From positions 928,001-992,000 of the forward strand of contig CAVUZH010000003.1 of NCBI GenBank assembly GCA_963745835.1: 64,000 nucleotides of DNA. The letters run 5' to 3'. Source of the DNA: an uncultured delta proteobacterium. Lineage in GTDB: Bacteria; Desulfobacterota; Binatia; UBA9968. The position numbers and the translations under genes were made by a program. Of this stretch, positions 1 to 64,000 are shown piece by piece (within the stretch, counting starts at the first letter, position 1; every line of letters starts with the position of its first letter). The notes beneath the pieces are model-generated. The model was not told the origin of the DNA. It worked only from the letters and a program-made list of their open reading frames with translations, and searched no databases.

Positions 1-381
1 CATTTCGCGCGGTTTCCCCAATTGATGAGCTACGCAATCTACCCAGAGCGCCCTGAGCAAGAAAAAACGCTGGCTCTCTTATCTGAAGTTTTCCCGCACC
101 AGCTTTGCCGAACTGCTACCGTCTACGCGTTGTTACTCCCACGCATCGTTGCCGATTCGGCAACCCAGATAAGGCCTGCTACGAAGGCGGAAGCGCTTTT
201 CGCACTGGCGCCGAGCTCGATTCTCCTTCGTCCGAATTCAGGAGCAGCAACTTTGAACAAGCTTGGGCGCTTGGTTGAGCAGGTTCCGTGCTATTGGCTG
301 GAATTTACACAAGATCTAAATGATATTCCGCCGCGGCTACAGGCCATCATCGGTCCCGCCCGGCCGGATCACTCACATTGA
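1..381 (+). CDS. HPr-kinase-related protein, C-terminal part (5' end outside window)
   Basis: Frame is open from base 1. C-terminal pattern LLLPRI...ATKAEALFALAPSSIL...LGRLVEQVPCYWLE resembles HprK-related kinases. P-loop not visible. Confidence 0.55.
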   Translation, partial: HFARFPQLMSYAIYPERPEQEKTLALLSEVFPHQLCRTATVYALLLPRIVADSATQIRPATKAEALFALAPSSILLRPNSGAATLNKLGRLVEQVPCYWLEFTQDLNDIPPRLQAIIGPARPDHSH

Positions 382-489
382 CTTCCAGTCGACTCAAACT
401 CTCGATCCTTTCTACTCGTCTCCTCTTACATGTTGAACGGTTTCGCAAGCCTGGCTTTATCTCTGGGTAGGAAGAGACGGGAGCCGCTT

Positions 490-725
490 ATGACGTTGAT
501 GATGATCCTTAGCACAGTCTTTTGCCATCTGGTTACGATCACGACTTGGGTTACAGCGAATGTTCTAGATTGCGCAGCCCGATTGATTTGCTTCTTAACA
601 TCCTTGTTTTGCTACCTTTGTTGCTCTTCACCTTGTACGTTAGCTGGCACGTGAAGAACCGGCAGGCGGCAGCATTGGCGCGGGAAGCGGCTGAGTCAAG
701 ACGCTGGCCGAGCCGGGAACCATAA
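490..725 (+). CDS. small two-TM membrane protein, probably split by a 1-nt deletion near 568-570
   Basis: GGGAG precedes ATG 490. Adding one T to GATTG joins MTLMMILSTVFCHLVTITTWVTANVLD to LRSPIDLLLNILVLLPLLLFTLYVSW..., which ends 25 nt before the next gene. Confidence 0.35.
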
Positions 726-750
726 GGCGCTGCCGTATCCATAAACGCAT

Positions 751-1581
751 ATGCAGTCTTACGCACAAACTAATGTTCAGCTCTTGAACCAACTTCGCTC
801 CGAAGGTTACTCGAAAGAGGAGCGTGCATTCATTTCAAATGCCTACCAATTTGGAATGCGTATTTTTACCGGTCTCTATTTGCCCTCAGGCAAGCCGTTC
901 CTCGACCATCTCGTAGGCACCGCCAGCATTCTTGCCTGGCTCCGCGCGCCAATCGCGGTTGTCGCGGCGGGCTTGGTCCATGCGACCTACCTTCACGGCG
1001 ACTTCGGCTGCAGGACCGGCATCTCAGACGAGAAGCGCAAGCAGGTAATCGACATCGTTGGCACGGAGAGCGAAAATTACATCACCAGATACGATCGCGT
1101 TCTCTTGACTGCCGAGGATGTCGCGTTACTTGAAAGCACGCTGCAACAATTAAGCAAGGTTGATCGCTACATCGTTCTTATGCGTCTGGCGAATGAACTG
1201 GAGCATCATTTGGATTTTGGCGGACTTTATCTTGTGCAAGGACAAAAGCAACAAGGAGCTCACCGGCGCTATCTTGAACGGCGCCTACCGGCGCTGCTCA
1301 AGCTAGCTAACGCTCTTGGTTACGGATCTCTAGCTGCGGAGTTCGAGAAGATTCAGCGGGAAATCGCCGTGCTGAAACTGCCTCTCGAACCGGTCATCGT
1401 TTCTCGCCAGAAGGTCGCTTATCTCATTGCGCCCAAATCGTACAGGGTTCGGTTTATCATTGGAGTTCCCAAACTCATGCTCCAAGATCTGCCTCAAGGA
1501 GTTAAACTTCTGTCCCTTAAGACTTATAGAGTCCTGAGCCATCTAATAGCGCAGCTTTGGAGACCTCGTAGCAGAGTATAG
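751..1581 (+). CDS. HD_4 (RelA/SpoT hydrolase, Mesh1)-like protein with degenerate HD motif
   Basis: AYQFGMRIFTG...SGKPFLDHLVGTASILA...VVAAGLVHATY aligns by eye with the RSH hydrolase pattern SGEPYxxHPxxVAxIL...AAALLHDVVED, with HD changed to HA. Confidence 0.7.
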   Translation: MQSYAQTNVQLLNQLRSEGYSKEERAFISNAYQFGMRIFTGLYLPSGKPFLDHLVGTASILAWLRAPIAVVAAGLVHATYLHGDFGCRTGISDEKRKQVIDIVGTESENYITRYDRVLLTAEDVALLESTLQQLSKVDRYIVLMRLANELEHHLDFGGLYLVQGQKQQGAHRRYLERRLPALLKLANALGYGSLAAEFEKIQREIAVLKLPLEPVIVSRQKVAYLIAPKSYRVRFIIGVPKLMLQDLPQGVKLLSLKTYRVLSHLIAQLWRPRSRV

Positions 1582-1627
1582 TTCGTAAAAAAACCTCTGC
1601 TCGATAAATTACCACTATTGGCTTGCT

Positions 1628-3326
1628 GTGTACGCTCAAACCAACCTTCAATTGTTTAATCAGCTTCGTCGCGACGGCTACTCAAAGACAGACCGCGATC
1701 TTGTGCGCGATGCCTATGAACTGGCGATGGTCCTTTTTAGCGGCCGCTTTCAGCCGTCGGGAAAGCCGTTCATAGCTCATGTCGTAGGAACGGCCAGCAT
1801 ACTCGCATCTCTTCAATTGCCCATTGCGGTCGTGGCCGCGGGACTGCTCCACAACGTTTATGAACAGGGCGATTTCGGAGACGGTCGTAAATGGATCTCG
1901 ACGGCGAGACGCCGTCGGATCAGGCGCGTTCTGAGCCCAGAGGTTGAAGAATGCGTTGCCAGGTTTCCTACCTTTTCTTTGGAATGGCCGACCAATCCGC
2001 TGGCGCGCGAAAATCCGCATGAACTTCCTTCAATCGACCGCGCTGTTCTATTAATTGTTTTCGCGGACCACCTCGAACATCTCCTGGATCTCGATGTTTT
2101 ATATTATCGTCATGCGATTCAACTGCGCTATCTAGACAACTCCAAAATCGCAGTTGAGACTGCCGACCGACTGGGCCAGCGTCAGTTAGCCACGGAAATG
2201 AGAGAGGCCATTCGGAGGACGGAATTCGCTGAACTGGTCGTGGAGCTCACTGAGCATCGAAGTGGGTCATTTGTTATTGTCCCCAAATCTTGCCGCATGC
2301 GATTCTCCACGGTGCTGCGCCAGGGACTCATGGATCGGGCTCACAAAGCGCGTAAAGAATTTTTAAGGCGACGTAAGTCCGTCTACCAGAAATTGCCGTA
2401 CGGCGTAAAAGCTCCCTTAGCCAAATGGATGGGAAAGAGGGAATTACTGCGCGGCGGGCTGATCATAAAATCGGAAGAGTTTAGAAGCCTCTTCCCTAGG
2501 GATGCGAGTGCTGTGTGTGTTGCAACCGGCTTTCGTTTTGTCGAAGGTCCCGTTTGGATCGCAGAGGAAAAAAGGCTCCTCTTTAGCGATATTCCCGCGA
2601 ATCGTATTTATAGACTCGCGGCCGATGGCCGCGTCATGACATTCCAGAAGCCGAGCGGCAACTCCAACGGTTTGACACGCGACCAAGAAGGGCGGCTGAT
2701 TGCGTGTGAGCAGGGCAATCGTCGAGTGACACGGACCGAAAAAGATGGCTCGATCACGCCTCTGGCCGATCGGTTTCACGGCAAGAAGCTTAACAGCCCC
2801 AATGACGTCGTCGTGAAGTCCGATGGCGCTATTTACTTCACGGACCCCGCCTACAGCATTACGCCTGGTCGGCAAGAGCAACCACTGCGAAGGAGTCTAT
2901 CGACTCTCCCCGGATGGTGAAGAGATCTCGCTCGTGGCAGATGATTTAGCTCGACCTAACGGCCTAGCGTTCTCGCCGGACGAAACGAAGCTTTACATCG
3001 ATGATTCAGAGCGCCGTCATATCCGGATATTCGATGTTGGTGATGATGGATCACTCTCGGGCGGCTCGCTGTTTCACGATATGAACGTAAGCATTCCGGG
3101 CTCCCCTGACGGCATGAAAGTGGATGTGGAAGGGCGTGTCTACTGCACGGGCGCGGGCGGCGTTTGGGTATTCGATCCTGCGGGGAATCATCTCGGAACC
3201 ATTGTTACACCAGAGAAGCCGTCGAATTGCGCCTGGGGAGACGATGATTGGCGGAGCCTTTACATTACTGCTAGTACCTCCGTCTACAAAATACGGGTCA
3301 ACACTCCTGGAATTGGAGCTTCATAA
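1628..3326 (+). CDS. fusion of degenerate HD_4-like domain and SMP-30/gluconolactonase beta-propeller; +1 frameshift near 2887
   Basis: N-terminus is paralogous to 751-1581 (YAQTNxQL, SGKPF, GLLHNVY). Then TGFRFVEGPVW, NSNGL, LNSPNDVVVKSDG, and in the shifted frame GVYRLSPDG, PNGLAFSPD, PDGMKVD, PSNCAWG. Confidence 0.8.
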
Positions 3327-3347
3327 GCTCGTCCTTAGCACAGGTCT

Positions 3348-4559
3348 ATGAATAACGCATCCTATTCAACACCCTCGTTGTCGCTGGCTTTATCTCTTGT
3401 TCTTCCCACCTCGGAGGAAACCCTGTTACTCCGCACATGTCTGTTGCCGCGTGATCTGGCGCGACAAGCTTGGGAAGAATGGCGTATCCGCTACGACGGC
3501 CCCGAAATGGGTTTTATCGGAAATAAACCGTCAATAAGAAAACTCCGTCCGTTGCTCTTCAGTGCCTTCCAACAGCATAACCTTCAGGCGGATAACAAGG
3601 TCAAGACCTACCTGCGATCGGTCTATCTAAAGGAGGAACTACGGAACAAGATATTTCGTCGAATTTGCCGCGCCGTTCTTCAGTTACTTCAAAGAGAAGA
3701 TTTTACCGCCATTGTACTCAAGGGCACCGCCTTGGCGGAAACCGCTTACGGCAACCCCGTGCTGCGCCATTGCCACGATATTGACATTCTGTTGCCGGAC
3801 AATGAATTGAGCCGAGCTGCGGATCTGCTGTCATCTTTGAGCTTCCGCAGAGTCGATCTACACGCCCAACCAGGAAACCCTCAAGTCAGGATGAAGCATG
3901 AGTCCGAACTCCCTCTCGAGCTTCACAGCCGACTATTCGAGGTGCCGTACTACAACGTAGTTTCCTCAGAAATTAAGGCACGAAGTAAAAGTCGGCTCAT
4001 TGCAGACATTCCGGTGAAAATCCTCACGCCCGCCGATAGCCTGCTCCATGTCTGCGGTCACGCCTCATACTCGAGCAAGCGTCCGTCGCTGCGCTGGGTC
4101 ACCGACGCCTGGTTCATTGTCGAACGTCATCCGGACCTAGATTGGGATCTGCTTTTGGAGTCCATACATCGTAGCCGACTGTCTTTACCTTTGTCCGTAA
4201 TGCTCGGGTACCTGGCAGAAGACCTGAATGCGTCAATCCCCTCTACATTTCTGAGTCGTTTGTCCGCGGCTGCATCAAAGTGCGACACGATAGAACGCCA
4301 GCTGGCGTTGCGCGGAACACGGGCGGCCGGTCAAGCAAGTCTCAAGGAATTATTTCGAAGGACAACAAACTGGCGAGAACGAGTGTTGCTCATTCAGTGG
4401 CTGCTTTTCCCATCATCCCGATATCTGCGGTGGGTGGATGAGGTCCGAGATTCGCGCCTACTACCTTTTCACTACGTTTACCGGCCAATTCGGCACTTTG
4501 CTCGATATGTTTGGTCGAAGTTACGGGGCACCATGCGGCGTACGGCGCTTGCTGAATAG
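3348..4559 (+). CDS. nucleotidyltransferase family protein (NTP_transf_5-like)
   Basis: IVLKGTALAETAYGNPVLRHCHDIDIL, LELHSRL and LRWVTD motifs. Confidence 0.85.
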   Translation: MNNASYSTPSLSLALSLVLPTSEETLLLRTCLLPRDLARQAWEEWRIRYDGPEMGFIGNKPSIRKLRPLLFSAFQQHNLQADNKVKTYLRSVYLKEELRNKIFRRICRAVLQLLQREDFTAIVLKGTALAETAYGNPVLRHCHDIDILLPDNELSRAADLLSSLSFRRVDLHAQPGNPQVRMKHESELPLELHSRLFEVPYYNVVSSEIKARSKSRLIADIPVKILTPADSLLHVCGHASYSSKRPSLRWVTDAWFIVERHPDLDWDLLLESIHRSRLSLPLSVMLGYLAEDLNASIPSTFLSRLSAAASKCDTIERQLALRGTRAAGQASLKELFRRTTNWRERVLLIQWLLFPSSRYLRWVDEVRDSRLLPFHYVYRPIRHFARYVWSKLRGTMRRTALAE

Positions 4560-4729
4560 CTGAGTAAGCCGCCGCGCGATTCAACAGTTCTTCGATAGTT
4601 GTGAAAGGCATTTGTAAAAGCGATCGATTATCCTTCCCATCCGGATTCCTTGACCTTACCCGAGACCTTCTGGAGCGATTGAAACAAACCGCCATCATCT
4701 GCCGACGCGCCTGTTAGACTCGTTTGAAC

Positions 4730-6014
4730 ATGAAAGCCCGACCACTTCGCTTCTGCATGATTACGACTTTCTATCCACCGTACAACTTTGGCGGGGATGG
4801 AATCTTCGTGCACCAACTAACCAATGAGTTGGCGGCTCGCGGACATTACGTCGAGGTCATACATTGCATCGATGCGTATCGACTTATGAGACGGCCTGAA
4901 CCGACGCAACAGCTATAGTGACCATCCTAATGTAAACGTGCATGGATTAAAGAGCCGCCTCGGTTCCTTCTCTCCCTTAGCCACTCAGCAGATCGGTAGT
5001 CCGTTGTTAAAAGCAGCTCGCATCCGGAAGATTTTGGCAAAGGGGTTCGACGTTATCCATTTTCACAACATTTCCCTGATCGGCGGTCCAAAAATTCTAG
5101 AATACGGGACCGCAATTAAGCTCTACACGATGCATGAGTACTGGTTGATTTGTCCGACCCATGTGCTCTTCAGATTCAATCGAGCAGTTTGTACACAGCC
5201 GCATTGCTTCACCTGTGAACTCTCCTACAAGCGTCCACCACAGTGGTGGCGCCACTCAGGCATGATTCAGTCCGGCATTAAACATATTGATGCTTTCATA
5301 GCTCCGAGCCGATTTAGCAAGGACCTGCACCATCGGATGGGGTTGGACGCGCCTATTGTACATGTGCCGCATTTTATTCCCGGTATGCAGCCAAAGACGC
5401 CGCTGCCGAAGCGTCAAGAGCGGCCAGAATTGGGACAGAAACCTTATTTCTTATTTGTCGGCCGTTTGGAAAAGATCAAGGGGTTGCAGACACTCATTCC
5501 CATGTTTCTTCAATACCAGAAGGCGCAGTTGTGGATCGCCGGTGAGGGCACATACGGATTGGCCTTACGCCGTTTAGCGGGAGACAGTGACAACATCCTT
5601 TTTCTGGGGCATAAGACCAAAGATGAGCTGCAGACACTGTACCGAAATGCAGTTGCGCTGGTGATTCCATCCTTATCCCTTGAGGTATTTGCTTTGGTTA
5701 TCCTCGAAGCCTTCCTACAGCGAACGCCGGTGATCGTGCGAAACATTGGTGGCATGCCGGAGATCATCCAAGAGAGTGGCGGCGGCTTTGTTTATGAAAC
5801 CAATCAAGATCTGGTCATGGCTGTGGAACAACTGATAACCGATGGTGCCTACCGTGATCGGCTCGGCGCATGTGGTCACAGCGCCCTATACAAAAAGTGG
5901 ACTGCCGATGCTCATCTAACATCATATTTGGGATTGATCGGTCAAATTGCCGCTGCGCGTGATGATACATCGCCGAATTTCAAATCACTGCCAACGAGTC
6001 ATTCTTCGCACTGA
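4730..6014 (+). CDS. glycosyltransferase family 4 (GT-B); frameshift near 4910
   Basis: N-terminal FCMITTFYPPYNFGGDG continues in the other frame as SYSDHPNVNVHG..., then FVGRLEKIKG and EVFALVILEA. Confidence 0.85.
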
Positions 6015-6084
6015 ATGGTTCTGCTCGGAATTTGCATCGCATAGGATAATCTGCGGCCTACGAGTGTAGCGGTGGCATTTTCAT

Positions 6085-6366
6085 ATGAAGCACAATAAGC
6101 ATCTTGAGATCGAAACACAAATCAAGCGGTTGCTGGTTTCTGAGTTGAAAGTCAATCCCGCTCTGCTTGAGAACACGGACCCGACTATGCCGCTTTTAGG
6201 CAGAGGGATTGGATTGGATTCCGTCGAAGCTATGGCGCTTCTAGTGAGCTTGGAAGAGGAATTTGGACTGGCGATACCAGACAACGATCTGACGGTGGAT
6301 CTTTTTGAAAGCGTCAGTACTTTGGCTGATTATATTGCGCATGCGCTCTTAGAACGAACAACCTAA
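6085..6366 (+). CDS. acyl carrier protein
   Basis: 93 aa acidic protein with the GLDSVEAM phosphopantetheine attachment motif. Confidence 0.9.
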   Translation: MKHNKHLEIETQIKRLLVSELKVNPALLENTDPTMPLLGRGIGLDSVEAMALLVSLEEEFGLAIPDNDLTVDLFESVSTLADYIAHALLERTT

Positions 6367-6506
6367 ACGGTTCCCGCTTACCGGCGGTGGTATTTGTATG
6401 GCAAATTTTCAAAAGTTGAGCTTCAACTCGCGTAGAATCGTTTGACTTTTACGTTCGTGACTCCGCTCATACGACCCAGACACCATCCTTTCGACCGGAG
6501 ATTGTA

Positions 6507-7979
6507 ATGATGGAAACGCTCCCTGAAATGCTCGCAGCTGTGACGGCAGACAATCCAGGACGGATTGCCATTGTGGAGGACGAGACGGTGTTATCGTTCG
6601 GAGAGCTTAATCATCGCATTCTCTCTCTCGCCGGACAACTTCAGCGGTTGGGAATCCGGAGTGGAGATCGGGTCGCCGTGCTTCTTCCGAACGGATTACA
6701 TTTTGTCGTCAGCTACTTTGCTATTGCCGTCTTGGGAGCAGTCGTCGTGTCGTTGAACGATCAATACCAGGATGTAGAATTGCGTCGATTTCTTGCAGAA
6801 ACGAAGGCCTCTCTTTTGATAACATCCCGCCTGGCCCATGATTCTTGCCAACGAGTACTTCGGTTTTATGAAAGTTCGTGTCAGCTCTTTTTAATCGAGG
6901 ATCGCGAACAAAGATCAAATGATGAAGCTCGTTTTTCTGATTTTGGTTCGGTCCAAGCCGATGCTCCCGTTATGTACCAATTCTCCTCGGGCTCAACGGG
7001 ACGGCCGAAGCTAATCGCGCGAACGCATCGGAATTTACTTTGCGAGCTCGACAGTTTGATCCGGACGTTTGAATTATCCGCGGAAGATCGCTTCCTCGGC
7101 GTAACGCCATTTTCACATGTCAATGGATTGATGCGCAGCATGATGGCAAGTCTGGCCTCGGGAGGGACTCTCTATCCCGCCGCTCGCTTCGACCGCCACG
7201 CGGTCGTGGAAATGATCGAGAAACACCGTCTCACGATTTTTATCGGAGTTCCCTTCATGTTCGGGGTTATGGCAAAAACCAACTACCCGCGCCGACCTGA
7301 CGTTTCTTCTTTGCGGCTTTGTATTTCGGCAAGCGCACCGATGCCGGTCGAGCTCAATCGTCAATTTCAAAACAAATTTGGAATGTACGTCCGGCAGCTT
7401 TACGGCTCCAGTGAGACCGGAACGATCAGTGCTAATTTGAACGCCGACATCGGTGAATCGTTAGACTCGGTCGGCCGACCAATCGCCGGTGTCAATATCG
7501 AAATCTACTGCGATGAGAGACAATTGACGCCTGAAAATGAAATCGGAGAAATTGCCGTTAAAAGCGAGGCGGCAATTCAGAGCTATGGGTCCGAAGATCT
7601 GGACAATGGCACATTCCGCGACGGATATTTCTTTACGGGAGATCTGGGTCGGAGAGACGCAGACGGCCTACTCTTTTTACTTGGACGAAAGAAGCTCTTC
7701 ATCAATAAGGCAGGCTACAAGATCAACCCCAGAGAAGTCGAGGAGCTACTCGAAAGCCATCCTCGAATCGAGGAGGCGGTCGTTATCGGCGTCGCAACGC
7801 CTTTCGGTGATCAAAAGGTTAAGGCGCTGCTCGTGACGAATGCCCCTTGCTCGGAGCGAGAAGTTGTCGAGTTTTGCCGGGGAAAAATCTCCGATTTCAA
7901 GATCCCCAGTTTAATCGAATTCACGAACGCGTTTCCAAAAAGTCCCACCGGTAAGGTCCGAAGGGAACTGCTGACCTGA
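6507..7979 (+). CDS. AMP-dependent acyl-CoA/acyl-ACP ligase (class I adenylate-forming)
   Basis: FSSGSTGRPK, QLYGSSETG, FFTGDLG and PKSPTGK motifs. Confidence 0.92.
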   Translation: MMETLPEMLAAVTADNPGRIAIVEDETVLSFGELNHRILSLAGQLQRLGIRSGDRVAVLLPNGLHFVVSYFAIAVLGAVVVSLNDQYQDVELRRFLAETKASLLITSRLAHDSCQRVLRFYESSCQLFLIEDREQRSNDEARFSDFGSVQADAPVMYQFSSGSTGRPKLIARTHRNLLCELDSLIRTFELSAEDRFLGVTPFSHVNGLMRSMMASLASGGTLYPAARFDRHAVVEMIEKHRLTIFIGVPFMFGVMAKTNYPRRPDVSSLRLCISASAPMPVELNRQFQNKFGMYVRQLYGSSETGTISANLNADIGESLDSVGRPIAGVNIEIYCDERQLTPENEIGEIAVKSEAAIQSYGSEDLDNGTFRDGYFFTGDLGRRDADGLLFLLGRKKLFINKAGYKINPREVEELLESHPRIEEAVVIGVATPFGDQKVKALLVTNAPCSEREVVEFCRGKISDFKIPSLIEFTNAFPKSPTGKVRRELLT

Positions 7980-8362
7980 TCAGGATCCACTATGAACCTG
8001 TCGTAGCAAAGAGGTCCTTTTCGGTCGACTAAGACTATAAAGACTTCAAGACCAACAAAGTCCAATTTGATGTGTAGAGGCGTGCGACCTAATCGTGCTT
8101 TTCTGGTTTTCTGAGCTGCAGGTGCAGCGCCGTCTTAATTGCGCGTCGCATCTAGAACTCGTAAACACTCCTAGCAAAAGATCGCAGGTTAATGGTCACT
8201 ACTAAGGAAACTTAGAGTCCCAATTGTCTTTCACTGTAAATCTTCCAGGAATGCTTTGCCACAGTTAAACCGCTCTCACTAACTCTCTGGCGGTTCACGG
8301 CGTTTCTTACGTCGCGCGGGCTAAAAGACCGTTGCCGGCTTTTGTTAATACTCTTTGTGAGT

Positions 8363-9424
8363 ATGACTGCTAATTCAACAATAAGAATTGGTATCGTGGG
8401 TTGTGGGCGTGTAACTGAAACTCGCCATTTGCCGGCGCTGCGATATCTCGACAGTGTCGAAGTTGTAGCCTTGGCCGACATCAGCGTTGACCGTCTGAAC
8501 AAAGTGGCGGACCTGTTTGATATCAAGGCCCGATATGCCAACTATCAGCGACTGCTGGAAGAGCCCTCGATAGACGCAGTTGCGGTCTGCGTACCGGCTC
8601 AGTTTCATGTGGAGATCGGTTTGGCTGCTTTGGATGCTGGAAAGCACATCCTTGTTGAGAAGCCCCTAGCCCTGAAACTGAACGAATGCCAATATCTTAT
8701 CGACCGCGCGAGAAAAACCCCCAATAAAGTCATGATAGGCTTCAATTTGCGCTGGCATCGGCTTGTGCGGCAAGCGCGAGAAATGATCCAACAAGGACAC
8801 GTGGTAAGAATCGGCTTGATGCGAACAGTTCTGACCAGTTACCACAACGATGTTCCCCAATGGAGGCAATATCGCGAGCGGGGAGGTGGAGTGCTGTTTG
8901 AGTTAGCTGTTCACCACTTCGATCTCTGGCGCTTCTTGCTCCAGAGTGAGGTCGAGGAAGTGTCTGCCTCAACACTTTGCGGGCTGTGGGAAGACGAAGC
9001 GGCAACGGTAACCGCGCGGATGGCCAATGGTGTTCTTATTACTTCTGTTTTCGCAGAGCGGACGAGCGAAAGTCATGAGTTAGAGATCTACGGCCAATCA
9101 GGTCGTCTGAAAGTATCCTGCTATGATTTTGATGGCCTGGAATGTTTTTCGACGGCCGGCTTTTCGGGTGACATGCGGAACCGGCTGCGAAGAATTGCGT
9201 CTACAGTGAAAGAACTGCCTCGCGCGCTCTGTAAAATGAGGCAAGGCGGAGACTTCATTGCTTCCTACCGCGCCGAGTGGAGTCATTTTACCGATGCGAT
9301 CCGGCGCAACACACCGGTTGAATGTACCTTAGAGGATGGGGTACAGGCGCTGCGAGTGGTGCTGGCTGCGGCCAGGTCGGCGTCCACAAACCAGCCGGTG
9401 AACCTCAGCGCGATCACCGCGTGA
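8363..9424 (+). CDS. Gfo/Idh/MocA oxidoreductase
   Basis: IGIVGCG, GKHILVEKP, GGVLFELAVHHFD. Confidence 0.9.
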   Translation: MTANSTIRIGIVGCGRVTETRHLPALRYLDSVEVVALADISVDRLNKVADLFDIKARYANYQRLLEEPSIDAVAVCVPAQFHVEIGLAALDAGKHILVEKPLALKLNECQYLIDRARKTPNKVMIGFNLRWHRLVRQAREMIQQGHVVRIGLMRTVLTSYHNDVPQWRQYRERGGGVLFELAVHHFDLWRFLLQSEVEEVSASTLCGLWEDEAATVTARMANGVLITSVFAERTSESHELEIYGQSGRLKVSCYDFDGLECFSTAGFSGDMRNRLRRIASTVKELPRALCKMRQGGDFIASYRAEWSHFTDAIRRNTPVECTLEDGVQALRVVLAAARSASTNQPVNLSAITA

Positions 9425-9490
9425 ACCCAGCCAAGCACAGAGAATTATGCGGCTGGCAGCCCGTAAACTAGCGAGCGCGGAAATGATGTT

Positions 9491-10537
9491 ATGACTGGCA
9501 ATAAGCTATCGCCTTCCATTGGTGGGCGTCTTCCAGAGCCGAAGCTGTCGGTAGTGATTGTCGCTGATGGCTATGACATCATTCGCAAAACGGTCAGCCA
9601 TCTCCGGGATCAATCAATAAAAGATCAACTGGAGATTGTCATCGTAGCCGAAGCTAAAGAACGTCTCGTTCTCGAGTTCCGCGAGATAAAGGATTTTTGG
9701 TCCGTGCGCGTGATTGAAGTTCCTTCCATTCTACCGTTGGCCTTAGCCACCGCAGCCGGTATTCGCCACTGTCGGGGATCGCTCGTCGTACTGGCCGAGA
9801 GTCACGCTTATCCGAGCGCGGGATGGGCGCAGGCGCTTGTCAAAGCCCATCAGCAGCCATGGGCAGCTGTGGGTGCCGTGATCGGCAACGCCAACCCCTA
9901 TAGTATGGTCAGCTGGTCGAGTCTGTTTTTGGACTACGGTCATTGTGTCGAAACCACCGTGACTGGTGTAATGGACTATTTGCCGGGTCATCACACTTCC
10001 TACAAGCGTGAGATTCTGTTGCATTATGACTCACAGTTGGAGGCCTTGATGGACTCGGAAATCCTGCTCCATTGGAAGATGCGGGAGAGGGGATACCAAC
10101 TCTATTTGGAGCCTGCGGCGAAAATCTATCACGTCAATATCTCGGCCATCGGCGCGTGGCTCTCGGAACGTTTTTATACCGGCCGGCGATTTGCGGCGAC
10201 TCGAGCGCAGGGCTGGTCGTTAGTGATGCGTTTGTTGTATGGGGGCGCTGCCGGCCTTATTCCGTTGGTGCGCTTGTCCCGTGTCTTGCGTGATATTAGC
10301 CGGTCAACTCACAGAGAGCTCTTACTCCCGCGCATCGTTCCCTCGCTGCTTTTGGGCTTGCTGGTGAGCGCCGTAGGAGAAGCAGTAGGTTACCTGATGG
10401 GCCGTGGCACTGCGACGGAGCGTCTCGCTGAAATGGAATTGCACAAGCTTAGATACATCACGAAACAGGATCGCCTCGCAATCGAAGGCGCGCCAATAAC
10501 CGGCGGTATCGGTTCCGTGGAAGCTTGCGGACACTGA
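9491..10537 (+). CDS. glycosyltransferase family 2 (divergent)
   Basis: LSVVIV start, GT-A-like layout with an atypical ESH at the DxD position, hydrophobic C-terminus. Confidence 0.75.
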   Translation: MTGNKLSPSIGGRLPEPKLSVVIVADGYDIIRKTVSHLRDQSIKDQLEIVIVAEAKERLVLEFREIKDFWSVRVIEVPSILPLALATAAGIRHCRGSLVVLAESHAYPSAGWAQALVKAHQQPWAAVGAVIGNANPYSMVSWSSLFLDYGHCVETTVTGVMDYLPGHHTSYKREILLHYDSQLEALMDSEILLHWKMRERGYQLYLEPAAKIYHVNISAIGAWLSERFYTGRRFAATRAQGWSLVMRLLYGGAAGLIPLVRLSRVLRDISRSTHRELLLPRIVPSLLLGLLVSAVGEAVGYLMGRGTATERLAEMELHKLRYITKQDRLAIEGAPITGGIGSVEACGH

Positions 10538-10551
10538 TCTGGACTGCTCTG

Positions 10552-11448
10552 ATGCAACTAACGATGCCTGCAATTTCGGTTATTATTCCTACATTCAACC
10601 GGCCGAGAGAGCTGGCCAACTGTCTCGCCGCCTTTGAGCGATCCAATTATCCCGCTGACCAGTTTGAGATCATTGTTGTAGATGATGGCAGTGTCGTGTC
10701 GCCTGAAAGTACGCTTGCTTTAATCAACAAGCGGCTCGATGTCAAATTAATTCGTCAAGCCAATGCCGGCCCAAGTGCCGCGCGGAACGCAGGAGCGAGA
10801 AGAGCTTCCGGCCACATTCTGGCTTTTACAGATGATGATTGTGCGCCGGCTGCGGACTGGCTGCAGCAGATTGCGCTGCGGTTTATCGCTGAACCAGACT
10901 GCATTATCGTCGGCGGGCGGACTCTGAACTCTCTTTCCGACAACATTTTTTCGGCCGTGAGCCAGCACATTGTCGATATTGGATGCGCTCATCACAACAA
11001 GGACCCAAATGACGCTCGCTTCTTTACTGCTAATAATTTGGCTGTGCGCGCGGCCGACTTCTTCAGGGTCGGCGGCTTTGATAGGAGCTTTGGGAATACT
11101 GCGTCAGAAGATCGTGAGCTCTGCGGGCGTTGGTTGCATCATGGCTACCGAATGATTTATGTGCCGGAAGCCACCATGTATCATGCCCATCGTCTGACTT
11201 TTAGGACATTTTGCCGGCAGCACTTTAATTATGGCCGTGGTGCCTTGCTCCTGCAGAAGATACGCCGACAACAAGGGTGGCAGCTCTTTAAACCAGATCC
11301 GCGCTATTATGCGAGATTACTACGTTCATCACTGTATGCAGGGCCGATAGCAAGAGTAGTTTCGGTTGTGGCATTGCTGGTTACGGCACAAGCAGCGACC
11401 GCACTCGGAATGGCAACCCAGTGGATCAATCAGGAGCGCCGGAGATAG
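10552..11448 (+). CDS. glycosyltransferase family 2
   Basis: ISVIIPTFNR, VVDDGS, GPSAARNAG, FTDDDC, SEDRE. Confidence 0.92.
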   Translation: MQLTMPAISVIIPTFNRPRELANCLAAFERSNYPADQFEIIVVDDGSVVSPESTLALINKRLDVKLIRQANAGPSAARNAGARRASGHILAFTDDDCAPAADWLQQIALRFIAEPDCIIVGGRTLNSLSDNIFSAVSQHIVDIGCAHHNKDPNDARFFTANNLAVRAADFFRVGGFDRSFGNTASEDRELCGRWLHHGYRMIYVPEATMYHAHRLTFRTFCRQHFNYGRGALLLQKIRRQQGWQLFKPDPRYYARLLRSSLYAGPIARVVSVVALLVTAQAATALGMATQWINQERRR

Positions 11449-12371
11449 TGGGAGCGCAACTATTTTTTTCTATCATAGTGCCAACCTATAATCGCCCCAC
11501 GCAGTTGGCCGCCTGTCTGCGTTCCCTTGCCGAAATCGATTACCCACGTGATTGCTTCGAAGTCATCGTGGTCGACGATGGCAGCGCAATTTCCCCAGAG
11601 TGGGTCGTTTCTAACTTTCGAGACCAAGCCGACTTCACGTTGATTCGACAAGCGCATGAAGGCCCGGGAGCTGCACGTAATACTGGGGCGGCACGAAGCC
11701 GGGGTAAATATCTGGCTTTTACTGCGGATGATTGCGTACCAGCACCGGATTGGTTGAGTACGCTCGCGCGGCGTTTCCGGAGCCTACCAAATTGCGCTGT
11801 CGGCGGACGAACACTTAATTATTTATCGGACAATCGTTATTCAACAGCCACCGATCTCCTGATCCAATATCTCTATCACTACTACAATCGAGATGCGCTC
11901 CGGGCACAGTTCTTCACACCTAACAACCTCGCAGTTCCTGTAGAACACTATCGCGTGTCAGGCGGGTTCGATGCATCATTCACTAGCGGTACGGGAGAGG
12001 ACCGGGACTTCTGTGATCGCTGGGTGAGTCAGGGCTATGAAATGGTTTATGCTCCTGAAGCGGTGGTTTATCATTCACATTTCCTTAGCTTACCCGAGTT
12101 TTGCTTCTTACACTTCCGCTACGGTCGCGGAACATTCGGATATCGCATGAAGCGTGCGCGCAGGGCATCCGACAACATTCATCTGGAACCATTATCGTTT
12201 TATATCAACTTGTTTCGGTATCCACTTTCGAAAGCTCCGGATTCACAGAAGCTGACGATGGCGCTGCTGCTGGGGTTATCGCAGGCGGCGAACGCAGCGG
12301 GTTATATTTGGGAAAAATTCTGCTGGGAGTTGTCGAAAAAAGAAACCGGACGGTTGGAGATGCTGCCGTGA
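11448..12371 (+). CDS. glycosyltransferase family 2 (paralogue of preceding gene)
   Basis: FSIIVPTYNR, VVDDGS, GPGAARNTG, FTADDC, GEDRD. GTG start overlaps the upstream stop. Confidence 0.9.
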   Translation: MGAQLFFSIIVPTYNRPTQLAACLRSLAEIDYPRDCFEVIVVDDGSAISPEWVVSNFRDQADFTLIRQAHEGPGAARNTGAARSRGKYLAFTADDCVPAPDWLSTLARRFRSLPNCAVGGRTLNYLSDNRYSTATDLLIQYLYHYYNRDALRAQFFTPNNLAVPVEHYRVSGGFDASFTSGTGEDRDFCDRWVSQGYEMVYAPEAVVYHSHFLSLPEFCFLHFRYGRGTFGYRMKRARRASDNIHLEPLSFYINLFRYPLSKAPDSQKLTMALLLGLSQAANAAGYIWEKFCWELSKKETGRLEMLP

Positions 12372-12376
12372 ACGGC

Positions 12377-12890
12377 ATGACCTTAAACTCCTGGTTTTTT
12401 CTCTGCTCGACGGTTCGCCGTTGCGACGATGGTTGCCGCAGGAATATCTGCGCGAGCTCAAAAGGTTCTCTCTACAGCAGTGGGCGAGGCAGGAAACGCT
12501 GGTGCGCGAACTCATGGCCGTCGCAACCGTTTTCGCGGCGGCAGGCCAGGAATCTATTCTCGTTAAAGGAGCCTATCTCGCGACACGGTTCTTCGGAGGA
12601 ATCGATCGTCGCCCATTCTTTGATCTAGATCTGCTCGTTAACAGAGACAAGCTGCCGGAAGCGCAGCGCCTGATGAGAGGTAGCGGCTATACCAGAAAAA
12701 TCCGCCATCCTATTCAATGAAACTTTCACCAATTACTTCGCGCACGGCTTCGACTTCACCAAGTCGGGTGTTGCAGTGGATTGCACTAGGCTCTTTCCGC
12801 CAACCCGGCGCATAACCTCGACTACCGCGCCATCTGGCAGCGGCGGCAGAACTTCGTATTGTACAATCGGAAATTTTCTGTGTTTATCCG
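12377..12890 (+). pseudogene. truncated nucleotidyltransferase (NTP_transf_5-like) remnant
   Basis: LVKGAYLA...RRPFFDLDLLV core, frameshifts near 12700 and 12780, a TAG where DLHW is expected, and no C-terminal half. Confidence 0.6.
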
Positions 12891-13585
12891 GATTTTACCG
12901 GTTCGAATTCTGGGCCTGACGGCAAGTGCCTTGGGTGAAATGTCGGGTACGGACTAGGGGAGGGAACTTCAAAGAAAGCTCGGACACAGCTCGAGTTTCA
13001 TCGTATACGCCACATCGGCAGAAGGTCTAAAGTAGAAACAACAATTCCTTCGTCCTGTGGTAGCCGCATCACTGAGCAAGATGCCGATCTCTATATAGCT
13101 GTTCATTCAAATCTGCCCCTATCAGCTTGCGTTCGAGGTGAACAAACGAGTGTGCAGCCCGACGACGCTGAAGTTTTGAGAACTACATAACGATAGCCGT
13201 AAAGGACAGACCACCATTTTGTGCAACGTAGTGCGCGACGCATAGCATATGGCCCATCCTGGCCTTGAAGGAACGGCGTGATGTTATCTCGTGCTAAGGG
13301 TAACCATTGTCAACGGTAATTCATCCGGTTCCGAAAGCCTACGTTAGGCGCGTCAGCTTTTTCGGTTACCAGAGTAGTTGATCTAAGCCGAGCGACAAAA
13401 CGTGTCGAACTTATAATCAATCGCCAGTCTCCAAGGGATTAGAAAATTATCCAGCTGGAGGATTTACGCAAACACCATATATAGTCGGACAGACGGCAAA
13501 TCATGATACGCCAGAACAGCATTATCACACTCAATCCACGCCGCGTATTTTACTTCTCAGCAATGATACTGCTACACGGAGACAG

Positions 13586-14713
13586 TTGCAGCTTTTCTAT
13601 ACCTCAAATGGTTATAGGGTAGAGCTTGCTAATTCGGATGAACACGCACTAAGTCGACTGAAGAAGAGAGACATCGACTTACTCGTAATAGATTTTGGAC
13701 ATCCGGACAGCAACAAAGTTGAAGTTGCAGTCCAACTGGAATGGAATCATCCAGGAGTATCCATTTTAACGACTGGCGATTGGTCCACCGATCATTATAA
13801 CTCGGCCTTCAGATACCGTAGCTGCGACTACATGGCTAAGCCCTTTGAGTCCCAGACGATTCACGATAAGACCCAGACGGCTTTGAAAAAAGCATACGTC
13901 TTTGCCGAAAGTACAAGTCTTCGCCAGTCGCTAAGCGATACTGAAGGCGAATTTGGGCTATTACTTAGTAAAACGCCTGCAATGCATCAGATTTTTGAAA
14001 CCATGCGAATGGCTTCACCGACGAATATGAGCGTAGTCCTCGAAGGCGAAGCCGGAACAGGGAAAGAGCTTATTGCCAGCGCCATTCACTGTCAAAGTTC
14101 TCGGCGAGATGGACCATTCATTCCCGTCAACTGTTCGGCCTATCCTGATTTCTTGCTAGAAGCGGAGCTTTTTGGCTGCGAAGAGGGGAGTCGTTTCAGG
14201 GGAGAGGTCAAGCGTTCAGGAAAGATTAAACTAGCCGATCGAGGAACTTTGTTCCTGGACGAAATCGAAAGTATGGATCCTTTTGTGCAAACGAAGTTGC
14301 TGCAAGTGCTCGAGGACTGCAATAGCGTGCACCTAGGCGGACAGCAAAGTCTTGATAGTGACTTGCGAGTAATTGCCGCTTCTAATGTTTCGTTACAGGA
14401 TCTCGTTGCCAAGGGAAAGATGCGACCTGATCTGTATTATCGGCTTAACGTTGTTCCTATTTATGTGTTACCTTTGCGCGAGCGCGCCGGCGATATTCCT
14501 CTCCTGATCGAGGACTTCCTTCGTTGGCACCCGATTGCCAATCAAAGGCGTATTGTTGGCGTATCACGTGAGCCTATAGCCCGCCTCATTCAGTACCAGT
14601 GGCCGGGGAACATTCGTGAACTGCAGAACGTGTTGGAAAAGGCCATTATAATGACTAAGGGTTCTGTCATTGAGAATATCGATTTGCCCTTCGTGAAGGA
14701 ACCGGTTAATTGA
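13586..14713 (+). CDS. NtrC-like receiver plus sigma54-activator AAA protein, lacking GAFTGA and HTH
   Basis: Receiver-like N-terminus (the frame extends upstream as PRILLLSND, so the true start is uncertain), GEAGTGKE, LFLDEI, DLYYRLNV, WPGNIRELQN. Confidence 0.8.
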   Translation: MQLFYTSNGYRVELANSDEHALSRLKKRDIDLLVIDFGHPDSNKVEVAVQLEWNHPGVSILTTGDWSTDHYNSAFRYRSCDYMAKPFESQTIHDKTQTALKKAYVFAESTSLRQSLSDTEGEFGLLLSKTPAMHQIFETMRMASPTNMSVVLEGEAGTGKELIASAIHCQSSRRDGPFIPVNCSAYPDFLLEAELFGCEEGSRFRGEVKRSGKIKLADRGTLFLDEIESMDPFVQTKLLQVLEDCNSVHLGGQQSLDSDLRVIAASNVSLQDLVAKGKMRPDLYYRLNVVPIYVLPLRERAGDIPLLIEDFLRWHPIANQRRIVGVSREPIARLIQYQWPGNIRELQNVLEKAIIMTKGSVIENIDLPFVKEPVN

Positions 14714-14920
14714 GATTCAAGTGAGTTTGGGTAAATTCGCCAGATACTGAGGGTTTTTGTTAAGACACGGAGATTACTCCCGGCCAAGAAATGGCCGGGT
14801 GTCAAGCCTTATTCAGGTTTCAACACTGTAGCCTTGGACAACAATCATTTCGTATAATGTTGATAGCTGCTAACCATACTTGAGCTGTGCAGAATTCGGT
14901 AGAGTTATCATTGAGTTTTC

Positions 14921-16132
14921 ATGGATTTGCCTTATAAAGAGCATTTCGGCCTCAAACAAGAACCGTTCAATATCACCGCCGACCCGGCTTTTCTCTATCT
15001 GAGCAGAAGCCATCGTGAGGCTCTGGCGCAGCTCTCATATGGCATCAAAGCCCGCAAAGGCTTTGTCGTTTTAACAGGCGAGGTTGGCACCGGCAAAACG
15101 ACCCTTATTAACGGCCTAATGGACGAGCTCGATAGCGATACCCGAACCGCTCTCATCTTTAGTCACATCGCCAACCCGTTTGATCTCCTCCGTTACACCT
15201 GTAACGAGTTCGGTCTAAGATCGCCGCAGCATTCGCGGGATGATTTCTACGAGTATCTGGCTCTGCTCAACGATTACTTATTTGAAAGTTACCGTTCTGG
15301 CAAAAACTGTGCACTGATCATCGATGAAGCGCAGAATCTCTCACCAGAAGTTTTGGAAAGCGTGCGGTTATTGTCAAACTTTGAGACCTCCAAAGACAAG
15401 CTATTGCAGATTCTCCTTGTCGGACAGCCGGAATTATCCGACCGCCTTAACTCCCAGGAACTGCGGCAGCTCAAACAGCGGGTAACTGTGCGTTATCAGT
15501 TGCGTTCTCTGACGTTGAAAGAATGCCACGCATATATCTCCAGTAGATTACAAGTGGCGGGTGGCGACCCACTGCTTTTCACGCCTAAAGCCGTGGAGGT
15601 TATATATGCATGCTCAGGAGGTATTCCCAGAGTGATCAATGTGATGTGCGATGGCGCGCTAATGACAGCGTACGGTTTAAGAAAGACCTACATCGATGAT
15701 TCGTTAATCCGGCAAGTCGCGGAAGATCTCCAAATAGGTGGCACCGTCTTCTCATGCGAGAAGGTGACGAAGGAAACGACTAATTCAACGCCGCCGATAA
15801 CGAGGGAGATAGCATCACAGTCTCAGGAGGTTTCTGAGCCGATTTTGCAACAACCCTCGGTGAAAGTAGCAGAATCCGCAGGAACACGGAGCGGCGTTGT
15901 ACCTCGCATAGTCTTCGATGAACTAAGTTTGATACTCGTGGATGCCATGGGGCCAATGGCGTCGATCGTATTGAAGGATAGAGCGGCTAGTCTCGGGGAA
16001 TCTCTCGATCGATTTCCGGAGGAAAAGCTAAAAGGACTGATAGAGCTTGTCAGTGATGAGATATTGGATCCATCAATGCGGCAAGATTTTCAAAATGTTG
16101 TTCAGGAACGCGTCATGCCGCGAGTCGACTAG
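14921..16132 (+). CDS. ExeA/GspA-family AAA ATPase with extra C-terminal helical domain
   Basis: YKEHFGLKQEPF, GEVGTGKTT, IIDEAQNL, LLVGQPEL, GGIPRVIN. Confidence 0.88.
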   Translation: MDLPYKEHFGLKQEPFNITADPAFLYLSRSHREALAQLSYGIKARKGFVVLTGEVGTGKTTLINGLMDELDSDTRTALIFSHIANPFDLLRYTCNEFGLRSPQHSRDDFYEYLALLNDYLFESYRSGKNCALIIDEAQNLSPEVLESVRLLSNFETSKDKLLQILLVGQPELSDRLNSQELRQLKQRVTVRYQLRSLTLKECHAYISSRLQVAGGDPLLFTPKAVEVIYACSGGIPRVINVMCDGALMTAYGLRKTYIDDSLIRQVAEDLQIGGTVFSCEKVTKETTNSTPPITREIASQSQEVSEPILQQPSVKVAESAGTRSGVVPRIVFDELSLILVDAMGPMASIVLKDRAASLGESLDRFPEEKLKGLIELVSDEILDPSMRQDFQNVVQERVMPRVD

Positions 16133-16377
16133 ATTAGCCATAAGCCACGAATCAACTTCGTTGCCATGAGCGACCAGCCATTGTAGTCGACAGTCTTCTC
16201 GTCTCCTTGTCATTTCCTGCCATATCCCTCGACTATCTGATTCCCCTGCGAGCTGCTCTAGGTGTTTCCTCAATTACGCCTGTCCTGTGCTCTTCCCGAT
16301 CAATTCTACCGTGTCTCGACTTAGTGCCGGATCGCTCATACGATGGACATCATCTCGTATCCAAGCAGAGCTATGCC

Positions 16378-16386
16378 TGCTATAAT
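16378..16386 (+). promoter_or_regulatory. extended -10 promoter candidate (TGnTATAAT)
   Basis: TGCTATAAT lies about 55 nt upstream of ATG 16442. Confidence 0.4.
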
Positions 16387-16441
16387 TCGCCGCACACAGT
16401 TATTCTTGGGTTGACAGAGTACACACAAAGGGGCGTAAGGC

Positions 16442-17383
16442 ATGGCTGATCGTTACCTCATCACTGGCGGTGCGGGTTTTATTGGTTCTCATTTAGTTAA
16501 GCATGTTCTCGGTGCCGGCGGCAACGTGCGGGTTGTGGATAATCTGTCCACTGGCTCCGCTAAGCGACTCAATCAGATTCGTGACTCGGTAGAACTCGTG
16601 ACAGGTGATTTGGCCGATAATTCCGTCGCTGCAGAAGTTGTCAAAGACGTGGACTATGTTTTACATCAGGCCGCCGTTCCGTCTGTACAGCGATCCGTTG
16701 TCGATCCAGTCGGTACCAACCGGTCTAATGTTACAGCCACTTTAAATCTCCTGGAAAACTCTCGGAAGGCGCGAGTTCGCCGCTTCGTCTATGCCGCTTC
16801 ATCTTCAGCTTACGGGGACACTGAGGTTCTGCCGAAAAGCGAAGACATGCCGGCGAATCCACTTTCGCCCTACGCGTTACAAAAATGGGTAGGGGAGCGC
16901 TACTGCAAACTCTATCATGAGCTTTATGGTCTCGAGACTGTCAGCCTGAGGTACTTCAACGTCTTCGGTCCCGGGCAAGATCCTTACTCAGAATATTCGG
17001 CTGTGATTCCTAAATTTACTACCAAGCTCTTAGCTCAAGAGCCGATCACCGTCTATGGAGACGGTGAGCAGTCACGAGATTTCACCTACATCGATAATGT
17101 CATCCAAGCCAACTTGCTTGCGTTGCGCGCGCCGAATGCACCTGGGGAAGTTTGCAACATCGGTTGCGGCCAGCGGGTTACCCTTAATCAGCTAATTCAA
17201 ATTTTGGAAGAACTTCTGAAAGTTCGGACACAGGTCACTTACGCTCCAGCTAAGCCGGGCGATGTGCGTCATTCCTTGGCGGACATTACCAAAGCGACAC
17301 GCGTCCTCGGATACGTTCCGGAAACCGAAATAGAGGAAGGACTAAGGAAAACAGTCGAAGCACTCGTGAAATCCAACGACTAA
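16442..17383 (+). CDS. NAD-dependent nucleotide-sugar epimerase/dehydratase (WbpP-like extended SDR)
   Basis: TGGAGFIG, ASSSAYG, SPYALQK (YxxxK), LRYFNVFGP. Confidence 0.92.
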   Translation: MADRYLITGGAGFIGSHLVKHVLGAGGNVRVVDNLSTGSAKRLNQIRDSVELVTGDLADNSVAAEVVKDVDYVLHQAAVPSVQRSVVDPVGTNRSNVTATLNLLENSRKARVRRFVYAASSSAYGDTEVLPKSEDMPANPLSPYALQKWVGERYCKLYHELYGLETVSLRYFNVFGPGQDPYSEYSAVIPKFTTKLLAQEPITVYGDGEQSRDFTYIDNVIQANLLALRAPNAPGEVCNIGCGQRVTLNQLIQILEELLKVRTQVTYAPAKPGDVRHSLADITKATRVLGYVPETEIEEGLRKTVEALVKSND

Positions 17384-17421
17384 TGTGAGCGATCGCTCAA
17401 CAAACACTCAGGGGATCCTGT

Positions 17422-18237
17422 TCAATCGTAAGACAAATGCTTCCGGTAGATGTCGGTTCTGCGGTTCTGCAGGAGCGGCAGCTTTGCGCGGGTGTCGTGA
17501 ACTAAATTAAAGTCGATCTCAATGATTTCGACGCCTTCTCGCTCGCCAAGATCCACTACTGTCCGGCCTAACGGATCGACGATCATGCTGCGACCAATGT
17601 AGATATTGCCCACCTGATCCGGCGCGATGACGTAGCAGCCGCTTTCGAGAGCTCGGGCGCGGATCATGGTTTGCCAGTGATCCACTTTCAATTCGCCTTG
17701 CACCCAACCAGACGGCGCGAGCAGTATGTTGGCTCCTGATAAACTCAGCATGCGCCCCATCTCGGGGAATCGAAGATCATAGCAGATCATCATGCCGTAA
17801 CAGCCATCCTCGAACGTCACCGGCGCTGTCAGGTCGACGCCAGCGGCAAATTTGTCGGACTCGCGGAAACCGAAGGCGTCGTACAAGTGCAGCTTGCGGT
17901 AAACAGCCGCGATATTGCCCTCAGTATCGATCCACAGAGCGCTGTCGTATACACGATCAGGAATAGAGCAGGTCTCGTAGATCGTCGCTACGATCGCGGT
18001 ACGCGTTGCTTTAGCCGCTTCCTTCAGTGTTGTTACAAAATTGCCTTGAAGCGGCTCGGCAACTTGGGCGAGCTCCTTAGCTGTTTGACTGGCCGGTGAA
18101 AACGCCATTAAGAATTCGGGAAAGACAACCAGATCGGCGCCACCGCTGTTGCTATCTTTGACCAGCTCGAGAGCTCTGCGTAGATTTTCTCTTTTTTCCG
18201 TTGAGGACTGGATTTGGACGATGGCCACTTTGCTCAT
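17422..18237 (-). CDS. carbon-nitrogen hydrolase (Nit1/deaminated-glutathione amidase-like)
   Basis: VFPE, YRKLHLYD and ICYDLRFPE give the catalytic E-K-C triad. Confidence 0.9.
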   Translation of the reverse strand: MSKVAIVQIQSSTEKRENLRRALELVKDSNSGGADLVVFPEFLMAFSPASQTAKELAQVAEPLQGNFVTTLKEAAKATRTAIVATIYETCSIPDRVYDSALWIDTEGNIAAVYRKLHLYDAFGFRESDKFAAGVDLTAPVTFEDGCYGMMICYDLRFPEMGRMLSLSGANILLAPSGWVQGELKVDHWQTMIRARALESGCYVIAPDQVGNIYIGRSMIVDPLGRTVVDLGEREGVEIIEIDFNLVHDTRAKLPLLQNRRTDIYRKHLSYD

Positions 18238-18330
18238 GTAACATTGCTTTCCATGGTTTTCGACCGATAATCAGGATCTTGCAGTCAGGAGGGTTCGCGA
18301 CAATCTATACTCCTCACGCATTCCCACCCT

Positions 18331-19386
18331 TCACACCTCAAGCTTTTGCCCTGCCTGTTTTTTCTTTGCTTTCTCTAAAACCAACGCACCTAAAGCCACA
18401 TCGGCGACGCCTTGGCCGGCATTGTTCTTGTATAGACTGATCTGGTCGGCGTGGGTTCGACCGTCATCTTGGCCGGCCAGGATGGCGCCGATCTCAATCA
18501 ACTGTTCCCATTTGATGACGCCACGGTTGATCGGATCGAAGATATCGGCCTGCTCGTCCTGGATCGCCTGTTGAACTGAAACGATGCCCCGCACGTGACT
18601 GCGCGCGAGGGTGGCGTCGTCGATCTCACGCCGTTTGGCGGCGGTAAAGCCGCCCTTCACCAAACCGACATTACTGCCGACAATGGTCGTGACATGCTGG
18701 CCTGGCTCGAGCCAATTGCCGTCAAATACCGGAACGCTCGAGTTCGTTGCCGCTAATATGATGTCTACTCCGCGAACCGCCTCCTGTGGCGACGATACCG
18801 GTGTAATGTTGAGATTTGTCAGTGGCTCCATCTCTTCGGCGAATCGTTTGCGGTTCTCCGGATTGCGACTATAAACCTTCACATTTTTGAGCTTGCGGAC
18901 TTGCATGAGCGCAAGCAGGTGGTTTTTTGCCTGACCGGCCGCGCCAAAAATGCCAAGGGTTGAAGCGTCCTGGCGCGCCAACAAATCGGTCCCCACCGCG
19001 CTGGTGGCCGCCGTGCGCAGGCCGGTTACGGCAATGTTGTTGGGCAGCTCCGAACAGGTGATCTCACCGATAATGATTCCTTTGAGCTCGCCTTCGGCGG
19101 CATCGTAGAGCACGATTACCGGATGGTTGAGCCGCGGATAAACCTGCTCTTCGGCCATGGGTTTGACCCATTCGCAATGGGTCATCAGGCCAGTGGCTCC
19201 CGCTGCCGGGACGCCACCCTGATGCACGCTTACACGCACACCGGTGGGAATGTGAATCCGCCGCCGTGGCGCATTTAGCTGAGGATTCTCGCCCCACTCA
19301 CGAAAACCTGTGCGAACCGCTTCGACGGCTTCCGCCATTGTCACAATACCTCTGATTTCGTGCGGGCTGACGAGGAAGGTTTCCAT
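18331..19386 (-). CDS. ornithine cyclodeaminase/mu-crystallin family protein
   Basis: TGLRTAATSAV, GIFGAAGQA, DIILAATNS, GQGVADVA. Confidence 0.88.
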   Translation of the reverse strand: METFLVSPHEIRGIVTMAEAVEAVRTGFREWGENPQLNAPRRRIHIPTGVRVSVHQGGVPAAGATGLMTHCEWVKPMAEEQVYPRLNHPVIVLYDAAEGELKGIIIGEITCSELPNNIAVTGLRTAATSAVGTDLLARQDASTLGIFGAAGQAKNHLLALMQVRKLKNVKVYSRNPENRKRFAEEMEPLTNLNITPVSSPQEAVRGVDIILAATNSSVPVFDGNWLEPGQHVTTIVGSNVGLVKGGFTAAKRREIDDATLARSHVRGIVSVQQAIQDEQADIFDPINRGVIKWEQLIEIGAILAGQDDGRTHADQISLYKNNAGQGVADVALGALVLEKAKKKQAGQKLEV

Positions 19387-19424
19387 CTATTCTCCTGTTG
19401 GGCTGCGGTTCGAATCAGAGCGCT

Positions 19425-19985
19425 TTATAATGTGCAGGCTACGGCGGGACGGGCCAGGAGTTCCTCTCCCCAACGCTGTAGGTTCGGGTAGTTATCGTCG
19501 ATAGGGACGCCGTATCTGTGGCGCCGCGCGTAAAAAGGAATGAAGGAAACATCGGCTAGCGAATAGTCGCCGACAATGAAACGCTTGCCGGCCATTTCCT
19601 TTTCGAGGGTACTGAGATGCTGCTGCAGAAGTTGCAGTGCTCTATCGGGCTCGCGATCGTGGGTGATATCGCTGGCCGCCGGGTGAACGCGACTGTTTAG
19701 GAAGTCGATCCAGATCCTCGCTTTAGCCCTTTGCAACGCATTCTTCGGAAGCAGCGTTAACTCGTTAAATTTTTCATCGAGATACTCGTTGATGATCGCG
19801 GATTCGTAAATCACCCCGGCGCCGTCGACAAGCACCGGAACTTTGGCATAAGGATTCAGCTCGAGCAAATCCTTCGGTTTGTTTTTCAAATTGACTTCCA
19901 CGAGCTCATACGAAATCTTCTTTTCAGAAAGGACAATCCTTGTCCTGTGCGCATAAGGTCAGGTATGACAGGAATACAGTTTCAC
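19425..19985 (-). CDS. glutathione S-transferase family selenoprotein (in-frame UGA at codon 9, CHTU-PYA)
   Basis: GGAGG RBS and GTG at 19985 give MKLYSCHT*PYAHRTRIVLSEKKISYEL, in frame with the tracked ORF 19425-19901 (LNPYAKVPVL, IYESAIINEYLDE). TGA at 19961-19959. Confidence 0.85.
19930..19946 (-). promoter_or_regulatory. bacterial SECIS-like hairpin
   Basis: AGGACAA-GGA-TTGTCCT (7-bp stem, G-starting loop) begins 12 nt after the UGA. Confidence 0.75.
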
Positions 19986-20108
19986 GGGATACCTCCTTTG
20001 TTGAGGTCCATATCAACTGGGTGCAAATCGTTCAAGTCGTTGAAGCAAAGCAAATTGCCGGATAAGCAGATGAAAGTGCTCATTGTTGCTTGGAATGTTA
20101 GAACGCGT

Positions 20109-20917
20109 TCATCGATTTGCCGATTGAAGCCGATTCTGCAAAGCGTCGCCCAACAGGTTGAGGCTCAATACCGTAAGCATGATTGCCAAACCCGGGTAGG
20201 TTGTCAGATGGGGCGCTACCAGTAGAAATTGCCTTCCTTCATTCAGCATCGAACCCCACGAAGCGGTCGGCGGTTCAACGCCTAAACCTAAAAAGCTCAG
20301 ACTTCCTTCGGCTGTTATCGCCGCTGCCAGGCCGAAGGTCGCTTGTATGAGAAGCAGCGGAAGAAGGTTGGGAATTAAATGAAAGATGATGACCCGGGCG
20401 GGGCTGCAGCCTAGGGCGCGCGCTGCCTGGACATACTCCTGTCCTCTTGAGCTCAGAATTTCCCCGCGGACCAGCCGCGCGTAACCGGTCCAGCCGATCA
20501 GGCAGAGCGCAAGGATTACATGATCAAGGCCGGGTCCCAACAGGGCAGTAAAAGCGATGGCAAGAAGAATGCCGGGAAACGCCAGCAGAATATCCACGGA
20601 GCGCATGAGCAGTTGATCGATCCAGCCGCCGAAATAACCGGAGACCGAGCCGATGAAGAGCGCCGATGGAAATTGATACTCCCACTGTACTGACGCCGAC
20701 CAGGAGAGAGATGCGGCTACCGAATATCGTTCGACTCAATATATCCCGACCCAGTTTGTCCGTTCCGAGCGGATGATCGGGAGTAAACACCCTCAGGTCA
20801 TTCCCCAGGTTTTGCCGGTTTGGATCGTATGGCGCAAGCTTTGGAGCAAACATCGCACACGCAACTATTAAGCGCCACTAACATGGCGCCAACGTAGATC
20901 CAAAAATTATGGCTCAT
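20109..20917 (-). CDS. peptide/nickel ABC permease (OppC/DppC-like); two frameshifts near 20860 and 20660
   Basis: MSHNFWIYVG, then HPLGTDKLGRDILSR, then ILLAFPGILLA...EYVQAARALG are found across three frames. Confidence 0.8.
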
Positions 20918-21830
20918 AGCTGATGCGAGGATCGATGGCGCTGTAAGTAAGGTCAGTGATAAAATTGACAACGAGATATCCGATGGCGACAACCAACACA
21001 CAACCTTGCACGAGCGGATAGTCGCGTGTCTGGATGGCTTGGACGGTGAGCCGGCCAATTCCAGGCCAAGAGAATATCGTTTCGGTAATAATCGAGCCGG
21101 CGAGAAGCGAGCCAAACTGCAGGCCCATGATGGATACGACCGGTATCAAGGCATTGCGCAGCATGTGTTTCAACCAAACTACCGGCTCGCCAAGCCCTTT
21201 GGCGCGCGCGGTTTTAATAAAATCCAAGTTGACGATACTCAACAGGCTGCTGCGCAGGATGCGCGTAAGAATGGCCGCCATCGCCATTCCCAGTGTGATC
21301 GACGGCAAAATCAGGTGTGGAAAGGCGCCACGGCCGGAGACTGGCAGCCAACCGAGTTGAATCGAAACCAGTATCATCAGCATTGGACCCAACCAGAAGT
21401 TTGGCATTGAAAGCCCCAGAAGCGAGAAAAACAGCGCCAAACGGTCAATCCAAGTGCCGGGTTTAAAAGCGGCGAGTGTCGCAAGCGGAAATGCAATGAC
21501 CATCGCGGCGATCATGGCGCAGATCGTCAGTTGGAAAGTGGCCGGCAACCGTGCGGCAATGAGTTTGCTAACTTCGGCGTTCTCGTAAAGAGAATATCCC
21601 AAATCACCACGCGACAGATCGACGAGAAATCCGGTGTAACGAGTCAGCAGAGGCTGATCGAGACCGAGCTGGCGGCGTAGTTCTTCTTTGTCGGCGGCAT
21701 TGGCAGTCTCTCCAAGCATCACTTCCACCGGATCTCCGGGAACAAGATTGATCAGGAAAAAAACCAAGGTCAACGCGCCAAATAGTGTCGGAAGCAGCAA
21801 CAGCAGTCTATTTACAAAGTGTCGCTTCAC
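20907..21830 (-). CDS. peptide/nickel ABC permease (OppB/DppB-like)
   Basis: LVPGDPV, FIKTARAKGL, ETIFSWPGIG, RDYPLVQG. GTG start overlaps the SBP stop codon. Confidence 0.9.
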   Translation of the reverse strand: MKRHFVNRLLLLLPTLFGALTLVFFLINLVPGDPVEVMLGETANAADKEELRRQLGLDQPLLTRYTGFLVDLSRGDLGYSLYENAEVSKLIAARLPATFQLTICAMIAAMVIAFPLATLAAFKPGTWIDRLALFFSLLGLSMPNFWLGPMLMILVSIQLGWLPVSGRGAFPHLILPSITLGMAMAAILTRILRSSLLSIVNLDFIKTARAKGLGEPVVWLKHMLRNALIPVVSIMGLQFGSLLAGSIITETIFSWPGIGRLTVQAIQTRDYPLVQGCVLVVAIGYLVVNFITDLTYSAIDPRISYEP

Positions 21831-23407
21831 TGGAGGTGCGGCGCCTGGCGGAGTGATGTGCGTCTCAACGAGAACAAATCGCCGTCCGGAGAGGGCGTAA
21901 AGCCAACAATCTCGGGCTTGCGCACGACTACGTTCTTCACCCACCACAGCGGAATATACGGTAGATCTTCATGGATTATTTGCTGCACCTGGTGGTACAG
22001 CCCTTTTCGTCGTCCTAGATCAGACTCCCGCCGGCCCTGTTCGAGCAAGTTATCAATGCTAGGACTATTATAGCCGCCGCGATTATCGCCGTTAGGAGGT
22101 AGGCTCGACGAATGGAAGATGTTGTAATAAACGTCTGGGTCAGCTATGCCGACCCAAGCGAGCGAGTAAAGATGAAAGTTGCCTTTTTTGATATCGCTGT
22201 AAAACGTTCCCCACTCATAAGAGCGCACTTCGAGCTCGACCCCGACACGGCTTAATTGCTCTTTCAACGTCTCGGCAATTCTTCTGCGCAGATCGATGTT
22301 CGTGGTCTTAAAAGATAGCTTAAAGCGCGGCCGCGGACCCTCTCCATCGGGATCCGGATATCCCGCCTGGTCCAAAAGCCGCTGGGCTTTGGCGGGATCA
22401 AAAGGCCAACGCGGAACAGAGTCGTCGTGCGCCCAGTTAAGCGGGGAAAGCAGCCCATTGGCGGCTGTCGCCTGGTCTTTGAGGATGTGCCGGATAATGC
22501 CGTCGCGATCGATGGAGTGGGCCAATGCCTGCCTGACCTCTCGGCGTTTCAGTATGGGATGTGTGAGATTTATGCCGATGTACTGAAACGTAGTTCCCGG
22601 GTTGGTCTCGACGATTGCATCGGTATTCTTTTCCAGCCATGGAAGAGTGTCGGGCTCGATATCGTTCTGCAAAAGCTGGATGGTTCCTTTTTTGAACTCT
22701 AAAACTCGAACAATGGCATCAGGCACAATTTGAAACGCCAGGCCTGCCAAGCGAGGTTTGCCCTCCCAGTAGGATGAGTTTGCTTTCAGATACACTTTCT
22801 CTCCTAAATTGATGCCTGCCAGCGCAAATGGACCGGAACCGGATGGTGCCTGGTGACTGCGATTCTCCCCCGGCGTCTCATTGTCAACTGGTACTATCCC
22901 AATCGTGCAGTGCTCAAGAAAAGGCGCGTGCGGCTCGGATAGATGAAAGCGGATCTTTTGCGTTCCTAGCTGCTCAACGGATTTTAGAACCCGCAGAGGC
23001 CCGCGTTTCGGCGAACGATTGCGACGATCCATGATCGAATCATAGGTAAACTTGACGTCGCGGGCTGTCAGGGCTCTGCCGTCGTGGAAGGTGACCCCGC
23101 TACGAATTTGGAAGTCATAGGTTTGTGCATCGATTCCCGTCCACTGTTCGGCGAGGTCTCCCACCAAGCGCGATTTCTCATCCAGGCGGAGAAGCGAACT
23201 ATAGATTAACGAGCTGATGCGAGCAGAGTTTGCGTCGGTAGCATAGCGCGGATCTAGATTCCCCGGGTTGCTCTCGATTCCAATCACCAAATAATCTAAA
23301 GGGGTTTTGGCTTCGGATCCGACCCTACAGCCGGCAAGTAAGGTGACGATGATCGTCCGTAAGCAAAAGCAACAAACTTTCGAAGCAGACAACTTGAAAA
23401 GTCTCAC
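21827..23407 (-). CDS. ABC substrate-binding lipoprotein, family 5 (OppA/DppA-like)
   Basis: Lipobox LLAGC, FHDGRALTARDVKFT, GSGPF, VRQALAHSIDR. Confidence 0.9.
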   Translation of the reverse strand: MRLFKLSASKVCCFCLRTIIVTLLAGCRVGSEAKTPLDYLVIGIESNPGNLDPRYATDANSARISSLIYSSLLRLDEKSRLVGDLAEQWTGIDAQTYDFQIRSGVTFHDGRALTARDVKFTYDSIMDRRNRSPKRGPLRVLKSVEQLGTQKIRFHLSEPHAPFLEHCTIGIVPVDNETPGENRSHQAPSGSGPFALAGINLGEKVYLKANSSYWEGKPRLAGLAFQIVPDAIVRVLEFKKGTIQLLQNDIEPDTLPWLEKNTDAIVETNPGTTFQYIGINLTHPILKRREVRQALAHSIDRDGIIRHILKDQATAANGLLSPLNWAHDDSVPRWPFDPAKAQRLLDQAGYPDPDGEGPRPRFKLSFKTTNIDLRRRIAETLKEQLSRVGVELEVRSYEWGTFYSDIKKGNFHLYSLAWVGIADPDVYYNIFHSSSLPPNGDNRGGYNSPSIDNLLEQGRRESDLGRRKGLYHQVQQIIHEDLPYIPLWWVKNVVVRKPEIVGFTPSPDGDLFSLRRTSLRQAPHLQ

Positions 23408-23602
23408 GTCAAAATCTCGATGACCATATCGGTTTTAATGGAGCGGGTCAATTTAATAAACAATTGGCGGCAGATGAGAAATTGATAGCTGATCTCCGGC
23501 CGATAGATTGTATCCCGGCAACCCTCCCAGTCAGCGGGGCGAGGGCCTGCACTCGTCGCTGGCCAAGGAGCTCAGCCGTTCTGTTGGACTAAGTTGGCTC
23601 GC

Positions 23603-23630
23603 TTGAAGGTCGGGGAGGTTAGCTTATAAT
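23603..23630 (+). promoter_or_regulatory. sigma70-type promoter candidate for ccsA-hem operon
   Basis: TTGAAG-16 nt-TATAAT. If used, it would favour ATG 23641 as the start. Confidence 0.35.
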
Positions 23631-24459
23631 GACCGACGGTATGAGTTTGATTCTGCTTAAACTGACCGCGATACTTTACTTGATCGCGACAGTAAGTTTC
23701 ATTTTCTACGTAGTGCGCCGAGACACCGTTTCCAGGCTGCCGCCGTTAATCTTGGGCGCAGGATTCATCATTCACACGTTGGCGCTGAGCGCATATTTCA
23801 TGCGGGAAGGATTTCCGGCGCTAACCGAAATGCGTGAAGCGCTACTATTTAAGAGCTGGTTGATGGTCGCCTGCTATCTCTTGATCCAGATCAAATATCG
23901 ACTTACCGTTCTCGGCGGGATCATTGCGCCTCTGGCGTTTTTAATGTCTCTGGCCGGCATCGCCTTCGGCAGCGGCAGCGGAGAGATTCCGCCGGATCTG
24001 AAGACCTTTTGGTTACCGCTTCATGTTACGTCGGCTTTTCTCGGCAACGCGGTGTTCGCCTTGGCGTTTGGCGTCAGCTTGATCTATCTCCTTCAGGAGC
24101 GCCATCTCAAACACAAACGCATGACCGCCTTGATGAAGCGCTTTCCATCGTTGGAATCTCTCGATCGGCTTAACTATGTCTTACTCGGATGGGGCTTTCC
24201 GTTCATGACTTTAGGCATTGTTACGGGCAGCATCTGGGCGGGCATCTACTGGGGTAACTACTGGTCGTGGGAACCGCGGCAAATTTCATCAGGCATCGCT
24301 TGGTTGTTTTACGGCGCGCTTCTGCACGGGCGCGTCACCGCCGGTTTACGAGGCAAGAAGGCGGCCTTTCTCACGATAGTCGGTTTCACAGTGGTTCTCG
24401 GTTATTTTTTGTGGGGAGATGCGATTTTTCCGGGGAGGCACGGAGGTCGGTTCGAATAG
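23629..24459 (+). CDS. ccsA: cytochrome c biogenesis protein CcsA family
   Basis: Multi-TM protein with WLPLHV and the WWD domain GSIWAGIYWGNYWSWEPR. Confidence 0.88.
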   Translation: MTDGMSLILLKLTAILYLIATVSFIFYVVRRDTVSRLPPLILGAGFIIHTLALSAYFMREGFPALTEMREALLFKSWLMVACYLLIQIKYRLTVLGGIIAPLAFLMSLAGIAFGSGSGEIPPDLKTFWLPLHVTSAFLGNAVFALAFGVSLIYLLQERHLKHKRMTALMKRFPSLESLDRLNYVLLGWGFPFMTLGIVTGSIWAGIYWGNYWSWEPRQISSGIAWLFYGALLHGRVTAGLRGKKAAFLTIVGFTVVLGYFLWGDAIFPGRHGGRFE

Positions 24460-24462
24460 CTC

Positions 24463-25743
24463 GTGCATACAGAAATCTTCATAGTTGGTCTCAATCACCG
24501 TAGTGCGCCGATCGAGGTAAGGGAAAGTCTCGCGTTCGAAAAATCCCAGATCACGGAAGCGCTCGCACGGCTCCGGAACCTTTCAGCGGTTCGGGAAAGC
24601 GTGATCCTTACGACCTGCAATCGGGTCGAAGTGGTTGCCGCCGCCCCTGAGACTGATCGCGCCATGCAGGCGGTCAAAGGATTTCTTGACCAACAACGAT
24701 CATCTTCAAATAACGGTAGCCTTAGCGATCATCTTTATACTTATCGAGGCGCCGACGCTGTACGGCACTTGTTTCGTGTCGCCGCAAGTCTTGACTCCAT
24801 GGTAGTTGGCGAGCCGCAGATTCTCGGTCAATTAAAAGAGTATTATAATGTGGCGCAGAAGGCTGGGACAGTCGGTGCGGTTCTCCATCGCCTGTTTCAC
24901 AGGTCTTTCTTTGTTGCGAAACGAGTGCGAACCGAGACCGGCATAGCCAGTCGCGCTGTCTCGGTGAGCTCAGTTGCGGTGGAACTCGCAGCGAGAATCT
25001 TTGATCGCTTCGAAGAGAAAACGGTCATGTTAATCGGCGCCGGCAAGATGGGCGATCTGATGGCGCGCCATCTCCAGCGCTGCGGCGTAAAGAGTATCAT
25101 GGTCACAAACCGTACCTTTGAGCGCGCAGTGGAATTGGCAGAGAAGATCCGCGGAAATCCGATTCGTTATGATGATTTCCCGCGCTATCTGCAATTGGCC
25201 GATTTGGTGATCGGATGCGCCGGAGCATCGGAAGTTCTCATCGATGTCGGCATGGTGGAAAAGGTCCTGCGGGAGCGCAAGCAGGCGGCGATGTTTTTTA
25301 TCGACATCGGCGACCGAAGAAATTTCGATCCAGACATCAATGCAATCGATAACGCTTATATCTATAATATCGATGATCTGAAGAGCGTGGCGGAAGAAAA
25401 TCTAAACGAAAGATCCAGCGAGGCCGAGAAAGCTGAGTGCATTGTGCAGGAAGAGGTCGGCAGTTTTCTTGACTGGGTCAGTTCACTCGAGCAGGTGCCG
25501 ACGATCACCGCACTGATAGAGAAGCTTGAGCTCATACGGCAGAAAGAAATCACTAAGTCTCTGAGCGGCGGTCTTAAGGATTTGTCCGAAAGGCAAAAAC
25601 AGGCAATGGAAGACATGACCGCGGCTATGATGAAAAAGATTCTGCATGCGCCGATTATGCATTTGAAGCAGAACGTGGATAGCGAATACGAGCTAATGTA
25701 TATCGCGGCACTGAAGAGGCTGTTTGACTTGGAGGACCAGTGA
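24463..25743 (+). CDS. hemA: glutamyl-tRNA reductase
   Basis: GLNHRSAP, TCNRVE, SLDSMVVGEPQILGQ, IGAGKMG. Confidence 0.96.
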   Translation: MHTEIFIVGLNHRSAPIEVRESLAFEKSQITEALARLRNLSAVRESVILTTCNRVEVVAAAPETDRAMQAVKGFLDQQRSSSNNGSLSDHLYTYRGADAVRHLFRVAASLDSMVVGEPQILGQLKEYYNVAQKAGTVGAVLHRLFHRSFFVAKRVRTETGIASRAVSVSSVAVELAARIFDRFEEKTVMLIGAGKMGDLMARHLQRCGVKSIMVTNRTFERAVELAEKIRGNPIRYDDFPRYLQLADLVIGCAGASEVLIDVGMVEKVLRERKQAAMFFIDIGDRRNFDPDINAIDNAYIYNIDDLKSVAEENLNERSSEAEKAECIVQEEVGSFLDWVSSLEQVPTITALIEKLELIRQKEITKSLSGGLKDLSERQKQAMEDMTAAMMKKILHAPIMHLKQNVDSEYELMYIAALKRLFDLEDQ

Positions 25744-25798
25744 GGCGCCATGGATTTGTCCCGTGTACTTGCCTGCTGCCGTAGCGAAAGTTTGTTCA

Positions 25799-26716
25799 AT
25801 GACCACGTTGAAGATCGGTAGCCGTGGTAGCGCGCTGGCGCTGGCGCAAGCCGAGTGGGTAAGAAGAAAGCTCCAGGAGAGGGGTCTGAACGTTGAGATT
25901 ATCGTTATAAAAACCAGCGGCGACCGGTTTGTCGATCGTACGATTCAGTCCTTGGGGGGCAAAGGGATTTTCACCAAAGAGATTGAAGATGCGCTGCTCA
26001 GTGGAGAGATTGATCTGGCCGTTCATTCAATGAAGGACCTCCCAACCGAGCTGCCTAAGGGGTTAGCCATCGCAGCGGTTCCTGTAAGAGAGGACCCTCG
26101 CGACGTATTGGTTAGTAGACAGAACATTCCATTGAATGCTTTGCCGAAGGGCGCGCGGCTTGCGACCGGCAGCCTGCGACGTAAATCGCAGATACTAAAC
26201 TATCGCTCCGATCTAGTCATTGTTCCAATCAGGGGCAACGTCGATACGCGCTTGAAGAAGCTATTCGAACAAGAGCTGGATGCTATCGTCCTGGCGGCCG
26301 CCGGATTGAAGCGGCTCGGTAGAGAGGATCGGATAACGGAGTACTTAACGCCGGATATCTGTTTGAGCGCAGTCGCTCAAGGAGCATTGGCAATTGAGAC
26401 TCGGGACGATGAGCCGTCGCGTCAAGCGGTTGCTTTCCTGCATAACGATCCCAGTTTTATAGAAGTGACGGCAGAGCGATCCTTCTTACGGAAGCTCGGC
26501 GGTGGTTGTCACCTACCGGTGGCGGCGCGCGCCTTCATCGACGGTGAGCTTCTCAATCTCACGGGTATGGTCGCCGAACCCGACGGCGGCCGTCTCTGTC
26601 GCGATCGGATTGCCGGTCCGAAAGGACAAGCGGCCGCGCTCGGGACTGAGTTAGCCGAGCGCCTGATAAGGGCTGGAGCAGGGGAGATGCTTGCTAGAGA
26701 AATGAGGAGCGCCTAG
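25799..26716 (+). CDS. hemC: hydroxymethylbilane synthase
   Basis: GSRGSALALAQ, GKGIFTKE, AVHSMKD, RGNVDTRL, GGCHLPV. Confidence 0.96.
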   Translation: MTTLKIGSRGSALALAQAEWVRRKLQERGLNVEIIVIKTSGDRFVDRTIQSLGGKGIFTKEIEDALLSGEIDLAVHSMKDLPTELPKGLAIAAVPVREDPRDVLVSRQNIPLNALPKGARLATGSLRRKSQILNYRSDLVIVPIRGNVDTRLKKLFEQELDAIVLAAAGLKRLGREDRITEYLTPDICLSAVAQGALAIETRDDEPSRQAVAFLHNDPSFIEVTAERSFLRKLGGGCHLPVAARAFIDGELLNLTGMVAEPDGGRLCRDRIAGPKGQAAALGTELAERLIRAGAGEMLAREMRSA

Positions 26717-26728
26717 CGCGAGCGGAAT

Positions 26729-27571
26729 ATGGACACCGAAGTATTCTCAAGCCAGCAAGCTGTTAGCTCAGTAATGTCTGGAAAGCGAATTGTCGTCACT
26801 CGACCTCGCACCCAAGCGGGTGAACTGGCGCGTCGCCTATCTGAATTAGGAGCGGAGGTCATTGATTTCCCAACTATCTCAATCGAGCCGCCAATGGACT
26901 ATGCGCCGATGGACCGCGCTATCGAGCAGCTCAAGCGATACGACTGGTTGTTCTTCACAAGCGTCAACGGTGTACAGTCGTTCTTCGACCGGCTGCGGCA
27001 CTTGGGGAAGAACTCTCAAGGCATCAAGCATCTGAAGGTGGTTGCTATCGGACCAGAAACGGCAGGGCGTCTGGAAGCTGAAGGCATCCCCGTCTATCTG
27101 GTACCTGCGAAATACCAGTCTGAAGGAATCCTTAAAGAATTGGACCCAGCCGAGATTCGCGGTCGTCGAATCCTGCTGCCACGCGCCGCCAAGGCGCGAG
27201 AAATATTGCCGGAAACTCTGCGTCAGTGGGGCGCCTCCGTCGATGTAGTCCAGGCCTATCAAACCGTGCTGCCGCAGGCATGCCAATTCGGTTTGCACGA
27301 GCTATTTCAGAAGCAAATTGACGTGATTACTTTTACGAGCTCAAGCACGGTTGAAAATTTTTTCAAACTGTTAAAGGGGGAGGATCCTAGCCGAATATTG
27401 CAGGAAGTAGTCGTAGCCTGCATCGGCCCCATCACAGCCCGGACCGCAATCGACCGCGGTTTGCAGGTGGGTATCGTTTCCTCCGAATTTACGATTTCCG
27501 GTTTGATCGCTGCGATCGTCAAATTTTACGAATCTCCTGGGACGCGAGTTCCGACACGCAGCCGATCGTAA
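26729..27571 (+). CDS. hemD: uroporphyrinogen-III synthase
   Basis: IVVTRP, FTSVNGV, FTSSSTV, CIGPITA. Confidence 0.93.
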
Positions 27572-27587
27572 GGAGCTCGAGCAGAGC

Positions 27588-28559
27588 ATGCCGTTCCCCG
27601 ACTATCGATCCAGACGGTTACGTAAGAATGAAAAGTTGCGGCAGTTGGTCCGAGAGACCACCCTCAGCGCAGGTAACCTAATCTACCCTTTGTTTGTTGT
27701 ACCGGGAACTAACGTCATCCGCCCGGTTTCGTCAATGCCTGGCATTGCCCAGCTGTCCGTGGACCGGGCGATTCTCGAATGCCGCGAGGCGGCCGCTCTC
27801 GGAATCCCAGCGGTCATCCTATTTGGCATCCCTGAGACCAAGGACGCGCTCGGCTCGGAAGCCTCTATTAGTGATGGCGTGGTGCAGCAAGCGGTGCGAG
27901 CGATCAAGGACAATGTCCCTGATCTACTGGTTGTTACAGACGTTTGCCTCTGTGAATACACCGACCACGGCCATTGCGGCTTGATCAAAAACGGCGCTAT
28001 AGATAACGACAGCACCTTGGAACTTCTTGCTCAAGAAGCGCTTTCTCATGCCCAGGCCGGCGCGGACATCGTCGCGCCGTCGGATATGATGGACGGAAGG
28101 GTGGGCGCAATCCGCCGGGTTCTGGATAGCAAAGGCTTCGATCAAGTTGTGATAATGGCTTACGCTGCCAAGTATGCTTCAGGCTTCTACGGTCCATTTC
28201 GCGAAGCGGCGGAATCGACCCCGCAGTTTGGCGATCGCCGCTCCTACCAAATGGATCCTGCCAATACCGATGAAGCGTTGCGGGAAGTCGAACTCGACAT
28301 TCAGGAGGGAGCTGACATTGTCATGGTCAAGCCCGCGCTGGCCTACCTCGATGTTATTTACCGGGTGAAAGAGCAGTTTGGTTATCCGGTTGCTGCCTAC
28401 AACGTCAGTGGCGAATATTCGATGATCAAAGCGGCGGGCATCAATGGTTGGATCGATGAAGAAAGAATTATGTTGGAGGTTCTTTTATCGATCAGACGCG
28501 CGGGTGCAGATATGATCTTGACCTATTTCGCTAAGCAGTTAGCGCGCGCCTTGGCTTAG
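27588..28559 (+). CDS. hemB: porphobilinogen synthase
   Basis: [35 protein letters not shown]. Confidence 0.97.
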
Positions 28560-28638
28560 ATAATTTGCCAAGCAGTCGTTCGCGAGTGTCAGTAAGAAAG
28601 CCACCCTCTTCTGTGCGGAAGGCGTCCAGGCCGTCATC

Positions 28639-28899
28639 TTAAATCAGATTCCACAGATCCTTAATCTTTCTCTGCAGTGTGCGCTCGCACTCGGCTTCCC
28701 TTCCCGAAACGTGAACCTGAGATTCCGAAAGTCGGAACAGGAGGACCCGCGAGCCTTTTGTCAGCCGTAAGAGAAACGTATTGGAATCGCCGTCATAATC
28801 GACGTCCACGGTCACTTGTTGATCTATCCGACGGGCGACACGGTTGGCCCAAGCCGCCACTTCGGGAGCCGCCGCGTCGCCTTTTTTTTCAGCTAACAT
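28639..28899 (-). CDS. small hypothetical protein
   Basis: About 86 aa ORF starting 19 nt after the SBP stop on the same strand, with protein-like composition. Confidence 0.55.
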   Translation of the reverse strand: MLAEKKGDAAAPEVAAWANRVARRIDQQVTVDVDYDGDSNTFLLRLTKGSRVLLFRLSESQVHVSGREAECERTLQRKIKDLWNLI

Positions 28900-28917
28900 C
28901 AACGGCCGGGTTGACGT

Positions 28918-29928
28918 TTATTTCTTCTTGTAGAGCCCGTCGATAAAGCCGCTCTGCTCGAGTTCACGGATGAAAGTAAAGTCCACGAATTGTTCCGGCT
29001 TAGCTGTCTTTGCGCGGGGATCGCGTTCACCGATATCTTCCATGACCGTTTTTAGGCCCTCGAGACTCGGAATCTGTTTTTTCGGTAGCAACGCTTCAGT
29101 CAGGATATTCTCGCGGCTCTTCTCCAGGATCTCACGGTCGACATTGCTTCCCATGTACTTGCCCAAGGTTTTTACGGTGGCCTCTTTATCGGTCCAAATT
29201 CTGTGTACGGCCTCTACGTGGGATTTAACATATCTCCGGACTATATCAGGATTTTCACGAATAAATCTGCGCGTTGTTGCCACGCCGGTATGTTGAAACA
29301 CCAAGCCCATTTGCGCCACGTCCGCTACCACCGCTAACCCCTTTTTCTCGGCGATGAAGTTAGAAGGAGGATTTATGACGGCGGCAGTGACTCGCCCGGT
29401 CAAGAGCGCGCCTAGCCGGTCTGGTCCACTGCCGACCTGTACTAGAGTGACGTCCTTGCCCGGGGTAAGGCCAATCTTTCTCAGCGCGAACCGGGCAATC
29501 GAATCCGTTGCTGAGCCGAAACGGCTAATTGCTACGGTCCCACCTTTAAGTTGTTCGCCGCTTTTGATCCCCGCCTTTCCCATCAGAACATAATTTAGCG
29601 ATGTCATCCCCGCAGCAATGAACACAGCGTCAGAACCGGCCAAAGCGCTGTTAACCAAGCCCGGTCCGGACACCTGCGTGACCGGAACATCGTTGGAAAC
29701 CAGCGCAAGGATTGCCGTGGTGCCGCCGGTGAAAAAAATCAACTGGGCATCTAGACCATTCTGAGCGAAAATTCCGGTTTCCTTCGCGACCCACGCCGGG
29801 AGTTGATCGGCGCTGACTGCGCTATACCCCACGTTGATTCGAGCCGATTGGGCACCGGCAAACGAGGGGAGAGTTAAAAAACATGCTACCGACAACAACG
29901 CGGCAGCGTATGCTCTGAAAAGTCTCAT
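28918..29928 (-). CDS. ABC substrate-binding protein, SsuA/NMT1/THI5 type
   Basis: Signal peptide, WVAKETGIF, LKGGTVAISRFGS. GGAGG RBS. No permease gene adjacent. Confidence 0.85.
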   Translation of the reverse strand: MRLFRAYAAALLSVACFLTLPSFAGAQSARINVGYSAVSADQLPAWVAKETGIFAQNGLDAQLIFFTGGTTAILALVSNDVPVTQVSGPGLVNSALAGSDAVFIAAGMTSLNYVLMGKAGIKSGEQLKGGTVAISRFGSATDSIARFALRKIGLTPGKDVTLVQVGSGPDRLGALLTGRVTAAVINPPSNFIAEKKGLAVVADVAQMGLVFQHTGVATTRRFIRENPDIVRRYVKSHVEAVHRIWTDKEATVKTLGKYMGSNVDREILEKSRENILTEALLPKKQIPSLEGLKTVMEDIGERDPRAKTAKPEQFVDFTFIRELEQSGFIDGLYKKK

Positions 29929-29977
29929 CGGGTCCTCCAGAAGGAATCTAGGTAAACAGTACTAGACCAAGGAGCTC

Positions 29978-30016
29978 CAAACAAGCAAGCCCGTGCCGAG
30001 GCAGGGCTTGCTGTTT
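29978..30016 (-). terminator. intrinsic terminator candidate downstream of the peroxiredoxin
   Basis: AGCAAGCCC...GGGCTTGCT inverted repeat (29984-30012) with an inner TGCC/GGCA pair, followed by TGTTTGG on the minus strand. Confidence 0.6.
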
Positions 30017-30077
30017 GTTGTTGGATGGTTTTCAGGTTCAAAGCAAGGTGATCGTGCGGGATGAGTTGTGACCGATT

Positions 30078-30626
30078 CTAACTGCCTTTGTTGACCTTTT
30101 TAACTTCGGCAAGCAACTCTTCAGTGGAGAGAAGATCCTTCGGCCCATTGCTCGGACGGACGTTGAAGTAACGTACCACGCCCTCCTTATCGATAATAAT
30201 GTATGAACGCTTCGCTTGACGTCTTTCTTGGTCGAAAACGCCGAACGTCGTCATGGTTTTTCCGCTTGCATCGCTGAGTAGCGGGTAATTGATCTTGGCG
30301 AAATCGGCAAAGGCCTTCTGTGAGAAGGGGCTGTTAACACTAATTCCCAAGACTTCGGTATTTTCCGCTTGAAACTGCTGGTAGTTGTCCGAACCGGACG
30401 CTTGCAGATCCTGTATTCAGGTAGGACTAAAGTCCAGAACGTAAAAGTTGATAAGAACATTCTTGCCCTTGAGACTACTCAACTTTAGTTTGCCGCCTTT
30501 GCTGCTCTCAAGCTCAAAGTCAGGCGCCTTATCGCCGACCTCGAGCGCCGGTGCTACGGAACTTGCGCCGACAATCACAGCTATTGCTATCGCCAATGAA
30601 AACATGAATTTTTCGGTTGATTTCAT
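30078..30626 (-). CDS. exported AhpC/TSA (AhpE/BCP-like) peroxiredoxin selenoprotein (in-frame UGA at codon 70)
   Basis: GGAGGA RBS, ATG 30626, signal peptide, LEVGDKAPDFEL...FYVLDFSPT*IQDLQ. The two tracked ORFs 30417-30659 and 30078-30350 share one frame and are separated only by TGA 30419-30417. Confidence 0.88.
30387..30399 (-). promoter_or_regulatory. bacterial SECIS-like hairpin
   Basis: GTCCG-GTT-CGGAC begins 17 nt after the UGA, and its loop starts with GU. Confidence 0.65.
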
Positions 30627-30990
30627 AACTTCCTCCTTTTGACGAAAACTTCTGGTCAATATTCGTAAAATTTACCGCTTTATCTCTCAGTTCATGGGTA
30701 CTGTCAACTGCAACAAGAGAACAAGTATGTGTTGATGTTCATGGGGCGCTTTAGTTGATTGACGGAGGTGAGAGAACTAATCCCACTCGCCGATCGTTAA
30801 CACATGCGATCCTGTGAGACAGCCGGACGATATGACGGAATTCTAAGGCCCGAATGCGCTCTTTCGCCGTATATGCTGAGAACGTTACCAAGTAACCTAT
30901 GTCACGGCGATGATGCGCCGACTAAAGTCCAAAGTCACTTTCCGAAGTCACCAACTCGATGGCAAGAGCGCTCTAAGAAGACTGGCCGAA

Positions 30991-31593
30991 TTAGAGAATC
31001 GCCTTGATCGCGGATCGTTGTTTCATTCGCTCGACATAGCTTGCCAACCGCGGCAGCGACTTATCCGGCAATACGCCGAAACCTTCGAGCCGAATAAAGC
31101 GGGGAATCAGGGCTGCGTCGGCAAGTGAAAAATCTCCTACCAAGTAGGATTGATCGCCGATCTCATTCTCCAGTCTTTGCAGCATTCTTCTAAGCTCGGT
31201 CTGCGCCCCCGCGATCACATCCTTATTTTGTTCCTTCTCATCTTTCACCATTTCCATGCGTAGTTTTTGATATTGACCCTCCAGATGGGTTAATCCGTAA
31301 TCGGTCAAGATGCGAGCTTTGGCTTTTTTAGCGGGGTCCTGCGGCATGAGGGGCGGTGTTGGATATTTCTCGTCAAGGTATTCATTGATGATACAGGATT
31401 CATACAACACCGTGTCGCCATCAGTGATCACGGGGACTTTTCCATTTGGATTCAGTTTGAGGAATTCAGGCGTTTTTTGCGCATGCGCTCTCAGGTCAAC
31501 GGGAACTGTTTCGTAAGGCAGATTTTTTTCCGCCAGAACAACCCGTACCCGTTGGCAATTAGGTGACGACTTAAAATCATATAGCTTGATCAT
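30991..31593 (-). CDS. glutathione S-transferase family protein
   Basis: KLYDFKSSPNCQRVR, LNPNGKVPV, LYESCIINEYLDE. Confidence 0.92.
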   Translation of the reverse strand: MIKLYDFKSSPNCQRVRVVLAEKNLPYETVPVDLRAHAQKTPEFLKLNPNGKVPVITDGDTVLYESCIINEYLDEKYPTPPLMPQDPAKKAKARILTDYGLTHLEGQYQKLRMEMVKDEKEQNKDVIAGAQTELRRMLQRLENEIGDQSYLVGDFSLADAALIPRFIRLEGFGVLPDKSLPRLASYVERMKQRSAIKAIL

Positions 31594-31731
31594 TGTCTGT
31601 CCTTTCTAGATCAGGATTGATACCGCACTTATACTGAGATTCCGTTTAAACGCAAAGGCGAAGCTGAAAACTCGCTTGATATGGCCAGTCTTTGATGTTA
31701 AGCGAATAGCGATTGGCCGGATTGTTTTCCG

Positions 31732-32256
31732 ATGAGCGCGGAAGAAGCAGCTGCTACAAAGATCGTTACCGGGATAAAACAAGCCGGTATCAATTTGATC
31801 GCCACTTTGCCCGACGTCAACCTAGCGCAGCTGCTGCATGCTGTCGATGAAGACCCCGATCTTCTACACGTGCCACTGTGCCGCGAGGAGGAAGGAATCG
31901 GGATCTGCGCAGGGGCCTATCTTGTCGGAAAGAAGTGTGCCGCGGTGATGCAGAACGGTGGCTTCTTCAACAGTAATAATGCCATCATCAGCACGCTCTT
32001 ACAGTATCAAATCCCGCTGCTGCTGTTGATCTACTATGCCGGGGATGTTGGTGATCGGACCTTCAGCACTTCGGGCAGCATGACGGAACCGGTGCTCCAG
32101 GCACTCGGAATCCGATATTACATCATGCGCGAGACCGCCGACGCGCCGGAGCTGATCAAGCGGGCGCAGATCTTGGCCGAGGATTCGAAAAGGCCGGTCG
32201 CGCTGCTCCTCACCAAAGAAGTCCTGGGGCGGCGCGCCGCGCTTAAATCGCTCTAG
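31732..32256 (+). CDS. ThDP-dependent decarboxylase alpha subunit (ComD/sulfopyruvate decarboxylase-like)
   Basis: REEEGIGICAGAYL...VMQNGG...IPLLLLI. Confidence 0.8.
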   Translation: MSAEEAAATKIVTGIKQAGINLIATLPDVNLAQLLHAVDEDPDLLHVPLCREEEGIGICAGAYLVGKKCAAVMQNGGFFNSNNAIISTLLQYQIPLLLLIYYAGDVGDRTFSTSGSMTEPVLQALGIRYYIMRETADAPELIKRAQILAEDSKRPVALLLTKEVLGRRAALKSL

Positions 32257-32292
32257 CCTGGTTCTTACATCAAGCAAAGCTGAACGTTTTGT

Positions 32293-32898
32293 ATGAAAAG
32301 ATTTGATTGCTTGAAACTCGTTGCCGCGGAGGCGAAGGACGCTTTGGTAGTCAGTTCTGCCGGAGCGATGACTCTGGAGTGGAATGCCCTGCGTCCGGGG
32401 GACGGCAATTTTCGGGTTCGCACCCTGGGTCTGTGTTCGTCCATCGCGCTTGGTATGGCCTTGGGCTTGCCCCATCGCAAGATCATAGCCTTAGATGGAG
32501 ACGGGTCTTTGTTAATGAATCTGTGTTCATTGCCGACGATCGCTCGCATGCGCCCGAGCAACTTAGTCCATATTGTTTTCGATAACGAAGTTTATGAGGC
32601 CTCCGGCAGCAAGAAAACGGCGACTGCTTGTGGGACTGACTTAGTCGGAGTGGCGCGTGCGGCAGGAATCAAGAACTCCAGTTGGGCAAATAATCTCAGC
32701 GACTTTGGTAGAGCGATTTTGGCGGGCATGACCACCAATGAGCTGAGATTTATTGGCGCCAAGGTCACAACCGAGCGAACTGAGGTTAGCCCATATCCCC
32801 TCGATGAAGTGGAAAATAAGTATCGTTTCATTCGTCACGTTGAAAGGACTGAGCAGGTTGAGATTCTCAAGAAGAATCTGCCGGCCAGTTATGTTTAG
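32293..32898 (+). CDS. ThDP-dependent decarboxylase beta subunit (ComE-like)
   Basis: ThDP-binding motif DGDGSLLMNL...VFDN. Confidence 0.85.
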   Translation: MKRFDCLKLVAAEAKDALVVSSAGAMTLEWNALRPGDGNFRVRTLGLCSSIALGMALGLPHRKIIALDGDGSLLMNLCSLPTIARMRPSNLVHIVFDNEVYEASGSKKTATACGTDLVGVARAAGIKNSSWANNLSDFGRAILAGMTTNELRFIGAKVTTERTEVSPYPLDEVENKYRFIRHVERTEQVEILKKNLPASYV

Positions 32899-32926
32899 TT
32901 CCGTCGGAGACCATCTTTGAGGCCCA

Positions 32927-33961
32927 ATGAAAATTGATATCGAATTTAACTCCGGGGCCCAGCTACCGATGGACGCAATCCCGGAGCTGGCGCGTCTCGC
33001 CGAGGCAAACGGCTTCGATTGTGCCTGGGGTGGAGAGGCTAATAACAAAGATCCGACGGTAATGTTGTCAGCTATCGCCGCTGTAACTACCCGGCTCAAA
33101 ATAGGTTCGGCGATCTATCACATCCTCGGCCGCACGCCGGCAACGTTAGCGTTGCAAGCGGTGGGTCTCGACGAGTTATCCGGCGGAAGATTTCTCTTGG
33201 GCATCGGTTCATCCAATCCGACTATTGCCAAGTGGCACGGTCAAATATTAGATCAACCGCTCGGCCGGGTTCGTGAATACATCGAGATTGTCCAATCCGC
33301 CGTACGCGGGGAGAAGCTTGACTTTGATGGCAAGTTTTTCACGGCACACAATTTCAGAATGGCATTTAAGCCGTCGGGTCGTATCATACCTATCTATCTT
33401 GCTGCCTTCGGTCCCAAGATGACACGCCTGGCGGGCAGGATTGCCGATGGCGTTTTAATCAATATGGCCAATCCCGCTGAAATTCGGCGAATCTCCGATG
33501 AGGTCCGCAAAGGCGCTGAAGAGGCGGGGAAAGATCCGGCCGGCATGCAGATTATTTGCAAGATTCGCTGCTCCATCGCTGAAACTTCTGCCGCCGCCCG
33601 AGATGCTTTGAGTCATGCGCTAACCTATTACGCGCTAGCCGATTATTATCGCGACCTCCTCGGCCGCATGGGATTCGCAGAGGAAGTTGAGGCGATGCGC
33701 AGCGCGTGGAAAGCCGGAGGCTTTCATTCCGCGCGTAAGTTGGTGAGTGATCGAATGTTCGCGAATCTGCCTCTGATCGCCGCCACTTCTGCGCACGAGA
33801 TTGTCGAGCAGATCCGGCCATACGCGGCCGCCGGGGCCACACGAATCATTCTGCCGTATGTTGCGGCTACCGACGATGTCATAGGGGAGATGAAGAGCTT
33901 CATCGAGAAATGGAATACGTTACAACGCAGCTCACCCAGGAGAGAAATCGATGCCATTTGA
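32927..33961 (+). CDS. LLM-class flavin/F420-dependent oxidoreductase
   Basis: TTRLKIGSAI, LDELSGGRFLLGIG, IPIYLAAFGPKMTRLAGRIADG. Confidence 0.9.
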   Translation: MKIDIEFNSGAQLPMDAIPELARLAEANGFDCAWGGEANNKDPTVMLSAIAAVTTRLKIGSAIYHILGRTPATLALQAVGLDELSGGRFLLGIGSSNPTIAKWHGQILDQPLGRVREYIEIVQSAVRGEKLDFDGKFFTAHNFRMAFKPSGRIIPIYLAAFGPKMTRLAGRIADGVLINMANPAEIRRISDEVRKGAEEAGKDPAGMQIICKIRCSIAETSAAARDALSHALTYYALADYYRDLLGRMGFAEEVEAMRSAWKAGGFHSARKLVSDRMFANLPLIAATSAHEIVEQIRPYAAAGATRIILPYVAATDDVIGEMKSFIEKWNTLQRSSPRREIDAI

Positions 33962-34352
33962 ATTAATGAACCCGTCCGGTTTGGAGTCACCTGTCGGTTA
34001 CGCTCACATAGCCAAGATCGCCGGGGGTGATATCGTCCATGTAGCGGGACAGGCCCCGTTCGACTCTCAGGGGCAGGTCGTCGGCAAGGGTGATTTCGTG
34101 GCGCAGTTCGCCCAGGTGGTCCGAAATCTAAAAACCGCAATTGCTGCAGCCGGCGGCGAGCCACAGAACTACGCTGTCCTCACCATCTATATTACCGACT
34201 TGCAAGCCTACCTGAATAACAAAAAGCCGCTTGGATCAGTCTACAAGGAGGTGTTTGGTCGACACTTTCCTGCCATTACGCTGGTGGAAGTGAAAAGCCT
34301 CTACAATCCCGATTGTTTGGTCGAGATCTCAGGGGTGGCCGTGATCAGTTGA
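33951..34352 (+). CDS. RidA/YjgF/UK114 family protein
   Basis: GYAH, VHVAGQ, PAITLVEVKSL...LVEI. Confidence 0.88.
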   Translation: MPFELMNPSGLESPVGYAHIAKIAGGDIVHVAGQAPFDSQGQVVGKGDFVAQFAQVVRNLKTAIAAAGGEPQNYAVLTIYITDLQAYLNNKKPLGSVYKEVFGRHFPAITLVEVKSLYNPDCLVEISGVAVIS

Positions 34353-34478
34353 GGCCAGAAGGTATTTTCCTACAGCTTTTGTCTTAAAATTGCGCAATTG
34401 TGACAACTTTGCGCTTGCGATTTGCCTTGGCTAGCTGAGCTAGAGCCGGAAGTGATGTGTTTTCGAGCTCAGCCTAGC

Positions 34479-34494
34479 TGGCACCTAGTTTGCT
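34479..34494 (+). promoter_or_regulatory. sigma54 (-24/-12) promoter
   Basis: TGGCAC-CTAGT-TTGCT matches the TGGCAC-N5-TTGCW consensus exactly. It is intergenic, 45 nt before ATG 34540. Confidence 0.75.
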
Positions 34495-34539
34495 TAAACT
34501 GCTCGATATTGAAGGTTAATAGGGAAGGGTCAAAAAACG

Positions 34540-34761
34540 ATGAGTTACCGGCTAACTAGATACAATCCCAAACCTAGCATCGAGCAAGAACGGGAACAGG
34601 ATCTTCTAGAAAGCGTCACCGAAGAAGAGGTGATAATCCTGTGGCGTTCAATAAAACAAAAGGGCTTGTCAGAGGATGAGGCTTGGCATGCCATCGTTAC
34701 CGGGCTTGCTCTGGATGCGGCCTTCTCAAGCAACCGGCGAACGATTCAGTATGAACATTAG
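34540..34761 (+). CDS. small hypothetical protein (73 aa)
   Basis: Purine-rich RBS and a sigma54 promoter directly upstream. Confidence 0.6.
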   Translation: MSYRLTRYNPKPSIEQEREQDLLESVTEEEVIILWRSIKQKGLSEDEAWHAIVTGLALDAAFSSNRRTIQYEH

Positions 34762-34812
34762 TGAGTGGCGCTAAACTCCCCACACTGTACATGAACGCGT
34801 GGATGACGCTTT

Positions 34813-35304
34813 TTAGGTTTGAGTTGCCTGCGGATCTGCGATTGCGACTAAATCCAAGAGAATTTGGCGATGTGATCTTTGGCTGCTCCTAAGCTCCGCT
34901 ACCATCCTCGCGATCTCTGGTGTTTCTGCTGCCTTTAATTCGAGCGTGAATAGTAGATCATCCAAGGCAATCTGATCCTGCAAGTCGACGTTTAATCGCT
35001 CCCAATGGTTTTTCCCTGTCTTCGCCTCTCCTTTCGGTAATCGCGGCTTTTCTCCAAGTTTTTCAATTACGGTTCTTACCTTTTTAGCAATATCTAATTT
35101 CTGTATTGCGATTTCGTGTAGTTTGCGCCGGATGTGCGGATAAGGCGCGTCAGCGGCGTGCACCTCGACTTGATTGGCCAGCCGTAAAACCAGCTCGTGG
35201 GCGAGGGCTAGACCTTCCACAGGAGTCTCACGTCGGGAATAGTTATAGACGCTTCGTTCCGGAAAGAAAAAGTTTTTCAAAGAGTTGGAAATGGTGCTCG
35301 GCAT
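34813..35304 (-). CDS. hypothetical helical-bundle protein, possibly degenerate ferritin-like
   Basis: All-helical amphipathic pattern (IEKLG turn, SQRSH). Canonical ExxH ligands are absent. Confidence 0.5.
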   Translation of the reverse strand: MPSTISNSLKNFFFPERSVYNYSRRETPVEGLALAHELVLRLANQVEVHAADAPYPHIRRKLHEIAIQKLDIAKKVRTVIEKLGEKPRLPKGEAKTGKNHWERLNVDLQDQIALDDLLFTLELKAAETPEIARMVAELRSSQRSHRQILLDLVAIADPQATQT

Positions 35305-35678
35305 TAAAGGTCTTCAACTCCGACGATAAATTTAACTTGGTTTTATGTCAAGCTTTTGAGCATGTAACTCGTTGACTGCGGTGGAAAAACCTGATTGAAT
35401 CCCGGCAATAACCAGGGTGACGGATATCACAGATCACCCCTCGAAATTGCCTTGCATCAAGCCGCAATCGTTTTGGAACTTTTCATGCTTGCATCCAAAC
35501 GAGCCGCAAAACTCAACGGAGCCGGCCACTTATCTATTCTGACAATCGCGGAGCCGTGGTCTTTGCGTGAGGTGGCGGCATCCGAGGCCTGAAAAGTCCG
35601 GAAAGATTATCAGCCAAGGGCAACGCGGTTTTTCAGCCGAACTGTTGGCGTACCTCAGCATAGCCACGTGAATCTTCG

Positions 35679-36653
35679 ATGCCGCAAATGACCGACGACG
35701 ATAAAGCACTGCCCATCGATTTATCATTCGTTAACATCGATTTGTCAAAGAAAGAGGATTTGGAAGACGCTGATTCGAAAGAAAAAGCGTTGATCCCGTT
35801 CGATCCTTTGCAACGATACCTCGCAGAGATCCGCCGTTTTCCGCTACTTTCACGCGAGGAAGAACATAAGCTGGCCGTTGAATTCAAGGAATTTGGCAAT
35901 ATCGAAGCCGCCTATAAACTTGTTACCGGAAACCTGCGATTGGTGGTGATGATCGCGCGAGAATACCAAAAGGCATTGAAAAGCCTGCTTGATCTGATTC
36001 AAGAAGGCAATATGGGTTTGATGGAAGCGGTAAAAAACTTCGACCCTTACCGGGGCGTGCGATTCCCATCGTACGCGGTGTGGTGGATTCGTGCCTATAT
36101 CATTCGTTACATCATGAACGACTGGCGTATGGTCAAGATCGGAACGACTCAGGCTCAAAGAAAACTGTTTTTCAACCTACAAAAAGAGAAGGAGCGGATT
36201 GAGGCGGAAGGCCTGACGCCAGGCCCTAAACTGCTGGCTCAGCGACTTAACGTTAAAGAAGACGAAGTTGTGGAAATGGAGCAACGCCTAGCTAATCGTG
36301 ACCTTTCGGTGGATATGCCGATCGGCGAAGACGAAGAGGCAACGATGCTCAATTTTTTGCCGGATCAAAAACAGAATCCCGAAGAGCATTTCGCCGAAAG
36401 TCAGTACCGCGAGTTATTGCAACAGAAGATGGAAGACTTTGCACACACCTTAAAAGATAAAGAGCTCGTCATTTTTCGCGAGCGTTTGCTCAATGAAGAC
36501 CCGGTTACACTCCGGGAGATCGGTGAAAAATACAGTATTAGCCGAGAACGCGTCCGGCAGATCGAGGAACGGCTTAAAAAGAAGCTCAAGACGTATTTGA
36601 GCAAAGAACTGGACGATGTTGACGGCGCAAAAATCGGCAAGGCTGCAGATTAG
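35679..36653 (+). CDS. rpoH: RNA polymerase sigma-32 family factor
   Basis: DLIQEGNMGLM, YAVWWIRA, RpoH box QRKLFFNL, ISRERVRQIE. Confidence 0.88.
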   Translation: MPQMTDDDKALPIDLSFVNIDLSKKEDLEDADSKEKALIPFDPLQRYLAEIRRFPLLSREEEHKLAVEFKEFGNIEAAYKLVTGNLRLVVMIAREYQKALKSLLDLIQEGNMGLMEAVKNFDPYRGVRFPSYAVWWIRAYIIRYIMNDWRMVKIGTTQAQRKLFFNLQKEKERIEAEGLTPGPKLLAQRLNVKEDEVVEMEQRLANRDLSVDMPIGEDEEATMLNFLPDQKQNPEEHFAESQYRELLQQKMEDFAHTLKDKELVIFRERLLNEDPVTLREIGEKYSISRERVRQIEERLKKKLKTYLSKELDDVDGAKIGKAAD

Positions 36654-36762
36654 CAGGTATTGCCCCTAGGGGTGTCACTTACTTCGGCAGTCTCGCGGTC
36701 GCGGGATCTTGTCTGTTCAACCCGGTTTTGCTACGAGAATTAGATTAACTTGGGAGGTATCA

Positions 36763-37215
36763 TTGCAGTTCGAAAAACAGGTAGAGATTCAGGCGCCCAG
36801 AGAAAAGGTTTGGAATTTCATCTGGGATGTCGATCAGTTTATCGCTTGCGTTCCGGGTTGTAAGGAAGCTAAGACTCTTGAAGAAGGGAAGCGGTATTCC
36901 GCAACCATGGTCGAGAAAGTTGGACCATTCAAGGTTGAGTTTCCTACGACCATAGAAGTTTTGGAACGAGAAGAGTTATCACGGATCAAGGCTCAAGCGT
37001 CCGGCGCTGACAACAAAATTGGCAGCCGGATGAAATTGGATCTGGAAGTGAAGCTTCGTGAAGAAGAAAACAAAACCGTTCTTCAATTTATAGCCGGAGT
37101 CGATATCTTGGGTAAACTTGCCGCCTTGGGACATGGCATTATCAAGCGCAAAGCCGACCAGGTCCTGGACGAGTTTGCTCAGGCAGTGAAGAAGCGTTTG
37201 GAAGGAGATTCGTGA
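36763..37215 (+). CDS. coxG: CoxG/SRPBCC family protein
   Basis: GGAGG then TTG 36763. APREKVW...ACVPGC, GKLAALGHGII. Confidence 0.82.
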   Translation: MQFEKQVEIQAPREKVWNFIWDVDQFIACVPGCKEAKTLEEGKRYSATMVEKVGPFKVEFPTTIEVLEREELSRIKAQASGADNKIGSRMKLDLEVKLREEENKTVLQFIAGVDILGKLAALGHGIIKRKADQVLDEFAQAVKKRLEGDS

Positions 37216-37216
37216 G

Positions 37217-38083
37217 ATGCTGCGACGATTCCGTCTAGAAGAGCCCACGACCGTAGCTGAGGTAGCGGAACTACTGGGGCGATTCGGTGACTCGGCCAAA
37301 GTGTATGCGGGAGGAACGGAGCTTCTCCTTGCCATGAAAGAAGGCTTGGTTCAGTTTGAGCGACTAGTGAATGTTAAAGGCGTCAGCGGTCTAAATGAGG
37401 TTAAGCAAAATAATGGCGAAATCCATATAGGCGCTCTCTGTACACATCACGAACTTGAAAATTCGCCGATATTGAGGGAGAAGCTGCCTGCTCTGGTGAA
37501 GCTCGAAGAGAATGTGGCAAACGTCCGCGTGCGCCAGGTAGGCACTCTTGGTGGCAATCTCTGCTTTGCCGAACCTCATGCCGATCCGGGAACGTTATTG
37601 ATCGCTTTAGGAGCGCGTCTCGTTGCCGAGAAGGGAGACCGCAAACGCGAGATACCGGCGGAATCTTTCTTCGTCGATGCTTACGAAACCTCCCTAGAAG
37701 CGGACGAGGTACTAACGCAGATTATCGTCCCGGTCCCGGCCCAACCCGCTGGAGTTTGCTATATGAAGTTTGGCTATCTCGAGAGGCCCAGCGTCGGGCT
37801 GGCGGTGATGGTAAACCTGAATACCGGCAGAACTGAGATCAACGATATCAGAATTGCGGTTGGCTGTGCCGGACCGGCGCCCAAGCGAGTTGCGGAAGCC
37901 GAAGCCTTGTTGAAAGGCATAAGCGTTGACGAGGCGACCCGAAACATTGCGCAGGCAGGGGAGATGTCTGGCCGCGCTTCCCAAGCAATCAGTGATTTAC
38001 ACGGCGCGCAGGATTACAAGGAGCATATTGTCCAAGTACTTCTGAAGCGCTCATTTCAAAATGCCCTCGGCCAGTGCGCATAG
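37217..38083 (+). CDS. CoxM/CutM-like FAD-binding medium subunit of a molybdenum hydroxylase
   Basis: AGGTEL, VRQVGTLGGNL, AEPHAD, ISDLHG. Confidence 0.9.
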   Translation: MLRRFRLEEPTTVAEVAELLGRFGDSAKVYAGGTELLLAMKEGLVQFERLVNVKGVSGLNEVKQNNGEIHIGALCTHHELENSPILREKLPALVKLEENVANVRVRQVGTLGGNLCFAEPHADPGTLLIALGARLVAEKGDRKREIPAESFFVDAYETSLEADEVLTQIIVPVPAQPAGVCYMKFGYLERPSVGLAVMVNLNTGRTEINDIRIAVGCAGPAPKRVAEAEALLKGISVDEATRNIAQAGEMSGRASQAISDLHGAQDYKEHIVQVLLKRSFQNALGQCA

Positions 38084-38096
38084 GAGAGTTGTTTAG

Positions 38097-38618
38097 ATGG
38101 CAATGACAATGTTACGACGTTCAGATTTACAGACGGTACCGGTTTCGTTTAGTCTAAACGGTAAATTGCAGGAATTGGATGTCGAGCCGCATGAACTGCT
38201 TTTGGATGTTATACGGGATCGATTGGGACTTACTGGAGCCAAACGATCGTGCGACGTACAAGTTTGCGGCGCTTGCACGTTGCTGGTGGACGGAAGGCCG
38301 GTGAGCGCCTGTACAACGTTAGCCTTTGAAGTCAGAGATAAAAGTGTGATGACGATCGAAGGTTTGGCGGAAAATGGCAAGTTACACCCACTCCAGCAAG
38401 CCTTTATTGAGCATGGAGGGTTTCAATGTGGCTTTTGTACCCCCGGAATGATTCTCGCAGCCAAGGCCTTGTTAGATGAAAATCCTCATCCCACCGAGGA
38501 AGAACTAAAGCATTTTATGCACGGCAACATCTGTCGTTGCACCGGGTATAAAAAGATTATCGAATCCATCATGGCTGCCGCAGCGAACATGTCTGAGGCT
38601 ACGCAGAAGGGCTCTTAG
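38097..38618 (+). CDS. CoxS/CutS-like 2x[2Fe-2S] small subunit
   Basis: CDVQVCGAC, QCGFCTPG, NICRCTGY. Confidence 0.93.
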   Translation: MAMTMLRRSDLQTVPVSFSLNGKLQELDVEPHELLLDVIRDRLGLTGAKRSCDVQVCGACTLLVDGRPVSACTTLAFEVRDKSVMTIEGLAENGKLHPLQQAFIEHGGFQCGFCTPGMILAAKALLDENPHPTEEELKHFMHGNICRCTGYKKIIESIMAAAANMSEATQKGS

Positions 38619-38781
38619 TCTCCACGGTCAAGCGAAATCACAAGGTAGGCTCCGCAGTCAGCTACTTTGTTTCAACGGCCCGGGAGCTCCTCCGAGTAAA
38701 AAGCCCGCTTCTCTAGAATAGCGGCATCGCTCTTTGGTTATGTAATCATTTGGTGAGTGGTATGGCAGGATAATGCTAAAA

Positions 38782-39705
38782 CTACGCACGAATTTCCGCG
38801 CGCATAAAAAAGATGTAAGAAATCCCGAAGCAGACCGCCACCAAGCCGAATAGAGTCGTGACGTGGGGCCAGATGAGGTTCAAGCTCTGTCCAAGGGCAA
38901 GCGGCGTCGGTAAGATACCTTCTGCCTGACTTTGTAGGGCTATACCAAAAACGCGAGCAGCCGGATTCAACAATATGTGCACGGTTTCCGAAAATAGCGT
39001 GCTTGGTGAGATACGACCGATGATATTCTCGATGTCGGCTCGCCGGGCAACCGATTCAGGAGTGGAAGTATCCGGAACAACGATACTGGCTATGCCTTGA
39101 CTGACGATGACAACGAACAGGGTCATAAACAGCCAAACAGCGATTGAAGCGAGAGCTGCGGTAACGGTCTTTTGGAAGAGCAATGAAAACAGCGTCGCAA
39201 GCGCCAGCCAAAACCCCAGATAGAAGATACCCACTACGGCAAAGATCAGCATCCGCCACAGTTCCTCGGCATTAGGTGGAAAGCCAAGCAAGGTAATACC
39301 TAGGCCAATCACTAACAAGAGGATCGATGCCCATAGAACCGCAATTGTCGTGAGACCGGCAAAAAACTTTCCATTGATAAAACTGTCGCGGTAGATGGGC
39401 TGTGAGAGAACCCGGCTCAATGTGCCGCGGGCGTACTCACCGCTGATGGAGTCGAAACCCAAGGTAATGCCGACCAGGGGTCCGAAAAAACCCAGAAAAG
39501 TCGCCAGCGAAAAAAGCGTTTCACCGCTGGAGGTCAGCAGAAGAAGAAATACGTACTGCGCGGGAACGGTTTCAGTATTCTGCCGGATCGCTTGGCCGGT
39601 TGCATAAGCGGCCCAGAGTCCCGTCAGTACGATGATAAAAATCAAGATCATGAAGCGGCGGCTGCTAAAGTGATCTCCCAGCTCTTTCCAAAACACCACA
39701 CCCAT
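38782..39705 (-). CDS. ABC-2 type permease (NosY-like)
   Basis: Multi-TM protein with GFDSISGEYARGTLSRVLSQPIYR. Confidence 0.85.
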   Translation of the reverse strand: MGVVFWKELGDHFSSRRFMILIFIIVLTGLWAAYATGQAIRQNTETVPAQYVFLLLLTSSGETLFSLATFLGFFGPLVGITLGFDSISGEYARGTLSRVLSQPIYRDSFINGKFFAGLTTIAVLWASILLLVIGLGITLLGFPPNAEELWRMLIFAVVGIFYLGFWLALATLFSLLFQKTVTAALASIAVWLFMTLFVVIVSQGIASIVVPDTSTPESVARRADIENIIGRISPSTLFSETVHILLNPAARVFGIALQSQAEGILPTPLALGQSLNLIWPHVTTLFGLVAVCFGISYIFFMRAEIRA

Positions 39706-39708
39706 GTC

Positions 39709-40641
39709 TTAAGCCTCGCGAAAATACTTTAAATAAATTTCTTCTAGGGTCGGATCTTCAGATCGCAGCTGTAACAAAGGAAGGCCTTTGGTTGTTACAA
39801 GGGAAACGAGTTCCGGCCGGACGTCTTTGGTGCAGCGCAGAAACCACCCTTGGCTGCGTTTTTCGATTTCATCGATGCCGTCGATAGCTTGAAGGCTTCG
39901 CTCAAGGCCGTCCCAATTACCGCCGACCTCAAACAAAAAGTTCCACTGGCGGCCCTTGAGAATCGCTCTTCCGAGCTCATCCATTTCACCTTGTACGATA
40001 AGTCGACCTTTGACGATGATACCAACACGACTACAGATTTGCTGGACTTGCTGCAGCTGGTGAGATGAAAGCATAACAGTCAAGTTATGATCCCGATTGA
40101 GATTTTTGATCATTTCAAGAATCCGGATGGCTCCATCGGGGTCGATTCCCAACGTCGGCTCGTCCAAAATGATCGCTATCGGATTTTTTACCAGAACTTC
40201 GGCAATGCCGAGCCTTTGCTTCATTCCACGGGAATACTCACGAACCAGGCGCCGGCCATCTTCGCTCAGGCCAACCTGCTCCAAGACCTCATCGGTTCGA
40301 CGTTGCGCTTCCCTTTCCGGAATTCGATTCAAGCGCGCCATATAGAGAAGGTTTTCTTTGGCGCTTATGTCGTCATAGAAGCCGGGATTTTCCGGCAGGT
40401 ACCCAACTCGCTTTTTAACCTCTAGAGGTTCAAGTGTGGGGTTATACCCGCACACCGATAATTGTCCTGAGGTGGGTTCGGTGAGTCCCAAAAGCATCAG
40501 GATCGTAGTTGTCTTACCGGCACCGTTAGGACCAAGAAAGCCGAAAATTTCTCCCTGTTGTACAGACAGAGTGAGTGTATTGACCGCAAGCTTTTCACGG
40601 TAACGCTTGGTCAAATTCTTGGTGTCTACGACTGCGCTCAT
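39709..40641 (-). CDS. ABC transporter ATP-binding protein
   Basis: GPNGAGKTT, YSRGMKQR, ILDEPT, SSH. Confidence 0.95.
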   Translation of the reverse strand: MSAVVDTKNLTKRYREKLAVNTLTLSVQQGEIFGFLGPNGAGKTTTILMLLGLTEPTSGQLSVCGYNPTLEPLEVKKRVGYLPENPGFYDDISAKENLLYMARLNRIPEREAQRRTDEVLEQVGLSEDGRRLVREYSRGMKQRLGIAEVLVKNPIAIILDEPTLGIDPDGAIRILEMIKNLNRDHNLTVMLSSHQLQQVQQICSRVGIIVKGRLIVQGEMDELGRAILKGRQWNFLFEVGGNWDGLERSLQAIDGIDEIEKRSQGWFLRCTKDVRPELVSLVTTKGLPLLQLRSEDPTLEEIYLKYFREA

Positions 40642-41876
40642 CGCCGTCCCAAACGGAAAAACACGATCACCAGCCCAAGAACTACCAATGCAACGATACC
40701 AAATCCTACCCAGCCCCAGAGAGTCGGAGTTGAGACCGTCACCCGAAACTCCACGGAGCGATTGACCTCCGGAGAGTTCGCGGTCAAGGTCATCAAGTAG
40801 TCACCCGCGATGGTTCGCTCCGGCGCCAGGATATCCATTTTTATCTCCCGCACTTCACCTGGGTTCAAAGCATCGAGCTTGTCGGGTCTGAATTCTACCG
40901 TCCACTTATCGCTGGGCTTTTTGCTGATGAAATTCAGATTGCGAATCGGCGCCGTACCGGCATTGGCAACCACAAAATCAACCGGGGTTCGATTGCCGGC
41001 GGTCACTGAAGTGTTGAGAGTGCCAGCCAAGGAGCCCATTTTAAGATCCTGGGTTCCTTTAAGATTTACCTTCAGATCCGCACTGGCTTCGAAAGCTCCT
41101 GATCGAGCCACAATCGTCACCGGCTGCTCTTTAGCATCAGCATTGGCGGGCGTGTCGATCTCAACAGCAACGGTTTCGGAACCATTTTCTTTCAAAAGGA
41201 TTGACGAATATTGTGTATCACCAAACTGTGGCTTGAAACGAACCGCCCAGCCGGGTGGTGTCTGCGCCGTCAGTGACACCGGCAACGGTTTGTTAGTTTC
41301 GTTTTTCAGATCGATCGTGAACTTAAGAGTTTGCCCGGAAGGCGCTGTCAGAACCGGATACTGACTGGTGAGTCTTAACCCGCCAGTAGCGACTTTAGCG
41401 GAAGTTACACGGAAGTTGATTGTGTCGGAGTAAGAGGTCGTTCCCCCGCTGTCCTTGGCAACAACCTTGACATCGTAATTTCCCGGCTTGGTGTTTTGAG
41501 GAACCTTACCCTTGAATTCAATGGTTGTGGATTTTTCTCCCTGGACCGTGACCGAGCGAACCGGATAACTGGGGTACCTCGAATTGAAGTTCGCTTCCCA
41601 ACCCTTGGGAATCGATTCCAGGGACAGATTGACCTCGACCGGATTTTTAGTCCGATTCACAACCTCTGTATCCATCGTGACTTCCTGTCCTTGTCCGACG
41701 GTTAAATCCTTGTACGGGATGATCAGATTGAAGCTCTCTTTTGAGGACGCAGCGTCTTTCTGTTCAGTCTTTTCGGCGGCGAGTGCTGAGTGCTCGAGCG
41801 AACTAGAGCAAAGTAAAAACCACGAGAGCAGCACAAGTATCATTCGCGGGTGCACACGTAGACGCACAAACCTCAT
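40638..41876 (-). CDS. secreted, membrane-anchored Ig-like repeat protein (NEW3/NPCBM-associated-like)
   Basis: Signal peptide, three beta-rich repeats (N...P-x-GW...G-x-Y pattern), C-terminal TM plus RLGRR. Confidence 0.75.
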   Translation of the reverse strand: MRFVRLRVHPRMILVLLSWFLLCSSSLEHSALAAEKTEQKDAASSKESFNLIIPYKDLTVGQGQEVTMDTEVVNRTKNPVEVNLSLESIPKGWEANFNSRYPSYPVRSVTVQGEKSTTIEFKGKVPQNTKPGNYDVKVVAKDSGGTTSYSDTINFRVTSAKVATGGLRLTSQYPVLTAPSGQTLKFTIDLKNETNKPLPVSLTAQTPPGWAVRFKPQFGDTQYSSILLKENGSETVAVEIDTPANADAKEQPVTIVARSGAFEASADLKVNLKGTQDLKMGSLAGTLNTSVTAGNRTPVDFVVANAGTAPIRNLNFISKKPSDKWTVEFRPDKLDALNPGEVREIKMDILAPERTIAGDYLMTLTANSPEVNRSVEFRVTVSTPTLWGWVGFGIVALVVLGLVIVFFRLGRR

Positions 41877-41957
41877 ATCAAAAACCCCCTAAGGTGCGAA
41901 ATTTGGTGCCATAAATAACCATATTAATTCTTAGGGTCAAGAGCTTGCGGCGTAAAG

Positions 41958-42417
41958 TTAAGTTTTTCCCAGCTGCCGTAATCCTTCATACAGAACAATA
42001 GACACCGCATTGGAGAGATTCAAACTCCGAACACCCTCACCAGCCATGGGTATCCGATAGGAAGAATCCGAGTTGGCGTCCAACAAGTGTTGAGGCAAGC
42101 CTCGCGTCTCGGGCCCGAAGACTAGATAGTGTTCTTCTTGGTAGCGTGCTCTGGTATAGGATCTCACCGCCCGTTTAGAAAAGTAGAGCAACCGTTTCAC
42201 CGGCGACTGCCGCTACGAACTCATCCCAGGATTTGTGTACCCGCAGATCGACGAACTGCCAGTAATCAAGGCCGGCGCGCTTCAGGTGACGGTCGTCGAT
42301 TTTAAATCCGAGTGGTTCGATCAAATGGAGAGGGGTCAGCGTAGCTGCGCAAAGCCGAGCTATGCTGCCGGTATTCGGTGGGATCTCGGGTTGAAACAAA
42401 ACTACGTGCACGTTCAA
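41958..42417 (-). CDS. trmL: tRNA (cytidine/uridine-34 2'-O)-methyltransferase; frameshift near 42200
   Basis: PEIPPNTG, RAGLDYW, then in the other frame FGPETRGLP and RSLNLSNAV. Confidence 0.9.
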
Positions 42418-42851
42418 CTTTCCAAAACGAAGGTAACCGGACCATCGTTGACCAGCGAGACCTTCATTCTGGCTTGGAATTGGCCGGTGGCAACAGAGAC
42501 TCCGGCATCCCGGAGCCGCCCTATAAAATGATTGTAGAGCTTTTCGGCGTGAGCCAATGGCGCCGCATCTGTGAAAGACGGGCGATTGCCTTTTTTACAG
42601 CTGGCGTAAAGCGTAAATTGGGAGACAACTAGAACCTCGCCCCGGGCAGCCACTAAAGATAGATTCATCTTGCCTTCTTGGTCTTCGAATATGCGAAGAT
42701 TTTTAATTTTTTCTGAGAGGAAGTCGGCGTCCGCCACTTCATCATCTCGGCTCACACCCAGTAAAATGCACAGGCCCGATGTTATCTCCCCGACGATGTT
42801 TTCGCCGACGGTAACCTGGGCTTTTGTGACCCTTTGAATGACGGCGCGCAC
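42414..42851 (-). CDS. dtd: D-aminoacyl-tRNA deacylase
   Basis: MRAVIQRV, VSQFTL, NDGPVT. Confidence 0.96.
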   Translation of the reverse strand: MRAVIQRVTKAQVTVGENIVGEITSGLCILLGVSRDDEVADADFLSEKIKNLRIFEDQEGKMNLSLVAARGEVLVVSQFTLYASCKKGNRPSFTDAAPLAHAEKLYNHFIGRLRDAGVSVATGQFQARMKVSLVNDGPVTFVLES

Positions 42852-43073
42852 GGTTCCCTTGTTAATCTAAAAAGCTTATGCGACCACTGAGGCGGGTTCT
42901 AGTAAAGATTGGCAGCAAAAGACACTGCGAGCAGTCGTAACAGACAAATGGACGAGTCTCAACAGCAGCTATAACCAAAACACGGATCCGGTTAGATATG
43001 AGAGCCCGAATCGAGTTGAAATCCCGCGCACAAGCTCTCAGACTACTAGGTTAGCGCCAGTGCGGGAGATAAC

Positions 43074-43826
43074 ATGAAGCAAATTAAGATTCCGCGCATA
43101 CTGACACTGTTTGTGATTGTGTTCAACGCCGGCATTGCCACCGTCGCATCGGCCAACTTTGAGTTCAATCCCGCGCCGCTGATTTCCAGCAATGGGCAAC
43201 TCCGCGGAGCCGTTTTGCTCTCAGGTACATACCAAGCGCCAGCTCCGCTCAAAGTGGTAAAGAGCCGCAGTTTTTGTGGTTTAACGGTGCCTAACGAAAC
43301 ATTGCTGGTGGATCGGGGCGGTGGGGTCCGCAACGCGGTGGTTATTCTTCGCCCCCTCGATCGAAATGTGAACATTCATCCTGGCAGGATTTTATTAGAC
43401 AACAAACAATGCGCATTTACACCGCACGTGCAAATCGCCGGCATCGGAAGCGAGTTACTCCTCAAAAACAGTGATCCGATTCTCCATACAGTTCATGCGC
43501 GGCTCGGCAACGAAACGCTTTTCAATGTGGGTTTGCCCCGGTGGCGGCAGGTCTCCAAAGTTCTCGACCGGCTGGGTGTCGTCAGAATAGACTGCGATGT
43601 GCTCCATACCTGGATGAGCGCAGCTATCGTGGTGGTTTCAACCCCGTATGTCGCGGTGACCGGCGAGAGGGGGTTATTCACCATCGAAGATATTCCGGCA
43701 GGAAAGTATGCCGTTGAGATCTGGCATGAGGTCCTCGGTATTAAGAAGGCGCAAATCTCAGTCCCCCAAAGCGGCGCGATTTTTCTGGACGCTATCTATG
43801 GCCGGATCCCCGAGATGAAGTCCTAG
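43074..43826 (+). CDS. exported cupredoxin-like / carboxypeptidase-regulatory-like domain protein
   Basis: Signal peptide, QCAFTPHV, NSDPILHTVH, CDVLHTWM, GLFTIEDIPAGKYAVEIWHE. Confidence 0.7.
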   Translation: MKQIKIPRILTLFVIVFNAGIATVASANFEFNPAPLISSNGQLRGAVLLSGTYQAPAPLKVVKSRSFCGLTVPNETLLVDRGGGVRNAVVILRPLDRNVNIHPGRILLDNKQCAFTPHVQIAGIGSELLLKNSDPILHTVHARLGNETLFNVGLPRWRQVSKVLDRLGVVRIDCDVLHTWMSAAIVVVSTPYVAVTGERGLFTIEDIPAGKYAVEIWHEVLGIKKAQISVPQSGAIFLDAIYGRIPEMKS

Positions 43827-43864
43827 GTTTAATAGTCGTTGTCTCTCCGGTATGATCGTTTTTC

Positions 43865-44647
43865 ATGTACCCAATTCTCTTCCAATTCGGTCCCATAACG
43901 ATTTACAGCTTCGGCGCCTTCATGGCGCTGGCGGCGCTATCCGCCGCTTGGGTGGTTCACTCCGAGCTAAAAAGACGAGGTTATAATCCCGAACTGGCGT
44001 CTTCGATGGTCTTTGCCGCCGCCATCGGCGGACTCGTCGGCGCCCGGCTTTTGTTCATCCTGGGTGACTGGAATAATTTTTTAGCTTCTCCCTCAAGCTA
44101 CATTTTTACCGGTGCCGGATTTACCTGGTACGGCGGATTGTTTGGTGGCGCCGTGGCGGTATCTTGGATTGTCAGAAAAAATGAAATTCCATGGCTCGTC
44201 GGCGCGGATATTGCCGCTCCAGCCTTGGCTATCGCCTATGGCGTCGGCCGCCTGGGTTGCCACTTCGCCGGGGACGGCGACTGGGGTTTGATCACCGACG
44301 TGCCTTGGGGTGTTGCGTACACTAACGCGATTACTGGTTGGGTTGATCCGATGACGGGAGTTCCTTATCCACCCGGCGTCCGCGTGCATCCCACCCCTAT
44401 TTACGAGTTTCTACAATCACTAGTTATCTTCGGAATCCTCTGGAGCATTAAAAACAAGGGACTCGCCCCTGGGACAATCGCGTGGCTTTATCTAGTATTG
44501 GCGGGCCTTGCGCGGTTTACCATTGAATTTTGGCGCGTCAATCCGATTTTGGCGGCCGGTCTTAGCGAGGCTCAGTGGATCAGTCTGATTCTAATGGCAA
44601 TCGGATTGGTTATGTTGGCATCGCGCCGGGTCCGGCTTGCCTATTGA
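43865..44647 (+). CDS. lgt: prolipoprotein diacylglyceryl transferase
   Basis: MYPILF, GARL, WYGG, GRLGC, HPTPIYE, RFTIEFWR. Confidence 0.92.
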   Translation: MYPILFQFGPITIYSFGAFMALAALSAAWVVHSELKRRGYNPELASSMVFAAAIGGLVGARLLFILGDWNNFLASPSSYIFTGAGFTWYGGLFGGAVAVSWIVRKNEIPWLVGADIAAPALAIAYGVGRLGCHFAGDGDWGLITDVPWGVAYTNAITGWVDPMTGVPYPPGVRVHPTPIYEFLQSLVIFGILWSIKNKGLAPGTIAWLYLVLAGLARFTIEFWRVNPILAAGLSEAQWISLILMAIGLVMLASRRVRLAY

Positions 44648-44751
44648 AAGTTGTCGGACAGGGGTAGCGGTGCGGCCTGGAATGAAAATGCCCGAGGATC
44701 GTCCCGTGCCCGATGCACTTTATTTTGGTAATTGGGTCACGATCTTTTCTG

Positions 44752-45867
44752 CTACCAATTGGCGGACATCACCTGGCAAACCGCTCGATAAGTAGCGACA
44801 TCGTCCTTGCCGGATTCGATCAGGTGCTGTTTGCAGACATGCCTGCACAATGCGATCGCAGCCTGACACACGATCATCGACTTTCCGTTTTTGGTTAAGT
44901 GGCCGCTCACTCTGCCGTGACGCAGAAATACAGTCTCTTCCGGATGATAGATCAAATCGTAAAAGCGAACGTTTTGCGGTATAGTTTGAGCTAAAGTCAT
45001 GGACGCCTGATTGTTCGCATGGATGTCGGCCTGCGCTGCGCGCAGCCAATCCTGCCGGGTTTGTGGGTCATCGAAATCGGATTGAGAGATCGATGCCGGA
45101 TGAGCGGACGCCAAAGCGGAGTACGCTTCCAAGGTGGTAAGTTTGCCGTTCGGCAACTTACGATTTCCCCCTTGCCCCTTGGTGGTCGAGTTAACGATCA
45201 AGCCGACTCGACGCGCCCAATCACCGATTTCAGTTTCGTCGATAGCTTTAACTTGCCGGTCATTTTTTTGAATTTCTGATGCCAGGGACATGGCATGATC
45301 CAGGCTTCGGTTGGCGATTACTAGCTGGCCCTCATTCAGCCTATCCGATAACTCGAAGGCGACGGCGCGTGCCGAGCCGCCTGCACCCAAGAGCAAGACA
45401 TCGGTTTTCGCCAGGGAAGGCATGAATGATTCAGTCTCCTCCGGCAGCGGAGTCAGCAAACTTTCAATGAATCCCTCGCCATCGGTATTGTATCCGACGA
45501 GTTTGCCGGAGGAGGTTCTGACGATGGTGTTGACCGCTTGAACCCGATGGGCCCCCGCTTCAATCTCGTCTAAAAAATCCATAACTCTAATTTTGTGCGG
45601 CACCGTGACATTGATTCCTAGAAAGTTATCTAGACCTTTCAAGGTGGCAATTAGCTCACCTAAGCGAGGCTCAGCGACATCGAAAGGTAGGTAGATCCCG
45701 TTAATGCCCAAAAAATCGAATGCCGCATTCCATAGAGCGGGGCTTTTTGAATAGAAAGACGGCGCGTCACCGACGATCCCGGCGATTGCTTTATCGCCAA
45801 TTAGGTTGGGATCGATCTGATTAGTAATGCAACTTTGAATGGCAGCGATTTGTTTTCGAGATGGCAT
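44752..45867 (-). CDS. aroE: shikimate dehydrogenase family protein
   Basis: SKSP, NVTVPHK, AVNT, GYNTDG, GAGGSARA, YDLIYHP. Confidence 0.88.
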   Translation of the reverse strand: MPSRKQIAAIQSCITNQIDPNLIGDKAIAGIVGDAPSFYSKSPALWNAAFDFLGINGIYLPFDVAEPRLGELIATLKGLDNFLGINVTVPHKIRVMDFLDEIEAGAHRVQAVNTIVRTSSGKLVGYNTDGEGFIESLLTPLPEETESFMPSLAKTDVLLLGAGGSARAVAFELSDRLNEGQLVIANRSLDHAMSLASEIQKNDRQVKAIDETEIGDWARRVGLIVNSTTKGQGGNRKLPNGKLTTLEAYSALASAHPASISQSDFDDPQTRQDWLRAAQADIHANNQASMTLAQTIPQNVRFYDLIYHPEETVFLRHGRVSGHLTKNGKSMIVCQAAIALCRHVCKQHLIESGKDDVATYRAVCQVMSANW

Positions 45868-45941
45868 GGCAAATAGCTCGTCGCCCGGTCAGTTAGACTC
45901 AGGGCGGATTTCGGCAGGCACGGAGCTCGTTGTTGAATCGG

Positions 45942-47369
45942 CTATATGCCGTTTTTGATCGCTAGTCTATTGTCGGAATAGCACAGCAGCGACTTGCGGT
46001 TATCGAGAATCGTCTCCAAAGCGACTTCGTGACCCCAAAGCTGGTTTAAATATTGAAGCGTTTTCTCGGCATACTCCAGTTGCAGATCTCGTCCATCATG
46101 ATGGTGACTGAGGAACAGCGTCCGGGTCTTGTTATAATCGGCATCTTCAATTTTGATCACGGGAATGGTACTGGTGCCGACATTTTGAATCAAAGTTTCT
46201 TTGATCTGACGCCAATTAAGATCATCCGCCACTCGGCTGACGACTTGTTCATTACCCCGCGTTCGATACTCGAATAAGTTGAGTTCTCGCACCAACTCTT
46301 CGGTTAGATAGCGGCGGATAAAGGAGGCATCACGCTCGACTTCTCGCACCTCGAAAAGTTTTTCCGCGCCGCTTTTATTTCGGCGGCCGTACTGTTTCTC
46401 ATCCTCGGCAGAGGGGTGATCCCAGCGTTTTTCGATATTTTCCCAGATCTTCATGCCGACGTGATACGGATTTAAGCCACCGGGGCTTGGCCGTAACACC
46501 TGCGCATGCCGGACCAGAAATTCCAGGTGCAGGTTCTGCGGTAGCTCCAGGGTTTCAAGAATTCGTTTATGCCAAAAGCTCGCCCAACCTTCATTCATGA
46601 TTTTGGTTTCGATTTGCGGGATGAAATACTGAGATTGCTCATGCACGATGGTTAAAAGATCCTTTTCCCAATCAGCCAAATGCGGATTATGGTCACGGAT
46701 AAAGATCAAAAGATCTTCCTCCGGGTACAGAGGAACTTTATTGAGATCCGGAGAAACATAATCTTGCCGTCGATGGATCGCGCCAAAGGGGTCTGCCGGC
46801 GGTTGCGCTTCCTGCACTTTGGTTTCTATTTGTTCCTCGGCGGATAGCTTGCGAATCGACAGGTTGCGGCGGCACTGAAGTGACAGTGCGTGCGCCGCAT
46901 CGAGAATTCGTTCGATTCGTTCCAATCCAATACTCGGATCCTCCACGTAATGCCGCACTCGATTTGCATGGCTTTTGAAAGTTTCAATGGTATATTGTGC
47001 GCGCGTGGCGCCAAACGTGAAATTATTTTTGAAAAAATCGTTGTGTCCGTATACGTGGGCAATGGTGAGGACCTGCAAAGCCAGGCTGTTATCCCGCATC
47101 AAATAAGCAATTGAAGGATTGGAGTTGATTACCATTTCATAAGGCAGTCCGCTCACACCATAATCGTACAGCGTCTTTAATTTTTCGAAGCTTTTTCCGT
47201 AAGACCAATGGGGATAATGAGAGGGCATGCCGGAGTAAACCATGTAAGTAAGCATGTCCTCATGATCACAGATCTCGAACTCTTGAGGGTAAGGGTCGAG
47301 TCCGAACTTATGAACAATCTCAACGATTCGACTGTTCCAAACTTCCAGATCTTCGATCGTATAATCCAT
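45942..47369 (-). CDS. spoVR: SpoVR/YcgB family protein
   Basis: YPHWSYGK, YEMVIN, AHVYGHNDFFKNN, TKIMNEGWASFWH. Confidence 0.93.
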   Translation of the reverse strand: MDYTIEDLEVWNSRIVEIVHKFGLDPYPQEFEICDHEDMLTYMVYSGMPSHYPHWSYGKSFEKLKTLYDYGVSGLPYEMVINSNPSIAYLMRDNSLALQVLTIAHVYGHNDFFKNNFTFGATRAQYTIETFKSHANRVRHYVEDPSIGLERIERILDAAHALSLQCRRNLSIRKLSAEEQIETKVQEAQPPADPFGAIHRRQDYVSPDLNKVPLYPEEDLLIFIRDHNPHLADWEKDLLTIVHEQSQYFIPQIETKIMNEGWASFWHKRILETLELPQNLHLEFLVRHAQVLRPSPGGLNPYHVGMKIWENIEKRWDHPSAEDEKQYGRRNKSGAEKLFEVREVERDASFIRRYLTEELVRELNLFEYRTRGNEQVVSRVADDLNWRQIKETLIQNVGTSTIPVIKIEDADYNKTRTLFLSHHHDGRDLQLEYAEKTLQYLNQLWGHEVALETILDNRKSLLCYSDNRLAIKNGI

Positions 47370-47394
47370 AGACAGAAGCTACATACCTAAAACG

Positions 47395-48615
47395 CTACGC
47401 CGCATCCTCCCGACCGCGGTCCTTGGCCAGAAAAGTCTTAAACGATGTCCAGATATCCTCCTTCCGATGAATTTGCAGCGTTTGAAAGTTCGGCTCGTCC
47501 AACTGCGAAAATAGGGGAATCAAGCTGCTGCCATAGTAGCCCGCTCCCAACGGTTTGATCTCACCATAGCCGAACAGATTAGAGGACCGGGCCAATTCCG
47601 TGGCTGCCTTGAGGGCGGCCGGATTGTCCGACTCAAAATTGTCGCCGTCTGAACAATGGAAAACATACACGTTCCACAGCGCGGGATGAAATCGCTCGTT
47701 GATAATCTCCAGCGCCTTATTGTAACCGGAAGAAATAAAGGTACCGCCGGATTCGCCCTTGTGAAAGAAATCTTCCTCGCTAACTTCCTGCGCTTCCGTG
47801 TGATGCGCAATAAAAACAATTTCTACATTTTGATAGCGCGTGCTGATGAACTGATACAGAATGAAAAAGAAACTTCGCGCCAGGTATTTCTTCATGGTAT
47901 CCATGGAACCGGAGGTATCCATGATGCACAAAACAACGGCATTGGACTCGCGTCGCAAGTCGCTCACTGAATGGTGGTAACGCAAATCGTCTTTATGGAA
48001 AGGAAATCGGCTACGTGCCCCTATGAGATCTCTTCGCTGAGAGGCCTTCTTACGTTTCAAACGCGATCGAGCCGTCCGTTTTTTATCCAAACGTACGCGA
48101 ACACCTTTGCGCCGGTATCCTTTTTGACGAAACTGCTTCTCAACTTCGATTTGCCGTAGCCGTTTGCGCTCCAAGTCGGGCAGCTCCAGATCCTCGAACA
48201 TTAATTCGATAAGCTCATCGAGGCGAACATCGGTTTCATAGTAATCGACGCCCGGCTGATCTCCAGGCTGCCCAGGTTGCTTTCCTTTTTCCCCCTGGCC
48301 GACAACTTGTCCAGGCTGCGGTTCTTGGTCACCTCCTTGGCCGACTCCGGGCGCGTTATCACCATAGACAAACCGGTATTCTTTAACTCCGCGAATCGGG
48401 ACTTTGATAATGCGATTATTGTCTTTGCCGATGATGGATTCTTCGGCAATGATATCGGCGATATTATTTCTGATAGCCTCGCGGACCTTCTGCCGGTGCC
48501 GCAGCCGATCCCCTGCGCTGCGATCACTACGCTGCCCCGAGGACGAGTTGTACGGACGGAAGATGGTCTCGGCGATCCGAACGATGCCGCTTTGTGGGTC
48601 ACGCGTGACCGTCAT
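47395..48615 (-). CDS. YeaH/YhbH (DUF444) vWA-like protein
   Basis: DRLRHRQKV, MDTSGSM, ESGGTFISS, HCSDGDN. ATG 48615 follows the PrkA stop. Confidence 0.92.
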   Translation of the reverse strand: MTVTRDPQSGIVRIAETIFRPYNSSSGQRSDRSAGDRLRHRQKVREAIRNNIADIIAEESIIGKDNNRIIKVPIRGVKEYRFVYGDNAPGVGQGGDQEPQPGQVVGQGEKGKQPGQPGDQPGVDYYETDVRLDELIELMFEDLELPDLERKRLRQIEVEKQFRQKGYRRKGVRVRLDKKRTARSRLKRKKASQRRDLIGARSRFPFHKDDLRYHHSVSDLRRESNAVVLCIMDTSGSMDTMKKYLARSFFFILYQFISTRYQNVEIVFIAHHTEAQEVSEEDFFHKGESGGTFISSGYNKALEIINERFHPALWNVYVFHCSDGDNFESDNPAALKAATELARSSNLFGYGEIKPLGAGYYGSSLIPLFSQLDEPNFQTLQIHRKEDIWTSFKTFLAKDRGREDAA

Positions 48616-48619
48616 GATC

Positions 48620-50554
48620 TCAGTCCTTCCAAAGATTGTTGGCGGCGTACTTGAGAATGACGTCGACGCAACTTGGGCAGTAGCCGTTCTCGAGCAGATT
48701 CTTGACCATAACGTTATACTTTTCAGATTGTTCCTCGTCACGCATCCGTGATTTCGTAATAACCCGGCTGAGATCTCGGACCGAGGTGATGAGCTTTTTC
48801 TCGATCGCTTCCTTTAATGGTTCATAGCTTCTGTAATCGATTTTTTCGCCGCGCCGGTTTGCCGCCCAAAGATAAGCGATGACTTCTTGACGGAAACCGT
48901 CGGCGGCAGAGCCAATGATCGCGATCTGTTCCTCTATAGACTTCATAAAGCTCTCATCAGGCGAGAGCTCTTCCTTGGTGTTTCGGTCTTTGACCTTGCT
49001 TTTGTTGACATAGGCTTCAGCGTGATCCAAATAGTTCTGGAAAAGCGCTTCGGCTTGTTCCTGATAGGAGTAGACGAAGGCGCGGGTAATCTCTTTCTCT
49101 AGGATCTCCAAATATTCCTTGTGCAGCGCATCCTGCAACAGTTCGAGGTGCTGCTTCCTGGTATCGTCGGGAAGATCGGCTTCCTTCACCATATTGATCA
49201 ATGCCTCGCGCACGTTGATTGGATTGATGCAGTTTCCGGTAGTGTTATCCGACAAGGCATTGTCCAAGGCTTTCATGATAAATCGCGTGGAGATACCGGA
49301 CAGACCTTCTCGCTTGACGCCTTCTTTAAGCTCCTGAACGTCGACCTTTTTGCTTCGGCCTTTTTCGACGACCTCTTCACCATTGTACAGGCGCAACTTC
49401 GTCATCAGATCGCATTTGTTCGTCGGCTCTAGACGCGAAAGGATGGCAAACATCGAGGCCATCTCCAGGGTGTGAGGGGCGACATGAGCGCGGAAATCCG
49501 AGTGGCGGATGATTTTTTGGTAGATCTTCACTTCCTCTGAGAGCCGCAAATTATAGGGCACCCGAATAACCACGATACGATCGAGAATCGCTTCATTGGT
49601 GTGGTCGGCCTTGAACTTCTGCCATTCGGCCTCGTTGGAATGAGCGATGATAACGGTGTCGACGTAAACCAACCCATGCCGTCCGGGAGCCGGCACAACT
49701 TTCTCCTGAGTTGCGGTGATCATGCAGTGAAGATATTCGATCTCGTTCTTGAACACTTCTATGAACTCGACCATTCCTCGGTTGCCGACGTTCAAAGCAC
49801 CATTGAGCTCAAGAACGCGCGGGTCTCCTTCAGAATAAAGATCCAGCTTGGAGATATCCTCGCTGCCGATGAGCACCGAAGTATCCTGATTGTTTGGATC
49901 AACCGGCGGGACAACGCCGATACCGACACGCGAGCGCTTGGAAAACTCGATAGTGGACACCGGAAACTCTTCGTACTTTCCGGCATACTCGTGTTGTAGC
50001 TTGAACCGGCAGACCGGGCAGAGATCGCCTTCAATGTGCACTCCCAGCATCTTTTCAAATTCTTTGCGTAGGTGGCGGGGAATCAAATGAAGAGGTTCTT
50101 CGAACATCGGGCAACCCTCGATGGCGTAAAATGGCGGGCTTTCTTCGAGGCCCCGATGAAGTTTTTCGACCAGCGAGCTCTTACCCGAACCCACCGGTCC
50201 CATGAGGTAGAGGACTTGGCGGCTTTCTTCGCCCTTGAGCGAAGCCGCGTGGAAATAGCGAACAATTTGTGAAATGGTCTTTTCGATACCGAAGAACTCG
50301 TCGGCGAAGAAGTCGTAAACTTTTATCGATTCGTCTTTGTAGATGCGTTTGCCGTGTGGATCGTCGTCTATGTTGATATCTCTGACCCCGGCTTTTATGA
50401 GTACGTCATACAGACGCGCATGAGCCAGCCTGGCCACGCTTGGATCCTCTTTGACTTTATCGAGATACCCGAGGAGATTTCCGCGCCATGATTGGCTTTG
50501 GTGCAGATCTCTATCTTTTTGAATCAGTGCTTGGAATTCTTTGTTATGGTCCAT
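48620..50554 (-). CDS. prkA: PrkA/YeaG family AAA serine protein kinase
   Basis: FFGIE, GPVGSGKSS, GNRGMVEFIEVFK, AHSNEAEW. Confidence 0.94.
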   Translation of the reverse strand: MDHNKEFQALIQKDRDLHQSQSWRGNLLGYLDKVKEDPSVARLAHARLYDVLIKAGVRDINIDDDPHGKRIYKDESIKVYDFFADEFFGIEKTISQIVRYFHAASLKGEESRQVLYLMGPVGSGKSSLVEKLHRGLEESPPFYAIEGCPMFEEPLHLIPRHLRKEFEKMLGVHIEGDLCPVCRFKLQHEYAGKYEEFPVSTIEFSKRSRVGIGVVPPVDPNNQDTSVLIGSEDISKLDLYSEGDPRVLELNGALNVGNRGMVEFIEVFKNEIEYLHCMITATQEKVVPAPGRHGLVYVDTVIIAHSNEAEWQKFKADHTNEAILDRIVVIRVPYNLRLSEEVKIYQKIIRHSDFRAHVAPHTLEMASMFAILSRLEPTNKCDLMTKLRLYNGEEVVEKGRSKKVDVQELKEGVKREGLSGISTRFIMKALDNALSDNTTGNCINPINVREALINMVKEADLPDDTRKQHLELLQDALHKEYLEILEKEITRAFVYSYQEQAEALFQNYLDHAEAYVNKSKVKDRNTKEELSPDESFMKSIEEQIAIIGSAADGFRQEVIAYLWAANRRGEKIDYRSYEPLKEAIEKKLITSVRDLSRVITKSRMRDEEQSEKYNVMVKNLLENGYCPSCVDVILKYAANNLWKD

Positions 50555-51018
50555 GCCAGAAGCTCCCCTTTCTGGAGAAAAGTTTATCGCGCGGATTTAG
50601 CGTCGATGTTGGTAGAGATAAGCGGTCAAAAGTAACGAGGGATGAATAAAGACCTGTAGCCAGGCTGTAGTATAGGCGCAGAGAGCAGAAACGATTTTTC
50701 CCAGACGTGCTTCACGTTAGGCCGAACGCTGGAAATGCGTGTGCGGTATTGCGCTGGGGGCTGTAAAGCGAGAACCGGGAAAAGTTAATGGCGTGCAATC
50801 GACCTCCGTTAACCCAACGTGCTGGTCTTCTCAGCCCATGCTCTTTGACTTAGACGAGGCCAAAGAACAGTTTCTTCATTCTTACCCGCTGCTTACACCC
50901 AACATTGAAGCGCCGTTTGCCCGCAATGTCAAGGTTATAATGGGAATGCTGCGCGCATAGTCGATCTTCAATGCGATCTGTTATCATCCAACGCGCGATC
51001 TGCTAGCTTGACGCTTGC

Positions 51019-51561
51019 ATGAAAAAGGCAACTGGTATGAAACCTGAACAATTGATGATTCAACCCGGCCTTCGTTGGTATGCAATTCAGACTAAAGGGA
51101 ACAAGGAAAAAGAGGTAGCCAAGAGGCTGACGGATTTGAAGTTTGAAATGTTTCTGCCTTGGCTGCGCGATCGGCGGCGTATCGGCAGCAAATATCATTG
51201 GGTTCTGGTGCCGTTGTTTCCAGGTTATTTATTTTGCCGCTTGGATGTAGTTGTATCGGGAAAGACCGCGCGTTACTCGCCCGGCGTGAAAGATTTTTTA
51301 AGATTTGGCAACGAAATAGCCGAGATTCCCAACGATATCATTGTCGCATTAAAGGAGCGCTGCCCGGAGGGCATCGCAGCCGTCAATCCGATGTCCCTGG
51401 CTGCCGGCGACTCGGTCAGCATCAACGAAGGACCTTTTGCCGGTCTTCAGGCGATTTTTGAGAAGAAGATGAAGGGCAGCGAGCGGGTTGCCGTGTTACT
51501 AGAGCTTCTCGGCCGGCAAACACGGCTCATCCTGCCCAGCGAAACCGTTACCAGACTTTGA
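51019..51561 (+). CDS. rfaH: RfaH-like NusG paralogue (transcription antiterminator)
   Basis: WYAIQTK, PLFPGYLF, PGV, KOW domain GDSVSINEGPFAG...ERVAVLLELLGR. Confidence 0.85.
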   Translation: MKKATGMKPEQLMIQPGLRWYAIQTKGNKEKEVAKRLTDLKFEMFLPWLRDRRRIGSKYHWVLVPLFPGYLFCRLDVVVSGKTARYSPGVKDFLRFGNEIAEIPNDIIVALKERCPEGIAAVNPMSLAAGDSVSINEGPFAGLQAIFEKKMKGSERVAVLLELLGRQTRLILPSETVTRL

Positions 51562-51712
51562 CCCGTTGCGGTCGCGAAGTGACGCAACTCCGCTCGGATT
51601 CGAAACTCACCTTTAATTGAATCGCCGGGCAAAACAGTCGCCACCTTGACACGCCCTGAGCGCTATTGATAAATGCCAGGCGCTCAAAGGCATACTTCAG
51701 GGGGAGGACGAC

Positions 51713-54244
51713 ATGCGTCATCAAGCTTGGCACCGGCGAGGGCTGCTGGTTATCTTTGCGGTTTTCGCATTTCTCATAGTAAGCGGAACGGTACTTTCCT
51801 CTCTCCAGTGGATCCACAAACCGTTTCCCGGATTCTTCTTGCATGAAAATCTGACCGTCGGGCCGTACTCTTTGCCTCATTGGACCGGCGGTGTTTCAGG
51901 GCTCCAATCTCTGGATCTTATCATCAAGATCGATGACAACCCGGTAGGCGGGCGCGCCGAGCTCTACGAGCGCGTGCGCAACCTTCCGGTAGGCACCGCT
52001 TTGACTTATACAATCGGCCGGCGTTCACACACTGTCGAATTAACCATTCCCAACATGATGTTTACCTGGCAAGACTGGTTTTTAAGCTTTGGGGTTTACG
52101 TTTTCACCGGATTGGCATTCTTATTAATCGGTGTGGCGCCTTATTGTTTTCGAGCAAACTCGCCGGCAGCTTTGCCACTGTCCTTCATGGTGATCGCCGT
52201 GTTCGTTTGGTTTGAGAGCACCTTCGATTTCATGACGGATGGGTTTGTTCCGAAGGAGATGCGCTTATTTGGCATGATTCTCACACCCAGTGCGGGCATA
52301 CATTTAGCCCTACTCCTGAAACAAGGACGGCCTGTACGATATACCAGTCCCTTTCTCCTGGTATTCATCTATGGAACGGCCGTGGCACTCGGCGCGTTGA
52401 ACAGTCTCACCTTCTATGGACCGCCCGAACGATGGATCGACATATTTCGCATAAATTATATCTATACCTGTATCGGAGCTTTAGCTTTCTTGACGATTGT
52501 CGGCTCGGCGTTGAGGAAGACCGCTACAGCTCTGGAGCGCTCGCGTTTGCGGGTAATGTTCGTCGGCGCGGTTCTTGGTTTTCTACTGCCTACCATCGCT
52601 ACTGTGTTAACCAGCACGTTTCAATGGGAGATACCTTATAACCTGGCAATGATCTCAACGGTATTTTTCCCCCTATCGGTCGCTTATGCGCTTTTAAAAT
52701 ACAGCCTGTTCGATCTGGGTAACACGCTCAAGGCAGGACTCACCCGACTATCATTGATGGTGTTCCTCTTGGCGCTTTATGCGGCTATCTTTTTCCTCGT
52801 TGGACCTTCGGTCGGAATCTACGACAAGGATCCGCTGACGCCGCTGTTTTTCTCGATACTGGTGGTTCTGATCTTCAATCCGGTGCTACGCGGCATCGAA
52901 GCGCTCGTCGATCGTTACATTTACCGACAGGAGTATGATCCGGTAAAGGCACAATGCGACATCAGTTTATTTCTTCGGTCACTTACAACTGCTCGGATAC
53001 TCGCGAACGGATTTTTAGAGCGGGTGACCTCAACACTGGGTATCGAGAAGGCCGTCTTGATTTACCGTTCCCCTGCCACGAAAAATGATTTGACCGCTGC
53101 AACCAATGGGATGGAGGTAAATTTTATCCCGATTCTTGATCGCGCACGCCTTTTGTGGAGAGTTGAGCACGTAGCGGGGTTTAGAGGGTTGTCCCGCAGC
53201 GAAGTCCTGGCAAATCCGGTCTTTGAACTGGAGCGCAAAGAGTGGTTGGCGATGTTCGAGCCTCTCGGTTCTGAACTCATAATACCGATTGTCTTTGAAC
53301 AGGAGGTGCGCGGCTTGGTTTCTTGTTCGGCGAAAAGAGGGGGGAGGGAGTATCGAGGGGATGATTTGAGCCTATTGGGCACTCTGACTGAGCAGTTGGC
53401 CCTCTCACTGGAAAACGGCATAAGGTATGAACAGTCGGAAAAAGCCAAAGACGAGTACCACCGGCTTTATGATGCGGCGGAGCGCGCCAAACGGAAGTTG
53501 ATCGACGATGATCGCATTAAGAAAGATTTTGTCGCTAACATCTGTCATGAACTACGCACGCCGGTCAGTACCCTGATAGGTTTTAGCGAGATCCTCCTCA
53601 ACCGTGAACTTCCGGTTGAAACACGCGATATCCTGAGAACAATGTTGAGCAATGGACAAGATCTATCGAATATGATGGATGGCCTACTGAACTTCTCCCG
53701 AATGGAGGCCGATGCCGAGCCGAACAGTTTCGAGCACATCAATGTAAAAGATCTATTGGGTGGGCTGGAGCTTATGACACAGAGACTTATCCGCGGCCGC
53801 CCCATTCAGTTCAGAATCAACATCGAAGACGCAATCGACACCATCAACAGCGATCCGAGAAAACTTCAGCAGATACTGCTTCAGCTGTTAACCAATGCGC
53901 TTAAGTTCACTGAAAAAGGAGCGGTTGAAGTTCGAATCGCAACTATCTACGTTCAAAGCGGCCGGTTGTTGGAAATCGCTGTGTCAGATACCGGAATCGG
54001 TATAGATAAGAACGACCAGGACATCATCTTCGATGGATTTCGACAGTTGGACGGTTCATCGAGCCGCCGTTTCGGCGGCACTGGAGTGGGCTTGAGCCTA
54101 TGCAGCAAGCTTGCTGCAGCGCTCGGCGGTAAGATCACTGTGAAGAGCGAACTCGGTTCGGGAAGTGTCTTTAGTGTATTTCTACCTCTCACAGTTGCCG
54201 AAGAACATTCGCAATCAAGTCAGGCCTCAAGCATGATAATGTGA
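51713..54244 (+). CDS. membrane sensor histidine kinase (PDZ, multi-TM, GAF, HisKA, HATPase)
   Basis: GGAGG RBS. GLQSLDLIIKID PDZ-like segment, many TM helices, GAF-like region, CHELRTP, NALKFT, DTGIG, GTGVGL. Confidence 0.9.
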   Translation: MRHQAWHRRGLLVIFAVFAFLIVSGTVLSSLQWIHKPFPGFFLHENLTVGPYSLPHWTGGVSGLQSLDLIIKIDDNPVGGRAELYERVRNLPVGTALTYTIGRRSHTVELTIPNMMFTWQDWFLSFGVYVFTGLAFLLIGVAPYCFRANSPAALPLSFMVIAVFVWFESTFDFMTDGFVPKEMRLFGMILTPSAGIHLALLLKQGRPVRYTSPFLLVFIYGTAVALGALNSLTFYGPPERWIDIFRINYIYTCIGALAFLTIVGSALRKTATALERSRLRVMFVGAVLGFLLPTIATVLTSTFQWEIPYNLAMISTVFFPLSVAYALLKYSLFDLGNTLKAGLTRLSLMVFLLALYAAIFFLVGPSVGIYDKDPLTPLFFSILVVLIFNPVLRGIEALVDRYIYRQEYDPVKAQCDISLFLRSLTTARILANGFLERVTSTLGIEKAVLIYRSPATKNDLTAATNGMEVNFIPILDRARLLWRVEHVAGFRGLSRSEVLANPVFELERKEWLAMFEPLGSELIIPIVFEQEVRGLVSCSAKRGGREYRGDDLSLLGTLTEQLALSLENGIRYEQSEKAKDEYHRLYDAAERAKRKLIDDDRIKKDFVANICHELRTPVSTLIGFSEILLNRELPVETRDILRTMLSNGQDLSNMMDGLLNFSRMEADAEPNSFEHINVKDLLGGLELMTQRLIRGRPIQFRINIEDAIDTINSDPRKLQQILLQLLTNALKFTEKGAVEVRIATIYVQSGRLLEIAVSDTGIGIDKNDQDIIFDGFRQLDGSSSRRFGGTGVGLSLCSKLAAALGGKITVKSELGSGSVFSVFLPLTVAEEHSQSSQASSMIM

Positions 54245-54302
54245 TTACGAGGTTCGGGCGATTTGACTCATGTGAGGCCCTTAGGTAGCTAATAAACCTA
54301 CG

Positions 54303-54965
54303 ATGACAGGTAAGGTGATGACGGGCAAAGATTTCGTCGCGGAATTGCTGGTGATGGTGAATGATTTCTGCCGAACTCTGGAGACGCAACTGCCAGCCTA
54401 CAGCTACATTCCGCTCACGAGTGACGAAGAACGCATTCGGGTGATGAAGAGCCGCCTCTATAACGAAGTGCGCGCGGCCGAACTATTTGGAACGTGGCTG
54501 AAGACAACTCCCGAGCTTGAAGTCAAAGCCATTATGGCCGAATCGGCGCATGAGGAAATGGAGCACGCGGAACTGCTGTCAAGGCGGATCACGGATCTCG
54601 GTTTTGAGCCCTTTGACTATCAACCTCTTCCTGCTCAGACGGCGATGTTTAATGCGATCGAGGGACTCACCGACACATGTCAACGTATGGCTGGATTTTC
54701 ACTGGCCGGGGAAGCCGTGGCAACTTACCTGACTCAGAAGAGTTTACTAGCTTCGACAGTGCCCGATTGGATCAAACAACCCTATCGAAAAATTACCCAG
54801 GATGAAGAAGGGCACGGTAGCATTCCACAGCAGATTTTGCAGCGTTACGCGATCACTGGAGAGCGTCAGGAAGCAGCGCGCAGGGCAGTGGCTATGCGGC
54901 TGGTATTGTTTCGTGAATACTTGAACAGCTTGGACCGTTGGGCAATGGGCAAAGATCGCTGGTGA
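54303..54965 (+). CDS. ferritin-like diiron-carboxylate protein
   Basis: Complete E...EExxH...E...DExxH ligand set (NEVRAA, EEMEH, GEAVA, DEEGH). Confidence 0.78.
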   Translation: MTGKVMTGKDFVAELLVMVNDFCRTLETQLPAYSYIPLTSDEERIRVMKSRLYNEVRAAELFGTWLKTTPELEVKAIMAESAHEEMEHAELLSRRITDLGFEPFDYQPLPAQTAMFNAIEGLTDTCQRMAGFSLAGEAVATYLTQKSLLASTVPDWIKQPYRKITQDEEGHGSIPQQILQRYAITGERQEAARRAVAMRLVLFREYLNSLDRWAMGKDRW

Positions 54966-54970
54966 CTCGG

Positions 54971-55297
54971 CTATTCCTCGTTTTGAACGGATTCGCATCT
55001 AGGACAGACGAGCGGCGATGGCCCGAGTAAGATTGACCAACCACAGTCCCTGCAGGTTGTTACCGGTTCTCCCAACATGCCACGAACCGCGGCGCCGCAA
55101 CGCTTCGCCCCGCAGGGGCCCGTTCCGATACCGGTACGCTTACTAACCATCTCAAAGGTCTTTGCGCCGGCTTGAATGGCTTTCACCACGATGCCTTTAC
55201 GTATTTTATTGCACAGACAAATCGGGCGAAGATTATCTATGATGGCCTGTTTCTTGGCCTCGTTATCAAGTTCGTTGATAGCAGCATTCCTTTCCAA
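54971..55297 (-). CDS. BFD-like [2Fe-2S] protein with C-terminal zinc ribbon
   Basis: ICLCN...GTGPCGAKRC followed by CRDC...CPRC. Confidence 0.8.
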   Translation of the reverse strand: MERNAAINELDNEAKKQAIIDNLRPICLCNKIRKGIVVKAIQAGAKTFEMVSKRTGIGTGPCGAKRCGAAVRGMLGEPVTTCRDCGWSILLGPSPLVCPRCESVQNEE

Positions 55298-55304
55298 TCA
55301 TATT

Positions 55305-56318
55305 TTAGCACGAATTCTTAATGCCTGCCTCCTTACTGGCAATTATCAGAGACGAGTTGAGCGGCGCTGGCAACTCTATCTGCTTGATGTGCATCAGACC
55401 CGCTGCCAACATCCAAGCTGTCACTTCGTCCGCTGCATAGCAACGTCCTGCTGCGGTGGTTAGCAGCATCAGCAAACTGAAAAGAGCACCGACCGGCGGG
55501 TTGGCGCGCGTGCTATCTAGAATATGATCCTTGACGATAATGCTACCGCCGGGTTTTAGCACCGAGCTAAGATCGACCATAAGCCGTTGGTTTACTTCAA
55601 AGCTTTCGCCGTGAATGATGTTGGAAAGAAAAATGACATCGTATCTGCCGGGAATTTCGTCAACACGGTAATCACCGCTGATCAGCCGGATTCGACTGCT
55701 TAGACCGGCCTCCCGGACGTAACATTCGGTAAGTGCGAGAGTCGCCGGCAAGTCGAAAATGGTCGCGCGCAGATTCGAAAATCTTTGACAAAGCGAGATC
55801 GGATAGGTGGCTGGTCCCGAACCGACGTCGAGAAGCTCGTGAGCATTGTCCCAATCGAAGGCTTCGGCCATGATCTCGGCATCGCCGCGCGCCTTGACAA
55901 GGGAATCCATAGCAGCGATGAAAATCGCGGTCTCCGTCGGATTTTCTTGATACATATTCGCGGGGCGAACAGGTCGGCCACTGCGGATAGCCTCGGTCAA
56001 CGATGCCCAACAATGCCACAGGGAGGCTTCGAAACGAATCATGCCGCCTAGATAGCCGGGAGCGCCTCGTTTAAGATACCTTGCCGATAAATCCGTGAGT
56101 GAAAATCGGTCTTCGCGTTTGCGCAATAAACCTAGAGCTGTCAAAGCGTTGAGCATCAACTCGGTAGCGCGAGGTTCTAGATCTAGCGAGTCGGCAATGC
56201 TCGCGGCTTCCAAAGCATGGCTTCCCATGGTTTCGAAAATCTCCAGCTCCACCGCCGCCTGGACTATTCGGGCTTCGACATGGCCGCCGGCTAATTTCAT
56301 TAGATCCGAATAATTCAT
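55305..56318 (-). CDS. SAM-dependent O-methyltransferase (dimerisation plus Methyltransf_2)
   Basis: AAVELEIF, LLDVGSGP, IFDLP, GDY, SNIIH, LKPGG. Confidence 0.9.
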   Translation of the reverse strand: MNYSDLMKLAGGHVEARIVQAAVELEIFETMGSHALEAASIADSLDLEPRATELMLNALTALGLLRKREDRFSLTDLSARYLKRGAPGYLGGMIRFEASLWHCWASLTEAIRSGRPVRPANMYQENPTETAIFIAAMDSLVKARGDAEIMAEAFDWDNAHELLDVGSGPATYPISLCQRFSNLRATIFDLPATLALTECYVREAGLSSRIRLISGDYRVDEIPGRYDVIFLSNIIHGESFEVNQRLMVDLSSVLKPGGSIIVKDHILDSTRANPPVGALFSLLMLLTTAAGRCYAADEVTAWMLAAGLMHIKQIELPAPLNSSLIIASKEAGIKNSC

Positions 56319-56326
56319 GCCAGTTC

Positions 56327-57772
56327 TTACAAGCGTTCAATGATTCGATAGCTTCTGCTTTTCGGTTTAACAGGGGCCACGATCCCGCTTTTGACCATCA
56401 GACGGATATCTCGATAGGCAGTGTCCCGATCGACTTCCGCTATTCTCTCATACTCCGTCGTCGAGAAAGTTTTGCCGTGACAATAGGCGTAAGCGAGCAG
56501 GCGACGCTGTCGCAAGTTGACCGACGACGCGGCGAATTGATTGAGCCAGCGCAAGGTGTCGTCGTCGTAGACCGGCGCATTTCTAAGCGTAACCGTGAAG
56601 ACAAAACCATTGGTCGAAAATTCCGGCGGATTTAGCCCGTAGGTTTCCATCTCCTGAAACATTCTCGGCACTCCTTCGCCCATTTCACGCAGATAACCCA
56701 TATCAGCTAAGACGCGGACGATGAGCGGATTGCGGGAGAAGTGAATGCTCTTTTGCTGGCGTATTTGTTCGAGACTTACAGGAAGGGGCGGAGGACCGGG
56801 GCTTCTCACACTTATGTGATCGTCAAACATCCAAACCTCGATGGAAGCGCCGCTCAAGGCGTAGTCCCGGTGAGCGACGGCGTTCACAACCGCTTCCTGC
56901 CATGCGAAGGTCGGATACTCTAGACGCTCGCGAAAGAAAAGATCATGCAATATGGTCCGCTCGCGGATGTGCTCCTTAATCCTTCCAACCGCTTCATCGA
57001 TTAGGCGAACCAAAGGCCCGTCGAAACGTAATCGCTTGACGACATTCAATGCCGCGCCATACTGCCGCTCGGAGCCTTCATACTTGACGAAGTCAATGCC
57101 GCATCTCGGGTGCCAACGACTGAGGTCTTTAGCGAACAGCAGCAATGCCGCCATATTTGGAGCGGGAAGCGCGCGAGAATTGTCAAGCAAATGGTAGGAC
57201 TGAGCGAGGACGCTCTCGGGTTGCCGCGGGTCCTGGATTTTGTGAAGAAACTCCTGGATAAGGTCCAAATCGAGATCCTGCCAAGTCGCATTGAGCGCCT
57301 GCTGTCGCTCATACAACACCGTCTTCTTGGCTTCTTTTAGAGAATGAATCTGTTCCGATGGCAACGCCGCGGTTTCCGCCGCTAGTCGATAGTACGATCG
57401 GCCTCCGGCGATCCTATAGATTGCAAGGCTGGAACCGACCTCCAACTTGAGGAGCTGTAGATTGCCTACTCGAATTGTTTCTGATGCCGGCGTGAGAGCC
57501 GGGCGAAGTAGATTTTGCGGCGCCTGCAGCAATGCGACGAGCTCTTTAGCATCGTATGGGATTCCGGTTATGGTTTTATCGGCCTCGACACCCACCAGCA
57601 GTGTTCCGCCGTCGGCGTTTGCCATCCCGGAGAGAATACGCGCAACTTCTCGACCGAGATCCTCTTCCTTCTTCTTTTGTGGCCCGCCGCGCCGATGTTC
57701 GTAGGCGCTCAGGAAATCCAGGAACTGTCCGCGTTCCTGCTTAAGCAGAAGTCCAATTGCGTCGGCGTGCAT
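56327..57772 (-). CDS. Schlafen/AlbA_2 plus HATPase_c_4 (RecG-C-like) plus HTH protein
   Basis: MANADGGTLLVGV, EAVVNAVAHRDY, SPG, RNPLI, GEGVPRM, TAYRDI. Confidence 0.85.
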   Translation of the reverse strand: MHADAIGLLLKQERGQFLDFLSAYEHRRGGPQKKKEEDLGREVARILSGMANADGGTLLVGVEADKTITGIPYDAKELVALLQAPQNLLRPALTPASETIRVGNLQLLKLEVGSSLAIYRIAGGRSYYRLAAETAALPSEQIHSLKEAKKTVLYERQQALNATWQDLDLDLIQEFLHKIQDPRQPESVLAQSYHLLDNSRALPAPNMAALLLFAKDLSRWHPRCGIDFVKYEGSERQYGAALNVVKRLRFDGPLVRLIDEAVGRIKEHIRERTILHDLFFRERLEYPTFAWQEAVVNAVAHRDYALSGASIEVWMFDDHISVRSPGPPPLPVSLEQIRQQKSIHFSRNPLIVRVLADMGYLREMGEGVPRMFQEMETYGLNPPEFSTNGFVFTVTLRNAPVYDDDTLRWLNQFAASSVNLRQRRLLAYAYCHGKTFSTTEYERIAEVDRDTAYRDIRLMVKSGIVAPVKPKSRSYRIIERL

Positions 57773-57828
57773 AGCTCAAGCTTTAGAGCTGAAATCTCAT
57801 TGGCTCGGCGCCGGGTTACGCATTCTTT

Positions 57829-58974
57829 TCACAGGTTGGCGTTAAGTCGAACCACTTCCAGTACCATCTGAGCTGACAGGTTAAGATCCTTGAGATCGAG
57901 CCATTCTTTCACCGTGTGGATCTCGCGCATACCGGTAGATAGATTTGCGACCTCCAAGCCTTTTTGATTGAGTACATTGGCGTCACACCCGCCACCGGTG
58001 GCGAGAGTTTTTATGTCTACCCGCAAATTATTGGCCGCGGCCCGCACGAGCTGTACGATCGGAGCTCCGTCCGAAACATCCATGCGGTCATAATCTCGCT
58101 CGATTTTGGCGTCCACAGTGGCGGTGAATTGTGCTCCACCCACTTCCAATGTGTGACGGGCCGCAGCGTCTTGGAGGCAGCGTAGCATATGTTCTGTTTG
58201 TCGTTCCAATTTCTCTTCGCTATGACTCCGCGCCTCACCCTTTAAAATAACTGAGTTCGGCACGATGTTGACCGCCATGCCTCCCTCAATGACGCCGATG
58301 TTCGCGGTGGTTTCATGATCAATGCGCCCCAAGGACATCCGTGCGACACCATCAGCAGCAACTTTGATCGCATTGACGCCTTTCTCCGGACAAACACCAG
58401 CATGTGCTTCAAGCCCGTGGACTCGGAATTCCATACGATTGGCGGCAGGAGCCTTAGTAAATAGAAAACCTACCGAGTCGCTGTCGAGTACCAGTCCGGT
58501 ACGGGCGCGAAGCCGGTTCACATCCAAGCATTTGGCGCCGATTAGCCCGGCTTCCTCACAGATCGTGAAAACCACATCCACGTCGCTGCAGGGAAAGCGA
58601 TTTTCTTTGACTACGCGTAGCACCTCACAGATGATCGCAACGCCGCTCTTGTCATCTCCGCCTAGAACCGTGCGACCATCGGTTCGCAGAATATCCCCAT
58701 CGAGAATCGGAACGATGCCTTCTCCCGGCACGACCGTGTCCATGTGAGCCGAGAGTAAGATCGGCATTGCTTTTGGCGCCGTGCCCGTGAAGTGTGCGAT
58801 GAGGTTGCCGACATTCCCGCCGACTCTCTCGCCGGCGTCATCGATCGAAACCTGCGCCCCCAAATCCTCCATCTCGCGCTTGAGGCGCATCGCGACATCG
58901 TATTCCTTGCGTGACAGGCTGTCGATCTTGATCAATTCAATCAGAAGATTTTTAAGTCGTTCGGGATTAATCAA
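57829..58974 (-). CDS. M20 family metallopeptidase (peptidase T-like)
   Basis: AHMDTV, LGGDDKSG, CEEAG, GGGCDAN, IHTVKE. Confidence 0.9.
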   Translation of the reverse strand: MINPERLKNLLIELIKIDSLSRKEYDVAMRLKREMEDLGAQVSIDDAGERVGGNVGNLIAHFTGTAPKAMPILLSAHMDTVVPGEGIVPILDGDILRTDGRTVLGGDDKSGVAIICEVLRVVKENRFPCSDVDVVFTICEEAGLIGAKCLDVNRLRARTGLVLDSDSVGFLFTKAPAANRMEFRVHGLEAHAGVCPEKGVNAIKVAADGVARMSLGRIDHETTANIGVIEGGMAVNIVPNSVILKGEARSHSEEKLERQTEHMLRCLQDAAARHTLEVGGAQFTATVDAKIERDYDRMDVSDGAPIVQLVRAAANNLRVDIKTLATGGGCDANVLNQKGLEVANLSTGMREIHTVKEWLDLKDLNLSAQMVLEVVRLNANL

Positions 58975-59038
58975 AGCTTACCTCACTCCCACGTTTTTGA
59001 GCTCCAAAGATGGAACTCAATCTGCCACAGTACGCAAT

Positions 59039-60043
59039 TTATTTCCAAGAGAATAATGGCAGCTGCACAGACAGGGTTTGTTCTGGAAGGGGTTTTTGCG
59101 GCAGCGTGACGGGTCCGATGTCGCGTGTAAATTCATGGCCATGATCGAGAAGTTTGACAAGATTGTTGAATTCGAGCTCCTCAAACAGCGACCTCATTTT
59201 ATCCCGGCTGGGGCCTTTGAATCGCAGCTCTTCCAGATCGATCTGCATAGGCACGTTCTTTTTGATGGTGGCCAGACCCCGGCTGAGGAAGGCCGTCTCC
59301 TTGCCGTTTTGAAGAGCTTCTCGCAGACGCGCCACGCCACGCAGATTACTTTGTTGCAATTGCTCGAGATTACCGTAGAGATCTTCCAGATTGCGAAATT
59401 GCTGCATCAGAGCGATGGCGGTTTTTTGTCCAACACCTTTGACACCGGGAATATTGTCGACAACATCACCCATCAATCCCAAAACTTCGGGAACCCTCTC
59501 GGGCTCTACGCCGAATCTCGCTTTCACCTCGCGTGCGCCGATCCAGCGCTCCTTGACGCTATCGAATAGTGAGACTCTATCGGTGACCAGCTGCATCAAA
59601 TCCTTATCGCTGGAGACCACAATCAAGGCGCAGTCTTCATCACACAGTGTCGCGCACAGAGTTCCGATGAGATCGTCAGCCTCATAATCCTGAAGTTCAA
59701 GAATGACGACGTTCATGGCATCGAGGACTCTGCGAATGTATGGAAGTTGCAGAACCAAATTCGGCGGAGTTTGTCGCCGATTGCTCTTATATTCGACGAA
59801 CATCTGATTGCGAAAAGTTTGGCGGCGGGCATCGAGAGCCACTGCGAGATATTCAGGCTGATGACGCTTGAGGAGCTTCATCATGAAGCTTATGAATCCA
59901 TATGTGGCGCTGGTGGGAAAACCTGCGGAATTAAGCGCCGGTGGTAAGGCGAAAAAGGCTCGATAGATATAAGAACTGCCGTCTATCAGAAATAGTCGGG
60001 GTACCCGACCAATCATACTTGATGCGCTTTCTGCGACGTCCAA
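59039..60043 (-). CDS. stand-alone 5'-3' exonuclease/flap endonuclease (Pol I N-terminal-like)
   Basis: LIDGSSYIYRAF, YKSNR, YEADD, SDKDLMQL, GDVVDNIPGVKGVG. No polymerase domain. Confidence 0.9.
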   Translation of the reverse strand: MDVAESASSMIGRVPRLFLIDGSSYIYRAFFALPPALNSAGFPTSATYGFISFMMKLLKRHQPEYLAVALDARRQTFRNQMFVEYKSNRRQTPPNLVLQLPYIRRVLDAMNVVILELQDYEADDLIGTLCATLCDEDCALIVVSSDKDLMQLVTDRVSLFDSVKERWIGAREVKARFGVEPERVPEVLGLMGDVVDNIPGVKGVGQKTAIALMQQFRNLEDLYGNLEQLQQSNLRGVARLREALQNGKETAFLSRGLATIKKNVPMQIDLEELRFKGPSRDKMRSLFEELEFNNLVKLLDHGHEFTRDIGPVTLPQKPLPEQTLSVQLPLFSWK

Positions 60044-60061
60044 AAACTAGAGGCGGCTGAA

Positions 60062-61474
60062 TCAATCCCGGCGCGAAATGGTGTGCGTGGCCGTGCCATA
60101 GAAGCCTTCCGCCGCCTCCATCAAGGTCTCCGAGAGGGTAGGGTGCGGATGGACCGAATCAGCGATATCCCTGGCTGTTGCGCCCATTTCAACTGCCAAA
60201 ACTCCTTCGCTTATCAATTCACCGGCTCCGACTCCGACAATTCCGACTCCGAGAATTCTTTCCGTTTCCGGCTCAACCAGCAGCTTGGTGAGACCATCGG
60301 GACGATCAAGAGTGAGCGCTCTACCCGACGCCCCCCACGAAAATTTCGACACGTTCACCTCGATGCCCTTGTCTTTAGCTTCGCTCTCCGTCAATCCGCA
60401 CCAAGCAACTTCAGGATTGGTATAGACCACGGCTGGAATGATGACGTCATCGAACGCGCTCGCATGTCCCAGTATTGATTCAACCGCAATCTTGGCCTCT
60501 TTGGACGCGCGGTGTGCCAGTAACGCGCCGCCATTGACATCGCCGATAGCGTAGATGTTTGGGTCATCGGTTTGTTGTTGCGGATTACACTGAATGAACC
60601 CTTTGTCGTTTTTGGTGACTTGTGTGTTCTCAAGCCCAAGATCACTATAGTTAGGCGCTCGGCCGACGCTCACCAAGACGCGATCATAAAGCTCTTCGCG
60701 CTGTTCTTTGTCTTTTTGCGTCGTCACTTTGATTTGTTTCCCTGCGGTCGCCATCTTCAAGACCTTGGTGTTGACGCGGATTTCTTTAAACGCCTTCTGG
60801 GCAATTCGAGTCACTGGGCGAACCAGATCGGGATCGACGCCGGTCAGAATAGTGGATAGGGCCTCAAGCACGACAACATTGCTGCCAAGCGCGGCATAAA
60901 CTGTTCCTAGTTCCATGCCAATGTAGCCGCCCCCGACAACCAGCAGATCGCGTGGAATATCTTCAATCTCCAAAGCCTCGGTCGATGTCATGATGCGCTT
61001 ATTGCCCAAATCGAATGCAGAAGGCATCGCGGGCTTCGAGCCGACAGCGATGATAGCTTTCTCGTAACGAATGAATTTCTGCCCTTCGGATGTTTCAACT
61101 CTCAGTGTTTGTGAATCCTCGAAATGCCCCCTGCCGTGGATCATTTGAACGCCGCGTTTTTGCGCGAGTCCCTTTATTCCTTGCCCTAACTTCTCCAAAA
61201 TCGAATTCTTCCAACTGCGCAGTTGATCAAGATTGATCTGCGCCGCCCCCAATTCGATACCGCGAGTGGCTGACTCTTTGGCTTCCCGCAAGATTTCGGT
61301 AGCATGTAAAAGTGCCTTTGAGGGAATGCATCCGACGTTTAGACAAATGCCGCCGAGCCGTGGGCTTTGTTCGACTAAGGTCACTTTTTTACCGTTGTCT
61401 GCCGCATAGAAGGCTGCCGTATAACCGCCAGGCCCGGCGCCGACAACTACGATTTCAGTGCTGATCGGTTCCAT
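60062..61474 (-). CDS. lpdA: dihydrolipoyl dehydrogenase
   Basis: GAGPGGY, GGICLNVGCIPSK, HPHPTLSE. Confidence 0.96.
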   Translation of the reverse strand: MEPISTEIVVVGAGPGGYTAAFYAADNGKKVTLVEQSPRLGGICLNVGCIPSKALLHATEILREAKESATRGIELGAAQINLDQLRSWKNSILEKLGQGIKGLAQKRGVQMIHGRGHFEDSQTLRVETSEGQKFIRYEKAIIAVGSKPAMPSAFDLGNKRIMTSTEALEIEDIPRDLLVVGGGYIGMELGTVYAALGSNVVVLEALSTILTGVDPDLVRPVTRIAQKAFKEIRVNTKVLKMATAGKQIKVTTQKDKEQREELYDRVLVSVGRAPNYSDLGLENTQVTKNDKGFIQCNPQQQTDDPNIYAIGDVNGGALLAHRASKEAKIAVESILGHASAFDDVIIPAVVYTNPEVAWCGLTESEAKDKGIEVNVSKFSWGASGRALTLDRPDGLTKLLVEPETERILGVGIVGVGAGELISEGVLAVEMGATARDIADSVHPHPTLSETLMEAAEGFYGTATHTISRRD

Positions 61475-61481
61475 AGTTCAT

Positions 61482-62786
61482 TTACTTTACTATCACGTCC
61501 GCTTCGTCGAATGATTGTAGTGCAGTGATGATATCTTTCAAAAAACGTACCGCATTGGCGCCATCGAGAACGCGATGATCATAGGCCAAGCACAACGGCA
61601 GCATATTTCTCACCGCTATCTTTCCGTCGACGACAACCGGCTTGTTTTGTCCCTGGCCCACACCGAGGATTGCCACCTGGGGCGCATAGATAATCGGTGT
61701 GAAGTGGCTTCCGCCGATACTCCCCTGATTGGAAATGGTAAAAGTGCCGCCTTGCAGTTCCTCTAGCCCAATCTTTCGCTGGCGAGTTTTTTGGGTTAAG
61801 TCCTGAAGTTCACGCGATAGCTGCAACAAGTTTTTTTTGTCCACATCCCGCAGAACTGGGACAATCAATCCAGCATCGGTGTCCACCGCGATGCCGATAT
61901 GACAATAATCCTTCAATATCAGTTCTCCGGTTGTTTCATCGAGACTCGCGTTCGCCATAGGATGTTTTTTCAAAGCTCGCGCCAGTACCAAGAGAATAAA
62001 GGAAGTCAAAGTCAAACGGGCACCACTTTGTTCGTAAGCTGAGTTGTGTTTCTCGCGAAGCGAAAGGATTGCACTAATATCTGCCTCGTCGAATTGATTT
62101 ATTTTCGGAATAGTTGTCCAGGACTCCAACATGCGGCGGCTGACAGTTCGTCGCAACGGAGATAATTTCTCTCGACGAATCGGACCCCATTTGGAAAAAT
62201 CGATAACCTCCCTGAGAGCGGCGGGAGCGCTTTGGCCGGACCCCTGGGGCTGCTGGAGCTCTTGCAATTGCTGTATGTACGCGCGCACATCGGCCATGCG
62301 GATTCTTCCGCCGGCTTCACTGCCGCGAACTCTTGTGAGGTCAATGCCAAGCTCGTGGGCGATCCTCCGCACAGAGGGCGGCGCCGGCGGCGCCATCCCC
62401 GCGCTCGAGTGGTAATGAAAAGTCTCGGCGGGTTTTCGCCCCGCCTCGGGTTCGGCAGCTGTTCGAGCCCTTGGAGCCGGCGCGACGTTCGGTTGCGCGC
62501 GGTTGGAAGACGGACTCGGCGCTGAATTCTTCGCTTCACTCGCCGCTGTCTTGGAACCACTCTCTATGGAAATCAGGACCTGTCCAACCGAGACCTCCAT
62601 ACCTTCCTTGACGTGAACTTTGGTAACCGTGCCGCTGCTGGGAGAGGGTATCGAGCCGACCGCTTTCTGAGTCTCCAACTCCATGAAAGCCTGATCCTTC
62701 TTGATCTCCTGGCCTTCGGAGACAAGGATGTTAACTACTGTTCCGGATTCCACACCCTCAGCGAGTTGCGGGAGTTTAACGTCCAT
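61482..62786 (-). CDS. aceF: pyruvate dehydrogenase E2, dihydrolipoamide acetyltransferase
   Basis: One lipoyl domain (ETQKA), E3-binding PSVRRIAHELGIDL, catalytic DHRVLDG. Confidence 0.92.
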   Translation of the reverse strand: MDVKLPQLAEGVESGTVVNILVSEGQEIKKDQAFMELETQKAVGSIPSPSSGTVTKVHVKEGMEVSVGQVLISIESGSKTAASEAKNSAPSPSSNRAQPNVAPAPRARTAAEPEAGRKPAETFHYHSSAGMAPPAPPSVRRIAHELGIDLTRVRGSEAGGRIRMADVRAYIQQLQELQQPQGSGQSAPAALREVIDFSKWGPIRREKLSPLRRTVSRRMLESWTTIPKINQFDEADISAILSLREKHNSAYEQSGARLTLTSFILLVLARALKKHPMANASLDETTGELILKDYCHIGIAVDTDAGLIVPVLRDVDKKNLLQLSRELQDLTQKTRQRKIGLEELQGGTFTISNQGSIGGSHFTPIIYAPQVAILGVGQGQNKPVVVDGKIAVRNMLPLCLAYDHRVLDGANAVRFLKDIITALQSFDEADVIVK

Positions 62787-62809
62787 ATCACTTTGTAGGT
62801 TGTTCGGGC

Positions 62810-64000
62810 TTATAGGTAAAACGGAAATGATTTTTCAGGATCGATTCCGAGATTTTTCAGAGCGGACTCGACCGTTTGGGCCGGCAGTAAGCCCTTTTGG
62901 TAGAGGGCATAGAGGGTGGCCACAGTGGTAAGTTCGGCGTCGACTTCGAAAAATCGCCTCAAATTGGGCCTGGTATCGCTGCGTCCAAAGCCATCGGTGC
63001 CGAGTGTCGTCAGCCCGCCCGGCACCCACGGTGCTATCTGATCGGGTACCATTTTCATGTAATCGGATACTGCGATAAAAACACCCTCTTCGTTCTGTAG
63101 CAGGGACTCCAAATACGACTTCTTGGGCATCGCGGTTGGATGAAGCATATTCCATCGCTTGGTGCGAAGCGCGTCGCCTCGGAGTAGCTTGTAACTGGTA
63201 GCGCTCCACACGTCTGCTGAAACGTCAAATTGTTCCGCGAGCATTTCTTGAGCGCGCAAGGCTTCGCGAAGTAGCGGTCCGCTGCCGAATAGATGCGCCT
63301 TGTGCGCCTTCCCTCTAGGAGCTGATTTGAAACGGTAGAGTCCCTTGATAATCCCGTCTTCTACCCCTTCAGGCATCCCGGGCATTGGATAACTCTCATT
63401 GTACAGTGTCAGATAGTAGAAGTATTCTTCGCCGTCGGCGTACATCCGTTTCAAACCGTCGCGAATGATCACCGCTATTTCATAAGCAAACGCCGCATCA
63501 TAGGTGAGAAGTGTCGGCACAGTGCTGGCCAAGAGATGGCTGTGACCGTCTTGATGTTGCAGGCCCTCGCCGTTTAGTGTTGTGCGGCCCGCGGTGGCGC
63601 CTAACAGAAAACCTTTGCTTTTGCTGTCGGCCGCCGCCCAAATCAAATCTCCGATCCGTTGAAACCCGAACATCGAATAATAGAAGTAGAAGGGGATCAG
63701 ATTGGTCCCAAGATTCGCGTACGAAGTTCCGGCGGCAATAAACGAGGACATAGCCCCCGCTTCGGTAATGCCTTCTTCAAGGATCTGCCCATCTTTCGCT
63801 TCGTTATAATAGAGTAGAGTTTCCCGATCGACCGGTTCGTAGAGTTGACCCTTCGATGAATAGATCCCAATCTGGCGAAAGAGGGAGTCCATGCCGAAGG
63901 TTCTAGCTTCATCCGGAATGATCGGCACAATCCGCTTGCCAATCTCTTGATGGCGCAGGAGTTTTGTCAGGATTCTAACCGTCGCCATTGTTGTCGACAT
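62810..64000 (-). CDS. aceE: pyruvate dehydrogenase E1, homodimeric type (5' part outside window)
   Basis: PDEARTFG, YSMFGFQR, GRTTLNGEGLQHQDG, LGTDGFGRSD. Confidence 0.95.
   Translation of the reverse strand: MSTTMATVRILTKLLRHQEIGKRIVPIIPDEARTFGMDSLFRQIGIYSSKGQLYEPVDRETLLYYNEAKDGQILEEGITEAGAMSSFIAAGTSYANLGTNLIPFYFYYSMFGFQRIGDLIWAAADSKSKGFLLGATAGRTTLNGEGLQHQDGHSHLLASTVPTLLTYDAAFAYEIAVIIRDGLKRMYADGEEYFYYLTLYNESYPMPGMPEGVEDGIIKGLYRFKSAPRGKAHKAHLFGSGPLLREALRAQEMLAEQFDVSADVWSATSYKLLRGDALRTKRWNMLHPTAMPKKSYLESLLQNEEGVFIAVSDYMKMVPDQIAPWVPGGLTTLGTDGFGRSDTRPNLRRFFEVDAELTTVATLYALYQKGLLPAQTVESALKNLGIDPEKSFPFYL

Follow-up and report, generated by a model that had tools for sequence, protein, structure and literature searches.

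Bacterial selenoproteins related to glutathione transferases were first listed from marine metagenomes, with a "Glutathione S-transferase" selenoprotein family of 4 sequences in the Sargasso Sea study (PMC1088965) and one of 12 sequences in the GOS study (PMC2398784). GST-like selenoproteins also appear in reviews from 2022 (PMC9312934) and 2026 (PMC13188914), and the latter states in its passage on these proteins that their functions "remain largely uncharacterized". In this study, we closely examined a gene with an in-frame TGA in a 64,000-nucleotide stretch of DNA (here called the window) from an uncultured member of the Binatia. The initial annotation had presented its product as a hidden selenoprotein, but in view of the catalogs kept since 2005 the protein is neither hidden nor of a new kind; the annotation's remark that no biochemistry was known agrees with the 2026 review (PMC13188914). 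A literature search on Sec-containing bacterial glutathione transferases yielded no characterized natural representative among the matches listed, and a search for papers pairing Binatia with selenocysteine found none. The protein (here named Sec-GST) is of a kind already catalogued without biochemistry, and it comes from a soil lineage of the Binatia.

Judged from the sequence, the minus-strand gene at 19985..19425 very probably encodes a 186-residue cytosolic selenoenzyme of GST fold from soil Binatia, with a SECIS-recoded Sec9, the activity of a glutathione-dependent thiol transferase or reductase, and a link to an ABC transporter.

Reading frame and conservation of the in-frame TGA

The following features were located at the gene itself.

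19999-19992, minus strand: Shine-Dalgarno-like sequence AAAGGAGG, 6 nt 5' of the GTG start
19985..19425, minus strand: full Sec-GST coding sequence, 186 residues plus TAA (19427-19425), with Sec as residue 9
19985-19983, minus strand: GTG start codon of Sec-GST, read from the sequence
19961-19959, minus strand: in-frame TGA, codon 9, read as selenocysteine; a conserved column with Cys in homologs
19946-19930, minus strand: bSECIS-type hairpin AGGACAA-GGA-TTGTCCT with a 7-bp stem (AGGACAA/UUGUCCU) and the loop GGA, beginning 12 nt after the TGA
19901..19425, minus strand: truncated 158-aa ORF from standard (table-11) calling, starting at an internal GTG (Val29)

The ribosome binding site, the GTG, the TGA at codon 9 and the hairpin were thereby confirmed on the minus strand as initially annotated. 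The N terminus reads MKLYSCHT, TGA, and then PYAHRTRIVL in frame through to the stop codon, and the translation with TGA as U holds exactly one TGA. The sequence AAAGGAGG also occurs in same-genus orthologs. Pfam GST_N_3 (PF13409) matches residues 3 to 75 (E = 8.9e-22; 77.1 bits versus a cutoff of 25) and GST_C residues 108 to 180. Since GST_N_3 spans residues 3 to 75, the eight codons 5' of the TGA belong to the GST domain. The predicted truncation by gene callers was borne out beyond the table-11 product of the window, as 118 of the 120 best database homologs are N-truncated forms (136 to 170 aa), the remaining two being 186-aa Cys forms. The full frame corrects a systematic annotation error that leaves these 118 nearest proteins without an active site.

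At the Sec column, TGA was present in 40 of 40 and in 79 of 80 fetched ortholog loci, down to 52% protein identity, and the sole exception among the 80 carries TGT (Cys) with the hairpin absent. All 45 matches of the first genome search that cover residue 9 at 52% identity or more have exactly one TGA (39 of 41 related genomes); order-wide, TGA was found in 70 of 71 matches (59 of 123 genomes examined). The eight upstream codons, the position of the ribosome binding site and the TGA are likewise kept down to 52% identity. Cys occupies the Sec column in the homologs P0005, P0013 and L075 and in the solved GSTs 6v91, 4qq7 and 4hoj. The Sec/Cys phylogeny is that of a quick tree only, in which the Cys forms nest within Sec clades and L071, L075 and P0013 form a group (SH-aLRT, 99). 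A subfamily match at E ≤ 1e-58 occurred in none of 200 sampled genomes of the phylum outside the order, a search that does not address remoter Sec-GSTs.

Two independent DNA studies have contigs with the TGA unaltered at this site. Contigs of two RNA-library studies also span the TGA, which is no proof of transcription. These contigs end at 19976-19991, near the start codon, where the DNA contigs continue; as a sign of a 5' end, this is weak at best.

Fold, active site and genomic context

An AF2 model of Sec-GST (pLDDT, 89.8) places U9 between a strand (residues 2 to 5) and a helix (residues 10 to 21), and Foldseek gave TM-scores of 0.85 to 0.92 to GSTs with bound glutathione. The modeled protein combines a thioredoxin-like N domain with an all-helical C domain, and Sec9, between strand 1 and helix 1, falls by model and alignment on the position of the catalytic Cys of Cys-type GSTs (SspA-like/RegF homologs and Omega class). 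The conserved family motif is U-P-[Y/F]-A-H-R-T-R. In 24 sequences, P50, E61 and S62 are invariant and V49 is nearly so; we take P50, E61 and S62 (a cis-Pro after Val and a Glu-Ser before helix 3) to be candidate glutathione-site residues.

The Sec position and the homologs make a glutathione-dependent thiol transferase or reductase the most likely identity of Sec-GST. Its selenolate would attack a disulfide, a glutathionylated substrate or another electrophile to give an enzyme-Se-S-glutathione intermediate, which a second glutathione would then resolve. In the window's clade, Cys6 of the C-x-x-U sequence may resolve the intermediate instead.

The initial annotation had gone further and taken CxxU for the active site. 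This could imply a dithiol-type oxidoreductase in place of a monothiol glutathione mechanism, with Cys6 and Sec9 joined in a selenylsulfide within the molecule in the manner of thioredoxin-like CxxU selenoproteins. We regard this as rather unlikely. The window protein and all same-genus orthologs do read C-H/N-T-U, and residues 6 to 9 form the loop joining strand 1 to helix 1 in the model, so that Cys6 and Sec9 are close in sequence. However, in 93 distinct Sec forms position -3 to Sec is occupied by Y 40 times, by C 32 times, by S 17 times, by A three times and by T once; 61 of the 93 thus have Y, S, A or T, and Ser stands at -3 in the Cys homologs P0005, P0013 and L075. Because Cys -3 occurs in only 32 of 93 Sec forms, CxxU is a trait of the window's clade and not the family active site, and because it is absent from most Sec forms and from the Cys homologs, the family works without it. 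The invariant P50, E61 and S62 also speak against a dithiol mechanism, and the 2026 review gives no redox motif in its entry for GST-like selenoproteins (PMC13188914).

The glutathione-dependent thiol transferase proposed here has the following neighbors in the window.

23407..21827, minus strand: family-5 solute-binding protein (SBP_bac_5, 8.3e-85; NikA, Opp, DppA and GsiB models below their cutoffs)
21947..20907, minus strand: DppB/NikB/GsiC-like ABC permease (NCBIfam Opp2B, 350.1 bits versus a cutoff of 350; GsiC, 307.8 bits, below its cutoff)
20853..20109, minus strand: DppC/NikC/GsiD-like ABC permease directly upstream of Sec-GST, split over two frames in the assembly
19386..18331, minus strand: ornithine cyclodeaminase/mu-crystallin family gene, 38 nt downstream of Sec-GST
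18237..17422, minus strand: carbon-nitrogen hydrolase (best NCBIfam model, deaminated glutathione amidase, 229.8 bits versus a cutoff of 355)

In the close relative L024, the DppC/NikC/GsiD-like permease is encoded by an uninterrupted ORF of 334 aa. Of the 80 ortholog loci, 50 have a homolog of this permease 18 to 209 nt upstream in the same orientation, and an ornithine cyclodeaminase homolog lies downstream in 29 of the 57 loci with Ile in the HRTR[I/L]VL motif, within flanks of 1.5 kb only. The Sec-GST of the window's clade sits in a conserved gene string or operon behind an Opp/Nik/Gsi-type ABC transporter.

This context also bears on whether the protein could be an SspA-like, non-enzymatic regulator associated with RNA polymerase that happens to keep Sec, which we consider very improbable. 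The idea arises from the best NCBIfam model for Sec-GST, which is SspA, and from the names of the best solved homologs, stringent starvation protein A or RegF (E = 5e-32). The score of 98.8 bits is nevertheless far under the cutoff of 314 of the SspA equivalog (NF007016), and the window protein is therefore not an SspA. The closest solved homologs have Cys at the Sec position, and two of them (4qq7 and 4hoj) were, according to their titles, crystallized with glutathione. Moreover, a costly Sec conserved order-wide at a catalytic position argues for chemistry, and the location of the gene between an ABC transporter on the 5' side and metabolic enzymes on the 3' side argues against such a regulator.

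The downstream hairpin and the selenocysteine machinery

According to the bSECIS description in the 2026 review (PMC13188914), the loop has 3 to 9 nt, the stem 4 to 16 bp, a G lies in the first two loop positions, and the distance from UGA to loop is 16 to 37 nt. With a loop of 3 nt beginning with GG, a stem of 7 bp and a UGA-to-loop distance of 19 nt, the Sec-GST hairpin lies within this geometry on all four counts, and the perfect stem-loop originally described is indeed there. By the known bacterial mechanism, translation would begin at the GTG, and the UGA at codon 9 would meet the hairpin 12 nt downstream, acting as a bacterial SECIS; this would recruit SelB with Sec-tRNA(Sec) and lead to insertion of selenocysteine instead of termination.

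Folded with ViennaRNA, the isolated hairpin reached -6.6 kcal/mol, a value matched by 1 of 200 shuffles, and the 42-nt stretch from the UGA onward reached -7.2 kcal/mol, matched by 57 of 200; the model cut is ≤ -7.5 kcal/mol, a published cutoff set with another program. The paralog L059 reaches -15.5 kcal/mol over 63 nt with an extended stem, and the extra closing pairs of most orthologs are lost in the window's clade. By energy, the hairpin is unexceptional in the single sequence, and it is its conservation that puts it beyond chance. We also tried, and rejected, a larger fold of 66 nt that adds an outer stem (-17.2 kcal/mol; z = -2.0), as its outer pairing is lost outside the genus when judged by eye.

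In an alignment of 92 distinct rows, 98.1% of cells are paired, versus 29 to 46% with the 3' partners slid. Five pairs are invariant, and two compensatory cells occur at one pair (A-U to G-C and A-U to U-A); RNAalifold on 93 sequences kept four invariant pairs with a covariation term of 0. With so little covariation (2 cells at one pair), the case for the structure lies in invariance and not in compensatory change. Synonymous codon entropy was 0.00 to 0.51 bit at the five hairpin codons versus 0.5 to 2.25 bits at the remaining in-frame codons between +1 and +40. Among 93 distinct sequences, the hairpin codons were AGG in 88 of 93, ACA in 84 of 93, AGG in 93 of 93, ATT in 58 of 60 and GTC in 93 of 93, and the flanking codons used 2 to 6 synonyms each. 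This pattern points to RNA-level selection on the hairpin codons. The HRTRIVL peptide is kept in the Cys form L075, where it is encoded via AGA ACA CGA ATC and no hairpin is present; in this one Cys-form DNA control, the hairpin changes (4 of 74 differences, in 17 nt) are not significantly enriched versus the overall divergence of 13% (P = 0.19). The core of the initial annotation, in which the GST contains Sec and a SECIS lies shortly 3' of the UGA, is strongly supported.

The Sec machinery that the initial annotation had suggested looking for was found in the genome. The genes selA, selB and selD are grouped on contig C22, all with scores above cutoff, selD has a TGA of its own, and a tRNA-Sec with the anticodon TCA is present. 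Among related genomes, selA was found in 39 of 41; it was not found at E ≤ 1e-60 in G015 (100% complete) and G007, both of which have TGA-bearing genes. A TGA also occurs in FdhA and in 8 of 15 peroxiredoxin-like matches. The hairpin of selD is GUGCAA-GUU-UUGCAC, the Prx-like Sec genes have GUU or GGC triloops beginning 11 to 17 nt past the UGA, and the FdhA Sec gene has a GGUCU loop; selD, FdhA and Prx-like Sec genes share the hairpin style of Sec-GST. Across the genome, 33 hairpins combine a CAAG[G/U]NUUG apex with a stem of 6 bp or more, and only three of them, those of two GSTs and of selD, come after a TGA within a long open frame. The genome (G000) has an estimated contamination of 9.3%, and its TGA-bearing selenoprotein genes lie on six contigs (C3, C14, C15, C18, C19 and C22). 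Sec-GST adds a well-supported selenoprotein to this uncultured soil lineage, which appears selenoprotein-rich.

Near the second GST paralog (G000 C22:131399-131950) lie genes for a response regulator, a histidine kinase, an amidohydrolase and a glyoxalase, a neighborhood that is uninformative for function.

If the TGA were a true stop, the locus would be a pseudogene or yield the 158-aa Val29 product alone, and the upstream codons and the hairpin would reflect chance or another kind of regulation. Standard calling does return this ORF, the hairpin of the single sequence has an ordinary folding energy, and the adjoining permease gene is frameshifted in the assembly. However, the 158-aa product would be without strand 1, helix 1 and the catalytic residue, the eight upstream codons, ribosome binding site position and TGA are conserved as described above, synonymous freezing is confined to the hairpin, and the genome has Sec machinery, which together make a true stop very unlikely. 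Equally hard to maintain is a reading of UGA codon 9 without selenium, e.g., through near-cognate decoding or a different code that would give Cys or Trp: a Cys form does exist in a species of a related genus, and Cys is therefore functionally tolerated at the Sec column, but TGA is the commonest terminator of long frames in the genome (1,425 of 3,436 frames of at least 300 codons), a dedicated tRNA-Sec with selA, selB and selD is present, and the SECIS-type hairpin is frozen in TGA forms only.

Comparison with known glutathione transferases and selenoproteins

The SECIS-recoded, glutathione-dependent enzyme proposed here leaves the knowledge of recoding unchanged. With Sec and Cys counterparts occurring naturally in sister species, a SECIS that is unusually simple and conserved, and an operon context whose conservation can guide the search for substrates, the family is a tractable one in which to ask what a GST-fold thiol transferase gains from selenium.

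A more far-reaching proposal, which taken as a whole is speculative and rather doubtful, is that the Binatia Sec-GSTs form a subfamily separate from the marine GST-like selenoproteins. This subfamily would have been present in the ancestor of the order, have split by duplication into two clades and have given up Sec for Cys on two or more occasions. In this scenario, the Sec-GSTs of the window's clade would supply the catalysis alongside an Opp/Nik/Gsi-type importer, and the pathway would also include a reductase of the mu-crystallin type and a Nit1-like hydrolase resembling deaminated glutathione amidase. As the selenium-dependent step of this pathway, Sec-GST would reduce or de-glutathionylate an imported peptide that is glutathione related or bears sulfur or selenium. 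Should this be true, the near-invariant 17-nt hairpin, with a CAA-G(G/U)N-UUG apex common to selD, would define the SelB recognition element of the lineage.

The marine GST-like selenoproteins (COG0625/PF13409), as described in their catalog entries, share with the window protein a GST domain, one in-frame UGA and a downstream stem-loop; no CxxU or UxxC family motif is listed in these entries, and they too are known from sequence only. They come from marine metagenomes, whereas the window protein comes from soil or rhizosphere Binatia, and the two are likened by description and not by sequence. The operon link to an ABC transporter and the two paralogous clades of Binatia Sec-GST come from the present analysis.

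The closest solved proteins are SspA-like/RegF GSTs of Betaproteobacteria (6v91, 4qq7 and 4hoj; E = 5e-32 to 2e-28, ~32% identity, TM-score 0.86). Their motif T-C-P-F-S puts Cys on U9, and two were solved with glutathione bound; they differ from the window protein in having Cys instead of Sec and another genomic context.

Omega-class GSTs (human GSTO1 and GSTO2; 1eem and 3q18) match residues 1 to 184 with E = 6e-22. With query 1 set on chain 24 at the ungapped start, the offset places U9 on their residue 32, which is presumably the catalytic Cys32. Omega GSTs carry out thiol-transferase and reductase chemistry via an enzyme-glutathione mixed disulfide, and by analogy this chemistry may serve as a working model for the mechanism of Sec-GST. 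In contrast to the window protein, they are eukaryotic, have Cys instead of Sec and carry an N-terminal extension of ~20 residues.

Finally, the window protein has C-x-x-U where helix 1 begins, a point of resemblance to thioredoxin-fold selenoproteins such as the AhpD-like and CMD-like families. The 2026 review (PMC13188914) lists CxxU as the motif of those families, whereas in the Sec-GST family the corresponding Cys is found in only about a third of Sec forms (32/93).

The Sec-GST gene and the capacity to decode it

A gene at 19985..19425 on the minus strand, here named Sec-GST, had been proposed in the initial annotation to encode a hidden 186-residue selenoprotein of the glutathione S-transferase (GST) fold, and its ribosome-binding site, GTG start, in-frame TGA, hairpin and open frame were all found where that annotation had placed them.

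Elements of the Sec-GST gene (window coordinates)
19999-19992 (-): ribosome-binding-site-like AAAGGAGG, read directly from the sequence
19985-19983 (-): GTG start, six bases 3' of AAAGGAGG
19961-19959 (-): in-frame TGA, codon 9, with CCT TAT GCG CAC directly after
19946-19930 (-): hairpin AGGACAA-GGA-TTGTCCT, 3' of CCT TAT GCG CAC
19427-19425 (-): TAA stop, the frame being open from GTG

Between GTG and TGA lie the codons AAA CTG TAT TCC TGT CAT ACC, and with TGA read as selenocysteine (U) the 186-residue product begins VKLYSCHTUPYAHRTRIVL. Pfam matched GST_N_3 to residues 3-75 (E 8.9e-22) and GST_C to residues 108-180; since the former match starts at residue 3, the codons upstream of the TGA belong to the domain. 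The predicted truncation by gene callers was borne out, as ORF calling (table 11) returned solely a 158-residue piece at 19425..19901 and 118 of the 120 nearest database proteins are N-truncated forms. Judged from sequence, Sec-GST is a genuine selenoprotein gene that is mis-called by standard annotation.

A search of the source genome (G000) for Sec machinery was positive: selA, selB and selD are clustered on contig C22, each over its curated cut-off, and a tRNA-Sec is present (74 bits against RF01852; anticodon TCA by ARAGORN). This gene content indicates that the organism can make selenoproteins. Of 3,436 open frames with 300 codons or more, 1,425 end in TGA, which is therefore not reassigned genome-wide. 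Among 41 related genomes, selA is present in 39; none was detected at E ≤ 1e-60 in G007 or in G015 (completeness rating 100%), both with a TGA-bearing GST, and in these two the gene may have escaped assembly or diverged.

Further in-frame TGAs occur in an FdhA match and in 8 of 15 AhpC/TSA matches of G000 (contigs C3, C14, C15, C18 and C19), which suggests a large selenoproteome. The FdhA match has two TGAs, the first in T-N-Q-U-E-G-R.

Other selenoprotein genes and GST paralogues in G000
C22:69235-70161 (L010): selD, G-U-A-A-K-L, with its own in-frame TGA and hairpin GUGCAA-GUU-UUGCAC
C22:131399-131950 (-) (L059, L141): second Sec-GST paralogue, 55% identical, active site F-S-Y-G-P-U, in the S-Y-[G/Q]-P-U clade
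window 30078-30659 (-): AhpC/TSA peroxiredoxin-like selenoprotein, 193 aa, in-frame TGA at residue 81 (FYVLDFSPTU-IQDL)
window 30991-31593 (-): GST paralogue, 200 aa, 40% identical to Sec-GST, no stop codon, adjoining the peroxiredoxin-like gene

Hairpins of the same kind follow the TGA in the other Sec genes (stems of 5-9 bp; loops GUU, GGC, GGC and GUU; start 11-17 nt after the UGA), including GUCCG-GUU-CGGAC from about 17 nt after the UGA of the peroxiredoxin-like gene; the FdhA loop is GGUCU. The apex CAA-G(G/U)N-UUG is common to selD and both Sec-GST genes. Of its 407 genome-wide occurrences, 33 have stems of 6 bp or more. A TGA precedes 13 of these 33 by 5-30 nt, and just three of the 13 sit in long open frames, namely the two GSTs and selD.

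Conservation of the TGA and of the hairpin

In the 41 related genomes, each of the 45 matches with 52% identity or more that cover residue 9 carries exactly one TGA, and four further partial matches stop short of this residue. A TGA-bearing copy was found in 39 of the genomes, the exceptions being G010, whose match runs into a contig end, and G036, which has none; these tallies take in the unpublished genomes G012 and G018. When the column was read directly, TGA was followed by P-[Y/F]-A-H-R-T-R-[I/L]-V-L in 40 of 40 fetched loci. Named genome records gave 592 matching stretches, of which 575 were confirmed as relatives; among the best 80 of these 575, the Sec column holds TGA in 79 (78 by pattern, plus L072, which reads U-S-Y-A-H) and TGT in one, L075, so that homologues with either TGA or Cys at this site, as sought to check the proposal, do exist. 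An order-wide search with the Cys-form protein P0013 (123 genomes, E ≤ 1e-75; unpublished G012 and G289 included) gave matches in 59 genomes, with one TGA in 70 of 71 matches and none in the other. Elsewhere in the phylum, 200 sampled genomes gave no match at E ≤ 1e-58.

Four weaker GST matches (33-38% identity; G009:C207, G012:C515 of the unpublished G012, G017:C51 and G033:C221) also contain one TGA each and may reflect either a third group of Sec-GSTs or read-through beyond the gene end.

Part or all of the stretch was present in twenty public runs from 10 studies of soil and rhizosphere metagenomes, and contigs of four runs (two DNA, two RNA-library) were aligned to the window. Reads could have shown TGC or TGT; contigs of two DNA runs from independent studies cover 19959-19961 and the hairpin with zero differences. 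The RNA-library contigs of two studies are 97% and 95-98% alike, so they come from close relatives; they span stop codon, TGA and start codon and keep the TGA, and they neither prove transcription nor show RNA ends. In both RNA-library studies contigs end at 19976-19991, within 15 nt of the Sec-GST start, where DNA contigs continue; at best this hints weakly that a transcript ends between the permease gene and Sec-GST.

Folded alone, the window hairpin reached -6.6 kcal/mol (equalled by 1 of 200 shuffles), and the 42 nt from the UGA reached -7.2 kcal/mol (equalled by 57 of 200). This single-sequence signal is modest, and the case therefore rests on comparison between genomes. From 114 TGA-bearing loci, 93 distinct 147-nt stretches were obtained (four loci of genomes flagged unpublished omitted; L077 and L129 of unpublished G289 included). 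Within the majority amino acid, the codons after the TGA are nearly frozen: AGG at +5 (88/93), ACA at +6 (84/93), AGG at +7 (93/93), ATT at +8 (58/60) and GTC at +9 (93/93). Synonymous entropy is 0.00-0.51 bit at these codons, compared with 1.57 at Pro+1, 1.62 at Ala+3, 2.25 at Leu+31 and 1.45 at Val+40. In an 87-column alignment, 98.1% of the cells of the 7-bp helix are paired; sliding the 3' partners lowers this share to 29-46%. Five of the seven pairs are invariant. At pair 6, 83 rows have A-U, one has G-C, one has U-A and 7 are unpaired, and pair 1 is unpaired in 5 rows. The loop tracks the protein (GGA with Ile, GGC with Leu). RNAalifold detected no covariation in the hairpin, so its support comes from invariance, which indicates that it is under selection as RNA.

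The Cys form L075 encodes the same peptide, HRTRIVL, with the codons AGA ACA CGA ATC GTC CTG and folds without a hairpin (-5.6 kcal/mol, z +0.33). Its Sec-bearing sister L071 has a different base at 74 of 561 positions, and the hairpin contains 4 of these 74, an enrichment that is not significant with this single Cys control (p = 0.19).

As given in PMC13188914, the bSECIS model considers loop size, stem length, a G at the loop start, UGA-loop spacing and an energy of -7.5 kcal/mol or lower. The window hairpin agrees with it in loop size, stem length, loop-start G and spacing (19 nt) and narrowly misses the energy cut; most orthologues have extra closing pairs. The SECIS element proposed 3' of the UGA is strongly supported.

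Gene neighbourhood and family tree

Sec-GST is the fourth of six minus-strand genes.

Genes flanking Sec-GST (window coordinates)
21827-23407 (-): gene 1, family-5 solute-binding protein
20907-21947 (-): gene 2, DppB/NikB/GsiC-like permease (Opp2B 350.1 bits, cut-off 350)
20109-20853 (-): gene 3, DppC-like permease, split between overlapping frames of 109 aa and 165 aa
18331-19386 (-): gene 5, ornithine-cyclodeaminase/mu-crystallin family
17422-18237 (-): gene 6, C-N hydrolase; best model deaminated glutathione amidase (229.8 bits, short of the cut-off of 355)

The DppC-like permease is one intact 334-aa ORF in the same-genus locus L024, and its split in the window is either a frameshift mutation or an assembly indel error. 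Among the best 80 of 575 relatives, 50 loci are preceded on their own strand by a DppC-like gene at a distance of 18-209 nt; they include 49 of the 57 loci with the motif Ile and the Cys form L075, and none of the S-Y-[G/Q]-P-U clade. A mu-crystallin-type gene lies downstream in 29 loci (flanks of 1.5 kb). As a lead, this neighbourhood hints at a peptide- or glutathione-related substrate, and it assigns no function with confidence. In one relative, a Sec-GST neighbour (L108, about 587-620) encodes S-P-S-C-P-W-A-H-R-T, in which C-P-W-A is the motif of Xi-class (glutathionyl-hydroquinone reductase) GSTs.

A quick maximum-likelihood tree of 99 rows (95 Sec, 3 Cys, 1 outgroup paralogue; SH-aLRT support only) shows two groups, the S-Y-[G/Q]-P-U clade and the group of the window gene, where the third residue before Sec is C, S, T or A. 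The second Sec-GST of G000, about 60 kb away from selA-selB-selD on their contig, shares the Sec-GST hairpin, there with the loop GGC and a lengthened stem. The paralogue at 30991-31593 places, by eye, Ser (S-S-P-N-C-Q-R) against U-P-Y-A-H-R. Cys forms are nested within Sec clades, L071, L075 and P0013 grouping together (support 99) and P0005 lying elsewhere. With 95 Sec against 3 nested Cys rows, the simplest reading is that Sec was lost to Cys at least twice, the direction depending on the outgroup root.

Active site and relation to known GSTs and selenoproteins

An AF2 model from a 24-row protein alignment (pLDDT 89.8, pTM 0.82) has strand 1 at residues 2-5 and helix 1 at residues 10-21, which places U9 at the helix N terminus. 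The closest solved chains by sequence are the SspA-like/RegF GST homologues 6v91, 4qq7 and 4hoj (E 5e-32 to 2e-28), whose T-C-P-F-S Cys aligns with U9. They also lead the fold ranking (TM 0.86), ahead of plant Tau GSTs and human GSTO2. Residues 1-184 match 24-214 of human GSTO1, and U9 corresponds by offset to residue 32, the catalytic Cys32. With 98.8 bits, Sec-GST stays short of the cut-off of the NCBIfam SspA equivalog (314), and it matches no dedicated NCBIfam model. P50, E61 and S62, presumably the glutathione-site residues of the GST literature, are invariant in the 24 rows. On these grounds the chemistry of Cys-type GSTs appears likeliest: a nucleophilic selenolate would form an enzyme-Se-S-glutathione intermediate, which a second glutathione would resolve.

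The CxxU motif of the proposed active site is present in the window protein and its same-genus orthologues (C6-x-x-U9) and does not define the family. The position three before Sec varies among the 93 distinct Sec forms (40 Y, 32 C, 17 S, 3 A, 1 T), and Cys homologues carry Ser; CxxU is thus a trait of one clade, in which it may add an intramolecular selenylsulfide state.

The notion of a hidden, new kind of selenoprotein did not survive the literature search. 'Glutathione S-transferase' is among the new selenoprotein families of the Sargasso Sea analysis (PMC1088965), with 4 sequences, and is listed again, with 12 sequences, in the GOS analysis (PMC2398784); the 2022 (PMC9312934) and 2026 (PMC13188914) reviews describe it as 'GST-like', with one Sec, no redox motif and uncharacterised function. 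No paper joining 'Binatia' and 'selenocysteine' was found in the search. By comparison of these family descriptions, rather than of representative sequences, Sec-GST is a new member of an already known, uncharacterised selenoprotein kind. The present analysis adds the Binatia lineage, the order-wide conservation, the division into two clades, the frozen 17-nt SECIS, the linkage to an ABC transporter and a natural Sec/Cys sister pair. Sec-GST is a clean and tractable example of that kind and not a surprise.
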